Below, one piece after another: positions 1-33,239 of a DNA stretch of 33,239 nucleotides. This DNA is from Candidatus Firestoneibacteriota bacterium (GTDB lineage: Bacteria; Oederibacteriota; D2-FULL-39-29; JBBTED01). The stretch covers positions 1 through 33,239 of the forward strand of contig JBBTED010000042.1 in NCBI GenBank assembly GCA_038042445.1, written 5' to 3'. Under the pieces are notes generated by a model, which had not been told where the DNA came from, did no database searches, and was given only the letters and a program-made list of their open reading frames with translations. Each line of letters opens with the position of its first letter. Positions within the stretch are counted from its first letter, which is position 1. The position numbers and the translations under genes are program-made.

Positions 1-2
1 TA

Positions 3-128
3 AATATTCGTTTAGGTGAAGGCATAGGCGCAGCACTTGGAATAAACCTTATTGAAGCAAGTATCAGGATAATGACTGAAATGGCAACTTTTGAGGGTGC
101 TGGAGTATCAACTGCAATTGAAAAATAA
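3..128 (+). CDS. cobT: 3' end of nicotinate-nucleotide-dimethylbenzimidazole phosphoribosyltransferase (partial, runs off window start)
   Basis: Manual translation of frame 3 gives [41 protein letters not shown], matching the CobT C-terminal RLGEGxGA...EMATFxxAGV signature. Not in the ORF track. Confidence 0.9.
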
Positions 129-160
129 ATCCCCCTTAATCCCCCTTTAATAAAGGGGGC
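128..160. repeat. Short palindromic element AATCCCCCTT x2 plus hairpin; possible terminator between convergent genes
   Basis: CCCCCTTT(141-148)-AAT-AAAGGGGG(152-159), 8-bp stem, preceded by a direct duplication; sits at the cobT / FG-GAP convergent junction. Confidence 0.65.
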
Positions 161-1527
161 AAAATACAACCAGTATGACCAATATTACCACGATAATATT
201 GCCATACTGGTTTTAAATTACGGGATTTTGTTTTCCAGACAAATATCTCTTGATTAGTAGCATAAGCTATTTCTAATAGACCATCGTTATCTATATCGCC
301 TATAGCAGGTGATCTTTGAGTTGCACTATTTTTACCCATAGGTATTGGAAAACCATCAAGCAATTTCCCTTGAGAATTATATGCGTATAAATTCTGCTCA
401 GAACTTCCAATTATTATATCAAGTTTGTTATCGCCATCTAAATCTGCAATTACTGCATCATTACAAATCCAAGAATCCAAAATTTGTGGCCAACCAGCAA
501 AATTAGAACCATCCCCTTTCAACACATAAAGTTTTTCACCAGCATTAGTTCCAAAAACTATCTCATTTTTTTTATCACCGTCTAAATCCGCAAAAACAAC
601 ATTTGATTGGATATTGCTTGAAATATTTTTAGGCCATTCTGAAACCAATTTACCATCATATTTCCATAAATATAATAATGAAGCCTGATTATTATTACAT
701 CCGCCTATTGCAATTTCCAAAAAACCATCTCCATCCACATCACCAAGCGAAGGAGCTGTATAAAATCTATCTTCTTCATTTCCTCTAACAGGGAAATTAT
801 TAACTAACCTTCCATCCAAATGCCAAGCATAAACTTGCGCATTAATAGTTCCTACCACTATCTCCAAAATTCCATCCTTATCTATATCACCTACTGCAAC
901 TGAAGAAATCCATGCAGAATTTTCGTTAATAGGTGGAATTGTTTGTGGCCAACCTAATAATTCTTTACCTAACCCTTCAAAAATATAAACTGCGCCCAAA
1001 TTCCCACGAGCACGCGGCAACATAACTGAAATAATTATTTCATCTTTCCCATCTTTATTTATATCAACTACCGTAGGTGTGAGTGCATATTCAATTATAC
1101 CATTAATTGTTTGTGGCCAACCTGCTTTATACTCACCTTTAATATCCCACACACTAATTTTTACTGTAGGTGGCTGATTTACTGTTGGTGTATTTTTACT
1201 TATAGCAATAATTTCCTTTTTCCCATCTCCATCAATATCTCCAGCAGATATACAACTATGAGTCTGAAAAGATTCTGTAACCCACGTCTGCTTTGGCCAA
1301 CCTGCCAAAATCTCCCCTTTATAATTAAATAAATATATCTGTTGGGTCCCGGCAATTGCTACTTCACATTTTCCATCTAAATCCATATCTACAAAAACAG
1401 GAGAAGAATTCACAAACTGATCCCGTACACTTGTTTTCCAGAAAAGCTCTAAAGCAAATGTATCAGCAAAATCACAAATAAAAATTATTAGATATATTAT
1501 TATTCCAAAGATTAATTTTCTTTTCAT
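136..1527 (-). CDS. Secreted FG-GAP/VCBS repeat beta-propeller protein
   Basis: Signal peptide and about 8 DxDGDGxxEI Ca-binding repeats, each followed by a (G)WP/FP motif. Confidence 0.88.
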   Translation of the reverse strand: MKRKLIFGIIIYLIIFICDFADTFALELFWKTSVRDQFVNSSPVFVDMDLDGKCEVAIAGTQQIYLFNYKGEILAGWPKQTWVTESFQTHSCISAGDIDGDGKKEIIAISKNTPTVNQPPTVKISVWDIKGEYKAGWPQTINGIIEYALTPTVVDINKDGKDEIIISVMLPRARGNLGAVYIFEGLGKELLGWPQTIPPINENSAWISSVAVGDIDKDGILEIVVGTINAQVYAWHLDGRLVNNFPVRGNEEDRFYTAPSLGDVDGDGFLEIAIGGCNNNQASLLYLWKYDGKLVSEWPKNISSNIQSNVVFADLDGDKKNEIVFGTNAGEKLYVLKGDGSNFAGWPQILDSWICNDAVIADLDGDNKLDIIIGSSEQNLYAYNSQGKLLDGFPIPMGKNSATQRSPAIGDIDNDGLLEIAYATNQEIFVWKTKSRNLKPVWQYYRGNIGHTGCILPPLLKGD

Positions 1528-1642
1528 TTTTGTACCGTATGTTTTATTTTAAATATTACTAAAAAAATAGGCATATTGCAATATTAAATAAATCAAGAAT
1601 TTATTTGTGCAAACTGACAAAAAATGCTATAAACAAAAAAAT

Positions 1643-2827
1643 ATGGATGATAAAAAGTCTAAAATTTTTGGGTTTGACAAAAATATTTTCTTTTTAGGTG
1701 TAGTAAGTTTTCTCACTGATGTAAGCTCGGAAATGATATATCCATTGCTGCCAATATTCTTAACCAATATTTTAAAAGCACCTCTTTCATTTGTGGGTTT
1801 AATAGAAGGAATAGCAGAAAGCACAGCAAGTATTTTAAAACTATTTTCAGGAGCAATTTCAGATAAATTAAGAATTAGAAAGCCACTTATTTTATTTGGC
1901 TATGGTATTTCATCCTTAGCAAAACCACTTATTGCCATTGCTACAGCACCTTGGCATATCCTTGCAATTCGTTTTATGGATAGAACAGGCAAAGGCATAC
2001 GAACTGCTCCACGTGATGCACTAATTGCAGATTCCTGCTCTCCCAATGAACGAGGTAAATCATTTGGTTTTCATAGAAGTATGGATCATGCAGGTGCAAT
2101 ATTAGGACCTATTCTTGCTTCAGTTATTTTATATTTTTTCACTGAGAACTACAGACTTGTATTCTGGATTGCATTTATTCCAGCAATATTATCAGTATTT
2201 TTCTTATTTTATAGGGTTACAGAAAAAGTATCTGAAGTCCAAACTAAAGCACCATTCAAATTCAGTCTTAAACCTTTCAATAAAAAATTCAAATTATTAC
2301 TAGCAATAATATTTATATTTACTTTATCCAATTCAAGTGATGCTTTTCTAATTTTGCGTGCAAAAGACCTTGGAATATCCATTGCACTTATCCCAATATT
2401 ATGGATATTGCTACACATTGTAAAAATGACATCTTCTTTGCCTGGCGGAATTTTATCTGATAAATTTGGAAGAAAGAAAATTTTAATAACTGGGTGGTTA
2501 ATATATGCAATAACTTATTTTGGATTTGGATATGCAAAATCTGCATTGGATATATGGCTTTTATTTGCAGTATATGGGATATTTTTTGGCTTAACTGAAG
2601 GAGTAGAAAAAGCACTTGTTGCTGATATCACAGATAGTAATATTCGTGGCTCAGCTTATGGAATGTATAATTTCATTATTGGAATTGGAGCATTTCCCTC
2701 AAGTTTTATATTTGGTATAATCTGGCAAAGTCTCGGAGCAAAAACAGCTTTCTTTTATAGTTCTATATTAGCATTAGCATCAGCCCTATTACTTCTATTT
2801 ACTTTTAAAACTGAATCTCAATCTTAA
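1643..2827 (+). CDS. MFS transporter
   Basis: About 12 hydrophobic segments, G-x2-SDK-x-GR-like motif A in both halves, DRTGKGIRTAPRDAL motif. ATG at 1643 preferred over GTG at 1607. Confidence 0.9.
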   Translation: MDDKKSKIFGFDKNIFFLGVVSFLTDVSSEMIYPLLPIFLTNILKAPLSFVGLIEGIAESTASILKLFSGAISDKLRIRKPLILFGYGISSLAKPLIAIATAPWHILAIRFMDRTGKGIRTAPRDALIADSCSPNERGKSFGFHRSMDHAGAILGPILASVILYFFTENYRLVFWIAFIPAILSVFFLFYRVTEKVSEVQTKAPFKFSLKPFNKKFKLLLAIIFIFTLSNSSDAFLILRAKDLGISIALIPILWILLHIVKMTSSLPGGILSDKFGRKKILITGWLIYAITYFGFGYAKSALDIWLLFAVYGIFFGLTEGVEKALVADITDSNIRGSAYGMYNFIIGIGAFPSSFIFGIIWQSLGAKTAFFYSSILALASALLLLFTFKTESQS

Positions 2828-2835
2828 ATAGCTTG

Positions 2836-5007
2836 TCACGGAGAATTTGCAGTACCGAGAATAGATTGTGCACGCCTCATATTTTCAATAGCTCCTCTGT
2901 GATTTGGATTTATGACGAGAACTTTTTCCCAGTAAAAAATTGCGTTTTTCATATCTCCTCTTGTTGCATAAATAATTCCAAGATTACTATACGCTTCGGC
3001 ATAATTAGGATTGTATTTTATATTTATTTCACATTCACTTAATGCATCATCTAATTTATCAAGTTTCATATATGCTATACACAAATTGTTATGTGCCTCT
3101 GCTGAAAATGGATTAACCATAAGAGCTCTTTTAAATTCTCTTACTGCATCATCATATTTCCCTTGTTTTCCATAAGACGTTCCAAGATTTACAAATCCAT
3201 CTGCAAAAGTAGGATTTATTGCAATTGTTTTTTTGAATTCTAAAACAGCTTCATCAAACATATTTCTTGATTCATAACTATTGCCAAGTCTCAGATGTAA
3301 TACTTCAATATCAGAACCAACATCACTGGCTACTACGAACATTTTTTTTGCTTTATTATCTTCACCTTTTTTAAACAAATACTCTCCGAAACATAGATAG
3401 TATTGCGATGTGACATCTCTTACCATAAAATCTTTATATATTGAAGAATCATCTATCCCACGAACTATATATTTCTCCCAAATTTTCTCTTCATTGTTAC
3501 TTTGAGATACTTCGTTCACCATAGCAAACTCAGGGTGCTCCTGCGGAGCATTTTTAACTTTATATACCAAGCCCAATGTTTCAATAGGAAATTCAAGTGC
3601 AATTTTTGCACCCATAACTCCATAATATATAGGTTTATCAGCAGTTAAAATTATTTTTGATTCAATCTGAACTCTTCTAAGTTGACGCTGATATGAATCA
3701 AGCCATTCCTCACCATAAATATATTTAAACACATTTCCCATTCTGTCATATATTGTAACTTGTGGATATGTTTTTTCCACTAAAGTAATATAACCAAGTG
3801 GAAATGTAAGATTATCACCTGCAGTAAATAAAATTGAATTATCTGAAACACTTTTAAGAACATTATTGGCATTATCATAAGCAGAAAAATTCCTACTTAT
3901 ATCTTTTTCAAAATAATTAGCTATAAGTGGTAAAGGCAAAATTAAAATACAGACAATTACAAAATATTTAACTTTGGAAATAAGCCATAACAAACCTGCA
4001 CCTATCCAAATTGCAAAAACAAAATAACATGGTATAAAAAAAACCTTAGCAAGGTATAATTCTTTTGGAGTTATTGGAAAATTTATTACAAGCAACACTC
4101 CTAAAGTTATCAAACAAAAAATACCTATTGTTAAAATGAGGATTTTTCTGCAAAACTTATATAACAATATTATTCCCGGCATAAAAAACAGAAATGGGTA
4201 AATTGTAAACTCATTTAATAGTAATTTAAAGTATTCCTGTAACTGGATTAAAAATAACCCAAGAGTCCTTGGGGTTTTTTCTAAACCTCCAAATTGCCTT
4301 CGGATTATATGATTAATAAATTTATCAAAGTTGTCCGGATTTCCCCAGTCTAACATAGGATTTGCAAGTGAACGAATTGGAATATAAAAATAAAACGTAA
4401 GCCCTATAAAAAAAACTCCAATAATAAAAATCCATTGTTTAAGTGGTATACCACGATATAAAAACAACATACAAATCAAATAAAATAGTGTCATTAACAT
4501 CATGGTATGGTGATTGCAAATACTTATTCCGCATATAAGAGAAAGAAGATACAAAAATTTCGTATTGTAATTTTTCTGCCAATTTATAAAAATATAAAGC
4601 GTAAGTGCAAGCATAAAAATATTCAAGGTATAAACTTCTGCTTCTACTGACTGCGACCACAGAGTACTTGAAAATGCAAAAAGAATAGCACTACAAAATG
4701 CCGCTATACGTGCAAATTTTTCATCAATCGCTAAAAATATTTTTAATGCAATATGAAATAATAACACTACAGCTAAAGCAGAAAAGAAAGCAGACATAAA
4801 TGTTATTTTAAATGCAGAATTACCGAATGGTATAAGGATACTAAAAACCTTGCCAAGTATACAATATAATGGATACCCTGGAGGATGTGCTATTCCAAGT
4901 ATAGCAGCACCTGTAATCAATTCACCGCTATCACCAACATAAACTGTAGGGACTAAAGTCCTAAGGTAAACAAATAATGAAGTAATAAATAATATTATAG
5001 AATACAT
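2836..5007 (-). CDS. DUF2723 (TMEM260-like GT-C glycosyltransferase) membrane protein with C-terminal TPRs
   Basis: GDSGELI...GIAHPPGYPLY and WSQSVEAEVYTL motifs, about 11 TM segments, about 5 TPRs (NPxxAEAHNNL). ATG 5007 preferred; ORF track start is TTG 5028. Confidence 0.88.
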   Translation of the reverse strand: MYSIILFITSLFVYLRTLVPTVYVGDSGELITGAAILGIAHPPGYPLYCILGKVFSILIPFGNSAFKITFMSAFFSALAVVLLFHIALKIFLAIDEKFARIAAFCSAILFAFSSTLWSQSVEAEVYTLNIFMLALTLYIFINWQKNYNTKFLYLLSLICGISICNHHTMMLMTLFYLICMLFLYRGIPLKQWIFIIGVFFIGLTFYFYIPIRSLANPMLDWGNPDNFDKFINHIIRRQFGGLEKTPRTLGLFLIQLQEYFKLLLNEFTIYPFLFFMPGIILLYKFCRKILILTIGIFCLITLGVLLVINFPITPKELYLAKVFFIPCYFVFAIWIGAGLLWLISKVKYFVIVCILILPLPLIANYFEKDISRNFSAYDNANNVLKSVSDNSILFTAGDNLTFPLGYITLVEKTYPQVTIYDRMGNVFKYIYGEEWLDSYQRQLRRVQIESKIILTADKPIYYGVMGAKIALEFPIETLGLVYKVKNAPQEHPEFAMVNEVSQSNNEEKIWEKYIVRGIDDSSIYKDFMVRDVTSQYYLCFGEYLFKKGEDNKAKKMFVVASDVGSDIEVLHLRLGNSYESRNMFDEAVLEFKKTIAINPTFADGFVNLGTSYGKQGKYDDAVREFKRALMVNPFSAEAHNNLCIAYMKLDKLDDALSECEINIKYNPNYAEAYSNLGIIYATRGDMKNAIFYWEKVLVINPNHRGAIENMRRAQSILGTANSP
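3501..3557. repeat. Repeat family A, copy 1 (in-frame within the DUF2723 gene)
   Basis: TTTGAGATACTTCG...TCAGGGTGCTCCTGCGGAGCATTTT matches 13819-13867 at both ends; hairpin TGCTCC-TGC-GGAGCA at 3536-3550. Confidence 0.75.
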
Positions 5008-5014
5008 TTTTATG

Positions 5015-5135
5015 CTATGTAAGACCAATTAATTTTATTGTAGAAATAGTTCCTTTACCTGCTTCACTTTCAACTTCAATAACGCCATTATGTTTAAGAT
5101 TGTTTAATAACTTCTACTATAAGAGAACCTGTCCA
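5015..5135 (-). pseudogene. Relic 3' fragment of a sensor histidine kinase (HATPase_c end)
   Basis: Minus frame 5092-5015 reads HNGVIEVESEAGKGTISTIKLIGLT*; the upstream shifted frame reads TGSLIVEVIKQ; in-frame stop upstream and no start codon. Confidence 0.65.
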
Positions 5136-5197
5136 TTGTTTATAAATAAATAAACCATTTCTTTAAAATTTCATCTTTCCTTGCAAAAACTAAATCA

Positions 5198-5232
5198 CCC
5201 CATCCTAACCCTCCCCCATCAAGAGAGAGGGA
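5198..5232. repeat. Repeat family B (CCCTCACCCT-CCCTCTCCC-GGGAGAGGG type), degenerate copy
   Basis: CCCCATCCTAACCCTCCCCCATCAAGAGAGAGGGA aligns with the copy at 9535-9571. Confidence 0.7.
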
Positions 5233-5286
5233 ATTGTTTATAAACCCTATAACAAGCTACAGGAAATTATCAAATTAAACTGGTAT

Positions 5287-5997
5287 CTAAATTGTGTATG
5301 CTAATGAAACAGCAAATTGCCCACTAGAATAATTGGTCCCGACAGAAGGAGTTATTAACTGATGAGTATATTCAACCAAAACTGCTCCTTGCATAGACCA
5401 AGCAATAGCAGTTCCCAGTGTAATATCAATTTGATAAGAATCACCAATAGTTCCAGAGATATTCCGGTAAAGCACTCCAGTATATGGAACAAAAGGAATA
5501 ACTAACTTGCTAACTCCAACTCCTAACAATCTCTGAGAACCATCAGTAGTTATTTCTCCAAGACCTGCAATCTTCACCTTCTTCGATAGTAATTTATAAC
5601 CACCACCAACAGCTACGGAAATAGGAAAATTTTCACCTTCGGTTATTAATGTATATTTTAACATTGGACCGTAACCTATAATCGAAGACTCAAAGCCTGA
5701 CGGTAATCCGCTTAGCGTTACAGAACCAACACCAAAAAGAATGTCCAGTTGATCAATTAAACCATAACCCACATAACCACCAAAACATGTTCCTTTATAG
5801 TCTTTGTTATTACTTACATTTGAATCCTGAATCCATGTTCCTAACCCTACAAACTTTCCTTTACCAATAGAATTAGCAGTAGTTAATAATTCTGCAGAAC
5901 TCATAGAAACTACAAAAAGCACCAAAAAACACAAAACTAATACTGTTTTCATATTTTTTCCAATTTTCATATTTGTTAATTCCACAATGCATTCCAT
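5287..5997 (-). CDS. Putative small outer-membrane beta-barrel protein
   Basis: Signal peptide (alternative start at 5952, MKTVLVLC...), Gly/aromatic-rich alternating strands, C-terminal strand FAVSLAYTI. Confidence 0.6.
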   Translation of the reverse strand: MECIVELTNMKIGKNMKTVLVLCFLVLFVVSMSSAELLTTANSIGKGKFVGLGTWIQDSNVSNNKDYKGTCFGGYVGYGLIDQLDILFGVGSVTLSGLPSGFESSIIGYGPMLKYTLITEGENFPISVAVGGGYKLLSKKVKIAGLGEITTDGSQRLLGVGVSKLVIPFVPYTGVLYRNISGTIGDSYQIDITLGTAIAWSMQGAVLVEYTHQLITPSVGTNYSSGQFAVSLAYTI

Positions 5998-6094
5998 TTA
6001 CCATCACCTATTTTCTTAATTTTAACCTGCCTCAATCACCCCCTTAGAACAAATCTTATAATATACAATTGAATTTTGAAATCTACAAATATGC

Positions 6095-6565
6095 TTATCT
6101 GGATATTTTAAATATTTTATATTTTAGGGTACCGGCTGGAACATTTATTTCTACTATATCATTTTCTTTATGGCCAATTAACCCTTTACCTATTGGTGAA
6201 GTAATAGATATTTTATTTTGTTTGTAATCTGCTTCTAATTCTGAAACAAGAGCATATTCAGTCTCTTCCTGTGAATCCAAATCTTTAATCTTAACTATTG
6301 TTCCTACTGCAACTTCTCCTTTAGGAATATTTTCTTTATTAATCACACGAGCACGACTTAAATTGCTTTCCAACTCATTAATTTTTCTCTCATTTACCGC
6401 CTGTGCTTCTTTAGCAGCATCATATTCAGCATTTTCAGATATATCTCCATGTGCCCTTGCTTCCTCTATTTCTTTAGATATTTTCCTGCGTTTTACCGTT
6501 TTTAAAACTGCAAGTTCTTCCGTAAGTCTCTCATAGCCTTCTTTTGTTAAATATATTTCGCCCAT
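6095..6565 (-). CDS. greA: Transcription elongation factor GreA
   Basis: ARAHGDISENAEYDAAK and ISITSPIGKGL motifs; SD GAGGTG. Confidence 0.97.
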   Translation of the reverse strand: MGEIYLTKEGYERLTEELAVLKTVKRRKISKEIEEARAHGDISENAEYDAAKEAQAVNERKINELESNLSRARVINKENIPKGEVAVGTIVKIKDLDSQEETEYALVSELEADYKQNKISITSPIGKGLIGHKENDIVEINVPAGTLKYKIFKISR

Positions 6566-6650
6566 AATTCACCTCACAAATTACAATTACGTTAAATAAA
6601 ATTTTCCTAAAATCCCTACTATTCAGTCATACTTACAGTATTCCCTTCGA

Positions 6651-7421
6651 TCAAATTATTCTACTATCAATATTAAATACTTGTCCTGATACACTTTTTA
6701 AACTTGCAAGGAATACAACAAATTCAGAAAGTTCATCCAAATTACCAAGTGTATTAAGAACGCTTTCTGCTTTCGCCCTTTCTATCATTTTTTTTGAAAT
6801 GGCTACACTATTCCCTTCGGTCTCTGATTTACTCATAGCTGTCAAATTAAAACCCGGCAAAATTGCATTTACATTTATATGGAATTTGCCTAATTCTCGT
6901 GCTGCAGATTTTGTTAAACCCAAAATTGCAGATTTTGATGCAGAATAATTTGTCTGACCAAAATTTCCACGAACTCCACAAATTGAAGATATATTTATAA
7001 TATATCCTGATTTTTGTAATATCATAATTGGAGTTACAGCTTTTATACAATTAAATGTCCCTGTTAAATTTGTATTTATAACTTCATCCCAATTGTCTAA
7101 ATTCATTTTAATAAGTAATGAATCTTTAACTATACCTGCATTATTAATAAGTATATCTATTTTTTTCCATTTTTCCACAACATACTCAACCATCTTTTGA
7201 ACCTGCAAATACTCTGAAACATCTGCACAATACTTCACAGCTTCACCACCAGAATTATTTATTTCTGCTACAACCTCATCTGCTTCACGAAAACTATTTT
7301 TATAGTTAACAACAACTCTTGCACCTTTTTCACCAAATCTAAATGCAATAGCTTTTCCAATCCCACGGCTTGCACCAGTCACAATTGCAACTTTTTTATT
7401 ATCTTTTGAAGAAACCTTCAT
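6651..7421 (-). CDS. fabG: 3-oxoacyl-ACP reductase (SDR family)
   Basis: TGASRGIG, NNAGI, GQTNYSASK catalytic motif; ATGA overlap with the bioB stop. Confidence 0.85.
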   Translation of the reverse strand: MKVSSKDNKKVAIVTGASRGIGKAIAFRFGEKGARVVVNYKNSFREADEVVAEINNSGGEAVKYCADVSEYLQVQKMVEYVVEKWKKIDILINNAGIVKDSLLIKMNLDNWDEVINTNLTGTFNCIKAVTPIMILQKSGYIINISSICGVRGNFGQTNYSASKSAILGLTKSAARELGKFHINVNAILPGFNLTAMSKSETEGNSVAISKKMIERAKAESVLNTLGNLDELSEFVVFLASLKSVSGQVFNIDSRII

Positions 7422-8380
7422 CTCAATTCTAAATCTTTAAGCATCTGAATATCTTCTTTACAAGGTCTACCTGAAGTCGTAAGATAATTTCCAAGCATTG
7501 TGCCATTTGCCCCTGCATAATACATCCAACTTTGCAAATCCCTCAATACTACTTCTCTTCCACCGCAAACTTTTATATCTTTATTCGGCAATACAAAACG
7601 ATAGAGTGCAATAATCCTTAAAGCAAGCAATGGTGTGATTTCTTTTTTTCCTTCAAAAGGAGTTCCAGATTTAGGATTTAAAAAGTTTATAGGAATAGAA
7701 TCTACATTTAAATCCTTTAACGTAAATGCAAGCTCAACCCAATCTTCTCTTGTTTCTCCTAACCCAAATATTCCACCACAGCAAACTTTTAGACCTGTTT
7801 TTTTTAAAGTAATTATAGTTTTAATTTTGTCATCATAAGTATGTGTAGTACATATTTGAGGGAAAAACCTTCTGGATGTTTCAAGATTATGATGATATTT
7901 AATTAAACCGTTATTTTTTAATATATTTGCTTCACTCTCATTAACTTCACCAAGTGATACACAAGAATACAACCCTAATTTATTTATCTCTCCAATTGAA
8001 TTACATATTACTTTAAGTTCATCATCACTAACAACCCCCTTGCCACTTGTAACTATACTAAATCCATCAGCACCAGTTTCTTTAGCTTGTTTAGCAGACT
8101 TTAATATTGTATTAAAATCAACAAGTGAATATGTATTTACTTGTGTATCATAATAAATAGATTGTGCACAAAATTTACAGTCTTCAGAACAAGCACCTGA
8201 TTTTGCATTTATTATTGAACAAAACCTCAGAGTGTTTTTTTTAAACTTTGCCCTTATTTTATTTGCAAAATATAGTATATCGTATAAATCCTCTGAATTT
8301 ACTAAAAATAATGCTTCATCCTTTGTCAAATCACTACCTGTAAGTATTTTATTTCCTATTTCTTCAATTTCTTTATTCAT
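7418..8380 (-). CDS. bioB: Biotin synthase
   Basis: CSEDCKFCAQS radical-SAM motif, YHHNLETS, CCGGIFGLGE, GNYLTT. Confidence 0.96.
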   Translation of the reverse strand: MNKEIEEIGNKILTGSDLTKDEALFLVNSEDLYDILYFANKIRAKFKKNTLRFCSIINAKSGACSEDCKFCAQSIYYDTQVNTYSLVDFNTILKSAKQAKETGADGFSIVTSGKGVVSDDELKVICNSIGEINKLGLYSCVSLGEVNESEANILKNNGLIKYHHNLETSRRFFPQICTTHTYDDKIKTIITLKKTGLKVCCGGIFGLGETREDWVELAFTLKDLNVDSIPINFLNPKSGTPFEGKKEITPLLALRIIALYRFVLPNKDIKVCGGREVVLRDLQSWMYYAGANGTMLGNYLTTSGRPCKEDIQMLKDLELR

Positions 8381-8403
8381 ATTTTTTGCATATGCAATTT
8401 ATC

Positions 8404-8438
8404 CTATCTACTCCCTACCATCTGCTATCTACTTATTA
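8404..8438. repeat. Degenerate 7-bp tandem repeat array
   Basis: CTATCTA/CTCCCTA/CCATCTG/CTATCTA/CTTATTA; contains the stop codon of the M24 gene. Confidence 0.55.
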
Positions 8439-9531
8439 ATATATCTGACCTTTTTATTGTATTACCATCAATTTCAACTTTGAGTAATGGCCAATCAGGT
8501 GAAACTGTAATTATTTCAGGATGATTAACACCCACTATTATTGTATCTTCTGATTTAGTACCTGTAATTGATGGATTCCATGCTACTGCCTGGTTTAAAT
8601 ACAAAACTTCATTGCTATCTGGAATCGCTTTATAATCCCGCGGAGCATAACCTGTAGTTCCTCCTTGATGATGCAACTTCCATTCATTTGCAAAACCTGT
8701 TTCTTTATATATTTCTTTTGCTTTTTTTAGTATTTCAGAAACTTTAGCTTGTGGTTTACTTACATTTATCATATTCGCATCAACCTTAACTACAGCAGAA
8801 TGCTTTCTCCTAACTTCAGAATTAATTTTCCCAAAATAAACAAGTCTTGTAACTGAAGCTATTAACCCACAAATTCTGGCACCTATTACCACCATCACAT
8901 ATTTATCTATTTTTTTATCAGTTGGAAGTGGATGCCTGTATTTAAAAATTCTTTCATCAGAAGCAATCAATAAAACTACGGGATCAATTTTATTTTTTAT
9001 AAGCAAATTAGACATCATACCTGCTACTTCATATTCTGAATAACCTGGTTTTATGCTTTTGCAAACTTGGGCAATAGAAATACCACATATTTGCCCTAAA
9101 TCCTTGTATCTTTGTATTTCTTCAGGTGTTAAAGAATAACGTAATTTTGCAAATTCACCTTTAAGCATAACTGTATCACTGGAATTATCATCTGAACCTA
9201 TCTTTTTTCTTGAAATAAGTTTTTTTATTATTTCTTGTTTTTTATAATCCTGCCACCAATTATATGTTTTAAATTCACACTTTATTGGAAAATTTACAAG
9301 TTCTTCATTTTTTATCCTTGGAGTTTCTATATTATTTGTAATCACATATATTTTATTTTTTGTTACTAACAGACTTGCAACTCCAAGTTCTGTAGCTAAT
9401 CCAACGTAATTTCTTTTACCCCCAGTTACCCATGCAAAATTGTCCTGACGTGAAATCAACATACCATCTATATTGTATGTTTCCAAAAAACCGTGCACTT
9501 TTTTTATTTTATGTTTTATCTCAGTATTCAT
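8425..9531 (-). CDS. M24/creatinase-fold (pita-bread) protein lacking most canonical metal ligands
   Basis: N-terminal creatinase-like domain; ASVTR, HHQGG, AWNPS and KSEDT motifs. Start moved to ATG 9531 because the upstream extension is repeat-derived. Confidence 0.8.
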   Translation of the reverse strand: MNTEIKHKIKKVHGFLETYNIDGMLISRQDNFAWVTGGKRNYVGLATELGVASLLVTKNKIYVITNNIETPRIKNEELVNFPIKCEFKTYNWWQDYKKQEIIKKLISRKKIGSDDNSSDTVMLKGEFAKLRYSLTPEEIQRYKDLGQICGISIAQVCKSIKPGYSEYEVAGMMSNLLIKNKIDPVVLLIASDERIFKYRHPLPTDKKIDKYVMVVIGARICGLIASVTRLVYFGKINSEVRRKHSAVVKVDANMINVSKPQAKVSEILKKAKEIYKETGFANEWKLHHQGGTTGYAPRDYKAIPDSNEVLYLNQAVAWNPSITGTKSEDTIIVGVNHPEIITVSPDWPLLKVEIDGNTIKRSDILISR

Positions 9532-9534
9532 CTT

Positions 9535-9571
9535 CCCCCTCACCCTATCCCTCTCCCACAAGGGGAGAGGG
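9535..9571. repeat. Repeat family B, intact copy
   Basis: CCCCCTCACCCTAT followed by a 9-bp stem CCCTCTCCC(9549-9557)/GGGAGAGGG(9563-9571). Confidence 0.8.
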
Positions 9572-9582
9572 TAAACAAATTT

Positions 9583-9607
9583 TAATTAGGGATGTTGCCC
9601 CTAATTA
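9583..9607 (-). terminator. Hairpin immediately after the rsmE stop (possible terminator)
   Basis: TAATTAGGG-ATGTTGC-CCCTAATTA, 9-bp stem; U-tract is weak. Confidence 0.4.
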
Positions 9608-10333
9608 CTAATTAAATTCATATAATATGTTGGAAATAACAACTATTCCCGCGGTTTCTGTACGCAATATTTTTGGACCTAACCAAACAGGAATTGCCCC
9701 AGAATTAACTGCACTATCTACTTCTCTACGTGCAAATCCACCTTCTGGACCTATAAAAACTATTATTTTATTGGCACCTTTATGCTTTTGTAAAATATCC
9801 CGCATTCCTGAAAAGTTTGATGCACCTTCCCAAAAAAACAATGACAACTCATAATTTGGACACTCCATAATTGCATCTTTAAATTCCACAGGATTTTCAA
9901 TCACAGGCAATATATTACCTCCACTTTGAGTACAAGATTCAATGGCAATTTTTTTTAATCGTTGTTTTTTTTCTTCTGAAAATTTTCTTATTATAGATCT
10001 TTCTGTAATCACAGGAATTATACGTTCAACTCCAAGTTCTACAGATTTTTGAACTATTAACTCCATTTTATTTAATTTAGGAATTCCCTGACATAAAGTT
10101 ATTTTAATATTTGTTTCATTTTTTGACAAAGTTTTTTTTAGTATTTTAAGCTTAACTTCTTGTTTACCTATATGTGTAATTTCAACTACATAATTATATC
10201 CTGTACTATCATATATTTCTAAATTATCCTTGCATTTAAACTTAAGAACGTTTTTGATATGCTGGACATCACTGCCAAGAATAACCAAATTATCATTGCA
10301 AATCTGTGCTGGTGGGACAAAAAATCTATGCAT
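9608..10333 (-). CDS. rsmE: 16S rRNA m3U1498 methyltransferase
   Basis: IVQKSVELGV, IGPEGGF, LGPKILRTETA; follows dnaJ. Confidence 0.96.
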   Translation of the reverse strand: MHRFFVPPAQICNDNLVILGSDVQHIKNVLKFKCKDNLEIYDSTGYNYVVEITHIGKQEVKLKILKKTLSKNETNIKITLCQGIPKLNKMELIVQKSVELGVERIIPVITERSIIRKFSEEKKQRLKKIAIESCTQSGGNILPVIENPVEFKDAIMECPNYELSLFFWEGASNFSGMRDILQKHKGANKIIVFIGPEGGFARREVDSAVNSGAIPVWLGPKILRTETAGIVVISNILYEFN

Positions 10334-11445
10334 TATTTAAAAAATTCTTTTATTCTCTTTAAAAAGGTTTTCTTGATTGGATGAATATCATCAGTACTTA
10401 TTTGTGCAAATTGTCTTAATAAATCTTTTTGTCTTTCATTTAGATTTGTTGGAATTTCCACAGTAATTTTTATAAGTTGATCTCCACGGTTATAGCCATT
10501 TATGTTTGGGAATCCCTTGCCTTTTAACTTCAGTATGCTTCCAGACTGAGTGCCTTGTGGAATTTTAAGTTCATTTATTCCATCAATACCGGGAACTTCT
10601 ATAACATCACCCAAAATAGCTTGTAGAAATGTAACTGGCATTTCACATATAATATTATTTTCATCTCGTTGAAAAAATGGATGTGTATCAACATGAAGCA
10701 CTACATATAAATCTCCAGGAGAACCACCTCTTCTACCTGATTCTCCTTCACGGGCAAGCTTTATATGTGACCCAGTACGAACACCTGCAGGGACTTTTAA
10801 TACTATTTTTCTCTCTTGTTTTATCCTGCCCTGACCACGGCATTTATCACAAGGACTCTCAATTATAACACCTTCACCTCTACACTTATCACAAGTTTTA
10901 CTTATACTAAAAAATCCCTGCGAATATCTCACTTGCCCCCTACCAGAACATTTCGGACAAGATTTAGTACCTGTGCCGTGCTTTGAGCCACTACCTTGGC
11001 AATTAGAACATATTTCTAATCTTGGAATTTCAATTGTTTTTTCCACACCATGAGCAGCATCCATAAAACTTATTTGCAAATCATAACGTAAATCGCTTCC
11101 TCTCTCTTCACTTTGCGTATTACGAGTTGTAGCCCCTCCAAAGAAATCATCAAAAATATTTTCGAATACTTCCGAAAATCCTCCAAATCCGAAATCCGTT
11201 CCAGAGCCAGAATATTCTGCACCAGGACCCACATGTCCGTATTGATCATAATATGCTCGTTTTTCCGGATCACTTAAAATTTGACATGCTTCATTTATTT
11301 CTTTAAATTTTGATTCTGAAACTTTATCTCCAGGATTCAAATCAGGATGATATTTTTTTGCAAGTTGCCTGTATGCACGTTTTATATCTTCATCATTTGC
11401 ATTTTTTGAAATTCCCAAAACTTTATAATAATCTTGTTTTTCCAT
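10333..11445 (-). CDS. dnaJ: Chaperone DnaJ (class A)
   Basis: HPD J-domain, G/F region, four CxxCxGxG motifs, C-terminal domain. Confidence 0.97.
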   Translation of the reverse strand: MEKQDYYKVLGISKNANDEDIKRAYRQLAKKYHPDLNPGDKVSESKFKEINEACQILSDPEKRAYYDQYGHVGPGAEYSGSGTDFGFGGFSEVFENIFDDFFGGATTRNTQSEERGSDLRYDLQISFMDAAHGVEKTIEIPRLEICSNCQGSGSKHGTGTKSCPKCSGRGQVRYSQGFFSISKTCDKCRGEGVIIESPCDKCRGQGRIKQERKIVLKVPAGVRTGSHIKLAREGESGRRGGSPGDLYVVLHVDTHPFFQRDENNIICEMPVTFLQAILGDVIEVPGIDGINELKIPQGTQSGSILKLKGKGFPNINGYNRGDQLIKITVEIPTNLNERQKDLLRQFAQISTDDIHPIKKTFLKRIKEFFK

Positions 11446-11474
11446 ATTTTTTTATAAATAGGATTACGAATATG

Positions 11475-12140
11475 TTATGATTTTATATCAGAATTAGATT
11501 CATCTATTATTGACTCATTAGGAATCGGCTCTTGTTTTACTATTTTTTCAGAAACTGGATTTTTTGCAACTTTAACCATAGCAGGTCTAAGTACTTTATC
11601 TTTAAAATTGTATCCATACCTTAATTCCTCTAATATTGTACCTTCTTCAACCTCATCTGTCTCCACCTGTAAAACAACCTCATGGAACATTGGGTCAAAT
11701 ACTTTTCCTCGAACATCTTGTCGTTTCAATCCTTCTTTCTCCAATACTGAAATCAATTCTTTATATATAAGCTTAATACCATCAAAAAATTTTATAGCAT
11801 TTTTATCAACAATATCATTACGTTTTAATGCATTCTCAAAACTATCAACTATTGGTAATATTTTAAAAATCAATTCGGAATTTGTATATTTCCTAAAAGT
11901 TTCCGTATCCTGCTCAAATTTTTTACGGTAATTTGATAATTCAGCTATAGCTCTTAAACTCCTCTCCTTATACATAATGAGTTCTTTTTGAACTTCGTCA
12001 AGTTTATTTTTAAGTTCTAATGATTCTTTAGACTCTGTTTCTTTTTCTTGTTTTTCAGAAAAGATTTCAGTTTCCGTTTGCACCTGATTCTCTTCTACTT
12101 CTTTTATTTTTTTATCTTCATTATGCAATATTTTTTTCAA
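11475..12140 (-). CDS. grpE: Nucleotide exchange factor GrpE
   Basis: AELSNYRK, FDPMFHE, VLRPAMVKV; TTG start with GGAG SD. Confidence 0.95.
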   Translation of the reverse strand: MKKILHNEDKKIKEVEENQVQTETEIFSEKQEKETESKESLELKNKLDEVQKELIMYKERSLRAIAELSNYRKKFEQDTETFRKYTNSELIFKILPIVDSFENALKRNDIVDKNAIKFFDGIKLIYKELISVLEKEGLKRQDVRGKVFDPMFHEVVLQVETDEVEEGTILEELRYGYNFKDKVLRPAMVKVAKNPVSEKIVKQEPIPNESIIDESNSDIKS

Positions 12141-12152
12141 ATTTTCTCCATT

Positions 12153-12512
12153 CTAATGTTTCTTTAAATCCAATAATAAGTCAATTAATTGTTTTTTTAT
12201 ATTTTTTAGAACCTCTGTCAGCTCAACTTCTCTGAAATTGAATTCCATTTGCTTGCCAGTTTTTTTCTCATCCAGCATTTTTTTCTTTGCACCAGAAATT
12301 GTAAATCCATCCTGATGTAATAATTTTTTAATTAATAATACTGTATCTACATCTTTTTTTCTATAAACTCTCTGTTTCCCACTTGTTTTCGTAGGACTTA
12401 AAGACTTAAATTCAGATTCCCAATACCTTAAAACATAAGACTTTACTCCTGCAATTTTACTCACTTCTCCTATTGTGTAAAACAATTTATCTGGAATTAT
12501 TTCCATATTCAC
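12153..12512 (-). CDS. MerR-family regulator (ihfA-associated type)
   Basis: IPDKLFYTIGEVS...VLRYWESEF...GFTISGAKK. Confidence 0.9.
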   Translation of the reverse strand: MNMEIIPDKLFYTIGEVSKIAGVKSYVLRYWESEFKSLSPTKTSGKQRVYRKKDVDTVLLIKKLLHQDGFTISGAKKKMLDEKKTGKQMEFNFREVELTEVLKNIKKQLIDLLLDLKKH

Positions 12513-12800
12513 CTAACCTATGCTCCTAATATCAGATTTCAATTCTTTGCTTGCTTTAAAAAAAACAGTCTTCCTCTCTGGAAGATCAACTTTTGCACCT
12601 GTTTTAGGGTTTCTTGCAATTCTCGCACGTTTAATTTTAACATTAAAACTTCCAAATCCTGTAATATGGACCTTTTCATTTTGCTTTAATGTATTCACTA
12701 TTGTATCAATTATTTTTTGCACAGATATATTGGCTATTTTTCCAGTAACACCTAATTCTTCAACTTTTTTTGCCAAATCCGCTTTTGCCACAGTAATCAT
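12513..12800 (-). CDS. HU/IHF family DNA-binding protein (IHF-alpha-like context)
   Basis: GFGSFNV and ARNPKTG arm motif; directly upstream of the MerR gene. Confidence 0.92.
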   Translation of the reverse strand: MITVAKADLAKKVEELGVTGKIANISVQKIIDTIVNTLKQNEKVHITGFGSFNVKIKRARIARNPKTGAKVDLPERKTVFFKASKELKSDIRSIG

Positions 12801-13819
12801 ATTCTGCCTCCCAAAAATGTCTCTTCCTCAGATTTCACTGGCCGTGACATTAAATCTATTACCGCAGTCTTTGCAAGTTTATCTTCAAAAAGAACAGAAT
12901 AAACTTCACTCACTATTGGCATATCTACTTTTATTTTTTTTGATAATACATACGCAGATTTTGTTGTGGGAACACCTTCAGCAACCATTTCCATTTTCTG
13001 CATAATTTTTTTTAACGTTTTGCCTTTACCCAATAATTCCCCAACTGCCCTATTCCTACTGAATTTACTCATACAAGTAACTATCAAATCACCCATACCA
13101 GAAAGCCCTGCAAAAGTAGATTTTTTTGCCCCCAATTTTCCCCCTAACCTACTCATTTCAGCAAGTCCACGAGTCATCAATGCTGCTTTTGCATTATCGC
13201 CCAACCCAATACCATCTATAATACCTGTTGCAATAGCAATAACATTTTTTAATGCCCCACCTAATTCTACTCCTATTATATCAGAATTTGTATAAATTCT
13301 AAAGTGTGAAGTTTTAAAAATATTTTGTATTTTATAGGAATTTTCTTTTTTAAAAGCTGAACATACGACTGCTGTTGGAACATTTTTTGAAACTTCTTCT
13401 GCATGACTTGGACCGGATAAAACTACTAATCGATTTTTAATACCGGGAATTTCCTGCAATAATATTTCAGACATTCTGCACAAAGTATCATTTTCTATAC
13501 CTTTTGTTACACTTACTACCAAAACATCAGAAGATTTAATCACCTCATTAATTTTTTTAACTGTATTTCTAAAAAATTGAGATGGCACTGCTAACACTAT
13601 TAATTCCACCTTATCCAATGCCTCTTTAAAATCAGATGTAATAATTATTCCTTTCGGTATAGACATATTAGGAAGAAACTTAACATTTTCACGTTTTTTA
13701 TCCAAAAATTTTGCATAATCCGGAAAATGCTCCAAAATAGAAACTCTATTCCCTTTTTTATGTAAAAGTATTGCTAATGTTGTCCCCCAACCCCCTGCAC
13801 CCACAACTGCAATATTCAT
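12797..13819 (-). CDS. gpsA: NAD(P)H-dependent glycerol-3-phosphate dehydrogenase
   Basis: GAGGWGT, LSGPSHA, GGALKNVIA, GDLIVTC, SRNR. Start set at ATG 13819 (MNIAVVG) because the ORF-track extension is repeat-derived. Confidence 0.96.
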   Translation of the reverse strand: MNIAVVGAGGWGTTLAILLHKKGNRVSILEHFPDYAKFLDKKRENVKFLPNMSIPKGIIITSDFKEALDKVELIVLAVPSQFFRNTVKKINEVIKSSDVLVVSVTKGIENDTLCRMSEILLQEIPGIKNRLVVLSGPSHAEEVSKNVPTAVVCSAFKKENSYKIQNIFKTSHFRIYTNSDIIGVELGGALKNVIAIATGIIDGIGLGDNAKAALMTRGLAEMSRLGGKLGAKKSTFAGLSGMGDLIVTCMSKFSRNRAVGELLGKGKTLKKIMQKMEMVAEGVPTTKSAYVLSKKIKVDMPIVSEVYSVLFEDKLAKTAVIDLMSRPVKSEEETFLGGRI

Positions 13820-13867
13820 TTGAGATCCTTCGCTAAAGTTCAGGATGCCCCTTCGGGGCATTTTAAA
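13819..13867. repeat. Repeat family A, copy 2 (plsY-gpsA spacer)
   Basis: TTTGAGATCCTTCG...TCAGGATGCCCCTTCGGGGCATTTT; 7-bp stem ATGCCCC/GGGGCAT at 13845-13861. Confidence 0.75.
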
Positions 13868-14489
13868 TTTTTATTTTATTTTCAGCCCCTGAAATCAATC
13901 GTTTTATATTAGGTATATGCTTATATATAACCACAGCAAAAACTATAAGACCAAATACCACATATATTCTTGGTTCCGCAAAAACTAAAAGTAAAAATGG
14001 ATATAACAAAGCACAAAACATAGAACCAACAGATACATATTTAGTTATAGCAACGATTATAATAAATATAATTATTACTACAAACATAACATAAGGTGTA
14101 AGACCAAAAAAAACACCAGCACTTGTTGCTACACCTTTACCACCTTTAAAACTCAAGAACATTGTCCAATTATGTCCTATAATTGCAAATATTCCAACGA
14201 TTATTTTAATTAATTCCTGATTTACAACAGAATCAGTTCCTATTATAGATAATTGTGAAATAAATACAACTGCAATTAAACCTTTTCCTATATCAATAGC
14301 TAAAACAAATAAAGCAGGCAATAAACCTAATGTCCTATAAACATTTGTAGCACCTATATTTTTACTTCCATATTCACGTATATCTATACCCTTAAGAATT
14401 TTGGCAGCAATGAAACTTGTAGGTATAGAACCTATAATATAACTTAATACTATAACTATTACAGTATTACTTATTATTTCCCAATGCAT
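13863..14489 (-). CDS. plsY: Glycerol-3-phosphate acyltransferase PlsY
   Basis: GSIP, DIREYGSKNIGATN, FKGGKGVAT, HIPNIKRL. Confidence 0.96.
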   Translation of the reverse strand: MHWEIISNTVIVIVLSYIIGSIPTSFIAAKILKGIDIREYGSKNIGATNVYRTLGLLPALFVLAIDIGKGLIAVVFISQLSIIGTDSVVNQELIKIIVGIFAIIGHNWTMFLSFKGGKGVATSAGVFFGLTPYVMFVVIIIFIIIVAITKYVSVGSMFCALLYPFLLLVFAEPRIYVVFGLIVFAVVIYKHIPNIKRLISGAENKIKI

Positions 14490-14500
14490 ATTAATAATCT

Positions 14501-14530
14501 ATAATAGTAAATTTGTGTTGCATATGTCAA
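14501..14530 (-). promoter_or_regulatory. Sigma70-type promoter upstream of plsY
   Basis: TTGACA(14530-14525)-18 nt-TATTAT(14506-14501). Confidence 0.55.
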
Positions 14531-14579
14531 ATTATTTTTTAAATAGCTGTGGAAATGGATGGAATGGAAACGAATTTTA

Positions 14580-16220
14580 CTATTTTATTTCTACAATATC
14601 TCCTGCTTCAATTGGTTTCTCAACTCTTAATCTTCTTGCTTCCGAAGCTTCAGGACCAACATATTCTACAATAATAGTAGCTATATATTCTTTCTTTTGC
14701 ATTAAGATTCTACCCTGTGCATCTTTTACAACTTCACCTAATTTACTTACTGTTAATTCCTGACCTATTTTTATATTATCCTGTGCACCTAAATTAATTA
14801 TTACTTTGTCTTCTTTTACCTGTAATACCTTGCCAACTATTGCTATCCGAACAGCAATTTTATTGCTTAACTGGCTAACTGCATCAGGCAGTTGACCTTC
14901 ACTGCTACATCTTTGCTGTTCTGCTAATATTATTTCCCCTTTTTCAACCTCAATAAAACGTATATTGATAATATATTGCTCACCAAGTTTATCTAAACTC
15001 CCAAGAATCATTATCTTCACATTAAGTAGCCTTCCTACTTCAATTGCACACTCTGTACTCGTACATCCTGTTTGCTGTAATGTCTGCTCTTTAAGTATCG
15101 CATCCATTTTCTCGCGCTCTAACACAATAAAACGTCCACTGCGGAATAATTCTGTACGCAAGAGATTTGACACTGTTGCTGATACATAGTCTGAAACATT
15201 ATTTGACACTAAATTAATTATAGCTATTGATAACTTTTCTGTAGAAAAGATGATTGGTCCCTCTGGCCTTATTGTAATTTTTTCTTCTACTTTTTTTATT
15301 TCTTCAGCTCTGCCAAATTGCCAATTAACTCCTATGCGATGACTTCCAAAAGTTTTAGATATAGAATTTATTGGATATGAAAATCCGTAGTCAACTCCAC
15401 CATCACCGAAAATATAGCTTGTTCCAATTGCAAATTCCCTTGAATTTACACCTGTCCTTAGTGCAGTTGTTTTGTCACTATTGTACCATTCTATTCCACC
15501 TGCTATATTTATATCTTCTTTACCATTAACCTTTTTATTCTTGTATGAAACATCTATTATAGGTATAAAATCACCTAATTTGTATGAACTCCCAATTCTT
15601 ATTTGCAATGGTAATTTACCTAAAGTATCATTAGCTAAAGATAAATTTGGCTCATTAATATTTTCACCTACCATCCCAATTGATAAATCAGATGTCAATT
15701 TTAAAAGCATTCCGACATCTATACTTGTACCTGTTTTAGCATATCCATTTTGGTTAAATAATGGATCTAACTTCGCATATTCGTTTTCAACATAAGCAAG
15801 ACCCACTAACTTTCCAGTTATACCTAACGATAAAACATCTTTACTTATATCCTTCGCATAAGAAACTGTTGCCATATACTCACGATATAAATCTGAGTAA
15901 AAATACATATAACCAACTCCGAGTGTTCCAATATTACCTAATGGCTGAACATAGCCTGCAAAACCCTGATTCAAATTATCATAATCTAATCCTAAATATG
16001 GCTTAGTATATATTAAATTAATCTCAGGATTTTTTAACTGTGATATTCCTGCAGGATTCCATAATATAGCACTAACATCATCGCTAATAGCAGTCCAAGC
16101 TCCTGCTAATCCTGACGCCTTTACACCTATTCTATCTTCAAATGCAGCTCTTGATGATATTGCATAAGTTAAAATTAAAATAATCAATCCTGTTTTTTTA
16201 AACATTTCATTTCTCATCAT
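14580..16220 (-). CDS. PorV/PorP(SprF)-like outer-membrane beta-barrel fused to CsgG/HfaB-like and FlgT-C-like domains
   Basis: Signal peptide; GLAGAWTAISDDVSAILWNPAG N-terminal motif; barrel ends SHRIGVNWQFG (~15312); RFIVLERxKMDAILKEQ...EVGRLL CsgG-like domain (~14860-15235); VIINLGAQDNIKIGQEL...GDIV FlgT-C-like domain. Confidence 0.72.
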   Translation of the reverse strand: MMRNEMFKKTGLIILILTYAISSRAAFEDRIGVKASGLAGAWTAISDDVSAILWNPAGISQLKNPEINLIYTKPYLGLDYDNLNQGFAGYVQPLGNIGTLGVGYMYFYSDLYREYMATVSYAKDISKDVLSLGITGKLVGLAYVENEYAKLDPLFNQNGYAKTGTSIDVGMLLKLTSDLSIGMVGENINEPNLSLANDTLGKLPLQIRIGSSYKLGDFIPIIDVSYKNKKVNGKEDINIAGGIEWYNSDKTTALRTGVNSREFAIGTSYIFGDGGVDYGFSYPINSISKTFGSHRIGVNWQFGRAEEIKKVEEKITIRPEGPIIFSTEKLSIAIINLVSNNVSDYVSATVSNLLRTELFRSGRFIVLEREKMDAILKEQTLQQTGCTSTECAIEVGRLLNVKIMILGSLDKLGEQYIINIRFIEVEKGEIILAEQQRCSSEGQLPDAVSQLSNKIAVRIAIVGKVLQVKEDKVIINLGAQDNIKIGQELTVSKLGEVVKDAQGRILMQKKEYIATIIVEYVGPEASEARRLRVEKPIEAGDIVEIK

Positions 16221-16247
16221 AGTTTTTCATGTCATTCCTGTGAACAG

Positions 16248-16388
16248 ACTGTGTCATAATTCTAAATTTCATTGATTTATCGGGCTTGATAAATCAAGCC
16301 CCTACAATCATCAATAAATTTAAATATTTTTGTAGGGGTCGGATTTATCCGACCCGGAAAAACCGATTTTTGTAGATTATGACACAGT
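16248..16388. mobile_element. 141-bp MITE-like element with 13-bp terminal inverted repeats enclosing a GTAG-type REP doublet
   Basis: ACTGTGTCATAAT(16248-16260) and ATTATGACACAGT(16376-16388) are perfect inverted repeats; internal REPs at 16281-16306 and 16331-16356 in inverted orientation. Confidence 0.75.
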
Positions 16389-16402
16389 TGTAGAACAACA
16401 TT

Positions 16403-19000
16403 TTACCTCGCTAAAATAACCGTGCCACGTTTTTTTATTATTCCTCCGATTTCCAATTGCCACAAATAAAGCCCATTTTCTAATTTATCTCCATTATCTG
16501 CTTTGCCATCCCAGGAAATATTGTTACTTAAATTTCGAACTAACAAACCATTTCTGCTAAATATCTTAATTGTTGTAATTTCATTATTCGGATTATCAAA
16601 ATAAAAACTAACAGAATCATTTGCTCCATCATCATTCGGTGTAAATGGATTTGGATTTGCAAGGACTTCTCCACCATAATAAGTGCTCGCACTTGTAACT
16701 GCCTTTATTGCATATAATCCTGTTTTGGATACAAATGCAGCCATAAATTTATTAATTGTGTCTATATCACTTTTGACTTTTTGCCATTTAATACCATCAT
16801 AATAATATATTGTAAGCTGTTGTGCAGCATTAGCCTCATCAACATCTGTATTAGCAATTTTGCCGTTTGTAATTGTGTAATAAATAGTTATAGGGACAGG
16901 TTTTAAGAAATTTTCCAATTTGCTTCCTGTTGATGCATCTGTCATCTGAAAATTGTATGCAATACCATCAGTAACAGTTGTATCTCTTGTTATAATTATA
17001 TTTACATTTTTATCTACTGAATCAGGTGGCACAACTATTTTGGTTTTACTTCCATCATTCGCTTCAACTGTTATTGTTTCTGTTGTATTTGTCGCTATTA
17101 CAATTGAAACTAAAGCAAAATCTACTGTTGTCGTTTGATTTGCTGAAACACTAATTCCAGTTTTTGTCTGTGTAGTATAACCACTTGCAGACACACGAAC
17201 ATCATAAGTCCCTGATGCTAATGCAATTGAATAATTACCAGTTGAATCTATGCTTGTAGATGATTTTAAAACTCCTATTTGTAATACTTCAACTGTTACC
17301 CCTGATATCGCCGTTGTCCCATCAGCCTTTGTAACCTTGCCAACAATTGTCCCAGTAGTAGTTGTTGTAGTTGTTATACCTGTCATATCCGCCTGAATTT
17401 CCGCCTGTGAAAGAGCCCGAGAGTAGATTTTTACTTCGTCAATAATACCTATAAATCCTCTAGTATCACCGTCATAAGGATTATCTCCAATATCTTCTCT
17501 AATAAAGTTAGTATCCCAATTGAAATTTTGAGAGAATGATGAACTTGCTACTTCAACACCATCATAAAACATTTTTACTATTGCTCCATTATAAGTTAAT
17601 ACAAAATAATGCCAACTCCCATCACTATAATTTACATTATATTCTACAATACCATTTGTTGCTCCTACATGTATTTGACAAGAAATATATTTTTGTGGAG
17701 AATCATTTAGTAATATTATAACATCATTTGAAGGTGCTCTATGCCTATATAAATGTCCTCCATTGTTGTATCCACCCTGTGGTGTAGATGTCTTAAACCA
17801 CATTGATATAGTAAAGTTATTATTAATCCCACTAAAAGGTTTTGAAATATTAATACCACTGTTCCCATCAAAATTTATTGCACCATTAACTTTACCTGTT
17901 GTCCAAGTGGCGCCAGATATTGTTCCGTTATTACTACTACCTGAACTATCCGCAGCAGTACTTCCACTTGCTTCATCAAATTTCCAATACCCAACTAATG
18001 AAGTAAGCTTCCAAACATCATTTTTTTTAGAGCCATCCGCCTCATTTCCACCAAATACAATCATTGAATTATCAGAAGAGTTGTATATTGCCGTATGATA
18101 TGACCTTGCCGAAGGAAGTGTGCCTAAAGGAGATATTTGTATCCAATTTGGTGATGCAGAAAGTGTTAGTTTCCAGACATCGTTTTTTTGAGGATCGTAT
18201 CCACCGAAAATAATCATTGAATTATCAGAAGGATTATAAATTGCTGTATGCAAGCCTCTTGCAGATGGTTGAGTTGCAGGTGAAAGTTGTGTCCAAGTTG
18301 GAGGAATTCCAAGAGAAAGCTTCCAGACATCACTTCTAGCAGGATACCAACCTCCATAGATAATCATAGAATTGTCAGAAGAATTATAAATTGCTGTATG
18401 TGCATTTCTGCCAGAAGGAGGTGTGCCTGAAGGAGAAAGCTGTGTCCAAGCTGGTGAAGAACCAAGTGATAACTTCCAAACATCATTATAGTAAGAACCA
18501 TTATAACCAGCAAATACAATCATAGAATTATCAGAAGAGTTATATATTGCTGTTGGAATTATTCTGCCACCTGGAGGTGTTCCAGAGGGAGATAACTGTA
18601 TCCAAGATGGTAACGCTCCTAAAGATAATTTCCAAACTTCGTTTCCATAAACACCATCATCCTTGCCAGCAAAAATAATCATAGAATTGTCAGAAGAATT
18701 ATATATTGCTGTGTGATATCTTCTTGCGTCAGGGGGTGTACCTGATGGAGATAATTGTGTCCATGTTGGTGAAGCTCCTAAAGATAATTTCCAAACATCG
18801 TTTTTAAGAGAACCCTCCCATCCCCCGAAAATAATCATAGAATTGTCAGAAGAATTATATATTGCTGTATGATTTACCCTTGCAGATGGAAGTGTACCTG
18901 ATGGTGATAACTGTATCCACGATTCAGCAAAGCATAAAATAGGAACAGCGACCATTATTGCAATTGTTAAAACCCAAATATATTTAACCTTGTTAAGCAT
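16403..19000 (-). CDS. Secreted Kelch-propeller / LamG / carboxypeptidase-regulatory-like protein with T9SS type-B-like (gliding-motility) C-terminal domain
   Basis: Signal peptide; six repeats WxQLSPSGTxPxxRxxHTAIYNSSDNSMIIFGG...NDVWKL; LVGYWKFDE...IIDEVKIYSRALS LamG domain; poly-Thr linker; NPNPFTPNDDGAND...IFSRNGLLV...WDG...GLYLW...GTVILAR C-terminus. Confidence 0.85.
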   Translation of the reverse strand: MLNKVKYIWVLTIAIMVAVPILCFAESWIQLSPSGTLPSARVNHTAIYNSSDNSMIIFGGWEGSLKNDVWKLSLGASPTWTQLSPSGTPPDARRYHTAIYNSSDNSMIIFAGKDDGVYGNEVWKLSLGALPSWIQLSPSGTPPGGRIIPTAIYNSSDNSMIVFAGYNGSYYNDVWKLSLGSSPAWTQLSPSGTPPSGRNAHTAIYNSSDNSMIIYGGWYPARSDVWKLSLGIPPTWTQLSPATQPSARGLHTAIYNPSDNSMIIFGGYDPQKNDVWKLTLSASPNWIQISPLGTLPSARSYHTAIYNSSDNSMIVFGGNEADGSKKNDVWKLTSLVGYWKFDEASGSTAADSSGSSNNGTISGATWTTGKVNGAINFDGNSGINISKPFSGINNNFTISMWFKTSTPQGGYNNGGHLYRHRAPSNDVIILLNDSPQKYISCQIHVGATNGIVEYNVNYSDGSWHYFVLTYNGAIVKMFYDGVEVASSSFSQNFNWDTNFIREDIGDNPYDGDTRGFIGIIDEVKIYSRALSQAEIQADMTGITTTTTTTGTIVGKVTKADGTTAISGVTVEVLQIGVLKSSTSIDSTGNYSIALASGTYDVRVSASGYTTQTKTGISVSANQTTTVDFALVSIVIATNTTETITVEANDGSKTKIVVPPDSVDKNVNIIITRDTTVTDGIAYNFQMTDASTGSKLENFLKPVPITIYYTITNGKIANTDVDEANAAQQLTIYYYDGIKWQKVKSDIDTINKFMAAFVSKTGLYAIKAVTSASTYYGGEVLANPNPFTPNDDGANDSVSFYFDNPNNEITTIKIFSRNGLLVRNLSNNISWDGKADNGDKLENGLYLWQLEIGGIIKKRGTVILAR

Positions 19001-19018
19001 ATATATTTTGTAACAATA

Positions 19019-19105
19019 ATGTAGAAGGGTCTTTAGACCCGATTAATTTTATCCGCCTTAGGCAGACAAATTCCTGTTCATTCGCCTCTAAAGAGGCTTC
19101 TACAT
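19019..19105. repeat. GTAG-type REP doublet (REPIN-like) with internal imperfect palindrome
   Basis: ATGTAGAAGGGTCTTTAGACCCGA(19019-19042) and reverse complement ATGTAGAAGCCTCTTTAGAGGCGA(19105-19082); TCCGCCTTAGGCAGA lies between them. Confidence 0.8.
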
Positions 19106-19142
19106 AATAAAAACATTTTTTATTGCAATCTCTAACAACTTC

Positions 19143-20744
19143 CTAAAACTTTATCTGGATGCCCATACTACTGGTTTTTTTGTATTTGTCATAAATTGGG
19201 TCATAAGTCTGACGAATAGTGAAATTTAAACCAGCCCCTCCACTTAAATCTAAAACTAATCTTAAAAAAGCAATACTGAAAGGGCTTTTTAATGTTAAGT
19301 AATTATGGTCTTTATCTAACTGTTGTTCAAATCCTATTCCTACTTCAGAAAATACTGGAATGAATTTTGCAGTGCAAACACCTTCTAATCTAACATAAGG
19401 ATATGACCAGCCACTTATACTGCTGTAATATTTTTCATAAGTACCTAATATATACAGCCAGGAAACAAATCTTGCACCTAATTCTCCATAATAACCCTGC
19501 TTTTTACCTTTATCTTTTGGATAAAGTCCCCAGTCAATTGGTCTGCTTTGTTCATAAAGTGCATTGAATAATCCGGGAATAAAATCAGAAGTGAATTCCC
19601 GGTATTCAGCCAAATAGTCAAAAATGGAAATTTTCCCTTTAATTCCAGGTGCTGCAAATCCCCAGCCATGACTTTTAATCTGGGCAATATCACCGTACAA
19701 TAATAAACGGACAGTATCTGATTGTAAAAGCTGAATACCAATATCACAGCCATATATTGAAGTTTCTTCAACTGATGAAACATTAACTATATCTCCATTT
19801 GCCAGTCTCATCAATTTATCTTTTGCAGGTTCTCTGTCCCAAACAGCAGTTGCACCAATAAAAACAGGAAAAGGTGAAGATAATAATTTATAATAACTTC
19901 TGCCTCCAATTATTCTTGTCCATGCAACATCATTTGTAATTGTCTCTACACCAAAATTTATATCGCTTAAGAAAAAGTCAAATTCTGTGCCCCATTTTCT
20001 GGCAAAAGCAGTAGGTTCCAAATTGGAATATCGCCTCATAATAAAACCATGCCCCAAAGTGACACTGTCAAGGACACCAAGTTTAGCATATAAATCTTCA
20101 CCCTTTTTGCCATATCTTATATGATGAAATGTATTGGTAAATATTGTCTTCCCGTCTTTCCACTCATTGTCTCTTATTCCATCATCATTCCACAAAAGTC
20201 TGATATCAAAACCTACACCCAATTTTTCATAAGTTAATTCTAAAAGAAGGCTTGTCATAAAATAAGTTTTCCCATCAACTGAAATAGCGCCAAAAACCCC
20301 ACCCCAATCAGTTCCCATACCTTCTTCTTTTTCTCCAGCTTTTTCAGTAATTTTACTTTGTTCTTCTGGTTTAACTCCTTCTGAAGGAATCTGTTCTTTA
20401 GATGTTTCTGGTATTTTAGGTGGTTCTACTTGAGTGCCTGGTTGTGTAGGTTTAGTTTCTTCTGTTGGCGTTATTTCTTCTAAATGTGGTTTACCTTTAT
20501 CGGTATCTGGTTTTTCTGGCTTAGCAGGTTTCTCCTGTTTGTCTGGTTTACCGGGTTCAGATGGCTTCGCTGGTTCTGCTCCACCACCTGGCTCACCAGG
20601 TTTTGCCGGTTCTGCCGGTTTAGTCCCTGATGGTGTTTCATCAGGAGGACCTTTCTTTTCATCTTTTGCAGCTACAGCTGTTAAAGAATTAAAAACAAAA
20701 CTCAAACTAATTATTACAGCAAAGATAATTTTTATCTTTTTCAT
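19143..20744 (-). CDS. Putative outer-membrane beta-barrel with Pro/Glu/Lys-rich N-terminal extension
   Basis: Signal peptide, about 115-aa low-complexity EPAKP region, then amphipathic strands and terminal Phe (GIQIKF); SD AGGAG. Confidence 0.65.
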   Translation of the reverse strand: MKKIKIIFAVIISLSFVFNSLTAVAAKDEKKGPPDETPSGTKPAEPAKPGEPGGGAEPAKPSEPGKPDKQEKPAKPEKPDTDKGKPHLEEITPTEETKPTQPGTQVEPPKIPETSKEQIPSEGVKPEEQSKITEKAGEKEEGMGTDWGGVFGAISVDGKTYFMTSLLLELTYEKLGVGFDIRLLWNDDGIRDNEWKDGKTIFTNTFHHIRYGKKGEDLYAKLGVLDSVTLGHGFIMRRYSNLEPTAFARKWGTEFDFFLSDINFGVETITNDVAWTRIIGGRSYYKLLSSPFPVFIGATAVWDREPAKDKLMRLANGDIVNVSSVEETSIYGCDIGIQLLQSDTVRLLLYGDIAQIKSHGWGFAAPGIKGKISIFDYLAEYREFTSDFIPGLFNALYEQSRPIDWGLYPKDKGKKQGYYGELGARFVSWLYILGTYEKYYSSISGWSYPYVRLEGVCTAKFIPVFSEVGIGFEQQLDKDHNYLTLKSPFSIAFLRLVLDLSGGAGLNFTIRQTYDPIYDKYKKTSSMGIQIKF

Positions 20745-20810
20745 TTCTTGTTTTCTCCTATTTTATACGCCCGTCTAACTATTTTTTACAATTCTGTCTT
20801 TCTTGCTAAA

Positions 20811-20838
20811 ATTATACTAAATTCTTGCCTATAGTCAA
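20811..20838 (-). promoter_or_regulatory. Sigma70 promoter for the envelope gene cluster
   Basis: TTGACT(20838-20833)-16 nt-TATAAT(20816-20811). Confidence 0.7.
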
Positions 20839-20899
20839 GTAGTTTTTGCCTATTGTGAACTATTTTTATAGACAATAATTTTATACACTATAGGCAAAA
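20825..20899. promoter_or_regulatory. Array of four TTG(C/T)CTAT half-sites, putative XRE operator
   Basis: TTGCCTATAGT 20825-35, TTTTGCCTATTGTG 20844-57, inverted TATAGACAA 20867-75, inverted CACTATAGGCAAAA 20886-99. Confidence 0.65.
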
Positions 20900-20915
20900 G
20901 ATATGGGGGTAATAA

Positions 20916-21272
20916 ATGGAAGATATTGTAAAAGTCATAGGAAAAAGGATAAAACAGTTAAGAATAGAAAAAGGTTATAGTAAGACACAATTTGCTAAAT
21001 TATCTGGTGTTCATATTGCCTGGATTAGTCGGGTAGAACAAGGGAAACGTGAAACAGGTAAAAGTATAAGCCCTTCTATTACTATATTACAAAAAATTGC
21101 TATAGCATTAGGTGTTCCTATTGAAACATTATTAAAGGAATCAATTGTTAAAAAATATACTTTTCCTTCGGATAAAACAATAGTTGAAGAACTAAAAGAG
21201 CTATTAAAAACACAAGCACCGGAAAATAAAGCATTATTTATTCAAGTAGCAAGGAAAATATTAAGAAAATAA
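20916..21272 (+). CDS. XRE/Cro-family HTH transcriptional regulator
   Basis: IGKRIKQLR...SKTQFAKLSGVHIAWISRVEQG...PSITILQKIAIAL. Confidence 0.92.
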   Translation: MEDIVKVIGKRIKQLRIEKGYSKTQFAKLSGVHIAWISRVEQGKRETGKSISPSITILQKIAIALGVPIETLLKESIVKKYTFPSDKTIVEELKELLKTQAPENKALFIQVARKILRK

Positions 21273-21286
21273 AAATTGCATTATTT

Positions 21287-21715
21287 TTATTTTGTTTCAT
21301 TCTCCAAAATTACAGTTGCTAATTTCACAACTAATTTTATTTGTTCTGTAAACATTTTTACAACCTGCCACCTGAAATTAAGATATCTATGTGCAAGTCT
21401 ATTTCTCTGAATAGCTAATTTTGCTAATTGTTCCTGTTCTTCCTCTGAGAAATTAAAAAATTTACTGCATTTTTTCAAAACATCACTATAACTTTCAGCA
21501 GAAATTCCATTTTCAGCTAAAATGGTGCCAGAAATTTCTATAAGAGCAGTTAAAATATTTTCGACTGTTTTGTCTGTCAATTTTTGTAATTTTTTATCAT
21601 CCTTATAATCCTGCCATGTTTTATTTGCATATTCTTCTTTAAATTCTTTTATCTCATCCAAAATAAATTGAATGGATTCAGCAATTCTGCCTTTTGCATA
21701 TTGAAATTCAGACAT
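21287..21715 (-). CDS. HEPN (DUF86/HepT-like) RNase toxin
   Basis: RNRLAHRY fits RX4HXY; overlaps the MNT gene. Confidence 0.88.
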   Translation of the reverse strand: MSEFQYAKGRIAESIQFILDEIKEFKEEYANKTWQDYKDDKKLQKLTDKTVENILTALIEISGTILAENGISAESYSDVLKKCSKFFNFSEEEQEQLAKLAIQRNRLAHRYLNFRWQVVKMFTEQIKLVVKLATVILENETK

Positions 21716-22154
21716 TTTTTATTGACTCCAAAGTTTTTTTTGCAGCCATAAGCTGCCAGCCTATACCAAAAACATTAAAATCTTCCATATTGTATATAGC
21801 TTTATTTTTTAGATAAACATACTTTTGGTAATCCTTAATAAAAATAGGCTCACCAAGAACTATTGCATTATAATAAAGCATTGGTTTATTAAAATCAAGG
21901 TCTATTGAAATAACATTTACATCTAAATTAATCTCATTGGATAAAGATAGGGATATATCTGTTATATATTCAAAACATTCCTCTTTAGATAAAGACTCTT
22001 TAGAAAAAACAACTGCGATATCTATATCAGAATCTTGTTTTGGAAAACCTCTTGCCCATGAACCATATAAAAATACATTTTCTATTTCATATAAAAATGT
22101 ATTTTCTTTAAAAAATTCTTTAAGATGCTTTATCATCTCTTCTTTTGTTTTCAT
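21708..22154 (-). CDS. Minimal nucleotidyltransferase (MntA-like antitoxin)
   Basis: GS-WARGFPKQDS-DID fits GSX10DXD. Confidence 0.9.
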   Translation of the reverse strand: MKTKEEMIKHLKEFFKENTFLYEIENVFLYGSWARGFPKQDSDIDIAVVFSKESLSKEECFEYITDISLSLSNEINLDVNVISIDLDFNKPMLYYNAIVLGEPIFIKDYQKYVYLKNKAIYNMEDFNVFGIGWQLMAAKKTLESIKNV

Positions 22155-22161
22155 ATACCAA

Positions 22162-22191
22162 AATATAACATTATCTCAATATAGGAGTCAA
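22162..22191 (-). promoter_or_regulatory. Promoter for MNT-HEPN, probably leaderless
   Basis: TTGACT-18 nt-TATATT with a TG extension, 7 nt before ATG 22154; no SD. Confidence 0.55.
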
Positions 22192-22694
22192 GTTGTAAAA
22201 CCCTGAATTAAATAGTCTATAGCTGATAAAATTATGAAAAGGACCATTATTGATAATAAAATATTGCCTACCAGAGAATTTGCAAATCCAGTTAAAATAA
22301 CAATTGCTGTAGAAACTTCAAAAAAAGTCGTGAATTTTCCAAAAATACTTGGTTTAATATCTTTTTTACCTGTTATTAAATATCTAATTATCCAACCAGA
22401 AAGAATTGCAATATCTCTTCCTATAATGAAAAAGAAAATCCATGGTTTTATTACTGATGATATATAGAATAACAAATAAACTGAAAAAACTAAAAATTTA
22501 TCAGCAATAGGATCTAATATTGCTCCTATTTTTGTCTCAATATTAAACTTTCGTGCTACAAATCCATCTAATACATCAGTAATACCTGCAATTAAAAAAA
22601 TAATCAAGGAAATTTTAGAATCATTGATATACAGGATAATAAATATCGGGATACAAATAAATCTAAGGACAGTTAAAAAATTAGCAAGATTCAT
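22188..22694 (-). CDS. CDP-alcohol phosphatidyltransferase (PgsA-like)
   Basis: ANFLTVLR and TDVLDGFVAR...GAILDPIADK motif. Confidence 0.92.
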   Translation of the reverse strand: MNLANFLTVLRFICIPIFIILYINDSKISLIIFLIAGITDVLDGFVARKFNIETKIGAILDPIADKFLVFSVYLLFYISSVIKPWIFFFIIGRDIAILSGWIIRYLITGKKDIKPSIFGKFTTFFEVSTAIVILTGFANSLVGNILLSIMVLFIILSAIDYLIQGFTT

Positions 22695-22705
22695 TAAGGA
22701 TAGTA

Positions 22706-23980
22706 TTATTTTTTATAAACAGCAACTCTATTTTTCCCAGTTTTTTTTGCAAGATACAATCCCTTATCAGCAAAATCCACAATTGCCTGAGCTTCACTCT
22801 CATCATCAGGAAATGTTGCTACGCCTATACTTATTGTCACACCACTATTACTTGACGGTGCGTTATGCTCAAATTTATTATTTTCAACTTCTAATCTCAA
22901 TTTTTCTGCAATATTAATAGCTCCTGTCTTTTCTGTGCCAGGCAATATTATTACAAATTCTTCACCGCCATATCTTGCAACAACATCAGTTTTCCTAACG
23001 GAATTTCGCATAACACCTGCCATATCCTGCAAGAGCACATCTCCATCTAAATGACCATAAGTATCATTAAAATGCTTAAAATTATCGATATCTAAATATA
23101 AGAGAGAAAATTTTTGATTCAATCGTTCTGAGCGTTGAAATTCCTTACGCAATTCCTCCTGAAAATATCTATGATTAAAAAGTCCTGTTAAACCATCTGT
23201 AATTGATGCTTGTTCCATTTTCTCATATAATTTAGCATTTTCAATTGCAATTGATGCCTGATTTGCAAAAATCGTAAGCAATGAAATTTCATCATCAGTA
23301 ATATCTTCTTCTCTAAAATCAATATCTACCACTAACACTCCTCTAACTTTATCCCTTGCAATAAGTGGAATAGAAACAAAATTATCTAAATTCAAGAGCT
23401 CTATTAATTTTTGTTCACACCTATAATCATTTTTTGCATCCTTAATGATATATGTTTTTCTTTCAAGTGCAGTCCTTGGAATTATTCCCAAATTCTCATC
23501 CATCTCAAATGTCTGAGTTGCTATATCTTCAGCATGTATTCCAACTCCACTTGCACCTTTTAAAATACTTTTCCCATATCTCTGTTCTACTAAGAATATA
23601 AATGCTCTATCAAATCTCAACTCCTTGGTTAATTTCTCTAATATCATATGCAACAAATGATCAAGATCCATTGTCCCACGTATAGCTTCTGTGACTTCAT
23701 TCATATATTTTAATCTGGTATTCATATGTTCAAGATATTTTAATGCCCAATAATTCCGCATATCCTTTTGAACAAAAAGCAAAACGAAAATCAGCAAAAA
23801 TCCATATCTTATAAAACCAGATTCTTGCAAAACAAAATCAACTATCACAAATAATGCTATCAATATCAAAAGTGCAAAACTTGAAGTTTGAAGTAACCAC
23901 GGCCCAACTTTAAGCTGTCCTTCTTCTATAAATGCTCCTATTAATTTAAATGGATTCCTACGTATCATTATTATTCCCAC
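22706..23980 (-). CDS. Membrane-anchored GAF-GGDEF diguanylate cyclase
   Basis: 2 TM segments, GAF domain, DGLTGL, DIDNFK..ND.YGH..GD, RKTD I-site, GGEEF active site. Confidence 0.93.
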   Translation of the reverse strand: MGIIMIRRNPFKLIGAFIEEGQLKVGPWLLQTSSFALLILIALFVIVDFVLQESGFIRYGFLLIFVLLFVQKDMRNYWALKYLEHMNTRLKYMNEVTEAIRGTMDLDHLLHMILEKLTKELRFDRAFIFLVEQRYGKSILKGASGVGIHAEDIATQTFEMDENLGIIPRTALERKTYIIKDAKNDYRCEQKLIELLNLDNFVSIPLIARDKVRGVLVVDIDFREEDITDDEISLLTIFANQASIAIENAKLYEKMEQASITDGLTGLFNHRYFQEELRKEFQRSERLNQKFSLLYLDIDNFKHFNDTYGHLDGDVLLQDMAGVMRNSVRKTDVVARYGGEEFVIILPGTEKTGAINIAEKLRLEVENNKFEHNAPSSNSGVTISIGVATFPDDESEAQAIVDFADKGLYLAKKTGKNRVAVYKK

Positions 23981-24420
23981 CTATTTCCTAAATATTTTTC
24001 ATAATCTGAAAAATTATTTTTATACGCATCCAATATTTCAGATTTCAAATTTGGATAAAACGTTAGATTTTTTAATTCAGATATTTCAAAAAACTTTGCT
24101 TCCTTTAAGACTTCCTCTGGAATAAGCTTTAGTGTTCCAGATACAATATCGCATAAAAATGTAAAATTCAATACATGTCTATGACCATCCAATGGAATTG
24201 AATCATTTACAAACATTAATTTTCTCATTTGTATATCTAAATTAGTTTCCTCTTTTAACTCCCGCTTTAATGCAGTTTCTAAATTTTCAGTATAATGAAC
24301 ACCTCCACCTGGAAGCAACCAATAATCTTTTCCGGATTTCATGTGACGCACTAATAAAATTCTATTTTCATCCATTAAGATTGCTGCAACACGTAATCGT
24401 ATATTATTTTCCATTATCAC
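23971..24420 (-). CDS. NUDIX hydrolase
   Basis: Nudix box GGVHYTENLETALKRELKEETNL. Confidence 0.92.
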   Translation of the reverse strand: MIMENNIRLRVAAILMDENRILLVRHMKSGKDYWLLPGGGVHYTENLETALKRELKEETNLDIQMRKLMFVNDSIPLDGHRHVLNFTFLCDIVSGTLKLIPEEVLKEAKFFEISELKNLTFYPNLKSEILDAYKNNFSDYEKYLGNRWE

Positions 24421-26173
24421 CTGTTTTACTAAGCACCCTTACTAAACTATCTACAACTTTTGGATCAAATTGCGTTCCTTTATTTTTCTCAAGTTCTTTA
24501 ACAGCATATTCCTGTTTCATTGCCTTTCTATAAGGTCTGTCAGAAGTCATTGCCTCAAAAGCATCAACAACAAGTAAAACTCTTGATAAAAGCGGAATTT
24601 TCTCTTTCGCCAAACCAGATGGATAACCAGAACCATCATAATGTTCATGATGATGTGTAATTATTATAATAAGATCTTTAAACCATACAAGAGGCTCTAA
24701 TATTTTAGCAGCTATAAGTGGATGTTCTTTTATTATTTTATATTCTTCTTCAGTTAATTTTTCAACTTTACGCAAAATTTTGTCTTCTATTCCTATTTTT
24801 CCAATATCATGAAGTACAGCTCCATACTGAACTATTTCTCTTTCTCTATCAGACAAATGCATATCTTCAGCAATAGCTATTGCATATTTAGATGCCTTTT
24901 CAGAGTGACTCTTTGTATATGAATCTCTGGCATCTAATGCAGAAACAATTGATTTCACAGTATTAAAATACATACTTTGCAATTCCTGAAATAAATTGGC
25001 ATTTTCTATAGCAGCTGCAGCCATTGATGCAAAAGTAGATAACAATTTAATATCGCGATCAGCAAACTGAATTCTTTCAGATGAGTATACAGTCAAAGTT
25101 CCAATCGCCTTTCCTCTGACAATTAATGGAACACATAATAATGATTTCAACCCTTCTTTAACAATAATATCCATATATTCAAATCGCTGTTCCAGATTTA
25201 AATCTGATACTGCAATTGGATTTTTAGTGGTTACAACTCTACCAGCAATACTTTTGCCGATTTTAATATTTCCTTTTTTAACATAATCACTAGACACACC
25301 ATATAAAGCTTTTAAAACAAGTTCCTTATTTTTTTCTTCAAGCAAACGCAAAGTACAAGTTCTACAATGCATAACCTGAGTAGCAATTTTTGTAATAAGA
25401 TGTAAAACTTCTTCAACATTTAAAGTGGACATTATACTGCTTCCAACATAAGCAACCATAGAAATATCATTAATTATTTCTTCTTTTTCATGGTAAGTTT
25501 TTGCCCTTCCAATTGATATACTAGCTTTACTTGCAAGAATTTCTATTAATTTTATTTCGCCTGACTTAAAAGCATATTCTTCTCTACCTATAAGCTGCAC
25601 TACACCTATAAGTTTATTATCTAATTTTAGAGGAACACCAAGCATTGGCATAATAGTATTTCCTTTTTTATATAGACTTACTAAAAAATCATCCTTCAGC
25701 TCTTTGTAACTTACAATAGTTTTACCCTCTTTAATAACTCTTCCAAGAAATCCATCACTTGGTTTAATTATTTTTTTTATTTGTCCTACGTCAATAGTTC
25801 TATAGGAAGCTTTTAAAATAAACTCATCTGTATCATCATGTCTCAACAATATCAGCCCTGCATTAGAATTAGTAACTTCAACCATCTTTTGTATAAGTTG
25901 TTGTAAAATCTCATTGATATCAAGAGAAGAAAGACCAACATTTAAAACAGAATAAACAGCTAATAATTCTTCTTTTGTCATTTTTTCAGATTCCTGCAGT
26001 TTTGTGTATTTTTCAAATAAAGAATCAAATCTTTTTTGAAGGCCATGGAATATACTCATTCGCACACCAAGATACCTCTTCAAAAAAGATAAAAAACCAA
26101 TAGTTGCAAAAAATATAGTCAACCAATATAAAAGTTCTCTAATTATTCGCATTATAGTTTCTATTATAGTCAT
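24404..26173 (-). CDS. TM-GAF-GAF-HD-GYP phosphodiesterase
   Basis: YTKSHS, LHDIGK, HHEHYDGSGYP, DRPYR, GTQFDP all intact. Confidence 0.93.
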   Translation of the reverse strand: MTIIETIMRIIRELLYWLTIFFATIGFLSFLKRYLGVRMSIFHGLQKRFDSLFEKYTKLQESEKMTKEELLAVYSVLNVGLSSLDINEILQQLIQKMVEVTNSNAGLILLRHDDTDEFILKASYRTIDVGQIKKIIKPSDGFLGRVIKEGKTIVSYKELKDDFLVSLYKKGNTIMPMLGVPLKLDNKLIGVVQLIGREEYAFKSGEIKLIEILASKASISIGRAKTYHEKEEIINDISMVAYVGSSIMSTLNVEEVLHLITKIATQVMHCRTCTLRLLEEKNKELVLKALYGVSSDYVKKGNIKIGKSIAGRVVTTKNPIAVSDLNLEQRFEYMDIIVKEGLKSLLCVPLIVRGKAIGTLTVYSSERIQFADRDIKLLSTFASMAAAAIENANLFQELQSMYFNTVKSIVSALDARDSYTKSHSEKASKYAIAIAEDMHLSDREREIVQYGAVLHDIGKIGIEDKILRKVEKLTEEEYKIIKEHPLIAAKILEPLVWFKDLIIIITHHHEHYDGSGYPSGLAKEKIPLLSRVLLVVDAFEAMTSDRPYRKAMKQEYAVKELEKNKGTQFDPKVVDSLVRVLSKTGDNGK

Positions 26174-26217
26174 CCCTTTTATCTAATATCATATTTATTA
26201 TGTTTTGATTATAACAT

Positions 26218-27498
26218 CTATTTTGTGATTTTTCCAATAAAAAATTTACTAACATAACGCAATTCATCTTCTTTAGTGCTCAAAACACCATTCAATTTTG
26301 CTTCAAGCAAGCTACTTAATATCTTTTTAAACACAGGACCAGGCAAAAACCCAAGTGTTTTTAAATCACTACCTGTCAAAATCGGCTTGATTTTTGATAA
26401 AACTGTAAGATAATTTACAATTATATTTTTTACTTTACTTGATTCTGCCTTTGAGATTAAAAATAAAAGTGTTTCATTTGGAAAACAATGCAATTTAGTA
26501 TATATTCTACTATTAGACAAAAAAATATTAGAATTTAAAAATGAAAACGCTTTTTGGGACTTCTGCTTGGAAAAAATGATGATTTCCATTATACCAATTG
26601 TAAATTTAAGTTCTACACATAATTTTTTGATTTCATTTAAGTTTAAATCATCTGTTAACACAAGGAAATAAGATATCCATTTTAAAAATTTTTCACCTAA
26701 GACTAAAGCATCTGTTGTAAAAACATTTTGCATTTTCAAGAAACCTTTTTCCATCTTTTTAGTCACAATTATTTTAGGATTCACATATTTAAGACAATTT
26801 AATTCTGATAACCTACGTATTGCTTTAAATGGTTCATTTTCATTTAAAACTAAAAGTATTTCGTCCTGAATACGAAAACCATTGATTTTTTTTATTAAAT
26901 CCAGTTTAACTGCTTCTTTTAAAAGATTCTGAGATTTTTCGTCAATCTTAAATCCAAATCTTTGTTCAAAACGAATTGCTCTAAATATACGTGTAGGATC
27001 ATCAATGAAACTTAATTTGTGTAAGACACGTATAATTTTATTTTCTAAATCTTTTTTTCCACCAAAGAAATCCAAAATACTTCCAAAATCTTCTTTGTTT
27101 AAACTTATTGCCATCGCATTTACAGTAAAATCCCTACGGCCCAAATCATCCTTTATTGTGCTTGGTTGAACATCAGGCATTGCACCGGGATATTCATACA
27201 ACTCTTTCCTTGCTGTTGCAAAATCAATTTTAAACCCCTCATCAAAACTTATAACTGCAGTCCCAAATTGTTTATACTTCTTAATCGTCGCATTAAAATG
27301 TCTAGCCAAAATTTCAGCTAATTTAATTGCATCACCTTCCACAACTATATCAATATCAAAATTATCTACATCAAGTATTAAATCCCGAACAAATCCACCA
27401 ACAGCATATATTTTAACTCCAGAATTTCCTGCTAGTTCACTTATAATTCTTATTATATTTTTTGTTTTATTTGGAATATTCTCCAGATTTACATTCAT
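26218..27498 (-). CDS. Class II tRNA nucleotidyltransferase (CCA- or A-adding type)
   Basis: VGGFVRD, DIDI, ARKELYEYPGAMPDV loop, RRDFTVN, SFIDDPTRIFRAIRFEQR. Confidence 0.9.
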   Translation of the reverse strand: MNVNLENIPNKTKNIIRIISELAGNSGVKIYAVGGFVRDLILDVDNFDIDIVVEGDAIKLAEILARHFNATIKKYKQFGTAVISFDEGFKIDFATARKELYEYPGAMPDVQPSTIKDDLGRRDFTVNAMAISLNKEDFGSILDFFGGKKDLENKIIRVLHKLSFIDDPTRIFRAIRFEQRFGFKIDEKSQNLLKEAVKLDLIKKINGFRIQDEILLVLNENEPFKAIRRLSELNCLKYVNPKIIVTKKMEKGFLKMQNVFTTDALVLGEKFLKWISYFLVLTDDLNLNEIKKLCVELKFTIGIMEIIIFSKQKSQKAFSFLNSNIFLSNSRIYTKLHCFPNETLLFLISKAESSKVKNIIVNYLTVLSKIKPILTGSDLKTLGFLPGPVFKKILSSLLEAKLNGVLSTKEDELRYVSKFFIGKITK

Positions 27499-27505
27499 AA
27501 TATTG

Positions 27506-27534
27506 ACTTTAGCATAATATAATATGCTTGTAAA
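27506..27534 (-). promoter_or_regulatory. Promoter for the nucleotidyltransferase, probably leaderless
   Basis: TTTACA-17 nt-TAAAGT with a TG extension, 7 nt before ATG 27498; no SD. Confidence 0.5.
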
Positions 27535-27555
27535 ATATTTTTTACACTTAGAATT

Positions 27556-28707
27556 TTATAGTGCAGATTGTAAAATTGCAGAAAGATCGGATTGCGAAAG
27601 AATCTTCGGGTTGTATTTTAAAGAACCAGAAAATTTAGTATCTTCAACTATTGCTGGAATATCTTCTTTTGCAACATTAAACTTATTTAAATTCTGTGGC
27701 AAATTTATATCCTGCACTAATTTGTGAATAGATACAACTGCTTTTTGAGCTTTTTCTTTTTCAGATAAAACTTCAATATCAGATTCATCAAACAACTCTG
27801 CTATTTTAATAAATTTATCTATTCTTTCTGACATATTAAACTCCATTACATACGGTAGAAGCAATGCATTTACTACACCATGTGGAATATGAAATCTTGC
27901 ACCAAGTGGATGTGCCAAAGCATGAACTGCTCCTAAACCTGCATTTGCAAATGCCATACCTGCTGTTAAACTGGCTAATAACATATTCTCCCTTGCATTT
28001 TTATCATCTGGAGATTTAACAGCTATACGTAAATTTTTTGCTATTAAGCTTATTGCCTTTTCAGCCAGTATATCAGTAATTTGATTTGCACTTTTTGATA
28101 AATATGCCTCAATCGCATGAGTCAATGCATCCATACCTGTAGATGCAGTAATATCAGCAGGTAATGAAACTGTAAGAGATGCATCTAAAATCGCTACACT
28201 TGGAATCATATAAAAACTTCTCAAGCTAATTTTAATATTTTTTTCTTTATTTGTTATAACAGAGTTTTTAGTAACTTCAGTTCCTGTTCCTGCAGTTGTT
28301 GGAATAGCTATAAATGGCAAACCAGCAATTTCTATCTCTTTTTTTTCTAAATATTCCCGCACTGAACCATTATTTTTCACCATTACAGAAACTGCTTTAG
28401 CAACATCAAGCGAGCTACCTCCTCCCAACCCTATTATGCAATCACAATTTTCTTTTTTTGCAATCTTAGTTGCTGCATCAACAGTCTGAATAGATGGATC
28501 TGATTCAACTTCAGAAAATATTGAAACTGAAATTTTATTTTCTTCAAGATTTTTTTTGATTTCGGATAATATCCCTGATTTTTTCATTGAGTTTCTGCCT
28601 GTTATTAAAAAACAGTTTTTGCCAAAAGTTTTAACCTCTTTAGCCAAACTATGGCGAACAGATTCCCAACCAAATATTATTTTTTGAGGAGTATTAAATT
28701 CGAACAT
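27556..28707 (-). CDS. Iron-containing alcohol dehydrogenase
   Basis: GGGSSLD, PTTAGTG, MDALTHAIE, GAVHALAH, PHG. Confidence 0.93.
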   Translation of the reverse strand: MFEFNTPQKIIFGWESVRHSLAKEVKTFGKNCFLITGRNSMKKSGILSEIKKNLEENKISVSIFSEVESDPSIQTVDAATKIAKKENCDCIIGLGGGSSLDVAKAVSVMVKNNGSVREYLEKKEIEIAGLPFIAIPTTAGTGTEVTKNSVITNKEKNIKISLRSFYMIPSVAILDASLTVSLPADITASTGMDALTHAIEAYLSKSANQITDILAEKAISLIAKNLRIAVKSPDDKNARENMLLASLTAGMAFANAGLGAVHALAHPLGARFHIPHGVVNALLLPYVMEFNMSERIDKFIKIAELFDESDIEVLSEKEKAQKAVVSIHKLVQDINLPQNLNKFNVAKEDIPAIVEDTKFSGSLKYNPKILSQSDLSAILQSAL

Positions 28708-28713
28708 GAAAAT

Positions 28714-29520
28714 TTAATTAATTGTTATACCCGCATATCCTACAACAGAACCATAATCACTACTTATATCACCAGAAGTTGCATATTTAACAAGTTCAGC
28801 AGATGTTGCACCTAAAAGCTTACAAGCAATAATCATAACTGCAGTTGGAATATACCCACACATAGAAATTTTCAGCTCATCAATCTTTGCTAATAATAAT
28901 TTTTCATCCAATGCAAGTATAGCATCTATAGCAGTTTTATCTTTTTCTTTAGCAATTTCCTGAGGCTCATAATGAGTCATATCAGAACTGGAAATTATTA
29001 CTGTTTTTTTATTTGAATGTTTAACTGCTGTAGCTATTGCCTGACCAATATCTGATAATGCTTTTATATCATCAATAGCCAAACATATCGGAATAATATT
29101 AAATGGCTTTTTAAAATATTGGATAAATGGTAATTGTACTTCAATTGCATGCTCATGCAAATGAGCTTGCACATTATCAGATAAATACGCAGACTCATTT
29201 AATATTTCATTGGCAATACTCTGTGCAATATGAACCTCTCCAAAAGGTGTCTGCCATATACCTTCAGCCATTATAGAGCATTTCTCGCCTAATCCTGTAT
29301 GATTTGGGCATAGAATTATAAAAAGCTCAGGGAATTTAATTTTTGAATATACTGCACCTGCAACTTTACCTGAATAAATATAACCGGCATGAGGAATTAA
29401 TGCACCTTTTACTTCAACAGTTTCAGTTTTTAAATTTACATATTCTGCTATCTGTTCTTTTAATGCAGAAGGATTATTTTCGTAAAAAGTTCCAGCAACT
29501 GCAGGACGCCTGATTAGCAT
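28714..29520 (-). CDS. amrB: MEMO1-family protein (AmmeMemoRadiSam protein B)
   Basis: RRPAVAGTFY, PHAGYIYSG, EHAIEVQLPF, SSDMTHY, SMCG, VVGYA. Confidence 0.92.
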   Translation of the reverse strand: MLIRRPAVAGTFYENNPSALKEQIAEYVNLKTETVEVKGALIPHAGYIYSGKVAGAVYSKIKFPELFIILCPNHTGLGEKCSIMAEGIWQTPFGEVHIAQSIANEILNESAYLSDNVQAHLHEHAIEVQLPFIQYFKKPFNIIPICLAIDDIKALSDIGQAIATAVKHSNKKTVIISSSDMTHYEPQEIAKEKDKTAIDAILALDEKLLLAKIDELKISMCGYIPTAVMIIACKLLGATSAELVKYATSGDISSDYGSVVGYAGITIN

Positions 29521-30329
29521 TTTTCTTCTTTTAATTTCTGTCTTCCAATCTCAAAAAATGGCTCAGCAAATTCTGAATTCCATGTTCTTTCCTCAAAAGT
29601 ACGGTTTTTCAATGTTTCAAGAAATTTTTTGAATTCGTTATAATAAGAACCATAAATATGAAAGCTATCACACATATCTACATATCTACCAACTAAAACT
29701 TTTTTACCTATTTTTTTTGAAATTTTTTCTGCTACTACTTTTTGCAAATCAGTAAGTGCAAAAATATTCATAAACGCAGCTTTATATGCATCTCTTGATC
29801 TCCAATGAGTATTCATATTCAAAACTAAATTTTTATTTTCATCCTCAAGTATACGAAACCAACATCGCTGAAGACAAGGTGGATCATCTGTTGGAATATC
29901 GATTTTTGGATTCCATGTTATTGCCTGCGCACGTCTGGAATAAAAAGTTTTCGAAAGACGTTCTATTACATAAGCAATCTGGTCTATTTTTTCTCCCTCA
30001 ATTTCATATTCAAATAATCGCTTATGATAAGTATATGTCCATTTACCTTCTTGTGGACATATCCAGTGATCATGAACTCCATCTACTACTTCCTGCCTAT
30101 ATATCTCTAATTCTTCAAGGCCTGCAGGAAATGCTCTATGAATTCTTGGCTCAGCAAATGGCTCTTTAACTACCATTATCATTGTGCAATCTCTACTTGG
30201 TAAATCTCCTTTTTTATCATACTCCGTAGAAATAGCTATACCTTTTTCCCATGTTAGCAAAACTGCTTTTTCCCAAACTTCCGGAATAGTTTTACCTTCT
30301 ATAATAAAAACAGGAATCATTCCATTCAT
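29514..30329 (-). CDS. thyA: Thymidylate synthase, short archaeal-like type
   Basis: YTYHKRL, DQI, SRRAQAITW, PPC catalytic Cys, RSRD, FMN (Asn), SFHIY. Confidence 0.82.
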   Translation of the reverse strand: MNGMIPVFIIEGKTIPEVWEKAVLLTWEKGIAISTEYDKKGDLPSRDCTMIMVVKEPFAEPRIHRAFPAGLEELEIYRQEVVDGVHDHWICPQEGKWTYTYHKRLFEYEIEGEKIDQIAYVIERLSKTFYSRRAQAITWNPKIDIPTDDPPCLQRCWFRILEDENKNLVLNMNTHWRSRDAYKAAFMNIFALTDLQKVVAEKISKKIGKKVLVGRYVDMCDSFHIYGSYYNEFKKFLETLKNRTFEERTWNSEFAEPFFEIGRQKLKEEKC

Positions 30330-30354
30330 AATAATAAAGATTAAATTGCGATTT

Positions 30355-30430
30355 TGGTTGCGGGGAGCCGATTCGAACGGCTGACCTTTGGGTTATGAGC
30401 CCAACGAGCTTCCAACTGCTCCACCCCGCG
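30355..30430 (-). tRNA. tRNA-Met (CAT), initiator type
   Basis: CGCGGGGTGGAGCAG...GGGCTCATAACCC...GTTCGAAT...CCCCGCAACCA; C1-A72 mismatch, three G-C pairs in the anticodon stem, CCA encoded. Confidence 0.96.
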
Positions 30431-30440
30431 TATTGGTTTA

Positions 30441-30525
30441 TGCCGGAGGCCGGAATCGAACCGGCATGAACTGTAAGTTCGAGGGATTTTAAGTCCCTTG
30501 CGTCTACCAATTCCGCCACCCCGGC
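30441..30525 (-). tRNA. tRNA-Leu (TAA), CCA not encoded
   Basis: GCCGGGGTGGCGGAATTGGTAGACGC-AGGGA-CTTAAAA-TCCCT, long variable arm, GGTTCGATTCC, ends CCGGCA followed by TAA. Confidence 0.95.
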
Positions 30526-30531
30526 TAAAAA

Positions 30532-30984
30532 TTAATATTGTTTCTTAACAGTACCACCACGTTTTGATTCGATATTATTCTTTAAATCTGTTAGCTTTTC
30601 TTCACTCGTTTTCATAAAACGTGAAAGCATTTCTTCAAAAGCAGAATTCCCAGCATGATTATATCTTCTTATAGTTTTTGGTTCATGTTTAAATTTACGG
30701 TCATTATTATCAACTTTTGCTCCAGTATTTATTTTAGCATCTGATTCTGATGATACCTGTTTTAGAGAAAGATCGATTTTCCTATTGTCAGGACTTATAG
30801 CTAAAATTTTTACTTTTATCTTTTGTCTTTCCTTAAGAAAATCATTTATATCTTTAACAAAATCCTGGGATACTTCAGAAATGTGAACCAAACCTCTTTT
30901 ACCATCAGGCAAATCTACAAACGCACCATAATTTGTTATCTTTGTTATTGTCCCTTCAACTACTTCCCCAAGTTTAATCGCCAT
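30532..30984 (-). CDS. S1 RNA-binding domain protein (YabR/YugI-like)
   Basis: ITNYGAFV, GLVHISEV, IDLSLK, and the C-terminal FEEMLSRFMKTSEEKL...KRGG tail. Confidence 0.92.
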   Translation of the reverse strand: MAIKLGEVVEGTITKITNYGAFVDLPDGKRGLVHISEVSQDFVKDINDFLKERQKIKVKILAISPDNRKIDLSLKQVSSESDAKINTGAKVDNNDRKFKHEPKTIRRYNHAGNSAFEEMLSRFMKTSEEKLTDLKNNIESKRGGTVKKQY

Positions 30985-31066
30985 ATTGCAAAATAATTCT
31001 TTGTATTCACCTGCCTTCCATAAATAACGATTCAGATTTTACACTTTTATAAATTCCAATTTTTAA

Positions 31067-31095
31067 ATGCTATTATATATACTAATAAATGTCAA
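31067..31095 (-). promoter_or_regulatory. Sigma70 promoter for the S1-tRNA-thyA block
   Basis: TTGACA(31095-31090)-17 nt-TAGCAT(31072-31067). Confidence 0.55.
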
Positions 31096-31112
31096 GCAAA
31101 TTCTTGCCTGTG

Positions 31113-31472
31113 TTACAATCTGCCACGTTTAACAGCACGTTGTTGCTTACTGTATAAAGAATTAATATAACTTTCCAATTCCTCTTCCTGAGCTTTTGGT
31201 AAATTATAAAATGCTATACCATGATAATATTTGTCTGTTAATTTCTCAACTCTAACTACATCTCCAGAGATTTTCTGAAGCTTTTTATATCCTTCCACTT
31301 CAAATGTTACTGACAATGGAGTACCCACCTCAATTGGCTCATTTATGAGAATAGCTAACCCACCTGCACTAATATTTGTAATTGCACCCTGCAAATATTT
31401 ATCATTTAAAATATCATGAATTACAATATTTGCTAAAATATTAACCCTTAAAAATTTTCTTTTGCTAAACAT
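31113..31472 (-). CDS. Stand-alone PilZ domain protein
   Basis: RKFLR (RxxxR) and NISAGG ([D/N]xSxxG) c-di-GMP binding motifs. Confidence 0.88.
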   Translation of the reverse strand: MFSKRKFLRVNILANIVIHDILNDKYLQGAITNISAGGLAILINEPIEVGTPLSVTFEVEGYKKLQKISGDVVRVEKLTDKYYHGIAFYNLPKAQEEELESYINSLYSKQQRAVKRGRL

Positions 31473-32113
31473 TTAAATATCTTATTATCTCCGGACATAA
31501 AACTCGTTATACCTGCAACACCATCAGCACCAGCATTAATTACTTTATTGCAATTTTCTTCTGTTATTCCACCAATAGCAATTATTGGGATACTTATTCT
31601 ACTTTTAGCTTTTTTAATTGTTTCAATGCCAAGAGATTTGATATCTGATTTTTTTGCTAATGGATTAAATATCGGACCTAATATAACATAATCAACGCCA
31701 TTATTATTTGCCTCTATTACTTCATCTAAACTATGGCAGGAAACACCTATAAACATATTTTTAGTTTTTATTCTTTTAATTACATCTATAGGCAAAGAAT
31801 CCTTTCCTAAATGAATACCATCTGCCCCAACAGCAAGTGCAATATCCACATGGTTATTAATTATAAACGCAACTTTATTATTACTGGTTATTTTCCTTAA
31901 ATCTTTTGCTATTTCAAACAATTCACGTGCAGATAAATCTTTTTCGCGAAGCTGAACTGCAGTTGCTCCAAATTTTACTGCATATTTAATAACCTGAGAT
32001 AACGACTTCCCACCAGTTTTTGTCCTATCTGTAACAACATAAATCCGTAATACATTTTTTAGACTATGGTTTGTCTTCTTCCACCAAACCATATTTTTTA
32101 AATTTTCAATCAA
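31448..32113 (-). CDS. thiE: Thiamine-phosphate synthase
   Basis: [25 protein letters not shown]; overlaps the thiG stop. Confidence 0.93.
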
Positions 32114-33147
32114 TTTATGGTGCCTTCTAATGGACTACTTGCACTTGCATATTTTTTCTTTGGCATTCTTCCAGCTAAATATGCTAAACGACCAGACATT
32201 ACCGCATATCTCATAGCTAAAGCCATTTTAACAGGATCTTTTGCTAAAGCCACACCTGTATTCATCAAAATACCATCAACACCCAATTCCATAGCTATTG
32301 CGGCATCTGATGCCGTACCTACACCAGCATCAACTATAATTGGAATTTTAACTGCTTCTTTAATTAGAATTATGTTTAGGGGATTTAAAATTCCCTGACC
32401 AGAACCTATAGGAGATGCTAAAGGCATAATTGCAGATGCACCAGCATTTTCTAATTTTTTAGCCATTATACAATCATCATTTGTATATGGTAAAACTGTA
32501 AAACCATCTTTTACTAAAATTTTAGTAGCTTCTAATAAAGCAGTTGTATCAGGCATTAATGTTTTCTCATCGCCTATAACTTCTAATTTAACTAATTTAG
32601 ACAAACCTGACGCTGATGCCAAATGAGCTATACGAACAGCTTCATCAACTGTATAAGCCCCTGCTGTATTTGGCAAAATTGTATATTTTGACTTATCTAT
32701 ATAATCAAGTAAAGATTCTTTAGATTTATCATCTAAATTAACTCTTCTAACTGCAACTGTTACAATTTCTGTTCCTGATTTTCCCAAAGCTTCTGCCATC
32801 ACCTTAAAATCTGGATATTTACCAGTACCTAAAAGCAATCGTGACGAATAAGATTTACCAGCTATTATTAATTTATCCTCTTCCATTTCAATCATTTCTC
32901 CTTTTTTCAAAATTTTGCATTTTGCACTTTGCATTCTGCATTTCGTTTGTCCTCCACCTACAAAATGTATTATTTCAACTTTATCATTGTCTTGCAATTT
33001 AAACTGTGAATACTTATCTTTTGCAATTATGTCTAAGTTTACTTCAACCACTATTGTTTTTGAATTAAGTTTTAAACTATCTATCAAGTTTTCAATAGTA
33101 AAACCATCATTTATTAATGTTTCTTTGTCATTTAAAATTATTTTCAT
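32110..33147 (-). CDS. thiG: ThiS (33147-32950) joined in frame to thiazole synthase ThiG (from ATG 32886)
   Basis: 66-aa ThiS ending EIIHFVGGG, 21-aa linker, then ThiG motifs [38 protein letters not shown]. Confidence 0.93.
32912..32946. repeat. 7-bp tandem repeat array in the thiS-thiG linker
   Basis: ATTTTGC/ATTTTGC/ACTTTGC/ATTCTGC/ATTTCGT. Confidence 0.75.
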
Positions 33148-33238
33148 ACGAACAATGGTTATAGGTTAAATATTCTAAGCTATCCAGGACTTTGTTAAAA
33201 TTTAGTCCTATTTTTTCTTTAACTCCTTTATTTTCAAT
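33128..33238 (-). CDS. Possible 3' end of an upstream gene overlapping the thiS start (partial)
   Basis: Frame open from the window end: [36 protein letters not shown]; no recognisable motif. Confidence 0.35.
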
Positions 33239-33239
33239 A

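What the first reader, a model, noticed from the sequence alone, without database searches (positions are those of the whole stretch)
14580..21272. Candidate T9SS-like secretion/anchoring module in a genome that does not look like Bacteroidota
Seen: three co-oriented secreted-protein genes (barrel, then a cargo with an NPFTPNxDGxND...WDG...G-Y...R C-terminal domain, then an NPAG-motif barrel) with a divergent XRE regulator. Established: in Bacteroidota, type-B CTD cargo genes sit immediately upstream of their cognate porP/sprF-like gene, which is required for export. The window has canonical SDs, TTGACA/TATAAT promoters, plsY, YabR-like S1 and c-di-GMP genes, which is unlike Bacteroidota. Inference: a divergent CTD-plus-partner-barrel export system; best candidate for an undescribed system here.
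Basis: partly seen in the sequence, partly recalled or inferred. Interest (0 to 1): 0.8.

Follow-up and report, generated by a model that had tools for sequence, protein, structure and literature searches.

The report
Motor-less type 9-like cargo–carrier pair
An uncultured Firestonebacteria-class genome puts a surface-protein gene next to the gene for an outer-membrane barrel predicted to hold it, one of many such pairs that likely use a distant copy of the type 9 secretion pore, although none of the motor genes known to power that pore was detected.

Summary
Largely real, but a two-gene unit, not three. Gene B (16403-19000) ends in a type-B T9SS tail (TIGR04131, over cut-off). Gene C (14580-16220) is a predicted 14-strand PorV-like barrel with a FlgT-like tail. 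Tail and barrel are predicted to bind (ipSAE 0.90, best control 0.01; may reflect likeness to solved PorV complexes). In this genome 13 of 25 tail genes have a barrel gene directly downstream (chance 0.2), tails and barrels diverge together, and passengers are swapped. The host groups with Ca. Firestonebacteria, outside FCB. It has one true, shortened SprA elsewhere. SprA (59/60), carriers (60/60) and tails (60/60) are phylum-wide; GldM (0/99), GldL and GldN (0/60) were not found, but no positive control rang. Gene A (19143-20744) is an unrelated porin-like barrel, never beside such pairs in relatives; it and the XRE look like neighbours, not parts. The energy source is unresolved: Ton and orphan MotAB candidates fit poorly. 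Papers read confine T9SS to Bacteroidota/FCB. This scan already noted other cargo-barrel pairs in this genome and motor-less SprA in other phyla. New here: pair co-divergence, the binding model, the FlgT-like fusion and the exclusion of gene A.

The parts
16403..19000 (-). Gene B, cargo (865 aa): signal peptide, Kelch propeller (about aa 26-335), LamG (379-536), carboxypeptidase-regulatory-like Ig (551-630), conserved pre-tail spacer, type-B-like tail
   Evidence: Pfam/NCBIfam; shares only its last 220-320 aa with sister cargoes
16406..16687 (-). Type-B-like T9SS C-terminal domain (aa 772-865)
   Evidence: TIGR04131 42.6 bits over 35; PF13585 39.7 over 27; predicted to bind barrel C
16688..17098 (-). 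Pre-tail spacer domain (aa 635-771), ZU5-like lead only; the HFS/HLS motif seen in several relatives is replaced by KTG here
   Evidence: Alignments; Atlas: ZU5 at 0.81 (lead only), structural neighbours in SLH, Gram-positive-anchor and CTD proteins
14580..16220 (-). Gene C, cognate carrier (546 aa): 14-strand PorV/PorP-like barrel fused to FlgT-like domains
   Evidence: AlphaFold2 mean pLDDT 83, pTM 0.55; Foldseek FlgT 3W1E E 8.9e-12, PorV 8GL6_F E 1.3e-11, rmsd 4.3
15315..16145 (-). Carrier barrel (aa 26-302), NPAG motif, 14 predicted strands
   Evidence: strand list; profile A2 hits PorV 6H3I_F at E 9.9e-7
14583..15242 (-). Tail after the last strand, inferred periplasmic: CsgG/TolB_N-like alpha/beta domain plus FlgT_C beta domain
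   Evidence: PF03783, PF13036, PF04052, PF16538; FlgT top fold hit; barrel plus CsgG-like domain in one frame in 7 of 13 class genomes (coordinates compared by hand)
16240..16400 (.). Palindromic dispersed repeat (about 145 bp) between genes B and C
   Evidence: 91-94% identical copies of 141-149 bp on three other contigs, shorter ones on more
19143..20744 (-). Gene A (533 aa): signal peptide, Pro/Glu/Lys-rich linker, large porin-like barrel of an unnamed family; neighbour, likely not part of the module
   Evidence: weak ImpL63 match, E 1.7e-5, 23.7 bits against a cut-off of 1000
20811..20897 (.). Promoter-like site for gene A, with three copies of a 14-bp near-palindrome (20825-20838, 20846-20859, 20884-20897); likely XRE operator
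   Evidence: the motif was derived from this region, so its significance is inflated
20916..21272 (+). Divergent XRE/HTH_3 regulator (118 aa); likely controls itself and gene A; no conserved link to the pair
   Evidence: PF01381; found beside 0 of 14 other gene A loci; no match near three sister pairs

Best explanation
Gene B encodes a secreted propeller-lectin protein with a type-B T9SS tail and gene C a PorV-like barrel predicted to bind that tail, so the cargo is likely exported through the genome's SprA-like pore and likely held on the cell surface by its own barrel, without the known GldKLMN motor. Steps: (1) Sec export of both proteins (inferred from signal peptides). (2) The tail enters the single SprA-like pore (G000:C87:24881-30109): the homology is shown, its use by this cargo is inferred. 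(3) The tail docks on the plug and loops of barrel C (predicted; the last strand KRGTVILAR packs on Y112/D79/Y143). (4) The cargo stays bound with its tail uncleaved (inferred: no C25 sortase found, no HFS motif in this copy, type-B precedent). (5) Weakest step: the loaded carrier is likely released by a route other than GldLM-GldKN. My single best guess is hand-over to a periplasmic scaffold of FlgT/CsgG-like domains, to which barrel C is fused, standing in for PorE/GldKN. Each cargo keeps its own carrier, so passengers can be swapped while tail and barrel are inherited together.
For: Tail over the TIGR04131 cut-off, and 18 of 23 clade tails match it at E<=0.01. Barrel fold closest to PorV (rmsd 4.3-4.5 A) rather than FadL (about 9-11.5 A); clade profile hits PorV first. 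Complex score 0.90/0.89/0.90 against best control 0.01 of 3; runs agree in at least 99% of contacts, partner pLDDT at least 90; this mark was reached by 116 of 157 solved and 2 of 215 mismatched pairs. Adjacency 13 of 25 downstream plus 3 upstream, null mean 0.22. Tail and barrel distances correlate: 38 pairs r=0.68, p=0.0003; 15 own-genome pairs r=0.57, p=0.0004; nearest neighbours agree in 27 of 38, expected 3.1. Sister pairs keep tail and barrel but have passengers of 852, 1747 and 2482 aa. SprA: five TIGR04189 segments in order; profile hits 6H3I_A at E 1.5e-42; an annotated Parabacteroides SprA finds only this protein in G000 at E<0.1 (E 5.5e-21). Among 60 genomes at least 90% complete: SprA 59, carriers 60 (8-30 matches), tails 60 (6-74 matches). 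GldM 0 of 99, GldL_N 0 of 60, GldN 0 of 60. 0 of 28 barrel tails have the SprF-type CxC motif. No FliG or FlhA in G000, controls rang in 4 of 14. Type-B precedent: PMC12618676, PMC9143113.
Against: No positive control rang for GldL, GldM or GldN, so a diverged motor is not excluded; SprA itself scores only 110 bits against a cut-off of 200. In Flavobacterium, carrier-substrate release needs the motor (PMC10994853 passages), which makes a motor-free route surprising. The complex may pass by likeness to solved PorV-CTD structures, and close cousins of true partners also pass, so cognate specificity is untested. Linked duplication alone yields congruent trees, and sister-genome rows inflate the 38-pair figure. 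9 of 25 tail genes have no adjacent barrel. Gene C is under every carrier-family cut-off. The PorV family model also rings in Bacteroides thetaiotaomicron, which I recall lacks a T9SS. Only 10 of 25 full-length barrels in G000 have any long tail, and the barrel-CsgG fusion was not seen in 6 of 13 class genomes, so the scaffold idea cannot be general as a fusion. No contact with SprA was modelled.
Confidence: 0.55

Rival explanations
1. A complete but highly diverged T9SS: cargo, carrier and SprA work as in the best explanation, but a GldLM-like motor and GldKN-like ring exist and escape Bacteroidota-trained models.
For: No positive control for the Gld searches; SprA is far under its cut-off; release needs energy in Flavobacterium; four G000 ORFs match part of GldK.
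Against: SprA, carriers and tails are all still detected by the same kind of models. The GldK hits reach at most 70 bits against 350 and, by eye, lack lipoprotein starts and gldLMN-like neighbours. A crude membrane-architecture scan of 2516 genes gave 2 candidate pairs, neither convincing by eye. No gld-like cluster among the 32 commonest gene clusters at 80 SprA loci, by eye. No CxC carrier tails.
Confidence: 0.25
2. A Ton-type or orphan MotAB proton motor pulls the carrier out of SprA, perhaps through the FlgT-like tail (in Vibrio FlgT builds a ring linked to stator recruitment; recalled).
For: G000 has a MotAB pair but no FliG or FlhA; all 4 class genomes with this MotA also have a barrel-CsgG fusion; earlier scan notes report ExbBD-TonB operons with PorV-like carriers in other genomes (not checked there).
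Against: MotA is found in only 4 of 13 class genomes, while SprA and carriers are in 13 of 13; three genomes with the fusion lack it, two of them 98% and 94% complete. None of the 3 MotA/ExbB genes of G000 lies in an operon with a carrier.
Confidence: 0.08
3. Barrel C exports or captures the cargo itself, as a two-partner system, and the SprA homologue does something else (it sits beside lptF/G-like genes).
For: Strict gene pairing; sprA is on another contig; lptF/G-like genes (label by eye) flank 68 of 80 SprA loci.
Against: A 14-strand plugged barrel is too narrow for a folded propeller (established for the FadL/PorV family); the tail docks on loops as on PorV; SprA co-occurs with tails and carriers in 59 of 60 genomes, and 24 of 80 SprA loci hold carrier genes and 24 of 80 tail genes.
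Confidence: 0.08
4. The tail is a generic FlgD-type Ig domain, gene C a FadL-like uptake channel, and their adjacency is incidental.
For: The tail matches FlgD models and structures; FadL is among the fold hits.
Against: Adjacency 13 of 25 against 0.22; co-divergence; complex 0.90 against 0.01; no flagellar core genes; PorV fits better than FadL.
Confidence: 0.02
5. One reading: gene A is a second barrel of the same machine under XRE control (compatible with the best explanation, scored on its own).
For: Same strand, 142-bp gap, no terminator-like site on the coding strand between A and B, so co-transcription is possible.
Against: 0 of 14 other gene A loci have a tail or carrier gene within about 1.5 kb; none of three sister pairs has gene A or the XRE nearby; gene A is in 12 of 99 genomes against 93 of 99 for SprA; unrelated fold.
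Confidence: 0.1

Closest known systems
Type-B CTD / PorP-SprF cognate carrier pairs of the Bacteroidota T9SS (SprB-SprF of Flavobacterium johnsoniae; PG1035-PorP-PorE of Porphyromonas gingivalis; PMC12618676, PMC9143113)
   Same: TIGR04131-type tail; carrier gene directly downstream; one carrier per cargo; 14-strand FadL-family barrel; likely uncleaved, non-covalent anchoring.
   Different: Host outside FCB; carriers score closer to PorV/PorQ (23 of 23) than to PorP/SprF (12 of 23); type-A-like tails are paired with private barrels too (trees); no CxC tail; barrel fused to FlgT-like domains instead of a separate PorE.
T9SS translocon SprA/Sov with PorV (PDB 6H3I, 8GL6; PMC10994853)
   Same: Collinear homology (E 1.5e-42), one copy, C-terminal Phe; PorV-like barrels with loops predicted to bind the tail.
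   Different: About 1,720 aa against 2,403; GldL, GldM, GldN not found; GldK only partial; no C25 sortase in G000 (8 of 60 in the phylum); SprE, SkpA, PorG, SprT not searched.
FlgT of Vibrio (PDB 3W1E; 8Z5N ring) and the CsgG/HfaB, LpoB, TolB-N fold group
   Same: The two C-terminal domains of gene C match FlgT by fold (E 8.9e-12) and by Pfam (FlgT_C, CsgG).
   Different: Fused behind a carrier barrel, in a genome without FliG or FlhA; ring formation untested.
Leptospira ImpL63 (NF047543) and AlgE/OprD-type porins (for gene A)
   Same: Weak profile match to ImpL63; large porin-like barrel by fold.
   Different: Far below the cut-off; TM only 0.39-0.49 to AlgE/Occ; most class relatives carry an N-terminal FecR domain that this copy lacks.

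Membership tests
Type IX secretion system | SprA/Sov translocon | tested here: met
   homologous, collinear, reciprocal; shorter and under the TIGR04189 cut-off
Type IX secretion system | Cargo with signal peptide and type A or B CTD | tested here: met
   25 tail genes in G000
Type IX secretion system | PorV or PorP/SprF carrier barrels | tested here: met
   26 NF033709 matches, 12 over cut-off; gene C under cut-off but PorV-like by profile and fold
Type IX secretion system | GldL/GldM (PorL/PorM) proton motor | tested here: inconclusive
   0 of 99 and 0 of 60 (own genome 17, 18), but no positive control rang
Type IX secretion system | GldK/GldN (PorK/PorN) ring or track | tested here: inconclusive
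   GldN 0 of 60 without positive control; GldK only partial, at most 70 of 350 bits, own genome only
Type IX secretion system | PorU sortase (peptidase C25) for type A cargo | tested here: not met
   None in G000 (90% complete); the same search rang in 8 of 60 phylum genomes
Type IX secretion system | SprE/PorW, SkpA, PorG, SprT accessory parts | not tested
   No search run
Type IX secretion system | CTD-dependent export across the outer membrane | not testable with these tools
   Needs a cultured host or reconstitution
Type-B CTD / PorP-SprF pair | TIGR04131 tail over cut-off | tested here: met
   42.6 against 35
Type-B CTD / PorP-SprF pair | Carrier gene directly downstream | tested here: met
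   Gap 183 bp; 13 of 25 in the genome
Type-B CTD / PorP-SprF pair | Carrier belongs to TIGR03519 PorP/SprF | tested here: not met
   24.5-27.2 bits against 90.55
Type-B CTD / PorP-SprF pair | Tail binds its carrier | tested here: inconclusive
   Model supports binding, 0.90 against 0.01, but does not show it; non-cognate barrels not tested
Type-B CTD / PorP-SprF pair | SprF-type CxC periplasmic tail linked to GldK (gliding carriers only) | tested here: not met
   0 of 28 barrel tails in G000 (motif from PMC12635249)
PorV/PorP-like carriers (gene A) | NPA motif and 14-strand FadL-family fold | tested here: not met
   hhalign 0.2%; about 20 predicted strands, no PorV or FadL among the listed top 50 fold hits
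Flagellar FlgD / FlgT | Flagellar core genes in the genome | tested here: not met
   No FliG or FlhA; controls rang in 4 of 14

The most novel reading that the evidence does not exclude
A phylum outside FCB runs a T9SS core (SprA pore, a private carrier barrel per cargo, tails of both classes) with no GldKLMN at all, and FlgT/CsgG-like periplasmic domains, here fused to the carrier, form the scaffold that takes loaded carriers from the pore. This would be a second, possibly older, way to drive the type 9 pore.
Probability: 0.3. Interest if true: 0.85.

Novelty: new variant of a known kind. Interest (0 to 1): 0.62.

Why it matters
The papers read here call the T9SS and its tails exclusive to Bacteroidota or FCB and show that the GldLM motor is needed to pull loaded carriers out of SprA. 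A lineage that keeps pore, carriers and dozens of cargoes in nearly every genome, with no detectable motor, would show that the pore can work in another way or with an unrecognised motor, and it bears on the order in which the T9SS was assembled. The many natural tail-barrel pairs are a ready set for asking what makes a carrier specific, which mutagenesis of the known motifs left open. The locus itself is one ordinary example of the pattern; its own addition is the FlgT-like fusion.

Tried and rejected
Single-sequence searches of solved structures gave nothing for SprA, gene C or its tail; profiles were needed. The WD40 hits of profile A5 are repeat artefacts. The ABC permease just upstream of sprA in G000 was found beside no other SprA among 29 loci with about 1.5 kb flanks, so it was rejected as an energy source. 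Orphan MotAB as general motor: 49 of 60 in the phylum (many possibly flagellar, not checked), but 4 of 13 in the class. An ExbB-ExbD-TonB operon with a carrier, as in earlier notes, was not found in G000. Autocleavage at an HFS motif before the tail: present in several relatives, absent here. An XRE regulon: the operator cluster occurs once in the genome (a pre-filter limited the windows examined); 5 matches in the window against 1.9 expected, 4 of 100 shuffles as high. A positive control for GldM: the 388-kb Parabacteroides record holds sprA but gave no GldM match and covers only part of that genome. No RNA holder was listed. A recalled Elusimicrobia genomics paper (Meheust 2020) was not held, so a mention there cannot be excluded. 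Supplements were not consulted.
Full report
Observation. In order of transcription: gene A (19143-20744), gene B (16403-19000), gene C (14580-16220). Gene B is a Kelch propeller, LamG, carboxypeptidase-regulatory-like Ig and a tail over the cut-offs of PF13585 and TIGR04131; the tail also matches FlgD models and, weakly, type A. Gene C matches NF033709 PorV/PorQ best and TIGR03519 PorP/SprF weakly, all under cut-off, and continues into CsgG/LpoB/TolB_N-like and FlgT_C domains. Gene A has no Pfam match.

Host. The window is contig C42 of G000 (2.81 Mb, 90% complete, 2.2% contamination). I checked this: the full-length best relatives of its SprA among 80 kept records (of 274) are titled Ca. Firestonebacteria at 42-50% identity, followed by Elusimicrobia, Goldiibacteriota, FCPU426 and others; same-class genomes show 45-52%. 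No universal-marker tree was built. PMC7031533 (passages) places Firestonebacteria beside Goldbacteria and Elusimicrobia and notes no flagellar genes; G000 has no FliG or FlhA.

The pair recurs. G000 has 26 NF033709 matches, 12 over cut-off. With profiles built from the genome's own genes, 25 tail genes and 26 barrels were counted; 13 tail genes have a barrel directly downstream, 3 more directly upstream, 9 neither; shuffles give a mean of 0.22 and at most 4 in 5000. From 50 loci (the 30 returned for barrel C in 13 class genomes, and 20 own-genome regions that I chose), 53 barrels were scored; 13 had no tail gene in range and 2 were duplicates, leaving 38 pairs. Tail and barrel distances correlate (r=0.68, p=0.0003; 15 own-genome pairs r=0.57, p=0.0004) and nearest neighbours agree in 27 of 38, expected 3.1. 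Linked duplication would give this too, so it shows inheritance as a unit, not binding. The closest sister pairs (L184, L185, L186) carry passengers of 2482, 852 and 1747 aa that share only the last 220-285 residues with gene B: passengers change, tail and barrel stay.

Structure. AlphaFold2 gives gene C a 14-strand barrel, a disordered linker, an alpha/beta domain and a beta domain (mean pLDDT 83, pTM 0.55). Foldseek ranks FlgT first (3W1E, E 8.9e-12) and PorV second (8GL6_F, E 1.3e-11, rmsd 4.3 A); FadL entries fit at about 9-11.5 A. The clade profile also hits PorV first (E 9.9e-7). The barrel-tail complex scored 0.90, 0.89, 0.90 against a best control of 0.01 of 3; runs agree in at least 99% of contacts and partner pLDDT is at least 90; the mark was reached by 116 of 157 solved and 2 of 215 mismatched pairs, counts that hold only roughly for my alignments. 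The tail's NPNPF stretch, GLY stretch and last strand touch the plug and loops of the barrel. PorV-CTD complexes are solved, so the pass may come from likeness, and non-cognate barrels were not tried.

The pore. One ORF on C87 (1742 aa from the first possible start) matches TIGR04189 in five ordered segments (best E 4.7e-32, under cut-off). A 17-sequence profile hits F. johnsoniae SprA at E 1.5e-42 and an annotated Parabacteroides SprA at 2.9e-61, and that protein finds only this ORF in G000 at E<0.1. Kin are not independent. At 80 SprA loci the commonest neighbours are lptF/G-like (68; label by eye) and comF-like genes (39); 24 loci hold a carrier and 24 a tail gene.

The missing motor. GldM 0 of 99, GldL_N 0 of 60, GldN 0 of 60; GldK gives partial hits of at most 70 bits in four ORFs of G000; peptidase C25 is absent from G000 but present in 8 of 60. 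No positive control rang for the Gld models, and my attempt at one failed, so absence is not shown. PMC10994853 (passages) finds that energy is needed to extract the loaded carrier; PMC12635249 (abstract and passages) links SprF and PorG to GldK through CxC tails, which 0 of 28 barrels here have. Candidates tested: an ABC permease beside sprA is not conserved; of three MotA/ExbB genes none is in a carrier operon; the orphan MotA is in 4 of 13 class genomes. CsgG/FlgT-like domains are in 13 of 13 class genomes and share a frame with a carrier barrel in 7 of 13 (coordinates compared by hand). That is why I guess a periplasmic scaffold, but it is untested, and only 10 of 25 full barrels in G000 have a long tail of any kind.

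Gene A and the XRE. Gene A has relatives in 12 of 99 genomes. At 14 other loci (two of them paralogues in G000) no tail or carrier gene lies within about 1.5 kb and no XRE match either. Its profile does not align with the carriers (0.2%); its model is a barrel of about 20 strands (pLDDT 80, pTM 0.74) with only loose likeness to AlgE and Occ porins (TM 0.39-0.49). Most class relatives begin with a FecR domain. Three copies of a near-palindrome lie between XRE and gene A, one over the -35 site, the only such cluster found in the genome; the motif was chosen after the fact. Co-transcription of A, B and C is possible, a shared machine is unlikely.

Literature. Read: PMC12618676 introduction and section 10; passages of PMC9143113, PMC10994853, PMC12635249, 10.1101/031039, PMC8754138, PMC12398890, PMC7031533, PMC8542988, PMC12204202. 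Five of them confine the T9SS to Bacteroidota or FCB. Eight searches turned up no description of such a system in this lineage; of the 5 papers holding both 'Elusimicrobi' and 'type IX secretion' I read passages of 3 and saw 2 only as listings. The library lacks most subscription papers, a recalled Elusimicrobia paper was not held, and no supplements were read. Public databases already attach PorV and CTD family names to such genes.

Earlier notes of this scan report other cargo-barrel pairs in this genome and motor-less SprA in Elusimicrobiota, FCPU426, Gemmatimonadota, Latescibacterota and a spirochaete. They are leads, not support.

Verdict. It works like a type-B T9SS cargo with its private carrier. 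It is not filed as a T9SS member, because the motor and ring were not found and PorU is absent. New variant of a known kind; interest 0.62.

Noticed in passing
window 20811-20897: Three copies of a 14-bp near-palindrome between the XRE gene and gene A, one overlapping the -35 site; likely operator.
   Followed up: partly
window 16240-16400: A palindromic dispersed repeat of about 145 bp (REP/MITE-like) between cargo and carrier genes, with close copies on other contigs.
   Followed up: partly
window 19143-20744; L117-L128: Unnamed large porin-like barrel family; most class relatives have an N-terminal FecR domain joined by a Pro/Glu/Lys linker, a pairing I do not recall for an outer-membrane barrel. 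Atlas neighbours in Spirochaetota and Myxococcota.
   Followed up: partly
window 16688-17098; L142, L150, L152-L154, L156, L167, L174: A conserved spacer before the tail ends in HFS (HLS/HLT in others), the motif I recall from self-cleaving ZU5/Nup98 domains; degenerate in this copy. Some cargoes may self-cleave in place of PorU.
   Followed up: partly
L188:4777-6931 (G000:C72): Orphan MotA/MotB pair in a genome without FliG or FlhA; found in 4 of 13 class genomes at 63-70% identity.
   Followed up: partly
L036-L115: sprA sits beside lptF/G-like genes at 68 of 80 loci and comF-like genes at 39 of 80.
   Followed up: no
L190 and G000:C63:3561-46879: An array of six tail genes and five barrels lies directly downstream of a secretin, PilM and pilin-like gene cluster.
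   Followed up: no
L180; G000:C121:5736, C133:14111, C136:35101, C95:17503: A second group of genes with an N-terminal CsgG-like domain and a C-terminus that looks like a barrel end, several followed by lipoprotein-like genes.
   Followed up: no
L020-L035: In other families of the phylum SprA has fibronectin-III repeats at its N-terminus and is followed by a related secreted repeat protein.
   Followed up: no
window 21287-22154: Nucleotidyltransferase plus HepT-like gene pair (MNT-HEPN toxin-antitoxin type) beyond the XRE.
   Followed up: no
window 136-1527, 2836-5028, 5287-5997: FG-GAP propeller protein (cut by the contig end region), TMEM260-like glycosyltransferase with TPR, and a weak DUF6588 match; several TMEM260-like starts also lie near other cargo-barrel pairs (C163, C21), by eye.
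   Followed up: no
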